A program made the position numbers and the translations under genes. The notes below the pieces were generated by a model. That model was not told the origin of the DNA and ran no database searches. It worked only from the letters and a program-made list of their open reading frames with translations. Below, in pieces: positions 1 to 55,121 of a DNA stretch of 55,121 nt (its first letter is position 1; each line of letters begins with the position of its first letter). This DNA is from a virus (Duplodnaviria; Caudoviricetes): the IMG/VR virus record IMGVR_UViG_3300025305_000023, positions 1 to 55,121 of that record; one strand, given 5' to 3'.

Positions 1-1
1 A

Positions 2-3000
2 CCAAGGACAGTCGGGCCCAACATCACCGGGGCAAGTTATATTATCACTGCAATCTTCACAAGTCCATCCATATTTTGTGCCACCAGCAGGTATACCATC
101 GCACAAAGGTTGGTCTATGCACATTGTATCTGTACCAGCCCAGTGGCCACCCATATCTAAACACACCATAATATCTTTTGTCATCACACAATCATGATAG
201 TACACCCCATCTTGTACAGCACATCCACAACAAGCACCCCATCCAGTGTCTCCACAACCCAAATTGTCTTTAATAGAATCAGGTACTTCATCTATTGTTT
301 TAAATCTTGGTGATAAGGGAACTCCCAATTTCCCACTAAGCGCAAAATCGGCATTTAAACACTCTTCCCAAGTATCTGTTTCTATTAGACCCAGCCTCTT
401 TGTACAACACACAATTTTATCTAATTCACATTGCTCTGGATATAGTGGATCATAATTCCTAATCTCCATCCACTCTGAATCGTCGTCACTCATCGGCACC
501 GGAACCTGTTGACAACTCTTTCCACAACAACCATAACCTGCCGCCGGTGGGACCAGATCCATCCTTGGCGCATCAACACCATATGCAACAGTATCAACGG
601 GTTCAAAATGTCCCATGTGTGCGTCACACACAGCATGCGTCATGTAACAATCTGAATATACGGGCCTTTCATCTATTACTACATCATCATCGTTGTATAG
701 TTTTAAATCTAGATCATCCAGGAATGCTCCCACCGCCTCTGGACTTTGATTTTCATTTAAGTGAGCCATGAAATCATATTCTCCACCGTAAGTTGGTCCC
801 ATACAACACCTACCACGTTTTGCACAAGTAGTGCAATAATAATCAACGGCACCAATTTTCAGCCATGGCACTGCTGAATTATTGTGGAATTTAAAATAAT
901 TGTTATCAATACGACAATCTTTACACATACGATCATAAGGACTTCCTCCTCCGCCGGACCCTGTGTAATCACAAATTTGGCAATTTAATATCTTCGTCCA
1001 CGACAATCGAACCTCACATGTATAAAATCCTTCAAAATTACTCCATATAATCGAAGGCGGTCCCTGACTCGCCCAGAAATCTGCATCCCACAAATCATGT
1101 ATTATTGTATCTTCACCGTATGAACCAGGTGGAAACTCACCAACCTCAGTTTGACCATATGTACCAAAGCGATGTGTATGACCTGGCCACCAATGCCATT
1201 GCATAAAATTCCAATCAAATGTGTTGCTAGGAGAATCAGTAGGATCAATACGAGGATCTAATATTCTAGATCTAAAGTTAAAACGATGTGGATCATCTCC
1301 AGGATCCCAGCCCCACGCAAACAAGCACCACACATCATCTGAGTCAACTACACCATCTTCATTACAATCACAATCAGGTCCACACTCACCCAAACGAGAA
1401 ATCAAATCAAGTAAATCATTAACCCCGCCTGTTTCATACCAAGTGTTAACAGAATAGATTATATCATCACAAGTACATGCCACCCCATCACATATTCCAT
1501 ACCACTTTTCATTCACTCCCATACAGTCCATCTTATAAGTCTCATCTCGGCAAGTTCCTCGGTATTTGTCGCAGCATGCTCCGAAATTACAAGTTTCATC
1601 ACTGCATTCTAACCCTTCCATGAACATGCCACCCTTCATGGCACAATCTAACATGTTTGTTTCATCACAGTATGGTTCAGGATAATCCGGGTCATCATCA
1701 ACACAACATGCACCAAATAATACTGGTCTTTCCGGTACTGCACCCTCGCAACAACATTCCCAACAAGTATTATCTGCCAATATCATAGTTCCTGATGATT
1801 GTGTTTCACCCGTAGAACAAACTCCAATCTCACATTCACCACAATCTGCCCCGTCGCATGCACATATGCTGACCTCGTTGCCTTCTCCATCATAACAAGG
1901 GAACTGCTCCCCCAGTCGCTGCCAACCCGGACATTGCGCCCTACACGGAGGCAATTCACCGTCAGGACACAATCCATCTTCATCTAATGGTTCGCTTATT
2001 ATTCCATCATCCATCAAACATTCATAAGGTGCATATGCTTCAGTGTTTCTTTTTGGTCCGGCGCAACTAGAGCCAGTCCCCCAAAATACACCAGGAGTTC
2101 CATCAACCGAAAATAATGTACTGCAAATATATGGTGACGTTTCATAACACATCTCGTCAACACAACAACCGCCAAGTTGAGCAAAACAACAATTGTATGT
2201 TTTACATGTTTTACCTGCGGACCATGTACTATTTGGTTCAAATGAACATTCTACCTCAGTCAAATCATAACATAAGTTACCAACACAACATGCACCATGA
2301 TCTTCACATGTTGCTGGACACCCACCAAGTTCATATTCTACTTCTTCACAATCAGTATTATCAATATAAAAACCACCAAACAATGTACATTTCTCAGAGT
2401 TTGTATTTATGCAACTACCACCTACACAACAAGCACTACCCTTATAGCAACCCGGTCCTTCTGGTCTATTTGCGCATGGAATAGTGTTGAAACTGCCACC
2501 AATAGAATCGCAATAAATATCAGTTGTAAAATCTAAGCAATCGGGAATAGTTCCCTCTCTTTCAGGAAAATCTGGATCACTGCTAACCATTTTACAATAA
2601 CAACAAGAACCGATCCTAGTTGGGGGAACATAAGGAGTCGCAAATATCGTGTCACCAAATGTATGAATTATATCAGCACTGAGTCCTTCGTTATCACTAG
2701 TCGTTCCCATATGCAACCCACTCTTAACACTCTTAATTATCGTTGATGTGCCTGGCAGACTCGGTTGCGTTACAATGTAGGAAAAGGGAATAATAGATCC
2801 GTCTAAAAATCCAGAATTAACATTTTCGGTTGTGTTTATTGGATTGGGGCCTTCTGGTGCAACAAGAACATTATAATTATTATTGGATATAGTTTCTCGG
2901 TAATTTTCTAGTCTTGCAACCAATCTAGTACCGTCCCAATGTGTATTCTTAACACCTTGAGCAGATGCTCCACTAAAAGAATAAACCAACTCGCCAGTAT

Positions 3001-4924
3001 TACCAATAATGCCACCTGAACTAATATATTCATTTCCGGCAAGAAGAATAGTATAATCGTTTGTAGAATTTATTGATATAGCATTACCACTAACAGTTAA
3101 GGTTCTAAAATATGCAGTTGCACCCTCTCTGGTTTTATAAATTTTACCATAGTTAAGACTCTCTTGACTTGGTACAGCCCCCACATTTTCGCCAGCATTC
3201 GTGATTGTATATTCATAATTATAATCAGTCCCCGTTGGTCCTTTTGCACCACTAACACCAATTGAATATTCTAATTTTCTACCCCACCACTCTGTATCAT
3301 AATCAGACTCATCTCTGACATCAGAAATAGTAATATTTAAATAATCTTCAGATAATATAAAGGCAGAACCGACCGTGGGGGCACCCCCAGTAAATCCAGA
3401 CGGCGCGCCAACCGCAATATCCCCTCCCCTGTAGGATATCTTTATTCCCCATCCAATACCTGTAACACTATCGCCAGCAATCCCACCCTCATCGACCCAC
3501 ACATAATTCTTAGATGGATATATAATATCTTTTAATACGAACTTCGATGGCCCCCCGGCTTGACTTTCATCTTTATAGATATACACTCTGCCAGGTGAGC
3601 CGTCAGTAGCATTGTTATGGTTTCCGGCACCACACGCACCAATAACAAGAATGTTTTTCCACAGATCAACACCATGTCCAAAATTTGCACCCGCTTCTGG
3701 AAATGGATTATCTATTAATTGACTATGTGTCCAGTTTCCATCACTATTTCTCCTATAAACAAAAACAGATCCATTATAAGCACCATAATTTGCATTCTCC
3801 CCCACCTTTAAGTTTTCATGTCCCGGAGGATAGTTGATCCCCTTCCGTGGGATCAAATGACCATTTATACTATTTGGCGAACCAGCAACAGCAATATCTT
3901 TATGAATCGCAGAATCTAAACCAAGAGAAGGCTTGTAGGGTCCGGGCTCGCAGGGCGACCCCGACTCGCATATTCCTTTTTTATAAAACACCCTTTGCCA
4001 TGTACTATCTGTATATTCATATATTGTAATGCCACCCATATACGCATCATCGGCGTGTGCTGCCAGTATCATTCTGTCTTCAGTAATTTGACTATCACTG
4101 AACCCACTAATGCCCCCATCATCTGTTGAGGAGGTCCATCCTCTTATTTCATCCAGTGTCTTAGCAGTCCATGTTGTATTTTCAGTCCAAGTATCTCCGC
4201 TATCGGATGTGGTAAAATGCCAAATGAATGCTGATTGCGTGTCGCTGCCCTGCCCCGGTGCTTTTGAAAAGAAAAGAGAGTTTGTTTTAGCATCAACTAA
4301 ACATGCACCCCGTCCTACTTTTCTCCAGGTGGATTGAACACCAGGGGCCCCTATTTCTTGTACCTGTGTCCACACTTCTGTAGAATAATCTCTTTTCCAC
4401 ACATATACAGCACCGGTTGCATTGCCGCCGACTTCTGCCCCTTCTGCACCAGCGACAACCACAACATCCCCGTTATCAAAAATAGTAATATCTGTATTTC
4501 GACCCGTTGCCCAACCATCACCAACGCCGATGGGTGATAGATCTATTTCATTATACCAATTAGAACCGGCTGTACATCCGGCAGTGTTTCCTTTTTTGTA
4601 TACCCGTACTCTACCACCACCCGTATTGTGTCTCGGATCACCGAAAATTTTATAATCACCCGCTTCCCTTATTCCGTACTTACCAAATTTATCACTAACA
4701 CCACCATCACCATCAGCAGGAGGATTAGATCCCTCTATCGCATAACTTTCACCAAACAAAGAAATATTTGATATGCCACTTCCTATTGGTCCAGCAGGGC
4801 CAGTATGTCCAGTGGCTCCGGTAGCCCCGGTGGCTCCAATGGCTCCGATAGGACCGCTGGGCCCGGCGAAGCCAAGCGAACCAGTGATATCTTCTATTCT
4901 GCTTGATCCGTATGTTCTTATCAT
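2..4924 (-). CDS. Giant tail fibre/adhesin (>=1641 aa, 3' end outside window): collagen-like N-terminus, FG-GAP-like propeller, Cys-rich GACC repeats
   Basis: Absent from the ORF track, most likely because it runs off the window edge. ATG at 4924 gives MIRTYGSSRIEDITGSLGFAGPSGPIGAIGATGATGATGHTGPAGP..., then 'VVVVAGAEGAEVGGNATGAVYVWKR' (FG-GAP-like) and later 'LFGACCVDDDP'. The same frame is open at positions 2-4. I spot-checked rather than translated every codon. Confidence 0.85.
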   Translation of the reverse strand, partial: MIRTYGSSRIEDITGSLGFAGPSGPIGAIGATGATGATGHTGPAGPIGSGISNISLFGESYAIEGSNPPADGDGGVSDKFGKYGIREAGDYKIFGDPRHNTGGGRVRVYKKGNTAGCTAGSNWYNEIDLSPIGVGDGWATGRNTDITIFDNGDVVVVAGAEGAEVGGNATGAVYVWKRDYSTEVWTQVQEIGAPGVQSTWRKVGRGACLVDAKTNSLFFSKAPGQGSDTQSAFIWHFTTSDSGDTWTENTTWTAKTLDEIRGWTSSTDDGGISGFSDSQITEDRMILAAHADDAYMGGITIYEYTDSTWQRVFYKKGICESGSPCEPGPYKPSLGLDSAIHKDIAVAGSPNSINGHLIPRKGINYPPGHENLKVGENANYGAYNGSVFVYRRNSDGNWTHSQLIDNPFPEAGANFGHGVDLWKNILVIGACGAGNHNNATDGSPGRVYIYKDESQAGGPSKFVLKDIIYPSKNYVWVDEGGIAGDSVTGIGWGIKISYRGGDIAVGAPSGFTGGAPTVGSAFILSEDYLNITISDVRDESDYDTEWWGRKLEYSIGVSGAKGPTGTDYNYEYTITNAGENVGAVPSQESLNYGKIYKTREGATAYFRTLTVSGNAISINSTNDYTILLAGNEYISSGGIIGNTGELVYSFSGASAQGVKNTHWDGTRLVARLENYRETISNNNYNVLVAPEGPNPINTTENVNSGFLDGSIIPFSYIVTQPSLPGTSTIIKSVKSGLHMGTTSDNEGLSADIIHTFGDTIFATPYVPPTRIGSCCYCKMVSSDPDFPEREGTIPDCLDFTTDIYCDSIGGSFNTIPCANRPEGPGCYKGSACCVGGSCINTNSEKCTLFGGFYIDNTDCEEVEYELGGCPATCEDHGACCVGNLCYDLTEVECSFEPNSTWSAGKTCKTYNCCFAQLGGCCVDEMCYETSPYICSTLFSVDGTPGVFWGTGSSCAGPKRNTEAYAPYECLMDDGIISEPLDEDGLCPDGELPPCRAQCPGWQRLGEQFPCYDGEGNEVSICACDGADCGECEIGVCSTGETQSSGTMILADNTCWECCCEGAVPERPVLFGACCVDDDPDYPEPYCDETNMLDCAMKGGMFMEGLECSDETCNFGACCDKYRGTCRDETYKMDCMGVNEKWYGICDGVACTCDDIIYSVNTWYETGGVNDLLDLISRLGECGPDCDCNEDGVVDSDDVWCLFAWGWDPGDDPHRFNFRSRILDPRIDPTDSPSNTFDWNFMQWHWWPGHTHRFGTYGQTEVGEFPPGSYGEDTIIHDLWDADFWASQGPPSIIWSNFEGFYTCEVRLSWTKILNCQICDYTGSGGGGSPYDRMCKDCRIDNNYFKFHNNSAVPWLKIGAVDYYCTTCAKRGRCCMGPTYGGEYDFMAHLNENQSPEAVGAFLDDLDLKLYNDDDVVIDERPVYSDCYMTHAVCDAHMGHFEPVDTVAYGVDAPRMDLVPPAAGYGCCGKSCQQVPVPMSDDDSEWMEIRNYDPLYPEQCELDKIVCCTKRLGLIETDTWEECLNADFALSGKLGVPLSPRFKTIDEVPDSIKDNLGCGDTGWGACCGCAVQDGVYYHDCVMTKDIMVCLDMGGHWAGTDTMCIDQPLCDGIPAGGTKYGWTCEDCSDNITCPGDVGPDCPW

Positions 4925-4945
4925 CTATTATATATTCATCTCCAA

Positions 4946-7900
4946 TTATTTTTGATTAATACCCTTATCAGAATCACGAAGAAGATTTGGCAACTTCCAA
5001 AGTTTTTCGTTTTCTGATCCACCAGTAGCATATAACCCATCTGCTCTGATTATTCTTATAGGTCTAACTTGATATTTCTGTTCTATTCTATTCTTCTTAC
5101 CAAACGAGAAATTATTTTTGTTTCCATCCGCATCAAACTCTACCGCCCATGCAAGAGTTCCAGGGTCAGCAGTCAATCCTGAAGTATCTAATCTAATAAT
5201 ACCTTCACCAACACCAGCATTAAATCCTTTATTTTCATCGAATGCTCCTGTAGATGTCCAGTACCACCCATCAAAAGGAATTCCTTCATCGTGCGTAAAG
5301 AGATGATAATTGAGATTAAAATTATACGGGGAATCATCTATACAATTTGCTGCGATAAATGACATTTCATCATAACTTGGAACATACCACGATGAAAGTT
5401 GTGGTATATTTCCACCAGTAATGCCCTCAATACCTCCCGTATCGCCTGTTCCAGATATGTGATCGGAGAACAATCTAGCAACGCGAATAGATGACATGTA
5501 AGAACCTGTTAATCCTGGTCCAAATTGATCTGAACTAAATGCACCGCTAACACCATATCCTTGTGAAAGTGCATTATCCGCACTAATAATTCGTATATTA
5601 TTATACAGCCCCCAATTGCGATGCCAAAGACCATGTGCAGATTGCACTGGTTTTCTAAGAAGAGTTTCAATAACACTATCATCCGTTCGTCTTATTTTTC
5701 TACATGACGGGAAAGTATAAGTTGAGATGTTATTTGCCGATCCAGTATACCCATGCATATACCAATATCCCTCAGACATATCAAATATTCTATTATAAGA
5801 AGTGTTCAAATCATTAAATTTATTTATGTTTTGATTATACAACGGACCCCATGCGCTTCCCCGGTTTCCCCAATAAAATTCTTGTGTTGCACCCGGATGA
5901 TCGTTTAAATTTACCACATCTCTGTCGCCTGTTATTGCAATTGGTGAAAGAGATGTGATTATATAATATGCATCAGGAATACTATCATTTATGTTACTGT
6001 CCAATGGACCAAGATCTGAACAACTTCTATCAGCACTAAAACCATAACCACAATAATCATATTTTGATCTATAAATATCAGCAGTATATCCCGAATCAGA
6101 TGTTGATCCAGTAGCACCCATCATAAGATGTCGCCAGTGTGTATTATTATCGCCACCAAAATATTTATTGCCGAGCAGCACAGAACCAAATGGACGGTAT
6201 AAACCAACTACCATACCGCCGCCATATATGTCACCTGGTTTTAATTTTAATGGAATGACACTTGTGCTTCTTCCAACCCTACGACTACTGCATATAGTAT
6301 CCGCACACTTTGTTCCATGACCCGCATACACATTTCCTCCATCTATACACAATGCACCAGAGTATGTATCAACACAACTGTTAGAATTACAACACGCACC
6401 TGTTCCACCAGAACACACATCTGTACCATTATTAAGAACACACGAAGAACCAATACCCAAGAAATAGCCACCACTATTTACACAATCTATTTTTGTTTTA
6501 TAATCACAATAACCAACACCATCACAACATGCACCCTTTTTGGTCTGAATACTGTTACAATACACATCTGAGCAATCTAAATTTATTCCTCCAAATTGAG
6601 TGGTAACATTCAACATACTACCCAGATTAATACATTCATTGATGTCTAAATCATCAAAACATTCAATGCTGTTCTGATCCCCATAATGAACACAACACGG
6701 TCCTACACCATAACAAGAACCTGTAGCCCCCGTAGAACCGCATTTTACTCCCGATCCCATAAAATAACCAGAACACAACGCTAATGTTGTATGAATACAT
6801 TTTCCATCACCCATACAACAAGCACCTGTTGATCCTGTAGTTCCAGTTGAAGATATATGAATCTGAGGATAATCAACTACACCACCTCTAAAACCTGCTG
6901 GTTCGCCCATTTCTTCGTTACACCAAAAGGGTTTTTCATCTTTCATGTCGGTATCAGATGAACGCCATTGTACAACATTCCCATGCCATGATACCCCATC
7001 AGGACAAATATCAAAATTGTCAGGATTTTCTGGATCACTTGCTCGTTTTTCACAAGGCAACCAGAAAAAATTAAAGATGTCTGTTCCACCACTAAAACAA
7101 GGTTGATTATCATAAGGCCAAATTGTATTTTTGAACCTATAATCAAGAAATGCTGAATTGGTTGCTCCATGAACTATAAGAGAAAAGGATTTACTTAATT
7201 TTTTGTTGTCGTGATCTGAATTGCCCGTGTAACCAAACGATGCAGCCGTAATACCAACAATTACTCTCCTATCATCACTTGAAAGGTCGGGCCCGGCTCC
7301 TGGCAACGGCCACACCTGAAACATATCAAGAATAAATGTTTTGTGCTTGTTAGGATCAACTGTACCAGAAAACAAATATTCCGGCTCACTTCCAACATTA
7401 ATATTATAAAAATCCTTTGTGGTATCTGTTGTAGACACTTCAAAATATTTGGATCGTTCTTTATAACCCTTTATTTTTAATTCAAGAGATTTTGTTTTAT
7501 TGTCGTAAGTTGTACCCGTAAACCCATACAAAGATGAATTGCTCGTCTTAAAACCAACTAACTGACCCGTACTACCAGATACTAAGTTGGCATATCCCGC
7601 AGCAGTATTACCCAAATCATAATGAATATTAATAGTGTTGAGAGATTCATCTTGTATTAAACTAATACTACCACCACGAACCTCAAGAGACTTGATGGTA
7701 ATATTATTGTTGTCTATGTTTACATAGTTGTCTTCTTTATATACAGTAGCACCACCCCGAGGAGCAGAAGACCCCCAAGTGTTACCCCCGTCTATTATTA
7801 CATAAGTGTTTCCGGTTGGTCCTTGAATTTTTGTTGTGGTAGTATATCCAGCAGTTTTACCATCCGAAAGTGCAAATATTGTATGAAGTTTATCCGTATT

Positions 7901-8065
7901 GACAATATAAGCATCGATGATATGACCGCCGCTCAAACCAGTGGGCCCGATTGCGCCTCTTCCAGAGGGACCAGTAGGGCCAGTAGGGCCAGTAGGTCCA
8001 GTGGGTCCAGTAATTCCTGTTACTGAACTTGGTTGAAAGAAACTACTACCACGAATAACTACCAT
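4946..8065 (-). CDS. Tail fibre/receptor-binding protein: (GPT)n N-terminus, GACC Cys repeats, C-terminal Lcl/DUF1566-like (C-type lectin fold) domain
   Basis: GPTGPTGPT collagen-like start; 4 G[AP]CC repeats; C-terminal WYVPSYDEM...YWTST...AWAVEF...VRPIR motifs. Confidence 0.75.
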   Translation of the reverse strand: MVVIRGSSFFQPSSVTGITGPTGPTGPTGPTGPSGRGAIGPTGLSGGHIIDAYIVNTDKLHTIFALSDGKTAGYTTTTKIQGPTGNTYVIIDGGNTWGSSAPRGGATVYKEDNYVNIDNNNITIKSLEVRGGSISLIQDESLNTINIHYDLGNTAAGYANLVSGSTGQLVGFKTSNSSLYGFTGTTYDNKTKSLELKIKGYKERSKYFEVSTTDTTKDFYNINVGSEPEYLFSGTVDPNKHKTFILDMFQVWPLPGAGPDLSSDDRRVIVGITAASFGYTGNSDHDNKKLSKSFSLIVHGATNSAFLDYRFKNTIWPYDNQPCFSGGTDIFNFFWLPCEKRASDPENPDNFDICPDGVSWHGNVVQWRSSDTDMKDEKPFWCNEEMGEPAGFRGGVVDYPQIHISSTGTTGSTGACCMGDGKCIHTTLALCSGYFMGSGVKCGSTGATGSCYGVGPCCVHYGDQNSIECFDDLDINECINLGSMLNVTTQFGGINLDCSDVYCNSIQTKKGACCDGVGYCDYKTKIDCVNSGGYFLGIGSSCVLNNGTDVCSGGTGACCNSNSCVDTYSGALCIDGGNVYAGHGTKCADTICSSRRVGRSTSVIPLKLKPGDIYGGGMVVGLYRPFGSVLLGNKYFGGDNNTHWRHLMMGATGSTSDSGYTADIYRSKYDYCGYGFSADRSCSDLGPLDSNINDSIPDAYYIITSLSPIAITGDRDVVNLNDHPGATQEFYWGNRGSAWGPLYNQNINKFNDLNTSYNRIFDMSEGYWYMHGYTGSANNISTYTFPSCRKIRRTDDSVIETLLRKPVQSAHGLWHRNWGLYNNIRIISADNALSQGYGVSGAFSSDQFGPGLTGSYMSSIRVARLFSDHISGTGDTGGIEGITGGNIPQLSSWYVPSYDEMSFIAANCIDDSPYNFNLNYHLFTHDEGIPFDGWYWTSTGAFDENKGFNAGVGEGIIRLDTSGLTADPGTLAWAVEFDADGNKNNFSFGKKNRIEQKYQVRPIRIIRADGLYATGGSENEKLWKLPNLLRDSDKGINQK

Positions 8066-8077
8066 TTTAAATCTCTC

Positions 8078-9394
8078 TTACTCTACTCTGGAGATTCTTG
8101 TTTGAAATTTATTTGCTTCAGAAGAAGCAGGGGTATTATTTATTTTAATATTTAAGTCTGCCACTGCATCAGCAATCTCCTTAACAGTTGCTGTTAGATC
8201 AGTTACGATATGTGTAGAATTTCCTACATCAAACTGGTTTCTAACCGTTATGGTATTAAATGTGGCATTAGGAACCAAAGTCACTGAAAGTCCCTTACCA
8301 TCTGCTGGAACTTTTAAGAAGAGAACTTCTTGGACAGTTATAGCATTATTATTTATATCCACATACGATGCAACTGGATTTCTTGAGTACACTTTGGGGA
8401 GTGCGAATGCTGTAATGACGGAATAAGAAATATCATAAGTGGATGTGCCAATATGTATTTTTTTACTATCCTGCAATGTCCCCACACCCTCTAACCACAA
8501 CACACTCGTAGATCTGTCTGCATCTACAACAATATAACGCCCAATTACTTTACCATCTGGGCCTTTTTGTGTGGCACGTTTTTTTATAATTGTAGATAAT
8601 GCCGAATCTATACATTCTACTGTGACTTTATATCTAACACCTGCTCGTTTACCAAATGTTTTATACGATTTGATAAATGTGTCTCCAGAATAATCTTTAT
8701 CATCAATTCTTAAAGAAAACCATCGTCTTATAGTAGCATTGTACCAACCGTTTTCAATTAAAGATAACCCATCATCTCCACCAAAAAGAAGTTGGTTACT
8801 TTGCGCACCCGCAGGTTCTGAAAACTCTTCTTCTCCACTAACATTTCCACCTATTTGATAGCCAATATAATTTGTCACCTGTCCTGTATAATTCCCATCG
8901 GGTGCAACTTGAAAAATTGGTTTTGCAATAGTGCTGGGTGTTGCTGGTGCTAAGTTTTGTAATTTACCTGCCGTAATCTCACTCAAAAAGTAAATATCAT
9001 TTCCACCACTTGCTCCTGCAATATTAGTTCCATCAGGATCCATATCAGGATCTACATGTGTTGCATTAATAACTTTAGCAAGAGGATATTTAATCTGTCC
9101 TGATAATACTACCTCAACCGAATTGTTATCAGCATCAATTGATTCTACAACACCGACAACTTCTGCATGTTGCGCAACATCGCCTTGTGATTTTGTATAA
9201 TATGATGTTAACGGATTATACCTAATAGCATCACCAGTTGTAATACCATGACACATTTCGGGACACTCTCCAACAACACCACCAGAAAAACCTGACAGCG
9301 GTATAGTCATTAACAACCTAGCACCACTATGCGTGATGTTAGTGATGTTAACATTTCCGCTTAGGTTTGAACTATTACTATTACAACTTGGCAT
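8078..9394 (-). CDS. Virion structural protein (tail-fibre associated)
   Basis: In the fibre operon; 'AEVVGVVE...SGQI...IYFLS...G.L...KP' module shared with the neighbouring 786-aa protein. Confidence 0.6.
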   Translation of the reverse strand: MPSCNSNSSNLSGNVNITNITHSGARLLMTIPLSGFSGGVVGECPEMCHGITTGDAIRYNPLTSYYTKSQGDVAQHAEVVGVVESIDADNNSVEVVLSGQIKYPLAKVINATHVDPDMDPDGTNIAGASGGNDIYFLSEITAGKLQNLAPATPSTIAKPIFQVAPDGNYTGQVTNYIGYQIGGNVSGEEEFSEPAGAQSNQLLFGGDDGLSLIENGWYNATIRRWFSLRIDDKDYSGDTFIKSYKTFGKRAGVRYKVTVECIDSALSTIIKKRATQKGPDGKVIGRYIVVDADRSTSVLWLEGVGTLQDSKKIHIGTSTYDISYSVITAFALPKVYSRNPVASYVDINNNAITVQEVLFLKVPADGKGLSVTLVPNATFNTITVRNQFDVGNSTHIVTDLTATVKEIADAVADLNIKINNTPASSEANKFQTRISRVE

Positions 9395-9409
9395 TAGTGA
9401 TTACTCCAT

Positions 9410-11770
9410 TCATGTGTTTGGCATATTTTCATCTAAATCTGCATCTGCAACGTAATGAACGGAAACGTTATCAAACAGAACTGTTCCAGCAGGAACGAAT
9501 AGGTATATACCATTTTTAGTTCTATATTCGGCTGTTATTGAAGTTGCTGCTGCTGAGATGACTCTCGTTTTGCTTTCATACCCTCTAGTACCAGAGGATT
9601 TTTTCAAATCTCTACCTGATGTTCTATTGAGTGCATCGCCAGTTGTACCAGTTTTTGGTGAATATAAAGTAACTGTAGGATCACCTCTCATTACGACTGG
9701 GAACTTGTAATAGTAATCTTTACTTGGAGTAATAAGAAAATCAACAACAGTATCGTTGGGGGTATTAGAATCTAACATGGTTTGTGTGTGAGTAGATTGA
9801 TCTACACCATAACTTCTCTGATAGAACCGACTACACAAATTCAACTCATCATTTACGTTTGATTTTGGATTAGTGGTTGCAATTAGTCCTCTTTCTAGTT
9901 TAACTTTTGCCAAATCTAGTGTTGTGTTTAATCTTGCTGTACTAAACCCGAAACCAACATAATCCTTATTACCACTAGGCGTTGTTGTAATATTAGGTAC
10001 AAGGAATGCAATTTCATATTTACTCCACAATGTTCCTAACTGGACTGACGCAGGGTAGGATGTAAAGGTATTTGTGCCATCATATTGATTGATCACCAAA
10101 TCCATGGTAGCACCTGTAACACCAGACTTAGCCCAGAATGACATTGTTGCGTTTTCATTACGCAATGTTCTTACATCTTCTACTCGGTTTTCAATGTAAA
10201 CACAATCGCCCGCTATTCCACCTTGAGGATGGACATTGTTTTGTAGGGTAACGTAATATACTGGTTCGTTGGACACATCAGTCTGGTTGACAGTAAACGT
10301 ATTTCTTGCAACAGTATAGGTTCCTGCCGTACCACCACCACCGGAAACACCATCCATTCGGACCCAACGGTCAGCGAAGTATGTTGTTCCGGTTGAACCG
10401 CGAACCCCTGCACCCCTTTGCCAAATATCAAAATTCCCATTAATGAGAATGTTGTCATTCATTGCATGACCATATGTAGTGCCACCACTTGAGGTAGAAC
10501 GGAATGCCCAATTTCTGCCGCCATCTCCCCCCCGTGTGGCTGCTGCCGCTTGTCCACCACCACCACTATTATGGTTTTGATTAAATATGAAACCTCGTCT
10601 ATCTTCACCGCTAGGCCATGCAACTGCAAATGGTTTTACTTGTCCGCCTCCTCCGCCGGGATTTGTTGATGTTAGTTTACTGTCGTGTCCAACATATAGC
10701 AAACCACTACCACCATCACTTGTTGGAATATCATCAATATATCCTGTACCAACAATTTGAATATAAGTTTGTGCATCTAACACAAAAGGACTTGTAATAC
10801 ATATACCAACGGCAATTCCAAGATCATCACTAGAAGCATTTAGTTTTTTCCAATCAGCATTGGTTGGTGTCACTGAACTCCCATCATATCCGACGACATC
10901 GCCTCGGACGATATCGGTTCCTGCATCAATACTCACAATAAATCGGTTATTATCAATTCCACCCGTACCACCCGTACCAGAACCCTGTAAATATTGACCC
11001 CTATAATGTAGCACATATCCAACATCAGAAGTGACACCAAGCATTACTGGCTTATTAACTTGCCCGCTAACCACGGGTTCAACTCTAGTGATTCCTCCAC
11101 TATTACCGGGACTTAGAAAATAAACAGAACCGGCACTCAATCCACCATAAAAATCTGTTGCTCCGGTGAAATCACCCTTAACTTTACCGTGAGTAGTGAC
11201 TGTGATATAAGTGTTTGCTGAATTATATGGTCCTTGTGGTGTACCGCCACTATGCGGCCAAGTAATACCAGAAATAACACCAAAAACTTCTGCATAATTT
11301 TTATTGTCTGCTCTGGAAAGAAAATATTCAGGACCACCGGAACATCCATCAACTTCTCCAGCAACCCTTACTACCCTACCAAAAGTAAAACCTTTGGTTG
11401 CCGTGTAACCACCAAGAGGATATACTTTTGATTTAATTGAAGTAAGTTCTGCTTTAGATAAATCATAATTTAAAGTACCGTCAATGCTAACATCTCCTGA
11501 AAACGTAATTCCCTTTGGAATCACATCTGCAAGAGAGCATCTGAACACACCAGCACTTAAATCAGATCCTGATGTTATTCCTCCTAACGGATCGTTTGAA
11601 GCAGTAGTACCCAATGTAAATACGATACCATCGCCGGATGCACCAGTATAGATTGACATCCGATTGAGTTTTTCAACAACAAGAGCATTATAATGACTCA
11701 CCCAATCTGCAAAAGTAGTAGATTGAGTTAAGTTCCATATTTGGTATAGATTGTCTTCTGTGAATCCCAT
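9410..11770 (-). CDS. Tail fibre protein with C-terminal carbohydrate-binding-like domain
   Basis: 'NILINGNFDIWQRG...YFADRW...ELNLCSRFYQRS' motif set typical of phage fibre C-termini; TATAAATA late promoter upstream. Confidence 0.75.
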   Translation of the reverse strand: MGFTEDNLYQIWNLTQSTTFADWVSHYNALVVEKLNRMSIYTGASGDGIVFTLGTTASNDPLGGITSGSDLSAGVFRCSLADVIPKGITFSGDVSIDGTLNYDLSKAELTSIKSKVYPLGGYTATKGFTFGRVVRVAGEVDGCSGGPEYFLSRADNKNYAEVFGVISGITWPHSGGTPQGPYNSANTYITVTTHGKVKGDFTGATDFYGGLSAGSVYFLSPGNSGGITRVEPVVSGQVNKPVMLGVTSDVGYVLHYRGQYLQGSGTGGTGGIDNNRFIVSIDAGTDIVRGDVVGYDGSSVTPTNADWKKLNASSDDLGIAVGICITSPFVLDAQTYIQIVGTGYIDDIPTSDGGSGLLYVGHDSKLTSTNPGGGGGQVKPFAVAWPSGEDRRGFIFNQNHNSGGGGQAAAATRGGDGGRNWAFRSTSSGGTTYGHAMNDNILINGNFDIWQRGAGVRGSTGTTYFADRWVRMDGVSGGGGTAGTYTVARNTFTVNQTDVSNEPVYYVTLQNNVHPQGGIAGDCVYIENRVEDVRTLRNENATMSFWAKSGVTGATMDLVINQYDGTNTFTSYPASVQLGTLWSKYEIAFLVPNITTTPSGNKDYVGFGFSTARLNTTLDLAKVKLERGLIATTNPKSNVNDELNLCSRFYQRSYGVDQSTHTQTMLDSNTPNDTVVDFLITPSKDYYYKFPVVMRGDPTVTLYSPKTGTTGDALNRTSGRDLKKSSGTRGYESKTRVISAAATSITAEYRTKNGIYLFVPAGTVLFDNVSVHYVADADLDENMPNT

Positions 11771-11794
11771 TATTTGATCTCTTCTATTATGTTA

Positions 11795-11802
11795 TATTTA
11801 TA
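11795..11802 (-). promoter_or_regulatory. T4-type late promoter TATAAATA
   Basis: Exact T4 late consensus about 25 nt upstream of the fibre gene start. Confidence 0.6.
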
Positions 11803-11804
11803 CA

Positions 11805-12830
11805 TCATCTTTGACCTATTAATATATTATTCATATAACGGACAGTACCTTCTGCCGGATTTACTTTACATACTAAACTTAGTCTTTGTCTTTGTCCTAG
11901 TTGTGTGTCTGACCAAACCCCTGCACTGTTGGGAGATGCTTCACCAACAGTCATGAAACTAATACCATAACGACTGGCACCACATGCAATTGAGTTCGGA
12001 AACCCTGCTGAATTATCTGCTAAATCTGTATCGTCATTACATGGCGGTGATTCTCCTTCAGCACATGGTTCACACCCATAATAATCGCTGCTAAGTTTAA
12101 ACCCAACGACCTTTTCAATATTTCCTCCAATGGGATCTGTTACTACATTAATTGTAAATGCTGGAAGATTTGGGTTAGAACTGGTCAAATATACCCAATG
12201 TTTCATGCCGCTAATGTCTTTCAATTGAGAGCCGCCCGGGAGAATCTCCGTATCATCTGTTAATTCTACTAGCCACCAGCCGGACCAAAAACTTAATTGA
12301 ACAAATCCGCCCCCAGTAGTACTAAATTGTGCAGTAACAGGTGCTTGTCCTGCACCATCACCCGGAATGTATGGTGTGTGATATGGGTGGAGGGGACATG
12401 AACCTTTCCACCCAGGACCACTTATTGCATAATTAGAGTCTCCTAATACTCCATTTGGTGATACTCCCCCAACACCTATCCCATTTTCTGGAACATCAGA
12501 CGGAACTGATTCGCTTCCCTCTCCCCCAGAATTGTTTCTATCATATGATCCCCAATGTTTTCCTGTACCAGAAGTAATCCAATTATGCATCATTGCAATG
12601 GAAAGGGTGAGTTGCATTTGAAAATGCTCTTGCATTTCATTGAGTTCAGAAGCCTGTAAAGGAAATCCTGGTCGGAATGCAATAAATTGATAATTTTTAG
12701 GAACAAGATCAATTTCATCATCACCAAAAACCAATTCTTGTCCTTCTACTCTACTATTGTATGGAGCCACGGAGAGAGGAAACGATGGATTACCTCCTCC
12801 ATAAAATGGTTGTATATTATAATGTGCCAT
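11805..12830 (-). CDS. Baseplate/virion protein with VrlC/DUF4815-like N-terminal motif
   Basis: 'FIAFRPGFPLQASELNEMQ' resembles the DUF4815 signature; lies right after the gp8-like gene. Confidence 0.6.
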   Translation of the reverse strand: MAHYNIQPFYGGGNPSFPLSVAPYNSRVEGQELVFGDDEIDLVPKNYQFIAFRPGFPLQASELNEMQEHFQMQLTLSIAMMHNWITSGTGKHWGSYDRNNSGGEGSESVPSDVPENGIGVGGVSPNGVLGDSNYAISGPGWKGSCPLHPYHTPYIPGDGAGQAPVTAQFSTTGGGFVQLSFWSGWWLVELTDDTEILPGGSQLKDISGMKHWVYLTSSNPNLPAFTINVVTDPIGGNIEKVVGFKLSSDYYGCEPCAEGESPPCNDDTDLADNSAGFPNSIACGASRYGISFMTVGEASPNSAGVWSDTQLGQRQRLSLVCKVNPAEGTVRYMNNILIGQR

Positions 12831-12852
12831 ATTGTTTTTCCTTTACCGATTA

Positions 12853-14778
12853 CTAACCACCCAAGAAGAATCTGAAACTCCATGAAGAAACATAGTTTGG
12901 ATCGTTTGCTTTGCTTATATTTATATTTGTTTTGTCAAGATGTAGAATATTAGTTTTTGCTTTATTAATTTTATCTCCACTATAAGAAGTTGGTATAGAA
13001 ACAGAATCAATCACCCATGTAATATCATCTATATTAAATTCATTCCCCACTATAAAATTCTCTGGGGAATTAGACGCTATTTCCATTACCACTATCGTTG
13101 AAGAACCAGGTTTATTTTTTGATGCTAATACTCTCACACTATTAATTGTTGTTTTGTTAGTTTGTGAATCTCCTGCCCCACCAGCATACGGATTAGTCTG
13201 CGAAAGCATCAAAGAATCTTTATCCGGTAGTGTCTCCATGGACAAACCTAAATACTCTTTTTTATGAGCCTCGATGACAATGCATGTAATAAAATTATGT
13301 ATTTGACTTGGACCCAATCCAGACAAGGCATTAATATCGTTTTCATCCTTAAAGGCTTGTATACTTACCATATTAAATACAGTTTGAATTGTTCCAGTGT
13401 TTTCGATATCACTATTTTTTATGTCAACAGACAACAAAGTACCCATACCAAATATCGAATCTAGGTTTGCTGGAAATCCACCACTCGGAATTAATTCAAT
13501 ACTCAACCTGTTTGCAGGAACGTTAGGGAACATATCTTCCCATACGGCCGTATTAATCTTAATGTTACGAAGTTTATCACCGTGATCAACCGCATGTGCA
13601 ATACCGTTAATATATTGATTACCCTTACTATCTTTATATGTTAATACTCTTATTAACGGTTCTCTTCCAGAAGACGAAAAATCTGCACTAAAGGGAACAT
13701 ATAAATCTCTATTTTTCCATCCAGAAGAAAGTTTTTTATCATTCAACGACACACCACTGAGATTAATAGAAACACGCGATATTGATCCATTACCATATTT
13801 TTCCCTACCAATATTTTCATAATTAGCATTTTTCCATTCCGACAATTCCGATGATATGTTTGGATCCTTAATTATATTTTTGTAATAACTATCATCACTC
13901 CAACTTATACTACACGGACATGGACCACATTCGGATGGGAAATTAACAGAATCGCATACCGAACAACGACCTCCAGTTCCACCAGTTACACCAGTACCCC
14001 CCCTCCAATTATTGAATATATGTCTCATACCTAAAGATTGTGCAATTTCAGAACATTGGTAACATTTACTCTCTATACATTTATAGAAACCGCCAGCAGA
14101 GAACGTTAACCCAGCAATAGGATCGTATCCACCCTCTGAGTAATAAAGACAACATGTTCCACACCGTTGTTCATTTCCAGCACCACATATTCTAGTTGCA
14201 TTGGAAGCATTACTGGTATAATATTCTTCTTTTTCTTTAATGTTGTCCTTTACATTATAATATGGAATGTAATGAGTTTTATAATTTGTTATCCAATTAT
14301 CTTCTGTTTTGTGAACTGCACAATATAATATTTTCCCATCAGATGTCTTCGCAATATTACCAGAAATATCAATCAAATTTTCTACAATAACGACAGGATC
14401 TGATTCATACTGGAGGTCATTGTTTTCACTTATAGAAAGTATAAGAAATACATAATTGCCATATTGGCCCGTTCCATAAAACAATGACCAATTATTTTCA
14501 TCTGGCTTGCCTGGTATGTTAGAACTAAAAGTCCCTACTTTCTTTGTCAATCCAATTTTCCATATTGCTGGCTGTACCTCCTTCGGCACTCTAATTGCTT
14601 CTGTTATCTGTTTAGGGTTTATTGTAAACGCAACAGATGATGATGTTATTATATCTTCTTGATTGTTTAACGAACGATTGATCGTTTCGTTACTATTTCC
14701 TAAAACGAATGCCAGTTTCTCTGATCGTAAATATTTCTTTATAGCATTAGATATGATTTTTTTATTAATGTCAGCCAT
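12853..14778 (-). CDS. Baseplate wedge subunit, gp8-like, with Cys-rich insertion
   Basis: Synteny gp6-gp7-gp8; 'CGTCCLY...KCYQC...CGPCPC' insertion; sequence divergent. Confidence 0.5.
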   Translation of the reverse strand: MADINKKIISNAIKKYLRSEKLAFVLGNSNETINRSLNNQEDIITSSSVAFTINPKQITEAIRVPKEVQPAIWKIGLTKKVGTFSSNIPGKPDENNWSLFYGTGQYGNYVFLILSISENNDLQYESDPVVIVENLIDISGNIAKTSDGKILYCAVHKTEDNWITNYKTHYIPYYNVKDNIKEKEEYYTSNASNATRICGAGNEQRCGTCCLYYSEGGYDPIAGLTFSAGGFYKCIESKCYQCSEIAQSLGMRHIFNNWRGGTGVTGGTGGRCSVCDSVNFPSECGPCPCSISWSDDSYYKNIIKDPNISSELSEWKNANYENIGREKYGNGSISRVSINLSGVSLNDKKLSSGWKNRDLYVPFSADFSSSGREPLIRVLTYKDSKGNQYINGIAHAVDHGDKLRNIKINTAVWEDMFPNVPANRLSIELIPSGGFPANLDSIFGMGTLLSVDIKNSDIENTGTIQTVFNMVSIQAFKDENDINALSGLGPSQIHNFITCIVIEAHKKEYLGLSMETLPDKDSLMLSQTNPYAGGAGDSQTNKTTINSVRVLASKNKPGSSTIVVMEIASNSPENFIVGNEFNIDDITWVIDSVSIPTSYSGDKINKAKTNILHLDKTNINISKANDPNYVSSWSFRFFLGG

Positions 14779-14801
14779 TTAAATGTTACCTTATTACCTT
14801 T

Positions 14802-16103
14802 CTACCAACATGCTCCACCGTCTGCATCTTCAGACGCGGTACAACCAGTCACTCCTAAATTCGGACTATTATCATTTGGACACAGATATAGGAATGTACT
14901 AATATATATGTTTCCAAATGTATTCTGTTCTAAATCTCCCGTTATACCATCCGCCCAATTTGGATATGCATATGTTGGTAAATGATAATCCAATGTAATG
15001 CCATAATTTCCTACAGCATTCCACGCATTACCATACGTCCAACCATGAGTACCACCCAAATTGGCTTCTGCTACTAAATTTCGCATTGCGGTTGGTCCAT
15101 CATAATGATATTGTGAACTGCCTGTTGCACCAGAACAACCAACACAATGAGCAAGAGAACTATTATCATTCAATCTATACGGAAAATAATTACCAAGTAC
15201 TGGAGATTCACATACATTAAAACCTCCATCGTAATCATCTGGGGCAACATAATCTTCTTGTGTCTTTTCTAAGAATGCTTTCATACCAGCAGGATGCAGA
15301 AGGGTTTTAAGAGATTCGGTATAAATTGGTTGTCCCGAATCTTCATCTTCCAAGGAAACCCCAGTAGATAAAACATACGAATATTCTTGATACCAATCAC
15401 TATCTTGTATTTTGAATGGACCGTTGAGATAACTTCCACCTAAATGTCGTAATGATCTTTTAGCATCAAAATATTCTCCAGTAATGCCATCTGGATTAAG
15501 AAACGGAAATCCAAAAAATCTACCACCGTTTAATCTTAACATATGTACTTTAGGATAGTACATATTAACTTCTACATCTATCGGATTACCTTGATCGTCA
15601 CTTTGATCCCCGTACAACATTTCAAAAAAGTATCGGTATGATTCCTCTGTGCCTTTCTTTTGATAGAAAAAAGTACGAATACCAGTTATAAAATTACGAA
15701 TACCCGAATCAACAGATAACATCTTCTCATCAACAAACCATTTTGGAAACCCAGTTGAATATGTGTTTACAAAATGTTTTAGGAGTTGAACTGGAGTTTC
15801 AGCAATATCAACTAATCTTTGAAATCCGTTTGAATGAAAATCAGTTGCAGATAATTCATAACCACTCTTGCTATATAACCAATTATAATATTCTTGTGTG
15901 AATTTTATCAAATGATTAGATGGTGAACTGCTATTACTTCTTTCTCGTATCCACAAAGGAAACAAATGCTCTATATCAATGACGTTCTCAACTACTAAAT
16001 CGAGTGCCGGTACTTCCTGACCCAATAACAACAAACGGTAATGATCTGCCCGACTACCACCGCCTGTATTCTTCGGATTTGAGAATAATGATCCGTAAAA
16101 CAT
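14802..16103 (-). CDS. Baseplate wedge protein, gp7-like
   Basis: 'FTQEYYNWL...FYQKKGTEESYRYFFEMLYG...IQDSDWYQEYSYVL...LLHPAGMKAF' motifs. Confidence 0.75.
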   Translation of the reverse strand: MFYGSLFSNPKNTGGGSRADHYRLLLLGQEVPALDLVVENVIDIEHLFPLWIRERSNSSSPSNHLIKFTQEYYNWLYSKSGYELSATDFHSNGFQRLVDIAETPVQLLKHFVNTYSTGFPKWFVDEKMLSVDSGIRNFITGIRTFFYQKKGTEESYRYFFEMLYGDQSDDQGNPIDVEVNMYYPKVHMLRLNGGRFFGFPFLNPDGITGEYFDAKRSLRHLGGSYLNGPFKIQDSDWYQEYSYVLSTGVSLEDEDSGQPIYTESLKTLLHPAGMKAFLEKTQEDYVAPDDYDGGFNVCESPVLGNYFPYRLNDNSSLAHCVGCSGATGSSQYHYDGPTAMRNLVAEANLGGTHGWTYGNAWNAVGNYGITLDYHLPTYAYPNWADGITGDLEQNTFGNIYISTFLYLCPNDNSPNLGVTGCTASEDADGGACW

Positions 16104-17881
16104 TATCCTAAGTTTCTTTTTACAATTTCAAGATTGGTTCTTGTGATAGCATACATTTCTTCTTTATTAATAAAAGTATTAGTACCCGTACTTGTTATGT
16201 CTACACTCAAACTAAAATCTTCCGCAGCAATCATCGGTTTTATGAACACAACATCGCCAGTGTTTGGAATAAAATGACCGACCGAGCCTAGACTTATTTC
16301 TATCTCTTCGTCAAAATACGCAGCAATAATGCTTTGCTTACCGTTACTAACATTACCATAAGATTTTAGATATATCTTTTGGTCATCGTCCAACCCCCCA
16401 AATGCTGATCCTGGCATAAACTCTGTTGTAATTAAACTTCCTGATTCACATTCGTTTCTAAATTTTATTAGGCTTCGCGGTGTTTGGGAAAACACTTGAA
16501 CGTTATTGGACACTTTAAACTTAATATCATTTGAACCAACATAAAATGCAGCATTTAGAGAATTGATGTTATTAGAAATAACACCACTATCATAGGTTTG
16601 CCGAAAACCATTCGGATTATTATCAAAAATGTTTTTCACTACCATTGATAACAGAGTATTTTCATCTAGTGATGTTTCTAACGGTTCATAATATATTTTC
16701 CCATAAACCTCAACATAAAACCTATCAACGTCCATAAATTCCGGTAACACAGTCACACACGTTTTTTGCTCTAATATATCAATTGCTTTTGTTGCAGCAA
16801 CCGGATTTTCTTCCGTAGTGTCTCCCAAAGAAACAAACAACCTACCATATCTTGGTGGATTCATTTCTTCACCGCCCCATACATTAAAATTGGAATATGG
16901 GTTACTAGAATCGCTAACAAAACCTTTCGCAGCGAGCAATGCTCTGCAATCTTCTACCGTCACTGCTCTGTCTTGTGCGGCAAACCACTTTGGGGCAAAA
17001 AATCTAATAGATTCTAAATCTGGTCCATTAGATCCCCCAGAAGATAATGAAACAGTTTCAGTCGTTGCAGAAAAACCATTCACGCTGAAATTTCCAAGTT
17101 GATTTCCTCTTTCTCCTTCACTTTTTAAATAACTCAACCTTACCAAATCATTTGATTTTAAACTTCTACCAACTTGAACATATGCACTATTTTCTAAGTT
17201 TCCACCAAATATAACAAAGAAACCCATATCACTTCTTTCTAACCAATATACTTGACTCGTATCATCCAATCCTTGTTCAATGTTGCCTGCCCTTGCCCAC
17301 TCTACCCATGTACCATCTCCATTATAATCTAAAACTTCTAATCTTATAGTACTAATATCAACATCCAATCCTAAAATAAATCCCTTTTGTGTTGCTGAAT
17401 CTATTAATATGGGTTGTTCTTTTGTTAGAGATTTCCCCTGCACAATTGAAATCACAGCCTCCCCGTTAAGATCTAATCCATATTCTTCAATTGTATAAAA
17501 ATTATAAGAAATACCACTGCTGCTTGTCCCACTAAACCTAGTATAGCGAGGCACTGTTCCATTTGTACCACCCTGACGAATTTTTACTAATGCTCTGGCA
17601 GACTTTGCACCGGGCACAAGATAACCTAATGGTTTAACAAGAGAAATCAAAGAAGATTCTTTTTGAGCAGTATCTAAAAACATTTCACTTGCTAACATAT
17701 TAGAATAGAACCCATAATATGAAGTATTATATGCCAAAACATCAAGAAGAACTTGCATTGCAGATCCTTCATAATCATAATCTTTCAGAGTGTTTTGTTT
17801 TTTTAAATGATCAATGATGCTATTTTTAATACCATCAAAGTCTAAAGATCCAAGTTGAATGTCTACGTTACTTTTTGCCAT
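16103..17881 (-). CDS. gp6: Baseplate wedge protein gp6
   Basis: 'LDFDGIKNSI...DYDYEGS...LDVLAYNT...EMFLDTA...AQDRAVTVED...VWGGE' conserved gp6 motifs. Confidence 0.92.
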   Translation of the reverse strand: MAKSNVDIQLGSLDFDGIKNSIIDHLKKQNTLKDYDYEGSAMQVLLDVLAYNTSYYGFYSNMLASEMFLDTAQKESSLISLVKPLGYLVPGAKSARALVKIRQGGTNGTVPRYTRFSGTSSSGISYNFYTIEEYGLDLNGEAVISIVQGKSLTKEQPILIDSATQKGFILGLDVDISTIRLEVLDYNGDGTWVEWARAGNIEQGLDDTSQVYWLERSDMGFFVIFGGNLENSAYVQVGRSLKSNDLVRLSYLKSEGERGNQLGNFSVNGFSATTETVSLSSGGSNGPDLESIRFFAPKWFAAQDRAVTVEDCRALLAAKGFVSDSSNPYSNFNVWGGEEMNPPRYGRLFVSLGDTTEENPVAATKAIDILEQKTCVTVLPEFMDVDRFYVEVYGKIYYEPLETSLDENTLLSMVVKNIFDNNPNGFRQTYDSGVISNNINSLNAAFYVGSNDIKFKVSNNVQVFSQTPRSLIKFRNECESGSLITTEFMPGSAFGGLDDDQKIYLKSYGNVSNGKQSIIAAYFDEEIEISLGSVGHFIPNTGDVVFIKPMIAAEDFSLSVDITSTGTNTFINKEEMYAITRTNLEIVKRNLG

Positions 17882-17883
17882 TG

Positions 17884-18285
17884 TTATCTAACCTTTGTTA
17901 GTGCTAATTGTATGCTTTCTATTATTGGATTGGATAGTGATCCACCGAGAATAACAAATCTTATTTCTATTGATACCTCATTACTATCAATATTATCTTC
18001 ATCTATAATAATTGATTCTACTTCTGCGCGCGGTTCCCATGCACGCACAGCCCATACTATATCTCTTTCTAAAAAGGAGGCATTCATAGGAGTCCAATTT
18101 TCAAACAAATAATCATGAATGCCTACGCCAAACGAAGGTTTAAATGGTTTTTCACCAGGTCTTGTTAATACAATATTCATAATTGATTGTCTTATGGCGT
18201 GTCGGTCTTTCATCACAGAAACGTCATTAATATATTCATTTCTGTTAAAATTGATATCAAAATCTGAATATTGGTTTACTGGCAT
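17884..18285 (-). CDS. gp25: Baseplate wedge subunit gp25
   Basis: 'AIRQSIMNIVLTRPGEKPFKPSFGVGIHDYLFE...WEPR' GPW/gp25 motif. Confidence 0.92.
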   Translation of the reverse strand: MPVNQYSDFDINFNRNEYINDVSVMKDRHAIRQSIMNIVLTRPGEKPFKPSFGVGIHDYLFENWTPMNASFLERDIVWAVRAWEPRAEVESIIIDEDNIDSNEVSIEIRFVILGGSLSNPIIESIQLALTKVR

Positions 18286-18307
18286 TGAATGTTTTCCTTG
18301 GTTTATA

Positions 18308-18315
18308 TATGTATA
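18308..18315 (-). promoter_or_regulatory. Late-promoter variant TATACATA
   Basis: Upstream of gp25; the same octamer occurs at 44566-44573. Confidence 0.5.
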
Positions 18316-18333
18316 GTAAAATCAAATAAACAA

Positions 18334-19128
18334 TCACCCAAACCCAAACAAAGAACCAAGCAAATTGGATAATGATTCAAATACCCCAAGTTTTTCAGAT
18401 TCATTGGGATCTGTTCCTGTGCTATCTCTACTAAGTATCACATCCATTTTATGACTTGTTGATGTGATCATATGCTCAATATCCGTCACCAACCACCTCC
18501 CAGTAAATCTTTGCATTCTATCGTTTTTATCAGATCCGGGAGTTTTGTTTACAATTGTAATGGGTTTACCAGGGCGCAATGTCAAATCCCCATTCAATAT
18601 AATTCTCATTTTTTGGGAACTCATGAGCGTCATTTGAGCATTTCGCCATAGTGGAGTGGTCTTCGGTGTATTCCAGTATGTTGCATCTGTTTGGTTATAT
18701 TCAACATATTTTTTAAAATCTTCACCAACACAAGGACAGCCGCAACTGGAGGGATGGTCGGGTGAATCCCAAAAACAACCAAGGTAACTTTCCCCCAGTA
18801 CTTCGTGTATCAGATTGCATTCTTTGGTTTCTTTAAATGCTTCGAATAATTCATCATCTGTGGGTTCAGCCCCTGCTACTGAGCCTAATAAATTGTCTGG
18901 TTTTAAATTTAGGCAGGGGCATTCGCAAAGTGGATCATCATCGGGACATTCCGAATTATCAACCATCCCACCTACACAACCGCGATCCTCCACAAATGCA
19001 AACAATGAATGGTTTATTGTTGTTGTAGGAACTATACCTTGTGCCTGGTGCCAGTTCAAATCCCTGGCAGCCTTTGCCATTGTTATAAGGTATTTTGGCG
19101 TCGGTCTTTTGTATTCTCCATTAGCCAT
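18334..19128 (-). CDS. C-terminal half of a gp27-like baseplate hub with Cys-rich N-terminus
   Basis: C-terminal 'ILNGDLTLRPGKPITI...FTGRWLVTDIEHMI...ILSRDS' matches the end of gp27/late-control-D hub proteins. Confidence 0.7.
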   Translation of the reverse strand: MANGEYKRPTPKYLITMAKAARDLNWHQAQGIVPTTTINHSLFAFVEDRGCVGGMVDNSECPDDDPLCECPCLNLKPDNLLGSVAGAEPTDDELFEAFKETKECNLIHEVLGESYLGCFWDSPDHPSSCGCPCVGEDFKKYVEYNQTDATYWNTPKTTPLWRNAQMTLMSSQKMRIILNGDLTLRPGKPITIVNKTPGSDKNDRMQRFTGRWLVTDIEHMITSTSHKMDVILSRDSTGTDPNESEKLGVFESLSNLLGSLFGFG

Positions 19129-19167
19129 AAGTTGCTCCTTTCTATTTTATTTAGGACTAATACTAAT

Positions 19168-20052
19168 TTATCCAGAACCACCACCATCATCATCATCACC
19201 ATCATCATCACCATCATCATCACCTTGTAATAAAGTGTCAATAATTAAGTTCAATGTATCTAGATCACTTGCTGGGAAATAATGCCCGTTAGTCCCTGAT
19301 GACATATACTCTAAAAGTTCTTCACCTGCCGCACCAATATCAAATCCAACAGTATAATATGCACTTTTAATATACCCCGAGGAATCCACCGCATTGCGTA
19401 CCCAGATTTGATCACCTGCCAAACCGTCACTCAAAAACATAACAGCAACTCCTTCAACAACGTCAATATCAGACTGAAAATCACGCCCCGGGTAATTATC
19501 TGTACAATCTTGTTCACTATCTACATTATCGCAAACACAATTAACTACGACATCATCGGGATCGTCACATAGTCCGTTATTTTCCGGGGGCAGCAGGGCA
19601 AAGCAACATGTGCCCTCTTCCAATGGGGGTTCGCAACAGTAGCCCTCTTCCAGTTCTCCCACCACAGAATATTCGTTAAAAATGGCCATGTGTTCCTCCA
19701 TGGATGGCTTGTATCTGGTGCCACCCCCCGCCAACGTGTATCCGCCCAACACAAAAGTAAGTATAGAATCATAGTCATATGTTGGTTCCTGCGATATCAG
19801 GACAGGAGTTCCGTCACTCCATATATCTGCACCAACCATTGGCTTTTCATCTTCGGGCAATTCTCCAAACTTTTCATTCATTCTATTAATAAAATATGCA
19901 ACCCACTCCTGTATGGTGTCCTCTTCGCCCCCCATCGATCCGCTATAGTCTAATGATAGTTGAACAACCGCTGCATTTATAAATTCCCACAAATCTGGTT
20001 CATCCGGTTCCGGTTCTTCTATGGAACAACAACAACTTCTATGCATATTCAT
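19168..20052 (-). CDS. vWA-domain virion protein with internal Cys-rich repeat and acidic tail
   Basis: MIDAS 'LDYSGSM', 'GGT', 'FLSDG', 'YTVGF', 'GTNGHYF'; N-terminal SCCC; C-terminal (GDDD)n. Confidence 0.8.
   Translation of the reverse strand: MNMHRSCCCSIEEPEPDEPDLWEFINAAVVQLSLDYSGSMGGEEDTIQEWVAYFINRMNEKFGELPEDEKPMVGADIWSDGTPVLISQEPTYDYDSILTFVLGGYTLAGGGTRYKPSMEEHMAIFNEYSVVGELEEGYCCEPPLEEGTCCFALLPPENNGLCDDPDDVVVNCVCDNVDSEQDCTDNYPGRDFQSDIDVVEGVAVMFLSDGLAGDQIWVRNAVDSSGYIKSAYYTVGFDIGAAGEELLEYMSSGTNGHYFPASDLDTLNLIIDTLLQGDDDGDDDGDDDDGGGSG
19180..19224. repeat. 12-bp imperfect tandem repeat encoding GDDD units
   Basis: accatcatcatc repeated about 3.5 times. Confidence 0.8.
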
Positions 20053-20071
20053 AACAATTCAACCAACAGTA

Positions 20072-22240
20072 TCATGGTCCACCACCTGTAGCACCAACAG
20101 GAGTATCACAACGACACATTCCATCGTGCGCATTTGGAACATTAAAGAAATATACCTCATTGGCAATTTCGTTTGCTTCTCGGTCATCATCCTCTTCATA
20201 ATTCAACACATCAGGAGCGATATGTTGCAGTGCATAATTTGTTAGTTTATACATCTGCACAATTTGACCGTGAAAGTAAAAATCAACATCATCATTTTCT
20301 CTGGTTTCGCAGGGTTCATCCCCTGTTATGAAATAACTACCCACCGGCATCATTTGGAATGCTTCTGGATAATTGTTTATTATTATAGATCCTTCCGTTC
20401 CACCTCCTGCTGGCTCCAATCTGCTTGCAGCATTAATGCCCGGACCAACAAGCACATCATCTCCTTGAGTTGTATTCAACAATTCACTAATGTTATATGC
20501 TGGATTTGTCCATTCGTCGCTTGCTTCGTCTAAAAATGTTCCCTGAAGACCACCAGGAGTCATAATGATGCTAAGTGGTGAATTTTCATCACTTATTTCT
20601 ATTACATCACCCATTTCTTCTTCTAATAAACGATCCCTTGGCCAAAATTCTACTTCTCTCCAACTGTATTCATATATTCCACCCCGACCATCATCGCCTG
20701 ATATCTTTTTTGCACCGTCTATGATTGCAAGAAATGCAAACTTCTCCGCAGACTGTGTTTCTTCACCCACACAGCAAATAGAATTCTTATATATTTCCCA
20801 ACGTTCTTTTACATCGACCATTTTAATATATCTTCCAAATGCACCTGATTCGCGCATGGGTTTCTTAATTTCTTTTTGTATTTTATAAAGAATCTCACCA
20901 GAAAGATCGGTTTGATCGAACATTGTTCTCCAATTAGCACCACCGTTTGTTGGTCCATATTTTCCATTCGTGTCCATAGAACCCATTGTATCAATCAAAT
21001 TATATTGAGGAGCATTATATGGATTACTAAAATAACCATACAATCCATTTTCGTCATAGAACCTTCGGGTGTGTATTTTCGGTGACGTATCTATACTGTC
21101 CGGAAGCAATTTATGTTCTGCTACTCGCCCCCCATCTTCCACACCACCCCACGGGTCTTGATGATAATCATATGTTATATGTTCTGTGCTATGTGTAGAT
21201 GCAAAATTCAAATAATTGAAATAGGGATCATTATAATTTGGTTTGACAAGTTCATAATATGAAGAATATGCTCCATCATACCACAACTGTAAATGATTAT
21301 ATTCGTTTAAAATGTTCATTGCTAAAACTCTAGGATCACCAAAATTCCAATCCTCGGGAGAAATGGTTATGTCTGTGAAAAAATATTCTCTGGGATCTTG
21401 ACCCAACAATCCAAAAAAGTATGAACCACCTTCATCAGTTAGCATTTTCCGAATTGATTTAAAATGCCACCCATCCAAATCTGCATAGAAAAGATAATTT
21501 ACACCCTTCTGATCTTCTGTGACAGCATTTTCAGCAAGATCTGTCATAGTTGACATTAAACTCGAATAATGAACATCTTTTGCCCATGGATACATGTGTT
21601 GATTTGTTTTGATCCATACGCTATTGTGTGTGTTTTCAATTTCCATATCATTTTGAGCAAAACTATAATCTGTAGCACCGGGATTAAAATATTTTTCTGC
21701 TACTTGATTGACCAGTCCTGGTTCTTCATCAAAACTACTATCAGAAGCAATATGACCAATATAATCTTCATGCTTTGCAATATCAAGTTCTGCCCAATTC
21801 AAGTAGAAATTCTCACATGATATAAAACTCACCAGCCATCCAGCATCTGCCTTTACTACTGCACCAACTAATGCCTCTGATGCTTCATTGCCCAGTTTTT
21901 GAACATCATTGACGCAAAATGTCAATTCTTTTCTTGAATTTTCAATGGGTTCCGGTGATTCAATGACAATCTCAACCAATTCACCACCAACAAAATTGAA
22001 ATAATCACCAATCATGCTGTTACCAGCAGAAGGTTCACGGAACTTTAGAATTCCACTAACCCCCGAACCAAAAATGCTTTCACTAATGCTCATACTCGTA
22101 AACGAATCACTAGTGGCTGCTTCATCGTCATTTTTTGGATTTAATGACTTTACAACATATTCCTGGTCACTCCCCAGTCTTTTGATTTTTATACTTTCTA
22201 TAATAATATCAGATGGGTATTGTCGTTCAAATTTTACCAT
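20072..22240 (-). CDS. N-terminal part of gp27-like baseplate hub fused to an extra C-terminal module
   Basis: N-terminal 'SISESIFGSGVSGIL...GGELVEI' and 'YLFYADLDGWHFKSI' hub motifs; directly after gp53; lacks the hub C-terminal motif found in 18334-19128. Confidence 0.7.
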   Translation of the reverse strand: MVKFERQYPSDIIIESIKIKRLGSDQEYVVKSLNPKNDDEAATSDSFTSMSISESIFGSGVSGILKFREPSAGNSMIGDYFNFVGGELVEIVIESPEPIENSRKELTFCVNDVQKLGNEASEALVGAVVKADAGWLVSFISCENFYLNWAELDIAKHEDYIGHIASDSSFDEEPGLVNQVAEKYFNPGATDYSFAQNDMEIENTHNSVWIKTNQHMYPWAKDVHYSSLMSTMTDLAENAVTEDQKGVNYLFYADLDGWHFKSIRKMLTDEGGSYFFGLLGQDPREYFFTDITISPEDWNFGDPRVLAMNILNEYNHLQLWYDGAYSSYYELVKPNYNDPYFNYLNFASTHSTEHITYDYHQDPWGGVEDGGRVAEHKLLPDSIDTSPKIHTRRFYDENGLYGYFSNPYNAPQYNLIDTMGSMDTNGKYGPTNGGANWRTMFDQTDLSGEILYKIQKEIKKPMRESGAFGRYIKMVDVKERWEIYKNSICCVGEETQSAEKFAFLAIIDGAKKISGDDGRGGIYEYSWREVEFWPRDRLLEEEMGDVIEISDENSPLSIIMTPGGLQGTFLDEASDEWTNPAYNISELLNTTQGDDVLVGPGINAASRLEPAGGGTEGSIIINNYPEAFQMMPVGSYFITGDEPCETRENDDVDFYFHGQIVQMYKLTNYALQHIAPDVLNYEEDDDREANEIANEVYFFNVPNAHDGMCRCDTPVGATGGGP

Positions 22241-22260
22241 GATGTGTCACTTTATTATAA

Positions 22261-23334
22261 TTATTCAATGATATGAGTAGTTCCTCTTGGAACATTACCC
22301 TGTATCAATATTTTAAATTCGTCTATTAAAGCCGGTACTAGATTTTTTGCAACCAATTTTATCGTTCGCTTTTCGTCATTTTTAAAAATTATATCATCTT
22401 GCGTAGTAATTGTTTTAATCTGTTCTGATAGACTCTTAATCATATATTTATACAGTATTGTTCCAGTCATTCCACAAACATTTTGCTGACTATAGAAATC
22501 TCCCGAAGGTCCATCATGACCTAATACTGGATATGCACTATATGGATTTACCATATCATTATTATATGCAAAATGGTGAGCCGATTTTGAAATGGTTTCT
22601 TTTCTTCGTACAATTGAAAACGTAGATCCGGCTGTCGGGCAAGGCGGACCCCACGCGACGGCCGCCTGGCCAGATCCTACACCCATTGATCCTGCATATT
22701 CAGGACCAGTAAAACCAATACAAGATGTAGCCCCAAAATGTTGTTGATAACAACCAGTAACACCAAACCCATCTATGGAGTTCCATTGTTCTTCGCCAGC
22801 AATTATGCTTTTTCTAAACAGATAGATCTCGTCATTTTCATTAATTGTACCCTTGGATTTCTTAACGTCTATTTTATGAAGAAGTTTATCATAATTATCA
22901 ACTTCTCCATAGTTGTTTAAATCAATAGACCCATCAAGACCAACATCTCGTCGGATTAAAATATCACCTTCTAATGCATCTAAATTCTCAAACACAAAAT
23001 AACTATTACCACTAAGGAAAGTATTAAACATGGAGGTTATTTCACCACCAGACTTCAACCATTCGCCATGCGGATCAACAATATTATTTGATAATAACAC
23101 AACCCACCATAAATCATGATCTCCATAAAAATCAAAGGCGACATCTTCTGGTTTTTGTCCTTCTGAGACAACATAAGATTCAAATGAACCCGCATCGTCT
23201 TTGGTTTTTTGCGTAAACGAAACTCGTTTGAATATGTCTTTCATGTTTACTGAAGAAATAAAACCGCCGCTAGTACCAGCAGTTTCACTCCAACTGAAAT
23301 TGAATTCTGTGTTTGGTATGTAATTAAAATACAT
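22261..23334 (-). CDS. gp53: Baseplate wedge protein gp53 (LysM-like)
   Basis: 'MYFNYIP...GQKPEDVAFDFYGDHDLWWVVLLSNNIVDP..EW...NDEKRTIKL'. Confidence 0.85.
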   Translation of the reverse strand: MYFNYIPNTEFNFSWSETAGTSGGFISSVNMKDIFKRVSFTQKTKDDAGSFESYVVSEGQKPEDVAFDFYGDHDLWWVVLLSNNIVDPHGEWLKSGGEITSMFNTFLSGNSYFVFENLDALEGDILIRRDVGLDGSIDLNNYGEVDNYDKLLHKIDVKKSKGTINENDEIYLFRKSIIAGEEQWNSIDGFGVTGCYQQHFGATSCIGFTGPEYAGSMGVGSGQAAVAWGPPCPTAGSTFSIVRRKETISKSAHHFAYNNDMVNPYSAYPVLGHDGPSGDFYSQQNVCGMTGTILYKYMIKSLSEQIKTITTQDDIIFKNDEKRTIKLVAKNLVPALIDEFKILIQGNVPRGTTHIIE

Positions 23335-23345
23335 TGTTTAAACCT

Positions 23346-24215
23346 TTAACCGTAAACTTGTCCCTTACCCATTCTAACCTGACTCCTGCTGGCAATACCA
23401 TCTCCCAGGCTAACAGCAGGCTCAAGTTCAAGAAAAGTCAATTCCAAAGTTGTTGCTGCTGGATACCCACCAAGCGCAGCGTATCCAGAACCAGCAGAAC
23501 CTTGCGTTGTTATACCAACGCGCGATAGAACGCTTGGAAGAGGCCCCATGTCCCACATAAATTGTCCACCTTTGTCACCTTTGTTTAAATTCAATACACT
23601 AATAAACCACACAGGAGGATGAATCACCCTAGAATATGATTGGCCAATTGAGCGAGATGGATATGCGAGTGTTTGAAACTTTTTTACTATATCAGTGATC
23701 CTTGTTCCTGCTCCCTCCACCTTGGGAATCAGTTGCCAAGAATAAGAATGTGTTCGGAAATTGGCTCCCCCGAAAACATTCTCAGTTTCATCCATAGGTC
23801 TATGACCAAGTGCTTGCGAAATTCCAAACTTATCCATCACACCTGTAATCTTAGTTTTCTCCAAAGCCCATTCAATGGCACCCCCAACAGTCGGATCGGT
23901 TATTCCACCTTTAACTTCTGATTGTCCTTGACTATATGCAATCTCATTGTCTGTTTTGATTTGTTGTGGCAAAGGAAGTGTAATATCTGCAAATGTCGGG
24001 CCTGCTGAAGGCGACAGTACTCTAACAACCTGTTTATTAGAATAAATTGATGCAACAAAATTTGTTCTATACCCACCCGTATCTTCTATATCATCAAATT
24101 TACCGGATAGTGGATAAGAAAGTGCTGGTGCCCTCATTGCCCTAATGTTACCAGAACCTAATTTATCTAGAGCCTTGCCTGCAAATTCATTTATTTTTCT
24201 TTGCCATGATCCCAT
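23346..24215 (-). CDS. gp48: Baseplate tail-tube cap, gp48-like
   Basis: 'ITLPLP...FRTHSYSWQLIPK...P.ATTLELTFLELE'; synteny with gp53/gp4. Confidence 0.7.
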   Translation of the reverse strand: MGSWQRKINEFAGKALDKLGSGNIRAMRAPALSYPLSGKFDDIEDTGGYRTNFVASIYSNKQVVRVLSPSAGPTFADITLPLPQQIKTDNEIAYSQGQSEVKGGITDPTVGGAIEWALEKTKITGVMDKFGISQALGHRPMDETENVFGGANFRTHSYSWQLIPKVEGAGTRITDIVKKFQTLAYPSRSIGQSYSRVIHPPVWFISVLNLNKGDKGGQFMWDMGPLPSVLSRVGITTQGSAGSGYAALGGYPAATTLELTFLELEPAVSLGDGIASRSQVRMGKGQVYG

Positions 24216-24247
24216 CGTTTCATTCCTTTGTTTATGTCTATATATTT

Positions 24248-24685
24248 ATGATGCCATACAAGACGAAATATACAATTCAAAACCCTTCAAAATATATAGG
24301 CGACCCAACAAACATAATATGTCGTTCTTTGTGGGAAAGAAGAGTATGTCGTTATTTAGATGAAAACAAAAACATTGTACAATGGGGCAGCGAAGAATTG
24401 CCAATTCCTTATTATTCGCCCGTAGACAAAAAAATACACAAATATTATCCAGATTTCATTGCAGAAATTAAAAAATCAAATGGCACAACCGAAACCTACA
24501 TCATAGAAGTCAAACCCAAACGACAAACAAAACCTCCTGTTCGGAAAAAACAAAAAGAAAAAACATATATTAAAGAATGTATGACATATTCGGTAAACAA
24601 AGAAAAATGGTCATCCGCAGAACAATTGTGTAAAACAAAGGGTTGGAAATTTCTAATTCTTACGGAAGATACACTTTTACTATAA
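24248..24685 (+). CDS. gp4: Head completion nuclease gp4
   Basis: 'NPSKYIGDPTNIICRSLWERR...WGSEE..IPY.SP...YYPDF...IEVKP...ILTED'; start trimmed to MMPYK. Confidence 0.92.
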   Translation: MMPYKTKYTIQNPSKYIGDPTNIICRSLWERRVCRYLDENKNIVQWGSEELPIPYYSPVDKKIHKYYPDFIAEIKKSNGTTETYIIEVKPKRQTKPPVRKKQKEKTYIKECMTYSVNKEKWSSAEQLCKTKGWKFLILTEDTLLL

Positions 24686-24730
24686 TTTTTCATGTTTTTT
24701 CTAATAAATAAGAAGTAAAGGAAAAACAAA

Positions 24731-25312
24731 ATGGCTCTACCAAATGCACCATACACAGATGTCAGTTCTGGACTTGATTATTTCAAGAGCCATTTTATAT
24801 CTAAAAATGGTCTATCTAGACCCACACGCTATTCTGTATTAATAGAAGCAGACGCATTTACCCCCGGTCATGCAATATTCCAACCAGAAACAGTTTCTCT
24901 CCCGGGAAGAACTTTTAGAACATTACAAGAAAATTGGTTTGGTCCAACTAGAAAAATTCCAGTTGCCAGGGAATTTAATAGCGAAGTAATTATGACATTT
25001 CCTTTAAGTAGAAATTGGGAAGAAAGAACCCTATTTGAAGCATGGATGGATTCCCTTATAAATCCCGAAACCAACGAAACTCATTATTCAGATAACGGTC
25101 AAACTGTCAAAGGAAATATGACAGTATTTTGTATAGACGAAATAAACGAAACCCAAGCAATCTTTAAATTTGATGAAGTTTGGCCTTCAAGTATCATTCC
25201 CATGAATATGGGATTCAATATGATAAATGATTATAACAAACTTCAAATTATTTTTACTTATAGGCAGTATACTTATAAAAGTGAAAATTATCAAACCCCC
25301 ACGTTTAAATAA
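24731..25312 (+). CDS. gp54: Tail-tube initiator/baseplate protein, gp54-like
   Basis: 'GLSRPTRY...VSLPGR...FEAWMDSLI...EVWP...FTYR' tube-fold motifs. Confidence 0.7.
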   Translation: MALPNAPYTDVSSGLDYFKSHFISKNGLSRPTRYSVLIEADAFTPGHAIFQPETVSLPGRTFRTLQENWFGPTRKIPVAREFNSEVIMTFPLSRNWEERTLFEAWMDSLINPETNETHYSDNGQTVKGNMTVFCIDEINETQAIFKFDEVWPSSIIPMNMGFNMINDYNKLQIIFTYRQYTYKSENYQTPTFK

Positions 25313-25346
25313 GTTGTGAAGATTTACAAAATAAGGAATAATTATA

Positions 25347-26066
25347 ATGAACACGTTGTCTGATTTATTATTATCAAAAACACCAAAATATAAATTAACA
25401 ATACCATCTAGCCAAAAAGAAGTAAAATACCGACCGTTTCTTGTTAAAGAAGAAAAAATTCTTCTCATTGCACAAGAAACTGGTACACATAGAGACATGT
25501 TAGAGGCAATAGAAAATGTAATTGAATCTTGTGTTGATGATATTTCTGATGCAAGTTCTTTGCCCATATTTGATATTGAATATATTTTTCTTCGTCTTAG
25601 AGCAAAATCAGTGAGCGAAACAGCATCTCCTATTATAGTGTGCCCAGAAACAGACGAAGAAATTTCATTAGAAATTAATTTAATGGAAATTGAACCAACG
25701 GTTGATGAAAAACATAAACGAACAGTTGAGATTGATAATGATATCAAGGTCACATTAAATTATCCAACCTTAAAAATGATCAAAAATAAAGAAGACAATA
25801 TTGATTATGACGACCCTGAGTCTTTTTATGATATTATAATTAATTGTATTGCAAAAATAGAAACGCCAGACGAAACCATTAATGTTTCAACTCTTCCAAA
25901 ATCTGAAATAAAAGATTTTATTGAAAATATGAATAAAAATCAGTTTGAAAAAATACTAGATTTTTTCATTACTTCACCTCGGCTACAATATCAAGCAAAG
26001 TATACTACTTCTGATGGTGTTGAAAGAGAGGTGACTTTACATGGGATATCGGATTTTTTAGAATAG
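25347..26066 (+). CDS. gp26: Baseplate hub assembly chaperone gp26
   Basis: 'TPKYKLTIPSS...YRPFLVKEEKILL...FDIEYIFLRLRAKSV...GISDF'. Confidence 0.9.
   Translation: MNTLSDLLLSKTPKYKLTIPSSQKEVKYRPFLVKEEKILLIAQETGTHRDMLEAIENVIESCVDDISDASSLPIFDIEYIFLRLRAKSVSETASPIIVCPETDEEISLEINLMEIEPTVDEKHKRTVEIDNDIKVTLNYPTLKMIKNKEDNIDYDDPESFYDIIINCIAKIETPDETINVSTLPKSEIKDFIENMNKNQFEKILDFFITSPRLQYQAKYTTSDGVEREVTLHGISDFLE
26054..26060 (+). other. Putative -1 ribosomal frameshift heptamer T TTT TTA
   Basis: In-frame X XXY YYZ site two codons before the gp26 stop; the -1 frame is open through to the gp51-like sequence. Confidence 0.6.
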
Positions 26067-26113
26067 GATTATGTCATACTACTTTACAAGATTATTACAT
26101 CCTATCATTTCAA

Positions 26114-26272
26114 ATGATGCAACATCACAACTACAATCTAACTGAACTTGAAGGTATGATTCCTTGGGAACGTGATATCTACTTAGGACAGTTGATTGAA
26201 TATATAGAAATAGAGAATGAAAAAATTCAGTTGGTAGAAATAGAACGAAGACGATCAAAAAACATCAGGTAA
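26114..26272 (+). CDS. gp51: gp51-like hub assembly catalyst (probably made as a frameshift extension of gp26)
   Basis: MMQHHNYNLTELEGMIPWERDIYLGQLIEYIEIENEK..., 52 aa, below the ORF-track cutoff; frame open upstream to the slippery site. Confidence 0.85.
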   Translation: MMQHHNYNLTELEGMIPWERDIYLGQLIEYIEIENEKIQLVEIERRRSKNIR

Positions 26273-26276
26273 AAAT

Positions 26277-27677
26277 ATGGCAAAAAATAAAAACAAAAAT
26301 ATAACATTCAAAAACAGAATGATGTCGTATTTTAACCATAAAAAGGGAAACGTCAAATCACCTGATTTGACTATCATGCCCCCTAAGAAAAAAAAAGTAC
26401 CAAATCTTTTAAATATAATTTCAGATCCAATTCTGCAAGAGCCAACACCAAAAACAAACAACAAGACAACGGACCAAACATACAATAAAAAAGATGGCGG
26501 ACGTTACTTAAATACATTACATTCAACATTAAACCACCTAAAAGAAAAAATTAATGGTATCATAACCGCTGGACCCAACACAACAATAAACAAATATTAT
26601 TCCACAAACAAAGCATATTCCACAAAAAACAAGCACATTCATATTCAAAGAAATAACAACACCAAAGAAGTACAGATACTTCCCAAAATTATAAAAATTC
26701 CTCAAAAAACTCTAATAAACACGCATACAACAGAAAATGAAAAAATCAATACGGTAGAAAAACAGGCAAAAAACATAGTCAACAATTACAATAGTACATT
26801 TCTACCACAACATCAAACAAAACAATTGCCAACACCAATGACAGAAAAAACAGTTCCACAAAAGACTAATGTGGAATTATCTAGTGACAAAAGAAACAAG
26901 AACATTCCACAAAAGACTAATGTGAAATTATCTAGTGATAGAATAAACAACCAATCATCAAAATCATCAAATCCGCACACACAACAAAAAACAAAAACTC
27001 CCGTATACCAAAAAATTACTAATATCAAGGAAATATATAACACCACAAAAAGTGCTATAATAAATAGTATTCTTAAAAACAATAAACTTGTAAAAACATT
27101 CGCTTCTACCAAAATACCACCAAAAACTACACTAACTACCAACAACACTAATGATAACTATCAAACATATAACCCAATCGTTAATAAAATTGCAAACATA
27201 AGTAATCGCACAATCAATGAAATGAAAAACATAGTTCATGTTGGAAAAAAAATAAAAATACCATCACTTGCTAAAGGTGGTATTGCTAGTAGACCTACTA
27301 TTGCGCAAATTGGAGATGCTCTTTCTCCGAGTGGCCAACCCGATCCTGAAATTATAACACCCATAAGTAAAGTTCCAGAACTGTTGGCAAAAACTAAAAC
27401 TTTAGAACAATCTAGCAACATAATAAACAAAACAGCAAACAACAAATCAATTGGTAGTATTGCAAAAGAAAGATTACAAGAAAATACAAATTTAAAAGCA
27501 GAACAAGAAAAACAAAACGAAGATCGCCCAAAGGGAGATGTGAACATTCAATCTAACCAAATGATTCACACTGAGGGTAAAAATCAACTACCTAAAATAG
27601 AAACAGTACGTCCTAAGGCTATCGCAGCATTGGGGGTGGAAACACATCTTCCAAGATGGCGAAGAGGAATTGGGTAA
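26277..27677 (+). CDS. Tape-measure-like/hub protein (gp29 position), low-complexity K/N/T/I rich
   Basis: Follows gp26/gp51; 'IPSLAKGGIASRPTIAQIGD...PEIITP' motif common in tape-measure proteins. Confidence 0.55.
   Translation: MAKNKNKNITFKNRMMSYFNHKKGNVKSPDLTIMPPKKKKVPNLLNIISDPILQEPTPKTNNKTTDQTYNKKDGGRYLNTLHSTLNHLKEKINGIITAGPNTTINKYYSTNKAYSTKNKHIHIQRNNNTKEVQILPKIIKIPQKTLINTHTTENEKINTVEKQAKNIVNNYNSTFLPQHQTKQLPTPMTEKTVPQKTNVELSSDKRNKNIPQKTNVKLSSDRINNQSSKSSNPHTQQKTKTPVYQKITNIKEIYNTTKSAIINSILKNNKLVKTFASTKIPPKTTLTTNNTNDNYQTYNPIVNKIANISNRTINEMKNIVHVGKKIKIPSLAKGGIASRPTIAQIGDALSPSGQPDPEIITPISKVPELLAKTKTLEQSSNIINKTANNKSIGSIAKERLQENTNLKAEQEKQNEDRPKGDVNIQSNQMIHTEGKNQLPKIETVRPKAIAALGVETHLPRWRRGIG
26854..26950 (+). 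repeat. 51-bp tandem duplication (PQKTNV[EK]LSSD)
   Basis: ttccacaaaagactaatgtg[g/a]aattatctagtga at 26854 and 26905. Confidence 0.85.
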
Positions 27678-27680
27678 ATA

Positions 27681-27710
27681 AAAAAGGGAGTCCCGAAAGA
27701 CTCCCTTTTC
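27681..27710. terminator. Bidirectional intrinsic terminator
   Basis: aaaaa-gggagtc-ccgaaa-gactccc-tttt between convergent genes. Confidence 0.85.
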
Positions 27711-27731
27711 CCACAAAACAACAGATTCAAA

Positions 27732-28613
27732 TCACTCGTTCGCTAAACGTTCAAAATATGATAGAGCGTCTGTGTTCTCTTGTGTATTTTCATCAGAAGT
27801 TATAGATGTCTCTGACGTTTTATTAAAATTAACAGTCTCGGCAGTTTCTGTTGATGTTTCAATCGTGGAATGGCGAATGTCCGAACCAAGAACATCATGA
27901 AGTCGTTTTTTCAACTCATCATATGTCTTGAAATTACTTGGATCAGTAAATTCACTTAAAGCGTATTGTGCTTTCCACAATTCTTCTAATTTCTCGTCAT
28001 CTCCATCAAACAATGCAGACATTGATTCAAATTCTGATTTATCATAGTTGATAAAACCAGCAATCTTACGAACCTTTAACTTGAAATTAGCACCTTTCCA
28101 AAAATCAAATGGATTGATGGGATCTTCATCTTCAAACTCAGGAGACATAGCCTCTTGGATTTTATCAAAAATCTTCTTACCATATTTGTAAAGAAAAACC
28201 TTTCCTTCATTTTGAGGATTTGCAGGATCGCTCACTACAAGAATATTTGAAACATAGTGCAAACGACGTTTACGAGCGCGAGCAAAATCCTTGTCGGACT
28301 CCACACCACTATTCCAAAATTCTGTATTCATTTCCGACACAGGATCTTTTTGTCCGAGCGTAGTTAGACTATTTTCAATGTACCAACCACCCCTACCTTT
28401 GAACCCGTGTGAATAATACTTCGCCCATGGAAGTTCTTCATCTTCTGGCGCAGGAAGGAATCGAATAACAGCATAGCCGTTACTTGACTTATCCAATTCT
28501 GGCCGCCAAAAACGTTCGTCAACATACGAATCCTTTTTGTTCATATCTTCAATTTTCTTGGTGAGTTGATCGATGCCCGAGGCAGACCGTTTCTTAAAAT
28601 CAGCAAATGACAT
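27732..28613 (-). CDS. gp32: Single-stranded DNA-binding protein gp32
   Basis: 'MSFADFKK...DERFW...NGYAVIRFLP...WYIENSLTT...NEGKVFLYKYGKKIFDKI...PFDFWKGANFKLK...NYDKSEF'. Confidence 0.97.
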   Translation of the reverse strand: MSFADFKKRSASGIDQLTKKIEDMNKKDSYVDERFWRPELDKSSNGYAVIRFLPAPEDEELPWAKYYSHGFKGRGGWYIENSLTTLGQKDPVSEMNTEFWNSGVESDKDFARARKRRLHYVSNILVVSDPANPQNEGKVFLYKYGKKIFDKIQEAMSPEFEDEDPINPFDFWKGANFKLKVRKIAGFINYDKSEFESMSALFDGDDEKLEELWKAQYALSEFTDPSNFKTYDELKKRLHDVLGSDIRHSTIETSTETAETVNFNKTSETSITSDENTQENTDALSYFERLANE

Positions 28614-28638
28614 AATATTGTCTCCTTATATTTGCTTT

Positions 28639-28680
28639 CGCGGAACTCCCGCGTTCTAATATCGGCAGGAACTCCCTACC
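28639..28680 (-). promoter_or_regulatory. Twin GAGUU-loop hairpins in the gp32 leader
   Basis: GGTAGG-GAGTT-CCTGCC and CGCGG-GAGTT-CCGCG just upstream of the AAGGAG SD. Confidence 0.6.
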
Positions 28681-28687
28681 ACTATAT

Positions 28688-28726
28688 TATTTATATGAAT
28701 TATACACCAGTTATTGACGGATGCAA
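28688..28726 (-). promoter_or_regulatory. Adjacent sigma70-like (TTGCAT-16-TATAAT) and late (TATAAATA) promoters for gp32
   Basis: -35 at 28721-28726, -10 at 28699-28704, late box at 28688-28695. Confidence 0.65.
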
Positions 28727-28729
28727 GAA

Positions 28730-28954
28730 CTAAACAGGCAATTCAGGAGATTTTTTAGGAAGAAGATTATACTCCATCCCTTCTTTTTCTAGTTTTTCAA
28801 TAATGGGTTTTGTGAGATATTTTGCACCAATCTGAGGTTCTAACTCATACTTTTCGCACATAGCCAAAACCGCTTCTATGTAAGAATGCTCTTGATTTAC
28901 AAGACATTCTATTTCTTTTATAAATTTATTCTGGGCTTCTTTACTAAATAACAT
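28730..28954 (-). CDS. gp33: Late-promoter transcription co-activator gp33
   Basis: 'FIKEIE..V.....SYIEAVLAMCEKYELEP...K.L.KPIIEKLE.EG..YNLL'; next to gp32; start trimmed to MLFSK. Confidence 0.85.
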   Translation of the reverse strand: MLFSKEAQNKFIKEIECLVNQEHSYIEAVLAMCEKYELEPQIGAKYLTKPIIEKLEKEGMEYNLLPKKSPELPV

Positions 28955-29041
28955 ACTCAATACCTTTTGTTGAACTTTTCTTATATATACTATATCCCAT
29001 ATATACAAGAAATCAATATTATTTTGGAGATTTTCTTTTAA

Positions 29042-30430
29042 ATGCCAAGCACCAACAACAACATCACAATTGAAATTACAGGAAACACCGCAGGCATGGC
29101 AACCGACTATGGATTGGTTGGTGCTAGTTTAGGAAGCGTACATGTTCCACTCTCAAAAATGGTATGGGGCGATACTGATTATGGTTATCGGGTAGACCTT
29201 TCCAACCCCCTACCAATACAATTTGCAGGACAAACAGGCCCAATTGAAATTAGTGGTAAGATTTCTGGTCAGACAAACGGCAACATGGCTGTTACTAATT
29301 ATGTTGACGGGTCAGCCATGCATTATATTGCAATTGCCGGGTCGACCAATGGATCTGATCCAGTTGGTGTGACCGGAACCGTTCAAGGCATTTATGATGG
29401 AATTCCAATAGAAGTAACTGGTAGCGTTAAATTCCTTGGTAGTATGGCATCAGATGCATATGGTAATAGTGCTGGTGTGAGAGGTATTCTTCTTCAGGGA
29501 ACCTCCGCAGGTGCAACCGCAACAGTTGCTGGTGAAGTGTTCCCAGGATATGGATTCGGTGTTCCAATTGCAATTACCGGAGGCAGAAGATTAAGTTCTA
29601 CAACCGATACCATTGAAGTGACTGGTTCTGTTAATGTTCTTGGGGACCGCGAACTTACCGCATCTACTGATGCAGTTTCTGTATATGGCTTTGATGGAAG
29701 TTCTGTTATTCGTACAAGTATACACACTGGTCCTGATGGTGTAACAGCAGGTTTCTCAGGAGATGCACTTAAAGTCGCTATTGTAAATGCAGCAGAAGGT
29801 ATTACATTTAGCGTGAGTGTACAAGCAGTAACCGGCGTTACAAATGCAAGCGAACCCCCACTAAGGGTTCAAGGATATACTGCCAGTGCGCAGTGTGATC
29901 CAGTAATTGTCAGAGGCGAAAATAGTGGTGCAATGGAGGTCATTTCAACTAGTGGATTGGTTACCACTATATCTGGAACAGTGACTATTGATGATACAAA
30001 TATAGTTTCATCCTTAGAAAATGAGGGAAAACCTCTCATCACTAAACTTAAAGATATTAAGAGCGGAACTGATAATATCCTTGATATTAAAAATGAACTA
30101 GAGAGTGGTAAGGGAATAAAGGCAGTAATATCATCCATTACTAAACCAACTATATTGCGATCTGGTTCTAAAACATGGTATGCGCCGGTTGCAAGTCAAC
30201 TTCATGTTAATGCTGAATTATCGTCTGGTGTTACTATTAAACTTTCACCGAGCAGCCCAATAAATGTATTAATCGGAAGCCGAACCTTAGTAAACAATGA
30301 TAATAATGGATATTTATTAGAACCAGGAGAATCAATCTACTTGGAAATAAACAACATAAACAAAATTTATGTCAAACCCGACACAAACGTTATTGACCTG
30401 GCAGCAACAGTATATTACTTAGGAAGTTAA
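29042..30430 (+). CDS. Hypothetical virion structural protein
   Basis: G/T/V-rich beta-type sequence with many G-x-T motifs shared with tail proteins; C-terminal 'NGYLLEPGESIYLEINN...IYV'. Confidence 0.5.
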   Translation: MPSTNNNITIEITGNTAGMATDYGLVGASLGSVHVPLSKMVWGDTDYGYRVDLSNPLPIQFAGQTGPIEISGKISGQTNGNMAVTNYVDGSAMHYIAIAGSTNGSDPVGVTGTVQGIYDGIPIEVTGSVKFLGSMASDAYGNSAGVRGILLQGTSAGATATVAGEVFPGYGFGVPIAITGGRRLSSTTDTIEVTGSVNVLGDRELTASTDAVSVYGFDGSSVIRTSIHTGPDGVTAGFSGDALKVAIVNAAEGITFSVSVQAVTGVTNASEPPLRVQGYTASAQCDPVIVRGENSGAMEVISTSGLVTTISGTVTIDDTNIVSSLENEGKPLITKLKDIKSGTDNILDIKNELESGKGIKAVISSITKPTILRSGSKTWYAPVASQLHVNAELSSGVTIKLSPSSPINVLIGSRTLVNNDNNGYLLEPGESIYLEINNINKIYVKPDTNVIDLAATVYYLGS

Positions 30431-30436
30431 TTTTTT

Positions 30437-32371
30437 GTGTCTTTACGTCCATCAGCATCTAAATTAAAATCAAAAAGTGCTGGAATTATTCGTGATGTTC
30501 CAGGAGCAAACAACTATTTTATGGCTCTTGATTTTGCTATAAGTAAACAATCATACACTGACACGACAGAAATACTAACAACAAGTGCAACTGTAATCGT
30601 AAAAGGCGAGCATGTGTTATTAGATTATAGTCACCTAGATCCACATACAAATAAAACTGACATAGATGAGATTAGATATTTCTTTGAATCGACCGTTAGT
30701 AAAGATGATACAATCACACTAAGTAATGGTGAATATTTAAATGAAGCAACTGGTGATAAGACCATTTATGATATAAGTGGCACCATAACATTCAAAAAAT
30801 TTGATGTGAACAACATGATAATATATGCTGAAAAAGTTTCTATGGACAACCCAAGTTCAACATATTACATTTATGATCACAAATTCTTCTTATCTCCGCT
30901 AACATGGACAACTTCATCTTCGGTTGATACTACAACTGTCGATTCTGTTAATCAAATCATCAACATATTTCCACCATCATCTAACAACTCATTCCGTAAT
31001 TCATTTGGTTCTATATTCGCTGGTGATATAATTGAACTGAAAATTGATAACAAGGTATATAAATTCACAATAGAAAGTTACGATTCAAGAGAAACTGGCA
31101 CAATAGGTGAAATATTAAATGTTAAAGAAAGCATTCCAACCGAAATTTTAAATACTAATTTTGTTGGAACTAAAATATGGAGTCGCCTTAGAAGAAGAAC
31201 TACCTCTTCCCCAAAAGCAACAGATCCTTCAAAAACGATAAAATCAAGACCAAGACTTATGCCGGGTGTAGCAAGTGCAGGACTCGGTTTACCGGGTGTA
31301 GCAGGTGCAGGACTAATTGATGCAGTAGGGGGTATGTTTACCTCCCAGGGTATAGGCGGATGTTGCTGTTCAGGGCTTTGTCTTAATGGTTCTGAAACTG
31401 ACTGTGCTGAGTGTGGGGGTACATGGTGCCCGAAGAAATGCGATGACCAACCCGGAGGCGGCATCAATAGTAAATGTGAAGGGTCGTATAATGATCCTGA
31501 CCAGGAAGATTGGTTCTGCTGGAAGGCTGAGAAGGATGCTACTCAAGCGGCGACTCGCCCAATCGTACCTATCCAGCGTAATGCTGCGCAGCGTAATGCT
31601 GCCAGGCAAGAAGTAGAAGACACGACCGAGGCGATGATGCGAACATCTGGTTCAAATCGTAGACAACAAACTTCAAATACAAACATTTCTGCTATTGCAA
31701 CAGCAAAAAGAAAACACATGATATCTGGTTCCCCCACAATTTATGTAAAAATAGAATTAGATAAAGGAGGCAACGAAGTATATACTTTTAAACACACAGG
31801 ATCACCAAAAGGTAAACAAAGCGACACACTTACACTTGAAACCAACAAGACTTATAAATTTATACAATCTCATAGGTCAAATGGTGTTGCTGGTTTTACT
31901 AATCGTGACCATCCATTAAGTATTGGAAGTTGTGTGGGTGGTCAGAACACCAACCAAAGAAATATGAGTGATGATTGTGAAATGAAACATCTCATAACAA
32001 GATCAGGTAGGAATCCCGGATTGGGTGGTTCTTATTTTTACTTTGGTCCGGTTCCATTTTCAAAATCACTTCACGCTTTTCATGCCGGTCACGGTGGAAT
32101 GGACGCACAAATTATAGTTACTAGTAGTAGTGCTAGTACTCGCGCATCAACACCACCACTACGTTCATTTGGTCCACCACCTGTGGGTGCAGGACTCAGT
32201 GATGAAGAAGGTGTGCCTGTGGATGATACTCAAGCGGCGACTCGCCCAATCGTACCTATCCAGCGTACCGCTACCAGAACACAGAATCAGATGAGGGATC
32301 CGAATAGATCAATTAATCCTGTAAAAACACAGAATCAGATGCGGGATCAATCTCCAAGAGGAACTTATTAA
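30437..32371 (+). CDS. Hypothetical (probably virion) protein with Cys-rich cassette and internal duplications
   Basis: 644-aa ORF; 'GGCCCSGLC...DCAECGGTWCP'; 'TQAATRPIVPIQR' twice. Confidence 0.6.
   Translation: MSLRPSASKLKSKSAGIIRDVPGANNYFMALDFAISKQSYTDTTEILTTSATVIVKGEHVLLDYSHLDPHTNKTDIDEIRYFFESTVSKDDTITLSNGEYLNEATGDKTIYDISGTITFKKFDVNNMIIYAEKVSMDNPSSTYYIYDHKFFLSPLTWTTSSSVDTTTVDSVNQIINIFPPSSNNSFRNSFGSIFAGDIIELKIDNKVYKFTIESYDSRETGTIGEILNVKESIPTEILNTNFVGTKIWSRLRRRTTSSPKATDPSKTIKSRPRLMPGVASAGLGLPGVAGAGLIDAVGGMFTSQGIGGCCCSGLCLNGSETDCAECGGTWCPKKCDDQPGGGINSKCEGSYNDPDQEDWFCWKAEKDATQAATRPIVPIQRNAAQRNAARQEVEDTTEAMMRTSGSNRRQQTSNTNISAIATAKRKHMISGSPTIYVKIELDKGGNEVYTFKHTGSPKGKQSDTLTLETNKTYKFIQSHRSNGVAGFTNRDHPLSIGSCVGGQNTNQRNMSDDCEMKHLITRSGRNPGLGGSYFYFGPVPFSKSLHAFHAGHGGMDAQIIVTSSSASTRASTPPLRSFGPPPVGAGLSDEEGVPVDDTQAATRPIVPIQRTATRTQNQMRDPNRSINPVKTQNQMRDQSPRGTY
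31534..32267 (+). repeat. 47-bp direct repeat pair (31534-31580, 32221-32267)
   Basis: ggatg[c/a]tactcaagcggcgactcgcccaatcgtacctatccagcgta, 46/47 identical. Confidence 0.9.
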
Positions 32372-32501
32372 TAATAGATTCTGCAACCCATTCCTTAGAA
32401 CCATCTTCATATTGAATCTCTACTTGAGAATCTTTTGATTCTGTAATAATTCCAGTTTTATATGATTCTTTGTTTACTACTTTTTCGCCAACATTATACA
32501 T
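32313..32501 (-). CDS. Small SH3/KOW-like hypothetical protein
   Basis: 'YNVGEKVVNK....TGIITE....VEIQYEDG'; SD aggag upstream; 3' end overlaps the 644-aa gene. Confidence 0.6.
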   Translation of the reverse strand: MYNVGEKVVNKESYKTGIITESKDSQVEIQYEDGSKEWVAESIINKFLLEIDPASDSVFLQD

Positions 32502-32540
32502 CCATACACTCCTATAGTTTTATTAGACCGCCGTAATATA

Positions 32541-33071
32541 TTATATATTATCAATTGGGATTATGTAATGTTCATGTGTGTGTAGGTTTACTTTACCGCG
32601 TGTTGGTTTACCATACCAATATAAAAGTTCTTGACTATTATCTATATCCCTTGTTGTACTAACTTCTACACATCGAGTTTTTAAATTTATTTTCATTTCC
32701 ACATTAGATTCTTCTTTAGTCGCAGAATTATTATATAATTGAACACATCCACTAGACATTATATATTTATCTTCACCCCCGTAGTGTATCCTACTGCTAA
32801 AATCAAACTGCTGCTGCTTACATTTTTTGTCCCCACTTAAACATTTTATAGAAACACAATGTTCACGGATGCTGCGACACACCGTTTTGTCTTTGATCTT
32901 GTAGTTAGTTATTATAAATGGGGCCTTTTCAATCAATGTACCTTTTGATATATCAGTTGTCGCAAACACACCATATCCATGTAGTTGACTTTTGCCAACA
33001 TAAATTTTTGTTGATGTTGGAATTATGTTACAGTATTCTATTTGTTCACCCAATTGACTTTTTTTATTCAT
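32541..33071 (-). CDS. SET-domain protein (putative lysine methyltransferase)
   Basis: 'KSQLHGYGVFATTDISKGTLIE...YNNS...NV...TTRDI...ELLYWYG'. Confidence 0.8.
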   Translation of the reverse strand: MNKKSQLGEQIEYCNIIPTSTKIYVGKSQLHGYGVFATTDISKGTLIEKAPFIITNYKIKDKTVCRSIREHCVSIKCLSGDKKCKQQQFDFSSRIHYGGEDKYIMSSGCVQLYNNSATKEESNVEMKINLKTRCVEVSTTRDIDNSQELLYWYGKPTRGKVNLHTHEHYIIPIDNI

Positions 33072-33114
33072 GTGTGTTTTTCATCCCACCATTTGCAATA
33101 TACCAAACACCGAA

Positions 33115-33188
33115 CACGCCTGGCAGGACTTGAACCTGCAATCTACGGCTTAGAAGGCCGTTGCATTGTCCGATTATGCTACAGGCGC
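33115..33188 (-). tRNA. tRNA-Arg(TCT)
   Basis: Cloverleaf GCGCCTG..ACGGC-CTTCTAA-GCCGT..GCAGG-TTCAAGT-CCTGC-CAGGCGT; no encoded CCA. Confidence 0.95.
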
Positions 33189-33193
33189 ATAAG

Positions 33194-33278
33194 TACGAGC
33201 GGTGGGACTCGAACCCACATGTCCAAACCGGACAACGGATTTTAAGTCCGTCGCGTATGCCAATTCCGCCACGCTCGC
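33194..33278 (-). tRNA. tRNA-Leu(TAA)
   Basis: GCGAGCG..ACGGA-CTTAAAA-TCCGT, long variable arm, GTGGG-TTCGAGT-CCCAC. Confidence 0.95.
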
Positions 33279-33285
33279 TTTCACT

Positions 33286-33573
33286 CTACACTTCCTCTAA
33301 ATTCACTTTAAAGATATAACTATCACCCGACTCATGCAGATGACCACTGATACCAGTCTCCCGAACAGCAGACATAAACTCTTCATATTCTATCTGAGTC
33401 CATGTTCCACCAAGGTCTAAGTCCTTCGGGTTGTTATAGAAAAAATCTTCGTCACCCACAGCATCTTCAAACCTATCTCGGGCAGACTCAAACCTATCAG
33501 GAGTTTCCCAAATCCAGTACTGAAATCCATATTCTTCTTCAATTGGAATTCTTGTCATTACTATATTTCCCAT
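33286..33573 (-). CDS. Hypothetical protein
   Basis: Packed in the minus-strand operon. Confidence 0.6.
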   Translation of the reverse strand: MGNIVMTRIPIEEEYGFQYWIWETPDRFESARDRFEDAVGDEDFFYNNPKDLDLGGTWTQIEYEEFMSAVRETGISGHLHESGDSYIFKVNLEEV

Positions 33574-33785
33574 TTTTCAGATATATCTCCACCGAATAAT
33601 TTACCAACCAAATACTCGGCAAACTGTTCCTTATAACTCTCCCACAACTCTGATTCTTCATGTGTTAACATACGATACTTGTTATAGAAGGCATTTTCAA
33701 GTTTTAATTCTATGTATTCAGACAAAGGAGCAAACATTACTCCTCCTTTCACATCACAACAGATATTCGTTATAGTCTCTCCCAT
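33561..33785 (-). CDS. Hypothetical protein
   Basis: Packed in the minus-strand operon. Confidence 0.5.
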   Translation of the reverse strand: MGETITNICCDVKGGVMFAPLSEYIELKLENAFYNKYRMLTHEESELWESYKEQFAEYLVGKLFGGDISEKWEI

Positions 33786-33942
33786 AACGTTCTAGTCTGT
33801 CCCTAACGCTCATCTCACGGAGATTCACCACAGGGTCTTCTCCGTAAACATCAATACGCTCTTCTTCTGTCATATCAAACAGAGAAGTATCAAATTCCAC
33901 TTGCGAATCTAACGATTCTGCCCATTTTTCAAACATACTCAT
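33754..33942 (-). CDS. Hypothetical acidic protein
   Basis: ATGA overlap with the upstream gene. Confidence 0.6.
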   Translation of the reverse strand: MSMFEKWAESLDSQVEFDTSLFDMTEEERIDVYGEDPVVNLREMSVRDRLERYGRDYNEYLL

Positions 33943-34475
33943 CTGTTTTTTTCTCCAACTTTGATTTGTTTACCAACAATAAATGATTTGCCACCAATTT
34001 GAGTACCAAAATCTCTTTTTGCTTTTCTAGATTTCACATCACCGACACCATAACCACCTACTCTTTGAATTTCGCCCTTTTTGATACTACCAGAAGCACC
34101 AGTGCCATGAAAATTAGAACCGGTCTTCTTGGACACGGTAAGAATCGAGTCTTGATCGTATTTCATACCCAATTTCATAATGTCCTTCTTCAATTTTCCG
34201 AAATTATTAGCAACTACCATGAATGTCTTTTCTTTTACCTTGATTTTCTTGCCTTTATGGTCTTCAATATATTCACCGCTAACAGGAACCGCTGTGTTAC
34301 CAGATTTTTTAATGTCTGTTCTCAACTCTTTTGCTCGTTTCTTATTTTCTGATGGTTTTAAGTCGCCCCGATGAGCAGAAATGAATGCAACAGATCTACC
34401 TTTTTCAATATGTGTGTAAAGGCGACTCAGTGAGCGTGATGCTGCTTCGGATAGAAAAGACTTAAAACTTAACAT
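33939..34475 (-). CDS. Putative internal head protein (capsid-targeting-like N-terminus)
   Basis: MLSFKSFLSE start; late-like CCTAAATA at 34494-34501; basic; 'FISAHRG...ENKKR...KYDQDSIL' conserved phage motif. Confidence 0.6.
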   Translation of the reverse strand: MLSFKSFLSEAASRSLSRLYTHIEKGRSVAFISAHRGDLKPSENKKRAKELRTDIKKSGNTAVPVSGEYIEDHKGKKIKVKEKTFMVVANNFGKLKKDIMKLGMKYDQDSILTVSKKTGSNFHGTGASGSIKKGEIQRVGGYGVGDVKSRKAKRDFGTQIGGKSFIVGKQIKVGEKNR

Positions 34476-34496
34476 GATGCGATTCCTTTTTATTAT

Positions 34497-34646
34497 TTAG
34501 GATTCGTTGGATTTACCCTGTTCTTCCATGTATTCGTCAAACACCTTGTCGGGATCAACTGATGATGGCGGCCAGACCAACTCATCCCGCCTGTCATCCC
34601 AAACAAGATAGCCCTTTTCTTCTAACCAAATGCTGTAATCTTTCAT
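34497..34646 (-). CDS. Hypothetical 49-aa protein
   Basis: MKDYSIWLEEKGYLVWDDRRDELVW...; fills the gap exactly. Confidence 0.55.
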   Translation of the reverse strand: MKDYSIWLEEKGYLVWDDRRDELVWPPSSVDPDKVFDEYMEEQGKSNES

Positions 34647-34647
34647 T

Positions 34648-35163
34648 TTACCCATTGTTCAATTCCTGAATTTCCTTCATCAAACCATCAACATGATGAC
34701 TCATATTACAACGAATAACATCATCCGTTATACATGTATCATAACAGATATCCCACGCTGAGTCAACACCTTTTAGGACAGCAACCTCATAGTGACATTT
34801 TCCACCATCAGGCAGTTTAAACACAACAGAAACGCCGTAGCCATTCTTAAAGAACAACTTCGCCTGTTGATGTCCATAAATCTGTCCTTTCAAATCACCC
34901 ACATCCTCAAAAACCAAATCATCAAAACTCATAGTTGAACCATAATCCTGTTCCATCATTCTGTTTCGTCTGTAACCATCTGCTAACATCGTGTTCCACC
35001 GTGGTCGCATCTCTTTCGGGTCATCCGCCTCTGCAATAACTGTGCCAGCAATTCCAGAAGTAGGACCATCACCCATATGCACAACCATACCATCCTTGCA
35101 TGTCATAGAGAACGTATAGTGGTCCTGTCCGTTCGTCAATACCCAAATTCTTTCATCAATCAT
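34648..35163 (-). CDS. AR-xx-W-motif paralogue fused to a conserved phage domain
   Basis: 'EMRPRWNTMLADGYRR' then 'FKNGYGVSVV...YEVAVL...YDTCITDDV'; start trimmed to MIDER. Confidence 0.65.
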   Translation of the reverse strand: MIDERIWVLTNGQDHYTFSMTCKDGMVVHMGDGPTSGIAGTVIAEADDPKEMRPRWNTMLADGYRRNRMMEQDYGSTMSFDDLVFEDVGDLKGQIYGHQQAKLFFKNGYGVSVVFKLPDGGKCHYEVAVLKGVDSAWDICYDTCITDDVIRCNMSHHVDGLMKEIQELNNG

Positions 35164-35164
35164 G

Positions 35165-35560
35165 TTATGCTTCCAATGCGTAGTTAGATGTTCGTCTTGG
35201 TGTCTTGCCCCACCCACTGTCCGGATGATTGGGTTGAACCTTCCGTGGTGGCACAGAGTCATCCCTAATCCACATGTGACTCGGGCGGATCAGGCTGTCC
35301 CACAAGTGTCGTGCCTGTTCGTAGGTCTTGTATTCTTTGTTGTTGACGTATTTCTCCACACCAGAATGCTCCTGAGCGTTCACCCAACACACAAGGACTC
35401 CACTGCTTTCAGGGAAGAACAAAATGCGGTTATAATCTGCACGGGGATTCCGAAGACCATACATCTTCAAACTAAGTTTACTTTCTCTTGGTTTCTCCCA
35501 CCAATAATCAGTGCTAGCATTCCAAGGTTGGTTGGTGTTTGGGTTGATTCCGTAATTCAT
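35165..35560 (-). CDS. AR-xx-W-motif paralogue
   Basis: 'EQARHLWDSL'; start trimmed to MNYGI. Confidence 0.6.
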   Translation of the reverse strand: MNYGINPNTNQPWNASTDYWWEKPRESKLSLKMYGLRNPRADYNRILFFPESSGVLVCWVNAQEHSGVEKYVNNKEYKTYEQARHLWDSLIRPSHMWIRDDSVPPRKVQPNHPDSGWGKTPRRTSNYALEA

Positions 35561-35784
35561 TATACCTTTTTCTTCCATCCCTCTTTTATAAGGTAATTCC
35601 ATCGCATTCGTGCTGACAACTTGTTCATCCACGTTCCAGAATCGTTGATCACCACTTTGTCCTCATCACGAAACACAACAAATTTAGAAACGACATTTTC
35701 ATTCCCATGCTGAAGATAATATGTGTCTGTATCTGTGGACAATTCACTCCACTGGTGTCCGCCTAATACGTCATCTGGTTTCAA
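35560..35784 (-). CDS. AR-xx-W-motif paralogue (DUF1651/WGR-like)
   Basis: 'SARMRWNYLIKEGWKK'; probable TTG start overlapping the upstream stop. Confidence 0.65.
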   Translation of the reverse strand: MKPDDVLGGHQWSELSTDTDTYYLQHGNENVVSKFVVFRDEDKVVINDSGTWMNKLSARMRWNYLIKEGWKKKV

Positions 35785-36137
35785 AACACACCTTCCTTCC
35801 ACATGCGATCTGTAATAGAATACTGCAAATGTTTTGCTTCTGCTTCTCCATCACCATCCCATTCGCCAGTTTCCCATTGCTTGATGTGGACAAATTCGTG
35901 AACGATGGTCGCAACGAAATCCCTTAGACACTGCTTGGGGTTCACAGAGATCTCGTATGTGGCGTCTTCTGTCGCATCACGCTCTCCACACTCACCCCAA
36001 CAATCTAGATCGGGGTTGATATCAATGACCACCTTCTTCACATCTTTCAATGTAAAGAATTCAGAAAGCCATTGTCCTGCAATCTCTGCAACACCTTGCA
36101 AATCTTTGTGAACGTATTTTGAAACAACGTAGGTCAA
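35781..36137 (-). CDS. HExxH zinc metallopeptidase-like protein
   Basis: 'ATIVHEFVHIKQW...EAEA'; probable TTG start at 36137. Confidence 0.7.
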   Translation of the reverse strand: MTYVVSKYVHKDLQGVAEIAGQWLSEFFTLKDVKKVVIDINPDLDCWGECGERDATEDATYEISVNPKQCLRDFVATIVHEFVHIKQWETGEWDGDGEAEAKHLQYSITDRMWKEGVF

Positions 36138-36139
36138 TA

Positions 36140-36556
36140 TTATGCTACCTGTCTTTTGTAACCTTTGTCCACCAACTTGTTCCACAGGGTCCGTGCTTTC
36201 GCTGGAGGATAATATCCGTTTACATACTCGTCTTGCCACACATCATCGTTGTGGAATATTTGGATGTTGTGTGGGTCATGCGTTCGGAACTTCCAAGTAT
36301 CCTTGCTCGGCGGATTGCCCGCGTTCGGACGGTGACGAATCAATACCCACGAAGTAACAGTGAACAACCCATGATCCTTGCTGATTTGCTTTTGGAGAGA
36401 AGAGTTCCGATTTTCCTGAATCAACGCACGATAAAATGCTTCAATCTTTTCAGGTTTCGTCATTTTCCTATAACGAGCATTCAACTGCTCATCCGTCATG
36501 GACGTAACGCGGCCGAGTTCGTGGTTAAACGTATCGATATTCTGCCAACTTGTCAT
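36140..36556 (-). CDS. AR-xx-W-motif paralogue
   Basis: 'KARTLWNKLVDKGYKR'. Confidence 0.7.
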   Translation of the reverse strand: MTSWQNIDTFNHELGRVTSMTDEQLNARYRKMTKPEKIEAFYRALIQENRNSSLQKQISKDHGLFTVTSWVLIRHRPNAGNPPSKDTWKFRTHDPHNIQIFHNDDVWQDEYVNGYYPPAKARTLWNKLVDKGYKRQVA

Positions 36557-37158
36557 TATTGTTCCAATCCTTGTCTTTGGAGCGTAGAGAGATTATCCCA
36601 TACTTCACGCGCCTTGTCTAGTGTGTACCAGTTACGCACGGTGAATTTTGGGTTTTGATCCCGTGGCGAAAATGACGCAACATCAAGATCTGACCACACA
36701 TAAAAAGTACCAATCTTTGTGCCTCTGAGAACACATGGATGCTCAGTAGCAGTAGAATTCGATATTGCTTCTAGCAACCCTTCGCTTTCTGTCACATCCC
36801 CGTACTGTCTTGCGATCATCTTGTTGTCGTTCAACCATTCAAGCGTGGTAAGACCGTTGCACATATCATCACGATAATCATCGTCGCTATTTTTCGGGTC
36901 GAAGATGTTGACGATTGCAGGGATGTTCGGTCCCAATTTCTGATCGAGCATGTGTGCTGGCATCCACCAGTAACCACTCTTGAATACTGTTCTGGAGTAA
37001 CCATTCCTACCATTCTTATCAGGACACCATCGACCGCCAATGTCCTTCACGAAGTCTTTCTCTTCGTAGTGGACGTTTAGGCGAAGACCCTCTGCGAAAC
37101 ATTGTTTCGTCCAAGGGGTGTAGTTATCACGCCAGACTCGTAGTTCGTTTTTTCTCAT
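36556..37158 (-). CDS. DUF5710-like N-terminus plus AR-xx-W-motif C-terminus
   Basis: 'LNVHYEEKDFVKDIGGRW' and 'KAREVWDNL'. Confidence 0.65.
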   Translation of the reverse strand: MRKNELRVWRDNYTPWTKQCFAEGLRLNVHYEEKDFVKDIGGRWCPDKNGRNGYSRTVFKSGYWWMPAHMLDQKLGPNIPAIVNIFDPKNSDDDYRDDMCNGLTTLEWLNDNKMIARQYGDVTESEGLLEAISNSTATEHPCVLRGTKIGTFYVWSDLDVASFSPRDQNPKFTVRNWYTLDKAREVWDNLSTLQRQGLEQ

Positions 37159-37352
37159 TTTGTGATGTAACCCATGTTGTTATATTTCGTCCAGATATCC
37201 CGTGCTTCCGATATCGAACATTTTCTCTGACCGCTGGTGCCTGTGTTTTCTGCGTTGGTGAAAATCTCGGCACGATCATCGCCCTTGAACACATAGAAGG
37301 AGATGGTTTCCCCGTCTTTGTATATGTGAAATCTGTCTGGTAGGTTGCTCAC
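37155..37352 (-). CDS. AR-xx-W-motif paralogue
   Basis: 'EARDIWTKYNNMGY'; GTGA/ATGA overlaps. Confidence 0.65.
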   Translation of the reverse strand: MSNLPDRFHIYKDGETISFYVFKGDDRAEIFTNAENTGTSGQRKCSISEARDIWTKYNNMGYITK

Positions 37353-37615
37353 GAAATCATCTCCACGGACACGTTCTCAGTGCCGCACTTTTTCTGCAAC
37401 TCGTTCAAACGCTCAAATGCGAGAGAACGAATCTGGGTATCGGTCATTCCACCATATGTGTCATTACGCGCAATAGGCGGAAACAGCGCACGAATGCTGA
37501 CTGTCTCGCCGTTCCCTTGCGTGAATGGGTAGACGAACCAACAGTAGGAACCGTAGGTATCGGGGTCGCGGGGGGGGATTGGGTTCTTGAACCCGTGTGA
37601 GGGTGTCTTGCTCAT
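37349..37615 (-). CDS. First gene of an early operon (leaderless), hypothetical
   Basis: ATG 6 nt downstream of TATAAT; MSKTPSHG... Confidence 0.65.
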   Translation of the reverse strand: MSKTPSHGFKNPIPPRDPDTYGSYCWFVYPFTQGNGETVSIRALFPPIARNDTYGGMTDTQIRSLAFERLNELQKKCGTENVSVEMIS

Positions 37616-37621
37616 ATGTAT

Positions 37622-37650
37622 ATTATACCAGAAATCCACCCCGGCGTCAA
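37622..37650 (-). promoter_or_regulatory. Strong sigma70-type early promoter
   Basis: TTGACG-17bp-TATAAT. Confidence 0.85.
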
Positions 37651-37702
37651 GAAGTAGGGTTGTATTTTCGGGGTTTGTTAGGGTAATTGGAGGATTTAGG
37701 GG

Positions 37703-37735
37703 TTCATAAGTGCTTGAAAAACAAGGATTTATGAA
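37703..37735. promoter_or_regulatory. Imperfect palindrome upstream of the early promoter
   Basis: TTCATAAGTGCTTG-AAAAA-CAAGGATTTATGAA; related site at 52299-52323. Confidence 0.55.
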
Positions 37736-37835
37736 AATTTCACTTTTCAGGAAGATTCTTGCAATTTTCTGTACATGGGGGGTATCTGGGCAAGACTCTC
37801 CTTTTCATTCTTTTTATTATAATAAAATTTATAGT

Positions 37836-37970
37836 TTACCGAAGTCTTTTCCCGTTTCCACACTTTGAGGTTCGTGCTGCAACATTTCCTTTTTTTGTTT
37901 TACTATTTCGAGGAGAACCCACCTTGATTCGGTTTGCAACTGCTGGATCATATGCTTTTCGTTTTGTCAT
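37836..37970 (-). CDS. Small basic hypothetical protein (44 aa)
   Basis: MTKRKAYDPAVANRIKVGSPRNSKTKKG...; follows the Sm-like gene. Confidence 0.5.
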   Translation of the reverse strand: MTKRKAYDPAVANRIKVGSPRNSKTKKGNVAARTSKCGNGKRLR

Positions 37971-37984
37971 TTTATATTATTCCA

Positions 37985-38308
37985 TCATGTATTGAGTTTA
38001 AGACTAGCACCAGTTATATTTCCCCCCGGACCCCTCGGAGGAACAACAATTCCAGAACCAAACATTGAATTATATTGATTTAATAATTCATCAACCGGAT
38101 CGGTCACAAAAACCACAAATTGTGATGAAATTTCAATACCCTCTTCAATATCTGCATATGGAAGCCATTGACCAAACGCAAGTTGATCTTTTCCTGCTGG
38201 AATAAGAATTGCAGGCTTCTTAAGAATATAACTTACATTATCAATTTGTTCAGTTTTGGCAAGCAGTTCCTCGCCAGTCGTTAGTCGCACAAGTTTAACA
38301 TCACTCAT
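37985..38308 (-). CDS. Sm-like fold protein conserved in T4-like phages
   Basis: 'VKLVRLTTGEELLA...LAFGQWLPY...DELLNQYNSMFGSGIVVP'. Confidence 0.75.
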   Translation of the reverse strand: MSDVKLVRLTTGEELLAKTEQIDNVSYILKKPAILIPAGKDQLAFGQWLPYADIEEGIEISSQFVVFVTDPVDELLNQYNSMFGSGIVVPPRGPGGNITGASLKLNT

Positions 38309-38495
38309 TATCATCTCCTTCAATATCCTCTGGTTGAGGAATGTCTGTCATGTCGTAAATTCCACCTGGCTGCATGATATTCTTTTTAGAATTTCCTTTT
38401 TTCTTGCTACCAAATGTTTCTTCCCAATTTGTATCCCATTTCTTTTTATCAACAGGACGATACTTATCACCTTTTCCTGCTTTTCCATCAACCAT
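38301..38495 (-). CDS. Small conserved phage protein
   Basis: 'AGKGDKYRPVDKKKWDTNWEETF'; start trimmed to MVDGK. Confidence 0.65.
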   Translation of the reverse strand: MVDGKAGKGDKYRPVDKKKWDTNWEETFGSKKKGNSKKNIMQPGGIYDMTDIPQPEDIEGDDNE

Positions 38496-38682
38496 CACAA
38501 ATTGTCTCTTTGCCGGGTAAAATTTTGATCCACTCATCTGCTGCTTGAACATCTTCAAGCATTTGATCACATGCACATTTATCTGCTGGTGTGCATCTAC
38601 AATCATCTGAAAAATATATCAATTTTGCTTTTAATCCACGAATTATTTGTTCATTTGGTTCCATAAAGGCCACATCCTTCAT
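38488..38682 (-). CDS. Hypothetical protein
   Basis: ATGA overlap with the MTase stop. Confidence 0.5.
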   Translation of the reverse strand: MKDVAFMEPNEQIIRGLKAKLIYFSDDCRCTPADKCACDQMLEDVQAADEWIKILPGKETICDG

Positions 38683-39446
38683 TCTGATAAAAAATCATCC
38701 AACGTTGCAACAGACAACACATCTGCTATACGTTCATTAGTTATTCTATAGTATTTATCATCCATTTCAATACCAATGTAATTTCTTTTTAAATTTATTG
38801 CTGCAATTGCAGTTGTTCCACTACCAATACAATTATCCAAAACTATATCTCCCTCTTTGGTATATGTTCGGATCATATATTCAAAGAGAGCAGTTGGTTT
38901 TTGTGTTGGGTGTAATCCAGTTTCTTGTTTAAAACGAAGAATCGTTTTTGGATATCGTGTTCCACGATTCTCGCGGTGCATACTTTTCTGATTGGCATAT
39001 ACTTCGCCAATAGTAGCACCATCTTTTGAGAAGAATCCACTATAAGGTTTTCCCTCTTCCATTTGAGGAAAATACTTTGATCGTTTTTTGGAAAACACCA
39101 ATACATTTTCATGAGATTTCATCGGCATTACGTTTGCGTTCAATGGATTTGTTCCTTGTGGTTTTTCCCAAATCCATTCATACCTAAACATCTTGATGTT
39201 ACTTGCAACCAATACACTGGTGAATGGTTGGGCAGCAGTTAGAACAATTGCAGCGTCTTCTTTTGCAATTCTGGTGTACTGACTCCACAAATCTTCAAAA
39301 GGAATTATAACGTCCCATTTACACGCAGTAGTTCCGTATGGAAGATCGCATAGAATCATATCAACAGAGTCATCTGGAATATCTTTCATAACTTCCAGAC
39401 AGTCTCCGTGGATAATTTGGTTTTTGAAGTCTTCTATGTTTTTCAT
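38679..39446 (-). CDS. DNA methyltransferase, N4/N6 beta class
   Basis: 'IIHGDCLEVM...ILCDLPYG...HPTQKP...VLDNCIGSGTT'; start trimmed to MKNIE (ATGA overlap). Confidence 0.95.
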   Translation of the reverse strand: MKNIEDFKNQIIHGDCLEVMKDIPDDSVDMILCDLPYGTTACKWDVIIPFEDLWSQYTRIAKEDAAIVLTAAQPFTSVLVASNIKMFRYEWIWEKPQGTNPLNANVMPMKSHENVLVFSKKRSKYFPQMEEGKPYSGFFSKDGATIGEVYANQKSMHRENRGTRYPKTILRFKQETGLHPTQKPTALFEYMIRTYTKEGDIVLDNCIGSGTTAIAAINLKRNYIGIEMDDKYYRITNERIADVLSVATLDDFLSE

Positions 39447-40003
39447 TTTGGAATTTCTATAATTGCTCGTTCGTTCAATAGAGAAAGTGGAATATCTAAC
39501 CACAACTGATCGCTCATCGATTTATGGATTCTAGCAACAAACGTGTTTCCTATTCCCTTCCATCCATCTTTTGTTTTTTTCCAATTTAATGATCTATAAT
39601 CCAGAATATCAGAATCAAAAGTATAAAGCGTATAGTGATGATTCGGTAAATCGTCTTTATATGATAAACAAAAGAATACGTCCTCATGATTCTCTGAGAG
39701 ATAATTTATTTTTTCTTCTAAGGTTTTCTTTGATGTTGTTCGGTGTGAAGAAACTGTGAATTTTGGTTTCTTCTTTCCTTTCATCCTTCCACCTTTACAG
39801 GATATTCTAATATCATTGTAAGTAATATCAGTTCCCACTTGATGACTGCCTGGATTCCACAACACATCATCGGATTGTTTAATTAGAGAATTATACAACA
39901 AATTCTCCCAGTTTATCCCATTAATAGGACTTACTAGGAGTCTGTGATATATTTGGAATTGTTCTTCCATATCAACAGATATTTTGTCGTAATCAATTTG
40001 CAT
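39443..40003 (-). CDS. Putative PD-(D/E)xK-type endonuclease partner of the MTase
   Basis: 'WE...GSHQVGTDI...ISCK' nuclease-like spacing; translationally coupled to the MTase. Confidence 0.45.
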   Translation of the reverse strand: MQIDYDKISVDMEEQFQIYHRLLVSPINGINWENLLYNSLIKQSDDVLWNPGSHQVGTDITYNDIRISCKGGRMKGKKKPKFTVSSHRTTSKKTLEEKINYLSENHEDVFFCLSYKDDLPNHHYTLYTFDSDILDYRSLNWKKTKDGWKGIGNTFVARIHKSMSDQLWLDIPLSLLNERAIIEIPK

Positions 40004-40009
40004 CATTAA

Positions 40010-40037
40010 ATTATATCACACATAATTCTAATGTCAA
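40010..40037 (-). promoter_or_regulatory. sigma70-type promoter driving a leaderless nuclease/MTase transcript
   Basis: TTGACA-16bp-TATAAT, ATG at 40003. Confidence 0.75.
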
Positions 40038-40051
40038 CAAGTTTATCGAAA

Positions 40052-40105
40052 GACAAGATGCCCGGGCGAATAACGCACGCTACTCTACAACCCGAACACC
40101 TTATC
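40052..40105 (-). ncRNA. Long G.U-rich hairpin RNA (unassigned)
   Basis: GATAAGGTGTTCGGG/CCCGGGCATCTTGTC 15-bp stem with 4 G.U pairs, plus an 8-bp apical stem. Confidence 0.45.
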
Positions 40106-40114
40106 GTGATTTGT

Positions 40115-40208
40115 TCGTTCCCAGTGGGGGCCACCCACTCAATGCCGTAATGAATCTTACATCATTTTCACCCGAAGGTCTACGAATGCCTTGTACTCGG
40201 GGGAACGA
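40115..40208 (-). ncRNA. Multi-stem structured RNA (unassigned)
   Basis: Closing stem TCGTTCCC/GGGAACGA enclosing four hairpins including a cUUCGg tetraloop. Confidence 0.55.
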
Positions 40209-40217
40209 GTTATTTCG

Positions 40218-40399
40218 GCCTGGGGAGGATTTCATTATACCTCCAACTTTCGGGGTCAACTAATGTTATTAATTTACCCTACTTGCACCATCGCTGTTTG
40301 AGTTACCAAACTAGACTCAGGCACTTGCCCGTCATCTACCCCACTACAGGGAGCAACATACTTTAGTCCGCATGACGAAAACTTTTTCAGTCACCAGGC
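40218..40399 (-). ncRNA. manA-like structured RNA
   Basis: GCCTGG/CCAGGC closing stem; blocks CATGCGGACTAAAGTATGTT, GCAAGTGCCTG, GGTGCAAGTAGGGT and AAGTTGGAGGTAT..CCTCC resemble the manA motif as I recall it (not searched). Confidence 0.65.
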
Positions 40400-40427
40400 T
40401 TGTGTGGTGATCAATCCCACACATAGT

Positions 40428-40472
40428 TATTCAATTTTCAAAAGCACCGGCAGGGCGGGCCCGCCCCGCCGG
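40428..40472 (-). promoter_or_regulatory. GC-rich hairpin plus rrn boxA-like antitermination site
   Basis: CCGGCGGGGCGG-GC-CCGCCCTGCCGG followed by TGCTTTTGAAAATTGAATA. Confidence 0.5.
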
Positions 40473-40606
40473 GCATAGAACAAGTTTTAGTTACTACTTT
40501 CTACAGTAGCGGCAGATCTCATAGTAGTGCGATAATGCGATTAACTATGATTTTCAATCCACATTTATGATTGAGATCATTCAATCAACTAAAACCCAAA
40601 ACCAAA

Positions 40607-40861
40607 TCAGCAAAGTCCAGCACGAATGGCAAACGGATTGTCCGTGTAACCATGGAATTCCATCCCGTAGGAGGTCTTGCCACTGGCGGATGGGCAAGAA
40701 GTAACGCTCCAGTTACCGTATGCTTCAACCTGATTCTTGATATCACTGATCGTAGCGCGCATGTTGCTCACACCGAATCGGCTTGAAGCCTGGCCGGGGG
40801 TGAGGGACTTGCCTTGTGCAAGATGATTAATGACACGCTGCTTCTTTGTAAGAGTACTCAT
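40607..40861 (-). CDS. Winged helix-turn-helix DNA-binding protein
   Basis: 'KKQRVINHLAQGKSLTPGQASSRFGVSNMRATISDIK'; GGAG SD before MSTLT. Confidence 0.75.
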   Translation of the reverse strand: MSTLTKKQRVINHLAQGKSLTPGQASSRFGVSNMRATISDIKNQVEAYGNWSVTSCPSASGKTSYGMEFHGYTDNPFAIRAGLC

Positions 40862-40950
40862 AATGTACTTCTCCATTCAATTGCGACATTTACTTAAGAA
40901 AAGAAAAAGATGTCTGTCGCTCGCATCCGTTTCTTGATTGTTATACGAGT

Positions 40951-40978
40951 AGTATACTCTACTGCTCCCCGTTGTCAA
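40951..40978 (-). promoter_or_regulatory. sigma70-type promoter
   Basis: TTGACA-16bp-TATACT. Confidence 0.75.
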
Positions 40979-41085
40979 GACCTTGTTTGCACGAAATTGT
41001 AAATTTTCTTTGCTTCTTCGATAATCTCTTCGTGCGTTGGATAAACTGGCATTTCTGTACACGATATTCTTATTTTTATGTATAA

Positions 41086-41158
41086 TGGGTCGGGTGGGAA
41101 TCGAACCCACGACTTCCGGTTTAAAAGACCGATACTCTGCCAATTGAGTTACCAACCC
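41086..41158 (-). tRNA. tRNA-Lys(TTT)
   Basis: GGGTTGG..TCGGT-CTTTTAA-ACCGG..GTGGG-TTCGATT-CCCAC-CCGACCC. Confidence 0.95.
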
Positions 41159-41165
41159 TGTTGGG

Positions 41166-41567
41166 TCAGTGTTTATATTTTTCTGGTAACGGTGCTTCAT
41201 AATAAATATCCAACCCTATTGCCTTTGCCAAATGCCATTCCGCTTTTGCACCACGACTCATTTCCCAATCGCTCATCATATAAATGGCGGTACAATGTTC
41301 ACAAATGGCATCCATATCACGCTTCAATGCACTTCGCATAAATTCGTGATCTTCATAATTGGTATCAGGATCAAACTGGTGAGGTCCATTAATTGGCTTT
41401 TCATCATCCCTATCCATCTCTGCTGGATTAATGACATTCCAACCCTGCTTCTCAAGAACTCTGGATTGCCGGTCAAATGCGGGATAATTGTAATCATCAA
41501 ACCCTCTCATCGGACCTGCAATATAGATTGTTGGTTTTCGTTCAACCATGCTGTAATTATATGCCAT
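41166..41567 (-). CDS. DUF4406 / nucleoside 2-deoxyribosyltransferase-like protein
   Basis: 'IYIAGPMRG..DYNYPAF...VINPAE...AIYMMSDWEMSRGAKAE'. Confidence 0.85.
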   Translation of the reverse strand: MAYNYSMVERKPTIYIAGPMRGFDDYNYPAFDRQSRVLEKQGWNVINPAEMDRDDEKPINGPHQFDPDTNYEDHEFMRSALKRDMDAICEHCTAIYMMSDWEMSRGAKAEWHLAKAIGLDIYYEAPLPEKYKH

Positions 41568-41662
41568 ATTAGGGATATGTCAAAATAAAACTAACCCCAT
41601 ATAGATCTTTTTCTTTTCCCCATCAAATCAGCAATTTTCTTTGCAGTCATCTATGCAAGTCA

Positions 41663-42826
41663 TTAATTTGCTTTTCTAAACTGCTGCAATTTCTTCCTTG
41701 GAACTTTGAGTCCAGAAACTATAGTGTACAGCCTCAGACTATCTTTGTTGTCCTCATATATCCCTCTGTGCAATACTGCATTCGGACACAGCGAAGATAG
41801 TGTATCAAACCCATAGGATAGGCTGTCCATCAAACCCGGTGTATTTTCCATGATGTCCTTGCTGCCGACTGCCACACATGCAGCAGCACTAGAATCTGAA
41901 AGTTCTACGTCACTGAGAAGTGTCTTTTCAATGTTGGCCTTGATTGCATTTGATACCTTTTGTTCGTCATCAAATTCCTTTAGTTTCGCAACACCCATCA
42001 CCAATACACCACCGCATCTCAGTACACCTGCATAGTCCGTAGGATCAAATGAAGTGTACGGCGAAGCATTGTTGGTAAGAATATTGAACACATGGAACAA
42101 TCCAGATACAGTGTTGTTGACCGTAGGCCAGAATTGTTTGACGGTCAGTCCCTTGTACATCTTTTCGATTTTGGAATTGTCGATGATGAGGAGTGGCGAG
42201 ATTTCACCAGATTCTGCACATTCGCCAATGCTGCTCAATGTCTCATATGCATTTGCAGATACCTGTGGTGATGTTGCTTCCCCTCTTGTGGGTAATGACA
42301 TAACAACACCGACTCGTTTTTCTGGATCGTCGTGTCCAATGTATTTCATGTATTTCTTTGCAGTTTCAATCAAGACGAGTGCTGAACCGCTTCCGCTGCC
42401 ACCACCTGCACCAATGCATATGAAAACATGGTCAACATTGTTGCCATAGGTTTTCCGCATGAGATCAAACACATTTTGCTTGTACTTGTTTGCAGCCTCA
42501 TGCCCTCTTTCCATATTCTTCCCTGCACCCTGCTCACCAATGTCGAGCAGCATCTTTTGCTCTACAGGCAGATCAAGAGAATCCAGATCGTGATTGGAAG
42601 TGTTCACTGCGATGCACTTTCTATACCCCCGGTCATAGAATGCCTTGGCAATTCGTCCACCACCCTGTCCAGAACCAATCCATGCAAAGGTTTGCGAACC
42701 ACCAGATTCGTCCTTTACTGCATTCTCTTCTTCGTCTGGAATTTCGTAGTCTTCCAAATCAATGTCTGGAATTTCCAAGTCTGGAAGTTGATTATCTAGT
42801 TCTTCGTTTGTTGTTTCTTCGCTCAT
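41663..42826 (-). CDS. Tubulin/FtsZ-family GTPase
   Basis: T1 'IGSGQGGGRI', 'IAVNTS', 'GAGKN', T4 'GAGGGSGSG', 'IIDN', T7-like 'SFDPTD'; acidic N-terminal extension. Confidence 0.9.
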   Translation of the reverse strand: MSEETTNEELDNQLPDLEIPDIDLEDYEIPDEEENAVKDESGGSQTFAWIGSGQGGGRIAKAFYDRGYRKCIAVNTSNHDLDSLDLPVEQKMLLDIGEQGAGKNMERGHEAANKYKQNVFDLMRKTYGNNVDHVFICIGAGGGSGSGSALVLIETAKKYMKYIGHDDPEKRVGVVMSLPTRGEATSPQVSANAYETLSSIGECAESGEISPLLIIDNSKIEKMYKGLTVKQFWPTVNNTVSGLFHVFNILTNNASPYTSFDPTDYAGVLRCGGVLVMGVAKLKEFDDEQKVSNAIKANIEKTLLSDVELSDSSAAACVAVGSKDIMENTPGLMDSLSYGFDTLSSLCPNAVLHRGIYEDNKDSLRLYTIVSGLKVPRKKLQQFRKAN

Positions 42827-42854
42827 GTTTTTATTCCTTTATAAATTTATCTTG

Positions 42855-43196
42855 TTATGCTGAAAAGGAACTACCACATCCACAACTGGCGGTGGCATTC
42901 GGATTGTTGAACACAAAACCTCGTCCCATGATCTCATCACGAAAATCTATTGTTGTTCCATCAATATATAAAAGACTCTTCGGATCACATATAACAGTTA
43001 TACCATTTTGTTCCGAAACAGTTTCATCATTGTCTTTGATATTGCTAGTCAAGTCTAGTATATAAGAGAAACCAGAACATCCTCCACCCCTTACACCAAC
43101 TCTTAAATATGTCTGTTCATTATCAAGTTCATCTGTTTTGTCCTTGATGATATTATTTATTTCTCTTTGTGCGATTTCTGTTAGGATTATGTTCAT
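42855..43196 (-). CDS. iscA: Fe-S cluster assembly A-type carrier (HesB/IscA family)
   Basis: 'LRVGVRGGGCSGFSY...F.NPNA..SCGCGSSF'; start trimmed to MNIIL. Confidence 0.95.
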   Translation of the reverse strand: MNIILTEIAQREINNIIKDKTDELDNEQTYLRVGVRGGGCSGFSYILDLTSNIKDNDETVSEQNGITVICDPKSLLYIDGTTIDFRDEIMGRGFVFNNPNATASCGCGSSFSA

Positions 43197-43648
43197 GTGT
43201 CCACCCACCACACTCTATCTTTACCCTTTGAGTTGATTCTCTTTGCAAGTGCTTTCATTGTTTTGTTCTTGAGTGTATATTTGGTGCCTACTGTGCGACT
43301 ATTGAGAATCTTCACATGTAAATTATCGGCCTGTGACGCGGCGGGCCGTCCCTCCGAATTGATAAAGTTTATCATTCCCTTTGCATAATCTCCATCATAC
43401 TTCTGTCCAGTCATCGCATATACCACTGGTTCGTGAAGAGCATCGTTCGTGTCCCACGCCCACATTTTACCCTTGCTGTCTATAACGAATCTCAACTCTT
43501 TGTAACTTGACTTCTTCATCAATGTTCTCATCTCTCGTTCGGTCGGATTCTCCAGACCACGAAAGTCTTCCCACTTCGCACCTTTGTATGGGAAGGTTGC
43601 AGATAATTTTGCAGGCTTCTCTGTGATGTAGTGCTTAAAGTTTTTCAT
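43193..43648 (-). CDS. Putative internal head protein (capsid-targeting N-terminus)
   Basis: MKNFKHYITE start; ATGA overlaps. Confidence 0.6.
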   Translation of the reverse strand: MKNFKHYITEKPAKLSATFPYKGAKWEDFRGLENPTEREMRTLMKKSSYKELRFVIDSKGKMWAWDTNDALHEPVVYAMTGQKYDGDYAKGMINFINSEGRPAASQADNLHVKILNSRTVGTKYTLKNKTMKALAKRINSKGKDRVWWVDT

Positions 43649-44166
43649 TTCTTTGTCAACTGCCACTCTACTTTTCTATTTGAATCTTTGGTGTCTGATT
43701 TATATCCCATCTTGCCTGCAAATCTCTTCACGATTGCGCCATATGCTCCTGCACGACCAGTCTTTTCTCTGCCAGACCTATCAGACTTGTCTTGTGATTT
43801 ATCAGCACTAAAGATGAGTGTCATTGGTTCGTGCTTCTTTATGACAGACTTCATTATGTCCAACACGGTTGCAAGGATTCTCATTGCATCACCTTCGCCT
43901 GTCATGTCATAAGACATATTCTTGGCGAATTCAATAGCAATGGTGTGTCCTGCTTTCTTTATCTTCATTCCCCCCAATTGTCTGTCTAAATCTATCCAAA
44001 AATGATTTGCAGTAAACTCAACAGTTCCACCATCTGCCGTTTTGAATTTATACCAGTCTGGTATAGCATCATTCTCTGGTGTTATTGCACCTTTTGCAAC
44101 ACTACCACCACTCCACTTGTATGGTTTATCAAATACCTCCGTGATGTATTGATTGAAGGTTTTCAC
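43645..44166 (-). CDS. Putative internal head protein (capsid-targeting N-terminus)
   Basis: MKTFNQYITE start (GTG) with GGAG SD. Confidence 0.65.
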   Translation of the reverse strand: MKTFNQYITEVFDKPYKWSGGSVAKGAITPENDAIPDWYKFKTADGGTVEFTANHFWIDLDRQLGGMKIKKAGHTIAIEFAKNMSYDMTGEGDAMRILATVLDIMKSVIKKHEPMTLIFSADKSQDKSDRSGREKTGRAGAYGAIVKRFAGKMGYKSDTKDSNRKVEWQLTKK

Positions 44167-44188
44167 ACATCACTCCATGCTGTATTGT

Positions 44189-44545
44189 TTACTGTAGTGG
44201 ATTATCCTTGAAGAACTTCACATTCTTTGACCAATTCTTGAACAGCCTAGATTTTAGAAAGGCACGGAAACCCGCTTCACCACCACCACCAAATGCACTG
44301 GGTAGATGTTTACCGTGGAGTTTACCAAGTGTATCCGAACTGAAGTCGTTATCTTGGAATTGACCGACAACCTTCTTATTCAGAATGATGTCATAGAAAG
44401 ATGTGGTGACATCATCTTCACCATCATACTTATTTTTCTTCTTCTTCTTCAATTTCACAGTGTAGTCATCGGCTGAATGGGTTCCTTCACCCAGCGCGAC
44501 TCGCCGAATGGCTTCGTTCAGGGATTGCTGTTGGTTATGTTCCAT
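44189..44545 (-). CDS. Late hypothetical protein (possibly head-packaged)
   Basis: TATACATA at 44566-44573 and AAGGAG SD before MEHNQ; 'SLNE' possible gp21-type cleavage site. Confidence 0.6.
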   Translation of the reverse strand: MEHNQQQSLNEAIRRVALGEGTHSADDYTVKLKKKKKNKYDGEDDVTTSFYDIILNKKVVGQFQDNDFSSDTLGKLHGKHLPSAFGGGGEAGFRAFLKSRLFKNWSKNVKFFKDNPLQ

Positions 44546-44576
44546 TGATGTTTCTCCTTGTACATTATGTATAACT

Positions 44577-44705
44577 TCACACATCTTTTATTGATGGTTT
44601 AAGAACGGGGTCATTCGTGTTAAACTTATTAAATATAGTCTTAGAATAATCCTTGCGAGGAATGTCTATGATTGATTCTTGAATGTATTGCTTGAATGAC
44701 TTCAT
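44577..44705 (-). CDS. 42-aa capsid-targeting-motif ORF, possibly a truncated remnant
   Basis: MKSFKQYIQESIIDIPRKDYSKTIF...; ATGA overlap. Confidence 0.5.
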   Translation of the reverse strand: MKSFKQYIQESIIDIPRKDYSKTIFNKFNTNDPVLKPSIKDV

Positions 44706-44869
44706 TTCTTTTTATTATAATCCTTCCAAGCAGTGGCATACGCAATGCCTCTTTCTTTATCGGTTAATTCACCATCTTTTGAATATCTACGTTTAATATG
44801 TTTTACCATTCTTTCATGTCTATCGGTAGGAGGAGATTTTTCTTTTATAAATTCTTTAAATGACTTCAT
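44702..44869 (-). CDS. 55-aa capsid-targeting-motif protein
   Basis: MKSFKEFIKEKSPPTDRHERMVKHIKRRYSKDGELTDKERGIAYATAWK; ATGA overlap. Confidence 0.65.
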   Translation of the reverse strand: MKSFKEFIKEKSPPTDRHERMVKHIKRRYSKDGELTDKERGIAYATAWKDYNKKK

Positions 44870-45234
44870 TGTCCCCCTCTCCTAAATGATGCATTCGGCA
44901 CCATCTGTTGTTGCATCATCTGGTTGTGGAATCGTTCTTCTTCGATCTGTTCAATTGATGGCGTAGGATCAAAATTAAAATCACCTTTTGGTTTACTACT
45001 CTTACCCTCATTCACTTCGTCTAAATGTACGAGAAGTGCCTGTATTGCTTTTTCTAAGTTGTCTACCTTCGGTGCAAGCACGCTTTGCGTGGCACGGAGT
45101 TCTACAAGGTTTTCGTCAATCCTTTGGTCGATGCTGCTCACACCATTCCATAACTGGACAGCAGCACCTACAAACACAGTAGCCACCAGTACGGTGACTG
45201 CATTCGATACTATTCTGTCCCAGTCTAATTTCAT
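44866..45234 (-). CDS. Membrane-anchored coiled-coil protein (late)
   Basis: N-terminal TM 'AVTVLVATVFVGAAVQLW'; CATACATA upstream. Confidence 0.6.
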   Translation of the reverse strand: MKLDWDRIVSNAVTVLVATVFVGAAVQLWNGVSSIDQRIDENLVELRATQSVLAPKVDNLEKAIQALLVHLDEVNEGKSSKPKGDFNFDPTPSIEQIEEERFHNQMMQQQMVPNASFRRGGQ

Positions 45235-45352
45235 ATATTATGTATGAATTTATATAACAGAAAGAGTAATTTACTCTCTTAGCAGTACATCACCAGAGGA
45301 ATAAACATAATAACTCTCATACGCATTGGATACAATAAACCTACAAGCATAT

Positions 45353-45571
45353 TTACCTCCTTTTTTTCCACTCTGTAAATTTCTTTGCGTGATCGCACTC
45401 GCAATATTTGTATTCTTCGTCAAGAGGGTGCATCAGTAATCCATCCCATCCCCCATAACACCAATGCCAACCTTCCATTTGTTCCTCTTCAGTAAGGCTT
45501 ACATCTGCATTGCCATATTGCAATTCTTTGAACCGCTCTTTAGTCATTCCATGTCCGTACATTTCAGTCAC
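45353..45571 (-). CDS. Hypothetical protein
   Basis: 'EGWHWC...WDGLLMHP...CEC'. Confidence 0.55.
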   Translation of the reverse strand: MTEMYGHGMTKERFKELQYGNADVSLTEEEQMEGWHWCYGGWDGLLMHPLDEEYKYCECDHAKKFTEWKKRR

Positions 45572-45789
45572 AACATTTCAATCATAGCCCAAATAAAAAG
45601 ACCAATTATTATTGTTATAATAACAAATCCAACCCCCCAAAGAAATCGGTCAGTCTGAAGTTTTTCTTGTCGTTTCTTATATAATGGATTATTCATGTAA
45701 AGAGGTTTATTCTTCGTCACCTTATTACTAGCAGTCTTTTCATACTGCTTTTTGTTCATCTTTTGTGTCCAAGGACTTTCAATTCTCAT
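45568..45789 (-). CDS. Small C-terminally anchored membrane protein
   Basis: Basic N-terminus plus 'FLWGVGFVIITIIIGLFIWAM'. Confidence 0.55.
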   Translation of the reverse strand: MRIESPWTQKMNKKQYEKTASNKVTKNKPLYMNNPLYKKRQEKLQTDRFLWGVGFVIITIIIGLFIWAMIEML

Positions 45790-45880
45790 CCTTCACCCTC
45801 CAAGGTAATCCGATGATGATTAGCAACAGAGTCAGAACAGCACCACACACATATCCAGTTGTGAAGTCATCCCAATTCAT
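45779..45880 (-). CDS. 33-aa membrane peptide
   Basis: MNWDDFTTGYVCGAVLTLLLIIIGLPWRVKDEN. Confidence 0.45.
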   Translation of the reverse strand: MNWDDFTTGYVCGAVLTLLLIIIGLPWRVKDEN

Positions 45881-45883
45881 TGT

Positions 45884-46078
45884 TCATTTTCCTTTGTTTT
45901 CATCGTCATCATCCAGTGTCTTTGCGTATTCATTTAGTGCAATCTGTGCTTCCTCTCTTGTGTCATATGGTCCACCGGCAAACTCTGTCCAATTCTCGTC
46001 ATAGAAGAACCACTTGTTGTCCCTGAGTGTGATTGGGTCAGGGTTCCATACGCCTCCGTGCGGTTCGGGTTTAATCAT
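45884..46078 (-). CDS. Hypothetical protein
   Basis: 'WFFYDE...GPYDTREEA'; ATGA overlap with ferredoxin. Confidence 0.6.
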   Translation of the reverse strand: MIKPEPHGGVWNPDPITLRDNKWFFYDENWTEFAGGPYDTREEAQIALNEYAKTLDDDDENKGK

Positions 46079-46332
46079 TCAAAATACTCCAAATTGATTT
46101 GAATATATTTTTGCTGGTCATCGGGAACATCGTCTTCAGCATATATGGCTTGTACGGGGCATTCGTCCACACACAACCCGCAGTCAATGCAGGTGTCCGG
46201 GTCAATGAATAACATATCCACATCTTCAAACTTATCAGAATCAGAAACAGGATGAATGCAATCCACAGGACAGACATCAACACATGAAGTGTCCTTTGTG
46301 CCTATGCATGATTCTGTTATAACAAAAGTCAT
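46075..46332 (-). CDS. fdxA: 7Fe-type ([3Fe-4S]/[4Fe-4S]) ferredoxin
   Basis: 'C-x7-CVDVCPVDCIH' and 'CIDCGLCVDECPVQAI'. Confidence 0.92.
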   Translation of the reverse strand: MTFVITESCIGTKDTSCVDVCPVDCIHPVSDSDKFEDVDMLFIDPDTCIDCGLCVDECPVQAIYAEDDVPDDQQKYIQINLEYFE

Positions 46333-46375
46333 TTAAATAAACCTTTCTGGTGTCTGCCATGCAAACGGACAGTTA

Positions 46376-47410
46376 TCAATAATCATTTCCAAAAATAGTA
46401 TTTAACTGTCGGTTTACTCGAACAAAAGTAGTACATTTTGGGAGTTGTTTGAGGTTTTTTGCACCAGTGTATGTGCATGCACTCCGGACTCCACCTAGAA
46501 TTTGTTGAATGGTGTTTTTGATAGATCCACGATACTCTACCTGCACAGTCTTTCCCTCAGACGCTCTGTACGTTGCTACACCACCGCTATGTTTCTCCAT
46601 AGCAGTATCAGAGGACATTCCATAGAACGTCTTATAGAGCGTTCCATCGTCCCCTGCAACCATATCACCAGCAGACTCATCATGTCCTGCAAGCATACCG
46701 CCGAGCATTACGAAGTCTGCTCCTGCTCCAAATGCCTTTGATACATCACCTGCTGACTGGCATCCACCATCCGCCATGATATGTCCACCTAACCCATGAG
46801 CGGCATCTGCACATTCAATTACTGCGGACAATTGAGGATACCCAACGCCCGTTATCTTCCTTGTTGTGCATACGCTTCCTGGTCCGATTCCCACCTTCAC
46901 TATATCTGCTCCAGCGAGAATCAACGCTTCTGTCATTTCTGCTGTTACAACATTTCCTGCAATTATAATTTTGTCTCGCCATTCTTTTCTTACCCGTCTC
47001 ACAAAGTCTACGAATTTCTGGGAATACCCATTCGCAACATCCAGACAAAAGAACTGATGGGGCGCACTAAATGATGTTTCTGGACCAAAGAGAAACTCCT
47101 GATCTTTGTTTGACATCCCAAACGAAAGTGACATAGACTTTCTTTGGTTTATTGAAATAGTGTCGGGAATTTCGGTAATGTGTTTACTTAGACAAGTCAA
47201 CATATCATATTGGTAAAATTCCTTACCAATTTCAATTGTCCCTGTTGTGTCCATGTTTGCTGCAACAATAGGAATCCCTGTCCATGTCTTTCCATTCTTA
47301 AATGTAAACGTTCGGTGTAAATCAACCTCTTTGCGAGATTCTAGTACGGAGCGTTTTGGACGAATGAGTACGTCCGAATAGTCAAGTTTAATATCGTCTT
47401 CAATTCTCAT
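46376..47410 (-). CDS. guaC: GMP reductase
   Basis: '[14 protein letters not shown]...ANMDT...LDVANGY...[13 protein letters not shown]...YRASEGK...RSACTY'. Confidence 0.96.
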
Positions 47411-47553
47411 AAGTTAGCAAAGCGGTAAACATAATATGTACCCCCGATTCCAATAAGTGTTATTATTATCCATCCAAGACTCCCTATGAACCGTTCTTTT
47501 TTCTTTCTTTGTTTTTTCCGTCGTTCGTTATTTAATTGAAAATTGCTTTTCAT
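47407..47553 (-). CDS. Small C-terminally anchored membrane protein
   Basis: MKSNF...[18 protein letters not shown]; GGAG SD; the longer ORF-track start lies inside the tRNA. Confidence 0.55.
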
Positions 47554-47568
47554 GTTCGTTTCTCCAAA

Positions 47569-47641
47569 TAGGCTGAGTGGGACTCGAACCCACGAATACA
47601 CCGTTATAAGCGGTGCTGCTAATACCATCCGCGTCCAGCCC
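47569..47641 (-). tRNA. tRNA-Ile(TAT)
   Basis: GGGCTGG..CACCG-CTTATAA-CGGTG..GTGGG-TTCGAGT-CCCAC-TCAGCCT-A; atypical A8 and weak D-stem. Confidence 0.85.
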
Positions 47642-47652
47642 AATGGTTTTAG

Positions 47653-47910
47653 TCAGAACCAAGATGGCTCAACCTTGAATTTCTTATTACTCACATGTCC
47701 GTTTTCATTTTTGTCAAGATAGTTAGATCTTTGTCGGTCTTCGTCGTGTCCTAATCTATAGTTTATTTGTTCAATACCGTATTTCTCATTTAAGAATGTA
47801 AGATCATCCCGATGTGAACTTGTAAATTCTTGAATGAGAAGTTTACTTTTATTAATTGCCTTTTCTTCGTCGTGTCCCAATGGGATATCGATATGTAATC
47901 TATACTGCAT
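47653..47910 (-). CDS. Hypothetical protein
   Basis: MQYRLHIDIPLG...INYRLGHDEDRQ. Confidence 0.6.
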   Translation of the reverse strand: MQYRLHIDIPLGHDEEKAINKSKLLIQEFTSSHRDDLTFLNEKYGIEQINYRLGHDEDRQRSNYLDKNENGHVSNKKFKVEPSWF

Positions 47911-48112
47911 TTTTATCAGTCTCCATAAATTCACCAGTTAATCCAGAACCCATATAGGTTGGAAGGTACTCTCGTAGTATTTTCATAATTTTTGCAAGGT
48001 CGTTATAATTTATTTCATCTTTCAGATACATCTCGTACCCAATCACGGCAGTTTCCGCTGCTTCGATTAAATCATTCAACCATTGGTCTTGTTCTTGTAA
48101 AGGAATATTCAT
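47900..48112 (-). CDS. Hypothetical protein
   Basis: Operon packing. Confidence 0.55.
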   Translation of the reverse strand: MNIPLQEQDQWLNDLIEAAETAVIGYEMYLKDEINYNDLAKIMKILREYLPTYMGSGLTGEFMETDKNAV

Positions 48113-48113
48113 A

Positions 48114-48386
48114 TCAACCCGGATCCGTTTTTGTATTGAACACTAGAACATAATCTGTTCGGAAACTTCTCCATGCAAACTTTTCTAAATCCCACACAGG
48201 AATCACAGGAGAATCTGGTGGACCTTGCGATGCACCATTCACTCGGACTTCTTCAATTTTTGGTGCAAGTTTTGGATTCAATGTGCAAATCATTTGTCGG
48301 ATGGTTCCGTCCAATTTCTTGAAAAACACTTCACACTTTCCTTGTTGAAGTTTTCCCAACATTTCTTCTCGTAAAAACGTTGCCAT
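48114..48386 (-). CDS. WYL_2-like SH3 beta-barrel protein
   Basis: 'VFFKKLDGTIRQMICTL...VWDLEKFAWRSFR'. Confidence 0.8.
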   Translation of the reverse strand: MATFLREEMLGKLQQGKCEVFFKKLDGTIRQMICTLNPKLAPKIEEVRVNGASQGPPDSPVIPVWDLEKFAWRSFRTDYVLVFNTKTDPG

Positions 48387-48556
48387 CAGAATTCAGTCCT
48401 TTCCCTTTTCCATTCTTGTCGCGTCTTCTTTACATCGTGCATAGAGGTGCCCCTGCCCCATGTCTTTGCACGATTAAATGGTGTGCCGAACATGTCGCGT
48501 TGTGCATCTTGCGTTGCAAACCTTTTCTTTAGTTGAATTCTTTTTTCTCGTTTCAT
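48386..48556 (-). CDS. 56-aa basic hypothetical protein
   Basis: MKREKKNSTKKRFATQD...; TGATG overlaps at both ends. Confidence 0.6.
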   Translation of the reverse strand: MKREKRIQLKKRFATQDAQRDMFGTPFNRAKTWGRGTSMHDVKKTRQEWKRERTEF

Positions 48557-48948
48557 CAGTCTATTCTACTATCTTTTTCTTTTTCTACAAGTTTATTTTC
48601 TTCTTCCGCAGGAATATTTATGACTTCGCACTCTTCCATACTCATTAAAAATTCTTCAAATGCCATTTCATTTTCACTTTCTTTTCCGATTCCCGATCCG
48701 GTCAATCTTTCTATATCTACAATTTGTATTTGCGGAATTTTTCGCCATAATGCATTTTGCACATCCCAAATCTCCACGATTTTCTTTTCTTTTTCTAGTG
48801 CGATTTTTTCTGCACGAATCACATCTTCCTTATCTGCCATATGGTTCTTAGATAATGTTCCTATTATCAAATATTCAACAGAGAATTCATCAACACATGT
48901 GAGTTCGCAAATTCCTTTTTGCAATTCTTCTAATAGTGCTTCAATCAT
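48556..48948 (-). CDS. Divergent WYL_2-like protein
   Basis: 'LQKGICEL...GTL...IWDVQNALWRKI' aligns with 48114-48386; start trimmed to MIEAL. Confidence 0.6.
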   Translation of the reverse strand: MIEALLEELQKGICELTCVDEFSVEYLIIGTLSKNHMADKEDVIRAEKIALEKEKKIVEIWDVQNALWRKIPQIQIVDIERLTGSGIGKESENEMAFEEFLMSMEECEVINIPAEEENKLVEKEKDSRID

Positions 48949-49336
48949 TAATAATTTCCTTTTGTACCCTTTTCCAATAATTTTCGGTGCTTTTCCTTTG
49001 CCATCCATTTGGCCCACCGTTCCAGATCCGCGCTCTGTCTTCGTCCGATACGCTTCGCTTCAGACGCTTCTCCGTCGCGTACCGTCGCATATAGCGACGA
49101 AAAATCTCTAAAGAGTAATCCAACCCTTCGCAATCGGAATAATTCTCGCCATCCCGTTTTACGTCCTCCCAACAACACTCATGAATCTGTAAAGGACCGG
49201 TTGCAGCACCGTTATCACCTTTCGGGCAATCACTCTCACACTGCGATGTTTCTACCTGCCATATAGCAGATTCTAAGGGAGTGATAGAAATCCCACTAGC
49301 GACACTCACTGCAATTGCGAGTGTATAAAAAATCAT
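48941..49336 (-). CDS. Lysozyme-fold protein resembling i-type (destabilase) lysozyme, with N-terminal signal/TM
   Basis: 'AIWQVET...GPLQI..CCW.D...YMRRY...ARIWNGGPNG...YW..V'; MIFYTLAIAVSVASG N-terminus. Confidence 0.75.
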   Translation of the reverse strand: MIFYTLAIAVSVASGISITPLESAIWQVETSQCESDCPKGDNGAATGPLQIHECCWEDVKRDGENYSDCEGLDYSLEIFRRYMRRYATEKRLKRSVSDEDRARIWNGGPNGWQRKSTENYWKRVQKEIIND

Positions 49337-49620
49337 ATGTTTTTCCCCATCTCTTCCATGTCCTTTGGTGTTGGGTTGTGTTCTCGTTTCCATCCTGCAT
49401 CAACCTTTTCTTTCCAGTCGATTCTCGCATGATGTGTGTGTGTTGTGATATTCATTGCAGATTCATCGTGAATAATCACATGCTCTTTGTTTCGCCTTGC
49501 AGACACAATGTACATACATCGAATCACTTTCCAGCCTGGCTTTGTGAGCATATAATATTCGTTTCCTTCTGTGTCTGTGTGCATTCCTGTGTGCATTCCT
49601 GTGTGCATTCCTGTGTGCAT
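49333..49620 (-). CDS. AR-xx-W-motif paralogue with N-terminal (MHTG)n repeat
   Basis: 'HARIDWKEKVDAGWKR'; the ORF-track start lies inside tRNA-Asp. Confidence 0.6.
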   Translation of the reverse strand: MHTGMHTGMHTGMHTDTEGNEYYMLTKPGWKVIRCMYIVSARRNKEHVIIHDESAMNITTHTHHARIDWKEKVDAGWKREHNPTPKDMEEMGKNI

Positions 49621-49621
49621 T
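49575..49621. repeat. 12-bp tandem repeat x4
   Basis: ctgtgtgcattc x4 (minus strand ATGCACACAGGA). Confidence 0.9.
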
Positions 49622-49637
49622 ACGAAACTCCTTGCAA

Positions 49638-49711
49638 CGGCGCAGGCGGGACTTGAACCCGCAACCTCCGGCGTGACAAGCCGATGCTCTTTCCAATTGA
49701 GCCACTGCACC
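49638..49711 (-). tRNA. tRNA-Asp(GTC)
   Basis: GGTGCAG..TCGGC-TTGTCAC-GCCGG..GCGGG-TTCAAGT-CCCGC-CTGCGCC-G. Confidence 0.95.
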
Positions 49712-49865
49712 TTTTTTTGAATTGGTGGTATGGGCGTTAACCCACATCACCTTAACATCGTTTATCTCGCAGTGAAAACTATGTCAAACACTGGTGACGT
49801 TTATCGTCAGCACTTCGTTGGACGTAACCAATACCCATGCATTGTCACTCGACTTTATATTAATT

Positions 49866-49894
49866 ATTATACTTTATCTACGACTCTGTGTAAA
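49866..49894 (-). promoter_or_regulatory. sigma70-type promoter upstream of the tRNA-Asp operon
   Basis: TTTACA-17bp-TATAAT. Confidence 0.7.
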
Positions 49895-50189
49895 TCATTT
49901 TATTTAATCCTATGATATATTTTTTTGTGTCAGGGATTTTTAGGGGAAATGGAGTCCCATTGTTTTTCTTTTGCGTGGACTGGGGCGTGGTTTTTTACCC
50001 CGGGGCGATTTTAAACTCCGGTAATTCGCTAGCGTTTTGAGTCCCATCATAATAAAAAATACTCTCAACTGTTTGGACGGGTTGACAACATTTTTTATTT
50101 TATTATTAGATTGACTGCGCAGTGTGCGCGCCGTGTAGTCCTATGCGCACCTAGCAGGTTCCCTTCCCCACCTGCTCCTGCTATGTCAC

Positions 50190-50429
50190 TCAACCAACTG
50201 CGATGGTGGGGTCAATGCCTACTGGTGCAGCACCAGCAATCACAAAGCCACCCTTGCGCCCACGCTTGAACGTGATGCGCTCGCCGTAGTGTTCCGCCAA
50301 GCGGTCACGCACGGTGGGCCCAGATGCTCCTGCCTGCTCGGCAACGATTGCAATCTTGTGCATTGTGCCAGTAGGGGCAGCGTCTAGTGCCTTAAAGTTA
50401 ATATCGATTTTCTTACGAGGTCGTGCCAT
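50190..50429 (-). CDS. Small winged-HTH-like DNA-binding protein
   Basis: 'IVAEQAGASGPTVRDRL...KRGRKGGF'; GGAGG SD before MARPR. Confidence 0.6.
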   Translation of the reverse strand: MARPRKKIDINFKALDAAPTGTMHKIAIVAEQAGASGPTVRDRLAEHYGERITFKRGRKGGFVIAGAAPVGIDPTIAVG

Positions 50430-50430
50430 G

Positions 50431-50694
50431 TTAATGGTCCTCCATAGGTTTGTACTGCTCAAGGATCTCGCCAGAGAGGTCATGTAGACCCACAACCATC
50501 TCAATCTCTTCTACTTCAAAGAGGTCTGGCGAATAAGTGTCTAAAAGATCTATAATCAATGCCTGTGCCGCAGCAGCACCATATAGGCACAGGGGATTAT
50601 ATACATAAGGGTCAAAATGCGCATCCAATTGATCATATGCTTCTCTAATGAGCGCAATTAGATCTGAAATGCTAGTAGTAGAATTGTAATTCAT
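50431..50694 (-). CDS. Hypothetical protein
   Basis: ATGA overlap, operon packing. Confidence 0.55.
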   Translation of the reverse strand: MNYNSTTSISDLIALIREAYDQLDAHFDPYVYNPLCLYGAAAAQALIIDLLDTYSPDLFEVEEIEMVVGLHDLSGEILEQYKPMEDH

Positions 50695-50960
50695 AGAAAT
50701 TCTCCCTGGGAGTCCATTTCTGCCAATAGAGCATAGCCCTCTGCGGTCACGCCAGCATGGTCGTATAGAGGATCCTCACCCCATGGATATATATCGTAAA
50801 TGGGTGGGGCTTCGTCTAGATCGGGATCTGGTTCTATAGGGCTTGTAGGACATTCATCATCATCAGGGTTTTCGAGGTTTTCCTGCTCTTGATCAGGATC
50901 CCATTCATCCCATTCAGGGTCCATTTTCATTTTTATTAAATCCTTTTTCAGAAGGGGCAT
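50691..50960 (-). CDS. Acidic hypothetical protein
   Basis: D/E/P-rich; follows the AAA gene. Confidence 0.55.
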   Translation of the reverse strand: MPLLKKDLIKMKMDPEWDEWDPDQEQENLENPDDDECPTSPIEPDPDLDEAPPIYDIYPWGEDPLYDHAGVTAEGYALLAEMDSQGEFL

Positions 50961-52171
50961 TTGTCACCAGAAACGTTTTGTTCAACATCCTCGGTAGAAG
51001 CGGAATCCTCGTCCTCTCCCACCTGCATGTCCGCATCCACCTTCCCGTAGAGACTCATAAACGCCTCTTTGGTTTCGTCATCAAATCGCGCAAGGCACAT
51101 GCCAATTGCTTTTACCTTGTTATTGAAGATGATATTGGCGTTCACGATGTCCACCAGACGGCGGGTCGAGATCACTTCGTCCACGGCACCCTCGTAAAAG
51201 GACTTGCGGATGATGTCCGCCCATGCGGTCAGATGTTCGCTAAATTCCGAATCGTCACATCCGGCCTTTCCGAGAATTTTCTTCTCAGTCGCCTTAGTGG
51301 CGTAAGGTTGTTCGAGGGTCACGGGGAAGCGATCAAGCATGGCTTCGTTCATGATGCCAGTACCGACGAATCGGCCGTCATCTGAACCTTTGCCCTTGGT
51401 ATTGGCAGTGGCGAAAATCTGAAAACCATCAATAGGAGTGACCCATTGACCGATTTTCTTCAAGAAAACGCCTTTACCCTCTAGAACGGGTTGCAGGCAC
51501 ATCATATTCGCGGATCCGAGATCGATCTCGTCCAGGAGCAGCACGCCGCCACTCTTCATCGCTGCCACTACGGGACCATCGCACCATACGGTATTACCGT
51601 TGATGAGGCGGAATCCACCTAGCAGATCGTCTTCGTCGGTCTGGCGCGTGATATTCACGCGGTAGCATTCCCGCTTCAACTTGGCGCAGACCTGCTCAAC
51701 CATGAGGGTCTTGCCATTACCGGATAGACCAGTAACGAAAATCGGGTAGAACTGACGCGAGCGAACGATCTTCTCAACATCGGAGAAGTGTCCCCAGGGA
51801 ACGTATGCGGCGAATTTCGGGGGGATGAGCGTGGCGCGTTCGCCACCAGTCATGCCCATAGCGAAATTCGCTGAAATGGCAGGAACAGACTCTACCGCAC
51901 CCTGCACAGCGGCGACGGCGACGGGGGTAGCAGAAGCCGGGGCAGGGGCGGGAGTCAATGCTTCCTTCGGGGAAGCGGATTCCAATTCAGGAAGATCATA
52001 AAGGCCGCGTCCCACCTTGCGAGTGGATTCTTGCGTGATCCACGAAGGCGGGCATGTATATATGCCTGTACTTTCGCATGTAGCGATAAGGTCTTGGCGA
52101 CTGACGGGTGAAGTGCAACCGGCAGCGGCAAGGGCATTTATGAAATGTTGTTTGCGCTTGCTAAGTGACAT
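50948..52171 (-). CDS. MoxR/CobS-type AAA+ ATPase
   Basis: Walker A 'GLSGNGKT', 'DEDDLLGG', Walker B 'LLLDEID', 'ATANTKGKGSDDGRF', 'EVISTRRL'. Confidence 0.93.
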   Translation of the reverse strand: MSLSKRKQHFINALAAAGCTSPVSRQDLIATCESTGIYTCPPSWITQESTRKVGRGLYDLPELESASPKEALTPAPAPASATPVAVAAVQGAVESVPAISANFAMGMTGGERATLIPPKFAAYVPWGHFSDVEKIVRSRQFYPIFVTGLSGNGKTLMVEQVCAKLKRECYRVNITRQTDEDDLLGGFRLINGNTVWCDGPVVAAMKSGGVLLLDEIDLGSANMMCLQPVLEGKGVFLKKIGQWVTPIDGFQIFATANTKGKGSDDGRFVGTGIMNEAMLDRFPVTLEQPYATKATEKKILGKAGCDDSEFSEHLTAWADIIRKSFYEGAVDEVISTRRLVDIVNANIIFNNKVKAIGMCLARFDDETKEAFMSLYGKVDADMQVGEDEDSASTEDVEQNVSGDKCPF

Positions 52172-52226
52172 TCAAAAGTTCTCCGAAGGAAAGGACTAGA
52201 GCGGGAAACCGTCCCGCGATATGTGT

Positions 52227-52254
52227 ATTATATCCGATATCAGTCCCTAAACAA
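52227..52254 (-). promoter_or_regulatory. sigma70-type promoter for the AAA operon
   Basis: TTGTTT-16bp-TATAAT. Confidence 0.6.
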
Positions 52255-52298
52255 GGGGTTGGGGGGTCTTTTTTGGAAGATTTTAAAAGAAATACCCC

Positions 52299-52323
52299 TA
52301 AATGCCTGTATAATAAGCACTTA
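52299..52323. promoter_or_regulatory. Imperfect palindrome related to 37703-37735
   Basis: TAAATGCCTG-TATAA-TAAGCACTTA. Confidence 0.5.
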
Positions 52324-52531
52324 CAGACCAAAATATTCTTTGTTCGGGGTCTGTTAGGGGTGCTGTGCGCGTATAAGAAAGGAACGGGCGGGCGCGCATG
52401 CCCGCGCGAATAGCAGAATTTACCCCCGCTGTCAAGGGGTAAAACCTATAAAAATGAAATAAAATGCAAAAAAGTCCGAACGTCCGATAATAAAATCTAC
52501 CCTATTCTCAGGGATTTACCCCTGCACCCCC

Positions 52532-52559
52532 TTGCAATGAACCCCATTTCTGGTATAAT
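52532..52559 (+). promoter_or_regulatory. sigma70-type promoter, leaderless start of the vWA gene
   Basis: TTGCAA-16bp-TATAAT, ATG at 52566; shares 'atttctggtataata' with the 37622 promoter. Confidence 0.75.
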
Positions 52560-52565
52560 ACAGGT

Positions 52566-54818
52566 ATGATGAAACAGGGATCTCCAATCGTCCGAACCGC
52601 TTCCAAAGATATCCTTGCACGCCTGCTCGCGTCTGAGGATCTCATTGTACAGCACCATGCTTCTGCTGAGACTGCATCTTTCAATACACATTCCCGTATA
52701 TTGACCCTCCCCGTATGGCAAAACATGGATAACGCCATGTATGACATGCTCGTAGGACATGAAGTCTCTCACGCGCTGCATACACCCGCTGACGGGTGGC
52801 AAGAATTCATCGGTGAAAACGAAGACGTACAAGAACGCCAAATGATTCTCAACGTCTGCGAAGATGTGCGCATTGAGCGATTGATTAAGAAAAAGTTCCC
52901 CGGCCTTCGGCGGGACTTCTCGCATGCGTATAAATCCCTGCATGATCGGGACATCTTCCAACTCCAGGGCAAATCAATTGTCGAAATGCACCTCGTTGAC
53001 CGCATCAACCTGTACTACAAGGGTGAGATCTATGGTCAAGCGACTATTCCGTTCTCCACCGAAGAACGTCAATGGATCACGCGGTTGGATGCAGCAGACA
53101 CTTTTGAAGAAATCATTGCAATTGCTGAAGATCTTACTGAAAAGGTTAAGCAAGAGCAAAAAGAAAATGACGAAAACTGCCCTCAAGCGGATGCTGGCAA
53201 GGGCGAGGGCGAAGGTGAAGATGGTGCTGCGGGTGTTGCTGGTGACAGCGATGAGGGCAGCGAAGACCAATCCGAATCCGGTTCCGGATCCAAATCTAAT
53301 AACGACCAGGGCGAAGATTCTGGCCAGAGCATGACAGACGACACTGATGACGGCAAATCTGCTGAATCACAGGACGGCGATATTGATAGTGATGGAAACA
53401 GTGCTGGCGATTTGAGTTACGACTCTTATTCCAACGATGTTAACGCTTTTGGATCATCACAACGGAATTATGAAAATGCCGTTAGCGATATGCGAGACAA
53501 CCACGGTCAGGAACAACTTTATTACACCGTTCCTGCAATAGACCTTGATAACGTTATCGTCGGATATGAGCAGATCTTCAATGAGTGGGCCCGCCACGAT
53601 GAGATCTACTTAAAAGATTCTGACGCCAAAGAGCAAATCCAAAATACTGAGAAGGAACTACGATCCTTCGTTTCGCGCACTAAGCCTATCGTGAACCACA
53701 TGGTACAACAGTTCCAGCAGAAGCAAGCAGCGGATGCTGAGAAGCGAACGCACATTGCCAAGACCGGCATTCTTGATCCCATCCGGATGATTGACTACCG
53801 CTGGTCCGAAGACATCTTCCTCAAGAACGAAGTCCATGCCGATGGCAAGAGCCATGGTATGATTATGTACATTGATTGGTCCGGTTCAATGTCTGAAATC
53901 CTCAAGGATACCATTGAGCAATTGCTGGTGCTGGTTGAGTTTTGCCGACAGGCAGGAATCCCCTACGAAGTCTATGCCTTCTCTAGCAATCGCTACTTTG
54001 ACGTTTCCCACCTAAATGCTCATGATAACGGTTATCATGACAAAATTGAAAAGATACGCAATGATAATCCTCAGTGGAAGATGGATCGGGAATCTGATTT
54101 TAAACCCCATGATTTCACTCTCTTCAACTTCCTGAGCAGCAAGATGAATGCCCGTACTCATACGTTGGCATCATCTTACCTCTACCGCCTGGGAGTGCTT
54201 GTGAATTCATACCGCGGCACTCCCCGTGCTTTCCAACTCGGTGGCACCCCGCTCAATGAAGCAGTGATCTCCGCCATGGATGTTGTCCCTTGCTTCCAGA
54301 GAAATAACAATGTCCAGATCGCCAATGTGGTCTTCTTGACTGACGGGGATGCTCACAACAGCATCGGGCACTATCAGAACCGTAGGGAAGCAAATGTGCG
54401 CGACTCCAAGACCCACAGGACTTACAAACTCGGTGACCGTGAGACAGATCTGTTTGTTGAAATGCTCAAGGATCGCTGCGATGCGACCTTGATCGCCATC
54501 CGACTCCATGATAGAAGGAGTCTCAAGAATCTGCGATATCGCTACTGGAACTTGAACGATTGGACCGCATCAAACGCGGCGTTTGAGGCTGCAAACACAG
54601 AATATCGTAAAAATAATTTCTGCATTATCACCGATACCCCCTACGATGATGAGATCATCGTGATGGGTAACCTTAAGGTGGAGACTGATGCTCTTGAGGA
54701 TCTCCCCGAAGACGCATCCAATACCCGCATCAGGAACGCCTTCATGAAGGGTGGCAACAAGAAGAAGAGCAGTCGCGTGATTGCCACCCGACTGGTGGAC
54801 TATATTGCAGTCACCTGA
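52566..54818 (+). CDS. CobT-like protein: HExxH metallopeptidase-like N-terminus, acidic linker, vWA domain
   Basis: 'LVGHEVSHALHTP', 'NVCEDVRIE', 'IDWSGSM', 'GGTPLNEA', 'FLTDGD'. Confidence 0.9.
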   Translation: MMKQGSPIVRTASKDILARLLASEDLIVQHHASAETASFNTHSRILTLPVWQNMDNAMYDMLVGHEVSHALHTPADGWQEFIGENEDVQERQMILNVCEDVRIERLIKKKFPGLRRDFSHAYKSLHDRDIFQLQGKSIVEMHLVDRINLYYKGEIYGQATIPFSTEERQWITRLDAADTFEEIIAIAEDLTEKVKQEQKENDENCPQADAGKGEGEGEDGAAGVAGDSDEGSEDQSESGSGSKSNNDQGEDSGQSMTDDTDDGKSAESQDGDIDSDGNSAGDLSYDSYSNDVNAFGSSQRNYENAVSDMRDNHGQEQLYYTVPAIDLDNVIVGYEQIFNEWARHDEIYLKDSDAKEQIQNTEKELRSFVSRTKPIVNHMVQQFQQKQAADAEKRTHIAKTGILDPIRMIDYRWSEDIFLKNEVHADGKSHGMIMYIDWSGSMSEILKDTIEQLLVLVEFCRQAGIPYEVYAFSSNRYFDVSHLNAHDNGYHDKIEKIRNDNPQWKMDRESDFKPHDFTLFNFLSSKMNARTHTLASSYLYRLGVLVNSYRGTPRAFQLGGTPLNEAVISAMDVVPCFQRNNNVQIANVVFLTDGDAHNSIGHYQNRREANVRDSKTHRTYKLGDRETDLFVEMLKDRCDATLIAIRLHDRRSLKNLRYRYWNLNDWTASNAAFEAANTEYRKNNFCIITDTPYDDEIIVMGNLKVETDALEDLPEDASNTRIRNAFMKGGNKKKSSRVIATRLVDYIAVT

Positions 54819-54859
54819 TTAGACACATCCCTGCGGTGCATGATGCACCGTTTCATCAT

Positions 54860-54889
54860 GCAGCACCCTGACTTTGGTTGGGGTGCTGT
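54860..54889 (+). terminator. Intrinsic terminator
   Basis: gcagcaccctgac-tttg-gttggggtgctgt followed by an AT-rich tract. Confidence 0.65.
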
Positions 54890-55121
54890 TATAATTATTA
54901 ATTATATTTAATTCTTCGGGTTTCTGGATGACCAGACTGGGGCCACCCGGGGGCCCGGGTGGCTTAGTAATAATGCAAGAATGTGCGTTTATGAGTTATA
55001 ATCATAGGTTGCCCCTAGGCCGAGGTTGAGAGCCCTGAGATCTCGGTGACCCTGGGTGAATCTTAGAGATCTGCAAGTCTCTCCGCGTATCAGTGCGGGC
55101 AGTGATCCCCCATTCTCCCCG

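Follow-up and report, generated by a model that had tools for sequence, protein, structure and literature searches.

A protein-free cassette in an uncultured marine phage probably encodes the manA RNA and a member of a new RNA family

About 500 nt of DNA from an uncultured phage probably form a protein-free cassette for two free-standing structured RNAs, the manA RNA and an RNA of a new family, bounded by hairpins. The cassette lies on the minus strand of a 55 kb IMG/VR record (IMGVR_UViG_3300025305_000023) with an estimated completeness of 26%; the whole analysed stretch of 55,121 nt is referred to here as the window. The array exceeds what chance would produce, because its first RNA matches the Rfam model of manA with an E-value of 3.7e-16 and its second, unit 2, scores 101.1 bits against a model (R1) built from 13 sequences, the window's own copy included.

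The window carries T4-type baseplate genes, a TubZ-like tubulin gene, and five tRNA genes found by ARAGORN, and marine metagenome is the label of the DNA sequencing runs that contain the stretch. No phage isolate has a counterpart of the window's gp6-like baseplate protein with more than 31% identity, which sets the phage apart from cyanophage isolates; the nearest isolates by this protein are a Synechococcus phage and Sinorhizobium phiM12-type phages. From the baseplate genes and the low identity to isolates, we infer that the source is an uncultured, deep-branching T4-like marine myovirus.

Results

Organization of the cassette

Read along the minus strand, the locus runs from a winged-helix gene through an element in its 3′ UTR, a GC hairpin with its tail, a leader box, manA, a linker, unit 2, a second linker, and a 54-nt hairpin followed by UUUC, to a sigma-70 promoter and the next ORF. 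The features are as follows.

40978-40951, minus strand: sigma-70-like promoter upstream of the winged-helix gene, 11/12 match to consensus
40607..40876, minus strand: small winged-helix gene, 89 aa (Pfam HTH_39, E 4.8e-4, below the cut-off of that family; phrog_4973, E 2.3e-7)
40485..40594, minus strand: folded, possibly conserved element of 110 nt in the 3′ UTR of the winged-helix gene (RNAalifold, 5 sequences)
40447..40472, minus strand: terminator-like GC hairpin (terminator scan: 11 pairs, 10 of them G-C, loop of 4), tail UGCUUUUG
40427..40441, minus strand: leader box UUGAAAAUUGAAUAA immediately 5′ of manA, conserved among manA flanks
40214..40423, minus strand: manA RNA, Rfam RF01745, full length (71.1 bits, model positions 1-192 of 192)
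40115..40208, minus strand: unit 2, member of an uncatalogued RNA family, 94 nt (101.1 bits with R1)
40052..40105, minus strand: unit 3, long bulged hairpin followed by UUUC, 54 nt (fold -29.4 kcal/mol, z -6.9)
40010..40037, minus strand: perfect sigma-70-type promoter, TTGACA, 16 nt, TG-n-TATAAT (12/12 match, with TG)
39443-40006, minus strand: next ORF downstream of the cassette, served by the promoter at 40010..40037

An earlier note on this DNA had described some 500 nt with no credible ORF, in which a GC hairpin precedes three self-closed minus-strand units of 182, 94, and 54 nt, separated by 9-nt A-rich linkers. All of these elements are present as described. The frames that overlap the RNA stretch are merely 36-52 aa long, the hairpin occupies positions 40472-40447 with 11 pairs, and the linkers between units 1 and 2 and between units 2 and 3 are 9 nt each (CGAAAUAAC and ACAAAUCAC, respectively).

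The first RNA is manA

By its match to the Rfam model, unit 1 is a bona fide manA RNA and a new member of a known family, as the earlier note had proposed from its resemblance to that motif. The match covers the whole model and exceeds the gathering threshold of RF01745 (71.1 versus 55.2 bits). A 5′ hairpin at 40423-40401 lies outside unit 1 as first delimited (40399-40218, 182 nt, closing stem GCCUGG/CCAGGC) and is part of the family model, so that manA starts 24 nt upstream of that unit. The tRNA-like corners that had been attributed to unit 1 are not supported: neither ARAGORN, which places the five tRNAs elsewhere in the window, nor the Rfam tRNA-clan models at E<=10 detect a tRNA in 40052-40423, and the tRNA-like layout is that of unit 2.

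Like other members of the family, this manA appears to come from a marine T4-like phage. The original description of the family placed manA RNAs in potential 5′ UTRs (Weinberg et al, 2010; PMC2864571). In contrast, the window's copy does not belong to the 5′ UTR of any mannose, nucleotide, or photosynthesis gene but sits between two hairpins, behind the winged-helix gene and ahead of a second RNA, and the end hairpin and the 12/12 promoter separate it from the next ORF. Cryo-EM of manA RNA in vitro has been reported to resolve 8-, 10-, and 60-mers, with the 60-mer forming a cage (preprint of July 2026, 10.64898/2026.07.01.735769). The preprint still terms manA a putative cis-regulatory element, and the word 'tRNA' occurs nowhere in its main text; in its available part it is silent on the biology of manA and the window's manA is not seen among its constructs. 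A search of the literature, covering articles without their supplements, found no description of a partner RNA of manA.

A metatranscriptome contig from a relative, 196 nt long, covers positions 40220-40402 and hence manA only, with DNA carry-over as a possible origin. The set of RNA-run contigs that yielded it (X23) had, besides, one short piece on the winged-helix gene, and a second set (X24) had no match. Because neither RNA ends nor expression can be read from contigs, this is at most a weak hint.

Unit 2 has a covarying, knotted fold

Unit 2 consists of a closing stem P1 (UCGUUCCC/GGGAACGA), a stem P2, a variable hairpin P4, the invariant AUGAUGUAAGAUUCAUUA (P5), and a 3′ hairpin P6. RNAalifold, applied to 13 sequences, independently predicts these same five elements, and all helices are formed in the match of the window's copy to R1. 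The predicted fold of the window's unit 2 has an energy of -32.3 kcal/mol (z -2.0), a stability that 11 of 200 shuffles also reached.

Pairing was counted in two alignments fitted to the nested helices of R1, one of copies from viral contigs (A5, 32 rows) and one of copies from metagenome contigs (A6, 44 distinct rows). Standard pairs fill 96.5% of cells in A5 versus 38-49% when the partners are slid by 1-3 columns, and 95.5% versus 38-53% in A6; the A5 percentage is lowered by four partly misaligned rows of subtype C (L026, L039, L042, and L047), which carry an extra hairpin and were retained. None of 500 shuffles in either alignment matched the observed values. Covariation among homologues, which the earlier note had proposed as a check, is found in unit 2, with both sides changed in 21 of the 35 pairs in A5 and 22 of the 35 in A6. 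Two further alignments, made with MAFFT (A1 and A2), put the 3′ hairpin in the wrong place in subtypes B and C and were left out of the counts. P5 shows no variation among the aligned members, and covariation therefore gives no test of this helix; its loop is GUAAGA, and a divergent copy in L007 keeps the loop with a stem changed to AGUG/CACU, as judged by eye.

A pseudoknot, which is absent from R1, pairs the GGCC loop of P6 with AAGGC near the 5′ end of unit 2. Across the family, the partners are AA(G/A)GCC near the 5′ end and a 3′-hairpin loop GGC(C/U), and the pairs they form are G-C (12), G-U (8), A-U (7), and other (3) in A5, and G-C (19), G-U (12), A-U (11), and other (1) in A6. Taken as evidence of selection at the RNA level, the covariation indicates that unit 2 is a real structured RNA.

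The modelled layout is that of a roughly tRNA-shaped knotted RNA. P1 (8 bp) runs unbroken into P6 (6 bp), P2 and P5 make up a second arm, and between this arm and P6 lie 4-5 nt, at the position of the variable loop in tRNA, or an extra hairpin in some subtype-C copies. As in tRNA, the closing stem is continuous with a 3′ hairpin, and the pairing between the loop of that hairpin and the 5′ segment would make an elbow resembling the contact of T-loop and D-loop; the spacing of unit 2 within tRNA arrays is tRNA-like as well. Unlike tRNA, unit 2 has neither a D arm nor a 7-nt T-loop sequence; the loop of P6 covaries with the 5′ segment but is not a T-loop. An anticodon-loop signature and an encoded CCA are likewise missing, and the predicted coaxial stack of P1 and P6 would be 14-15 bp rather than the 12 of tRNA. 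Inspection by eye gave no support to likenesses of unit 2 to a hammerhead, a K-turn, or a C-box, or to an AUG-AUG-UAA mini-frame within the invariant stretch.

Unit 2 represents a family absent from Rfam

No family matches unit 2 in a search of all Rfam at E<=10, and at 13 loci with other copies, subtypes B and C included, no Rfam family reaches its gathering score. Relatives were gathered at 21 loci through the neighbouring winged-helix protein, and wider searches used an invariant 18-mer of unit 2 as an anchor. In viral contigs, the anchor occurs in 42 stretches that gave 32 distinct full copies, counting the window's, with scores of 45-119 bits against R1; three other matches lie in coding sequence, three are of an odd variant type, and one is an incomplete copy. 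Metagenome contigs have more than 119 anchor stretches, and 51 of the 80 loci listed contain a true copy (49-117 bits).

In 185,579 prokaryote species genomes the anchor occurs in 40 stretches, versus an estimated ~35 expected by chance, and none of the 40 is a member of the family because none exceeds 23.7 bits with R1, where the anchor alone scores up to 24 bits. A blastn search of 50,697 phage records matched neither unit 2 nor a 621-nt region, and at that sensitivity no cultured phage was found to have unit 2. It is also absent from cyanophage S-CREM1, where R1 scores at most 5.8 bits.

Compared with locus L017, the window shows 89% identity in unit 2, ~71% in manA, and 47% in the flanking winged-helix protein. 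Unit 2 occurs once in the window and once per locus elsewhere. Two conclusions are well supported by these comparisons of sequence: that unit 2 belongs to a very conserved family of ~75 distinct sequences with members of ~95-200 nt, and that this family is new and absent from Rfam.

Unit 2 is an optional module linked to manA and tRNAs

A manA on the same strand precedes 24 of the 32 distinct unit 2 copies from viral contigs, at a distance of <=15 nt in 16 of them and of 55-204 nt, with other modules between, in 8. The other 8 copies have no manA. Two of these show how closely unit 2 can adjoin tRNA genes: in L026, tRNA-Arg is followed after 1 nt by unit 2 and after a further 5 nt by tRNA-Leu, and in L039 a tRNA begins 1-2 nt after unit 2. 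manA itself starts 1 nt after tRNA-Leu and abuts tRNA-Asn in the isolate S-CREM1. The comparison of the cassette to a tRNA array in the earlier note is borne out by these relatives, in which unit 2 lies 1-5 nt and manA 0-1 nt from tRNAs.

Unit 2 is present in 6 of the 11 manA loci ascertained by protein, and in the closest relative of the window, L008, manA is joined directly to the end hairpin. Unit 2 is therefore an optional, separate module. Two further recurring modules, X and Y, accompany manA and unit 2 in some phages.

The end hairpin and the downstream gene

None of 200 shuffles folds as stably as unit 3, which had been described as another structured RNA of the array. Its sole blastn homologue is in L008, where by eye the pairs are preserved through several changes, and it occupies the position at which relatives carry a hairpin and U-run. 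Of the two further structured RNAs claimed in the earlier note, unit 2 stands, as a conserved and covarying family, and unit 3 is not supported as a third RNA gene; we read it as the end hairpin of the cassette, a weak terminator or 3′ stabiliser, with a strong stem but, in UUUC, a poor U-tract for an intrinsic terminator. A crude scan placed a hairpin and U-run <=130 nt downstream of unit 2 at 47 of 73 distinct loci, with tRNAs or module X at the others, and many loci carry a sigma-70-like promoter after the downstream hairpin. The ATG of the next ORF in the window is located roughly at the transcription start predicted for the perfect promoter, and a search among viral contigs found no relatives of this ORF.

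In the classical reading of the family, manA, with or without unit 2, would act in cis as a leader (riboswitch), using the end hairpin to control the downstream gene. This reading agrees with the 5′ UTR placement by Weinberg et al (2010; PMC2864571), the hairpin and short U-run after the RNAs would be like an expression platform, and in L004 a homologue of the downstream ORF trails the end hairpin with no recognisable promoter, so a leader role is possible there. For the window we nevertheless consider it unlikely. The genomic context favours free-standing RNAs, in keeping with the trans-acting role preferred in the earlier note, because hairpins flank the cassette, a perfect sigma-70 promoter separates the end hairpin from the ORF in both the window and L008, the genes downstream in relatives are unrelated (methyltransferases, small proteins, tRNAs, and a permuted tmRNA), and both manA and unit 2 are found within tRNA arrays, at spacers of 0-5 nt. 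Unit 2 has, moreover, been gained or lost while the end hairpin stayed unchanged. Three observations count against free-standing RNAs: no manA promoter was identified in the window, the upstream hairpin is terminator-like, and the downstream ORF of L004 is without a recognisable promoter.

The upstream gene, hairpin, and leader box

The winged-helix gene is directly upstream of the RNA cassette. Enough upstream sequence is available at 51 distinct manA loci, a set gathered in part via the winged-helix protein itself, and at 47 of them a homologue of this gene ends <=450 nt before manA. In the 3′ UTR element, a closing stem (UUUUAGUU/AACUAAAA) encloses three hairpins. Of the 26 pairs that RNAalifold predicts from 5 sequences, 3 carry compensatory changes, which hints weakly at a conserved fold.

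The GC hairpin is followed by TGCTTTTGAAAATTGAATA and folds at -28.3 kcal/mol (z -3.2). With a GC-rich stem directly before a U-run (tail TGCTTTTGAA), it has the form of an intrinsic terminator. As we read them, 25 of 27 full-length distinct manA 5′ flanks have a hairpin and U-run upstream of manA. In the other arrangement, seen in L011 and L027, a sigma-70-like promoter replaces the hairpin and the leader box is kept in the transcript. Relatives conserve the box in the form (U)n-GA(C/A)AA-N-UGAAUAA, with a U-run of varying length. A loosened version occurs 85 times over 1.2 Mb of fetched loci, and 50 of these occurrences are within 60 nt upstream of an RNA module, which in 48 cases is manA. 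We rejected the box as a general phage promoter motif because the exact sequence occurs once in the 55-kb window; with up to 2 mismatches it has 3 matches there versus 3.3 expected. It may instead be a start site, a processing signal, or a phage-specific signal.

The earlier note had interpreted this region as the boxA-like leader of an rrn-style antiterminated operon. On such a reading, the GC hairpin (boxB-like) and TGCTTTTGAAAA (boxA-like) would load Nus factors so that RNA polymerase passes through the structured RNAs. The rrn and lambda boxA/boxB leaders do likewise place a hairpin and then a U/A-rich box ahead of structured RNA genes, the window's TGCTTTTGAAAAT matches the E. coli rrn boxA consensus at ~10 of 13 positions, and a box downstream of a hairpin is conserved before nearly all manA cassettes. 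However, the TGCT part of the boxA likeness is confined, among the 27 full-length distinct flanks, to the window and three near relatives (L003, L004, and L008), and the boxA reading is therefore not supported. The GA(C/A)AA-N-UGAAUAA that is conserved differs from the boxA core, the length of the U-run varies, the hairpin bears a terminator-type U-run, and L011 and L027 exchange the hairpin for a promoter yet retain the box. An antiterminated operon of the rrn type is accordingly a doubtful explanation, to which we assign a low probability.

Catalytic and mobile-element readings of unit 2

Some features of unit 2, namely its long invariant core, pseudoknot, and compact junction, recall small ribozymes, and its location at junctions between RNA modules would suit a catalytic RNA, self-cleaving or of another kind, by which the array is cut up. 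This seems improbable: the Rfam search at E<=10 returned no ribozyme family, a hammerhead core is absent by eye, and the would-be CUGA positions vary. Because L008 and other loci have cassettes that lack unit 2, processing of manA does not depend on it, and within tRNA arrays the tRNA enzymes would suffice. Still less credible is a MITE-like mobile DNA insertion with the closing stem as terminal inverted repeats and the linkers as target duplication, which would explain the exact presence and absence of unit 2 between the window and L008 and the similar linkers (AAAUAAC and AAAUCAC) but is at odds with the single copy per locus and in the window, with compensatory changes in four internal helices and the pseudoknot that point to selection on RNA rather than on DNA ends, and with the constant placement of unit 2 on the same strand as the neighbouring RNA genes.

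Discussion

If the RNAs are free-standing, the cassette could be transcribed by read-through from the promoter of the winged-helix gene or, alternatively, from a start that escaped recognition at the conserved box of the leader. Host RNA-processing enzymes would then separate the RNAs at the A-rich linkers, as in tRNA arrays, and manA and unit 2 would act in trans after separation. In this process, manA may work as a self-assembling multimer, comparable to that reported in vitro (preprint 10.64898/2026.07.01.735769), and unit 2, compact and shaped like a tRNA, could bind a phage factor or one that recognises tRNA. The transcript would be ended or stabilised by the 54-nt hairpin, with the next gene using its own promoter.

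The nearest functional analogue appears to be the rnaC/rnaD pair of phage T4 (species 1 and 2), likewise two tandem small stable non-tRNA RNAs in a tRNA region. The T4 order of tRNA-Arg, 1 nt, rnaD, 6 nt, rnaC resembles the arrangement of tRNA-Arg, unit 2, and tRNA-Leu in L026, with its spacers of 1 and 5 nt. The likeness is one of arrangement; homology was rejected, as the R1 score on the T4 region does not exceed 7.6 bits even with filters off and an Rfam search detects no manA in it. GOLLD and ROOL are also tRNA-associated. Like manA, they are phage-associated structured RNAs, and all three are reported to form RNA-only cages (10.1101/2024.12.08.627333 for the large GOLLD and ROOL; preprint 10.64898/2026.07.01.735769 for manA), manA being much smaller than the other two.

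Since 2010, manA has counted as an orphan 'riboswitch candidate'. At the locus analysed here and in its relatives, it appears as a gene in its own right that is linked to one for a winged-helix protein. A second RNA, uncatalogued and even better conserved, is physically coupled to it, as are two further modules in some phages. These loci add a new RNA family, with ~75 distinct sequences and with none of the 40 anchor matches in cellular genomes belonging to it, and they provide concrete, testable partners for an RNA reported to form cages (preprint 10.64898/2026.07.01.735769). The tRNA-like layout modelled for unit 2 suggests an interaction with the tRNA machinery. A bolder proposal, which we regard as speculative and rather unlikely, is that manA heads a modular phage 'RNA operon' with unit 2, X, and Y as its dedicated partners, unit 2 being a cargo or adaptor of the manA assembly or a tRNA decoy. 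If this were true, a decoy unit 2 would occupy a host tRNA-recognising enzyme or a defence nuclease during infection.

Genes, promoters and tRNAs around the manA cassette

The small winged-helix gene directly upstream of the RNA cassette (window 40607-40876, minus strand) and its relatives are tightly linked to manA. Of the 51 distinct manA loci that extend far enough upstream, 47 have a winged-helix homologue ending no more than 450 nt before manA; this set was partly ascertained through the winged-helix protein itself. The genes usually run in the order tRNA-Lys, winged-helix gene, manA. Directly 3′ of the winged-helix stop codon lies a conserved folded element with a closing stem and three hairpins, in which 3 of 26 pairs are compensatory among five sequences. 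Elsewhere, the fragment, which is that of a T4-like phage, carries a tubulin/TubZ-like gene.

Further features of the window
40485-40594, minus strand: conserved folded element
40003-40037, minus strand: perfect sigma-70 promoter region, ahead of ORF 39443-40006
41663-42826, minus strand: tubulin/TubZ-like gene (Pfam Tubulin, E 2.2e-13; TubZ-like C-terminal domain)

The promoter within 40003-40037 would place the predicted transcription start approximately at the ATG of ORF 39443-40006, and no Shine-Dalgarno sequence is visible for this ORF; its mRNA is therefore possibly leaderless. An N4/N6 DNA methyltransferase gene (38679-39503) follows next. In two related loci (L011:3290-3340 and L027), a sigma-70-like promoter is found upstream of manA. 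A perfect inverted repeat, CGAGTA-CAA-TACTCG, holds this promoter's -10 hexamer TACAAT in its loop.

Permuted tmRNA genes, of the two-piece type, occur near the cassette in relatives, and one relative has a standard tmRNA; none is present in the 55,121 nt of the window itself. In Synechococcus phage S-CREM1 (L225, record positions 10132-10643), the record annotation places tRNA-Leu, manA, tRNA-Asn, an 'abiF' hit and tRNA-Gly directly one after another, with manA 0-1 nt from its tRNA neighbours.

tmRNA genes in relatives
L006:3664-3926: permuted
L014:4492-4764: permuted
L016:5750-6010: permuted
L019-L021: permuted
L064:6560-6896: standard

Variant RNAs and recurring modules

At L007:760-900, 3′ of manA, we observed a divergent RNA resembling unit 2, the tRNA-like-layout RNA of the cassette. 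It keeps unit 2's closing stem (CUCGUUC.../...GGGAACGA) and GUAAGA loop, differs in the stem of hairpin P5 (AGUG/CACU), and was missed by R1, the covariance model of unit 2. A further RNA type, in L025, L028 and L033, has in common with unit 2 an 18-nt invariant stretch (GGAAU-anchor-GGUC) and little else; R1 scored just 17-25 bits on those of L028 and L033, and listed no match at E<=1 for that of L025.

An RNA-like element of ~94-170 nt, module X, recurs with the pattern UUGGUGGUGCAGAAGCAC ... GAGGGAUUAAUCGGACGAUGGUGAAAA ... GAACCACCAA, located either 3′ of unit 2 or between manA and unit 2. Its 21 distinct copies have a closing stem with visible compensatory changes. At L009:3330-3480, a chimeric RNA consists of the 5′ hairpin and GUGACUGAA segment of manA fused directly to module X; the manA body is absent and unit 2 comes next.

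Module Y (~64-78 nt; UUGGGGAAGUGGACGGAAGACACUUCC ... GAUGAAGGAAACCUCCUUCCCC) was found in 14 distinct copies. An Rfam scan of six loci carrying module X or Y returned no family at gathering score.

Examples of modules X and Y (further copies lie in other loci)
L023:5098-5191: module X
L032:10762-10882, minus strand: module X
L054:1501-1671: module X
L009:3380-3470: module X
L038:9484-9547, minus strand: module Y
L023:5020-5083: module Y
L035:2015-2080: module Y

Module Y recurs between manA and module X, so that in some phages manA, Y, X and unit 2 form arrays.
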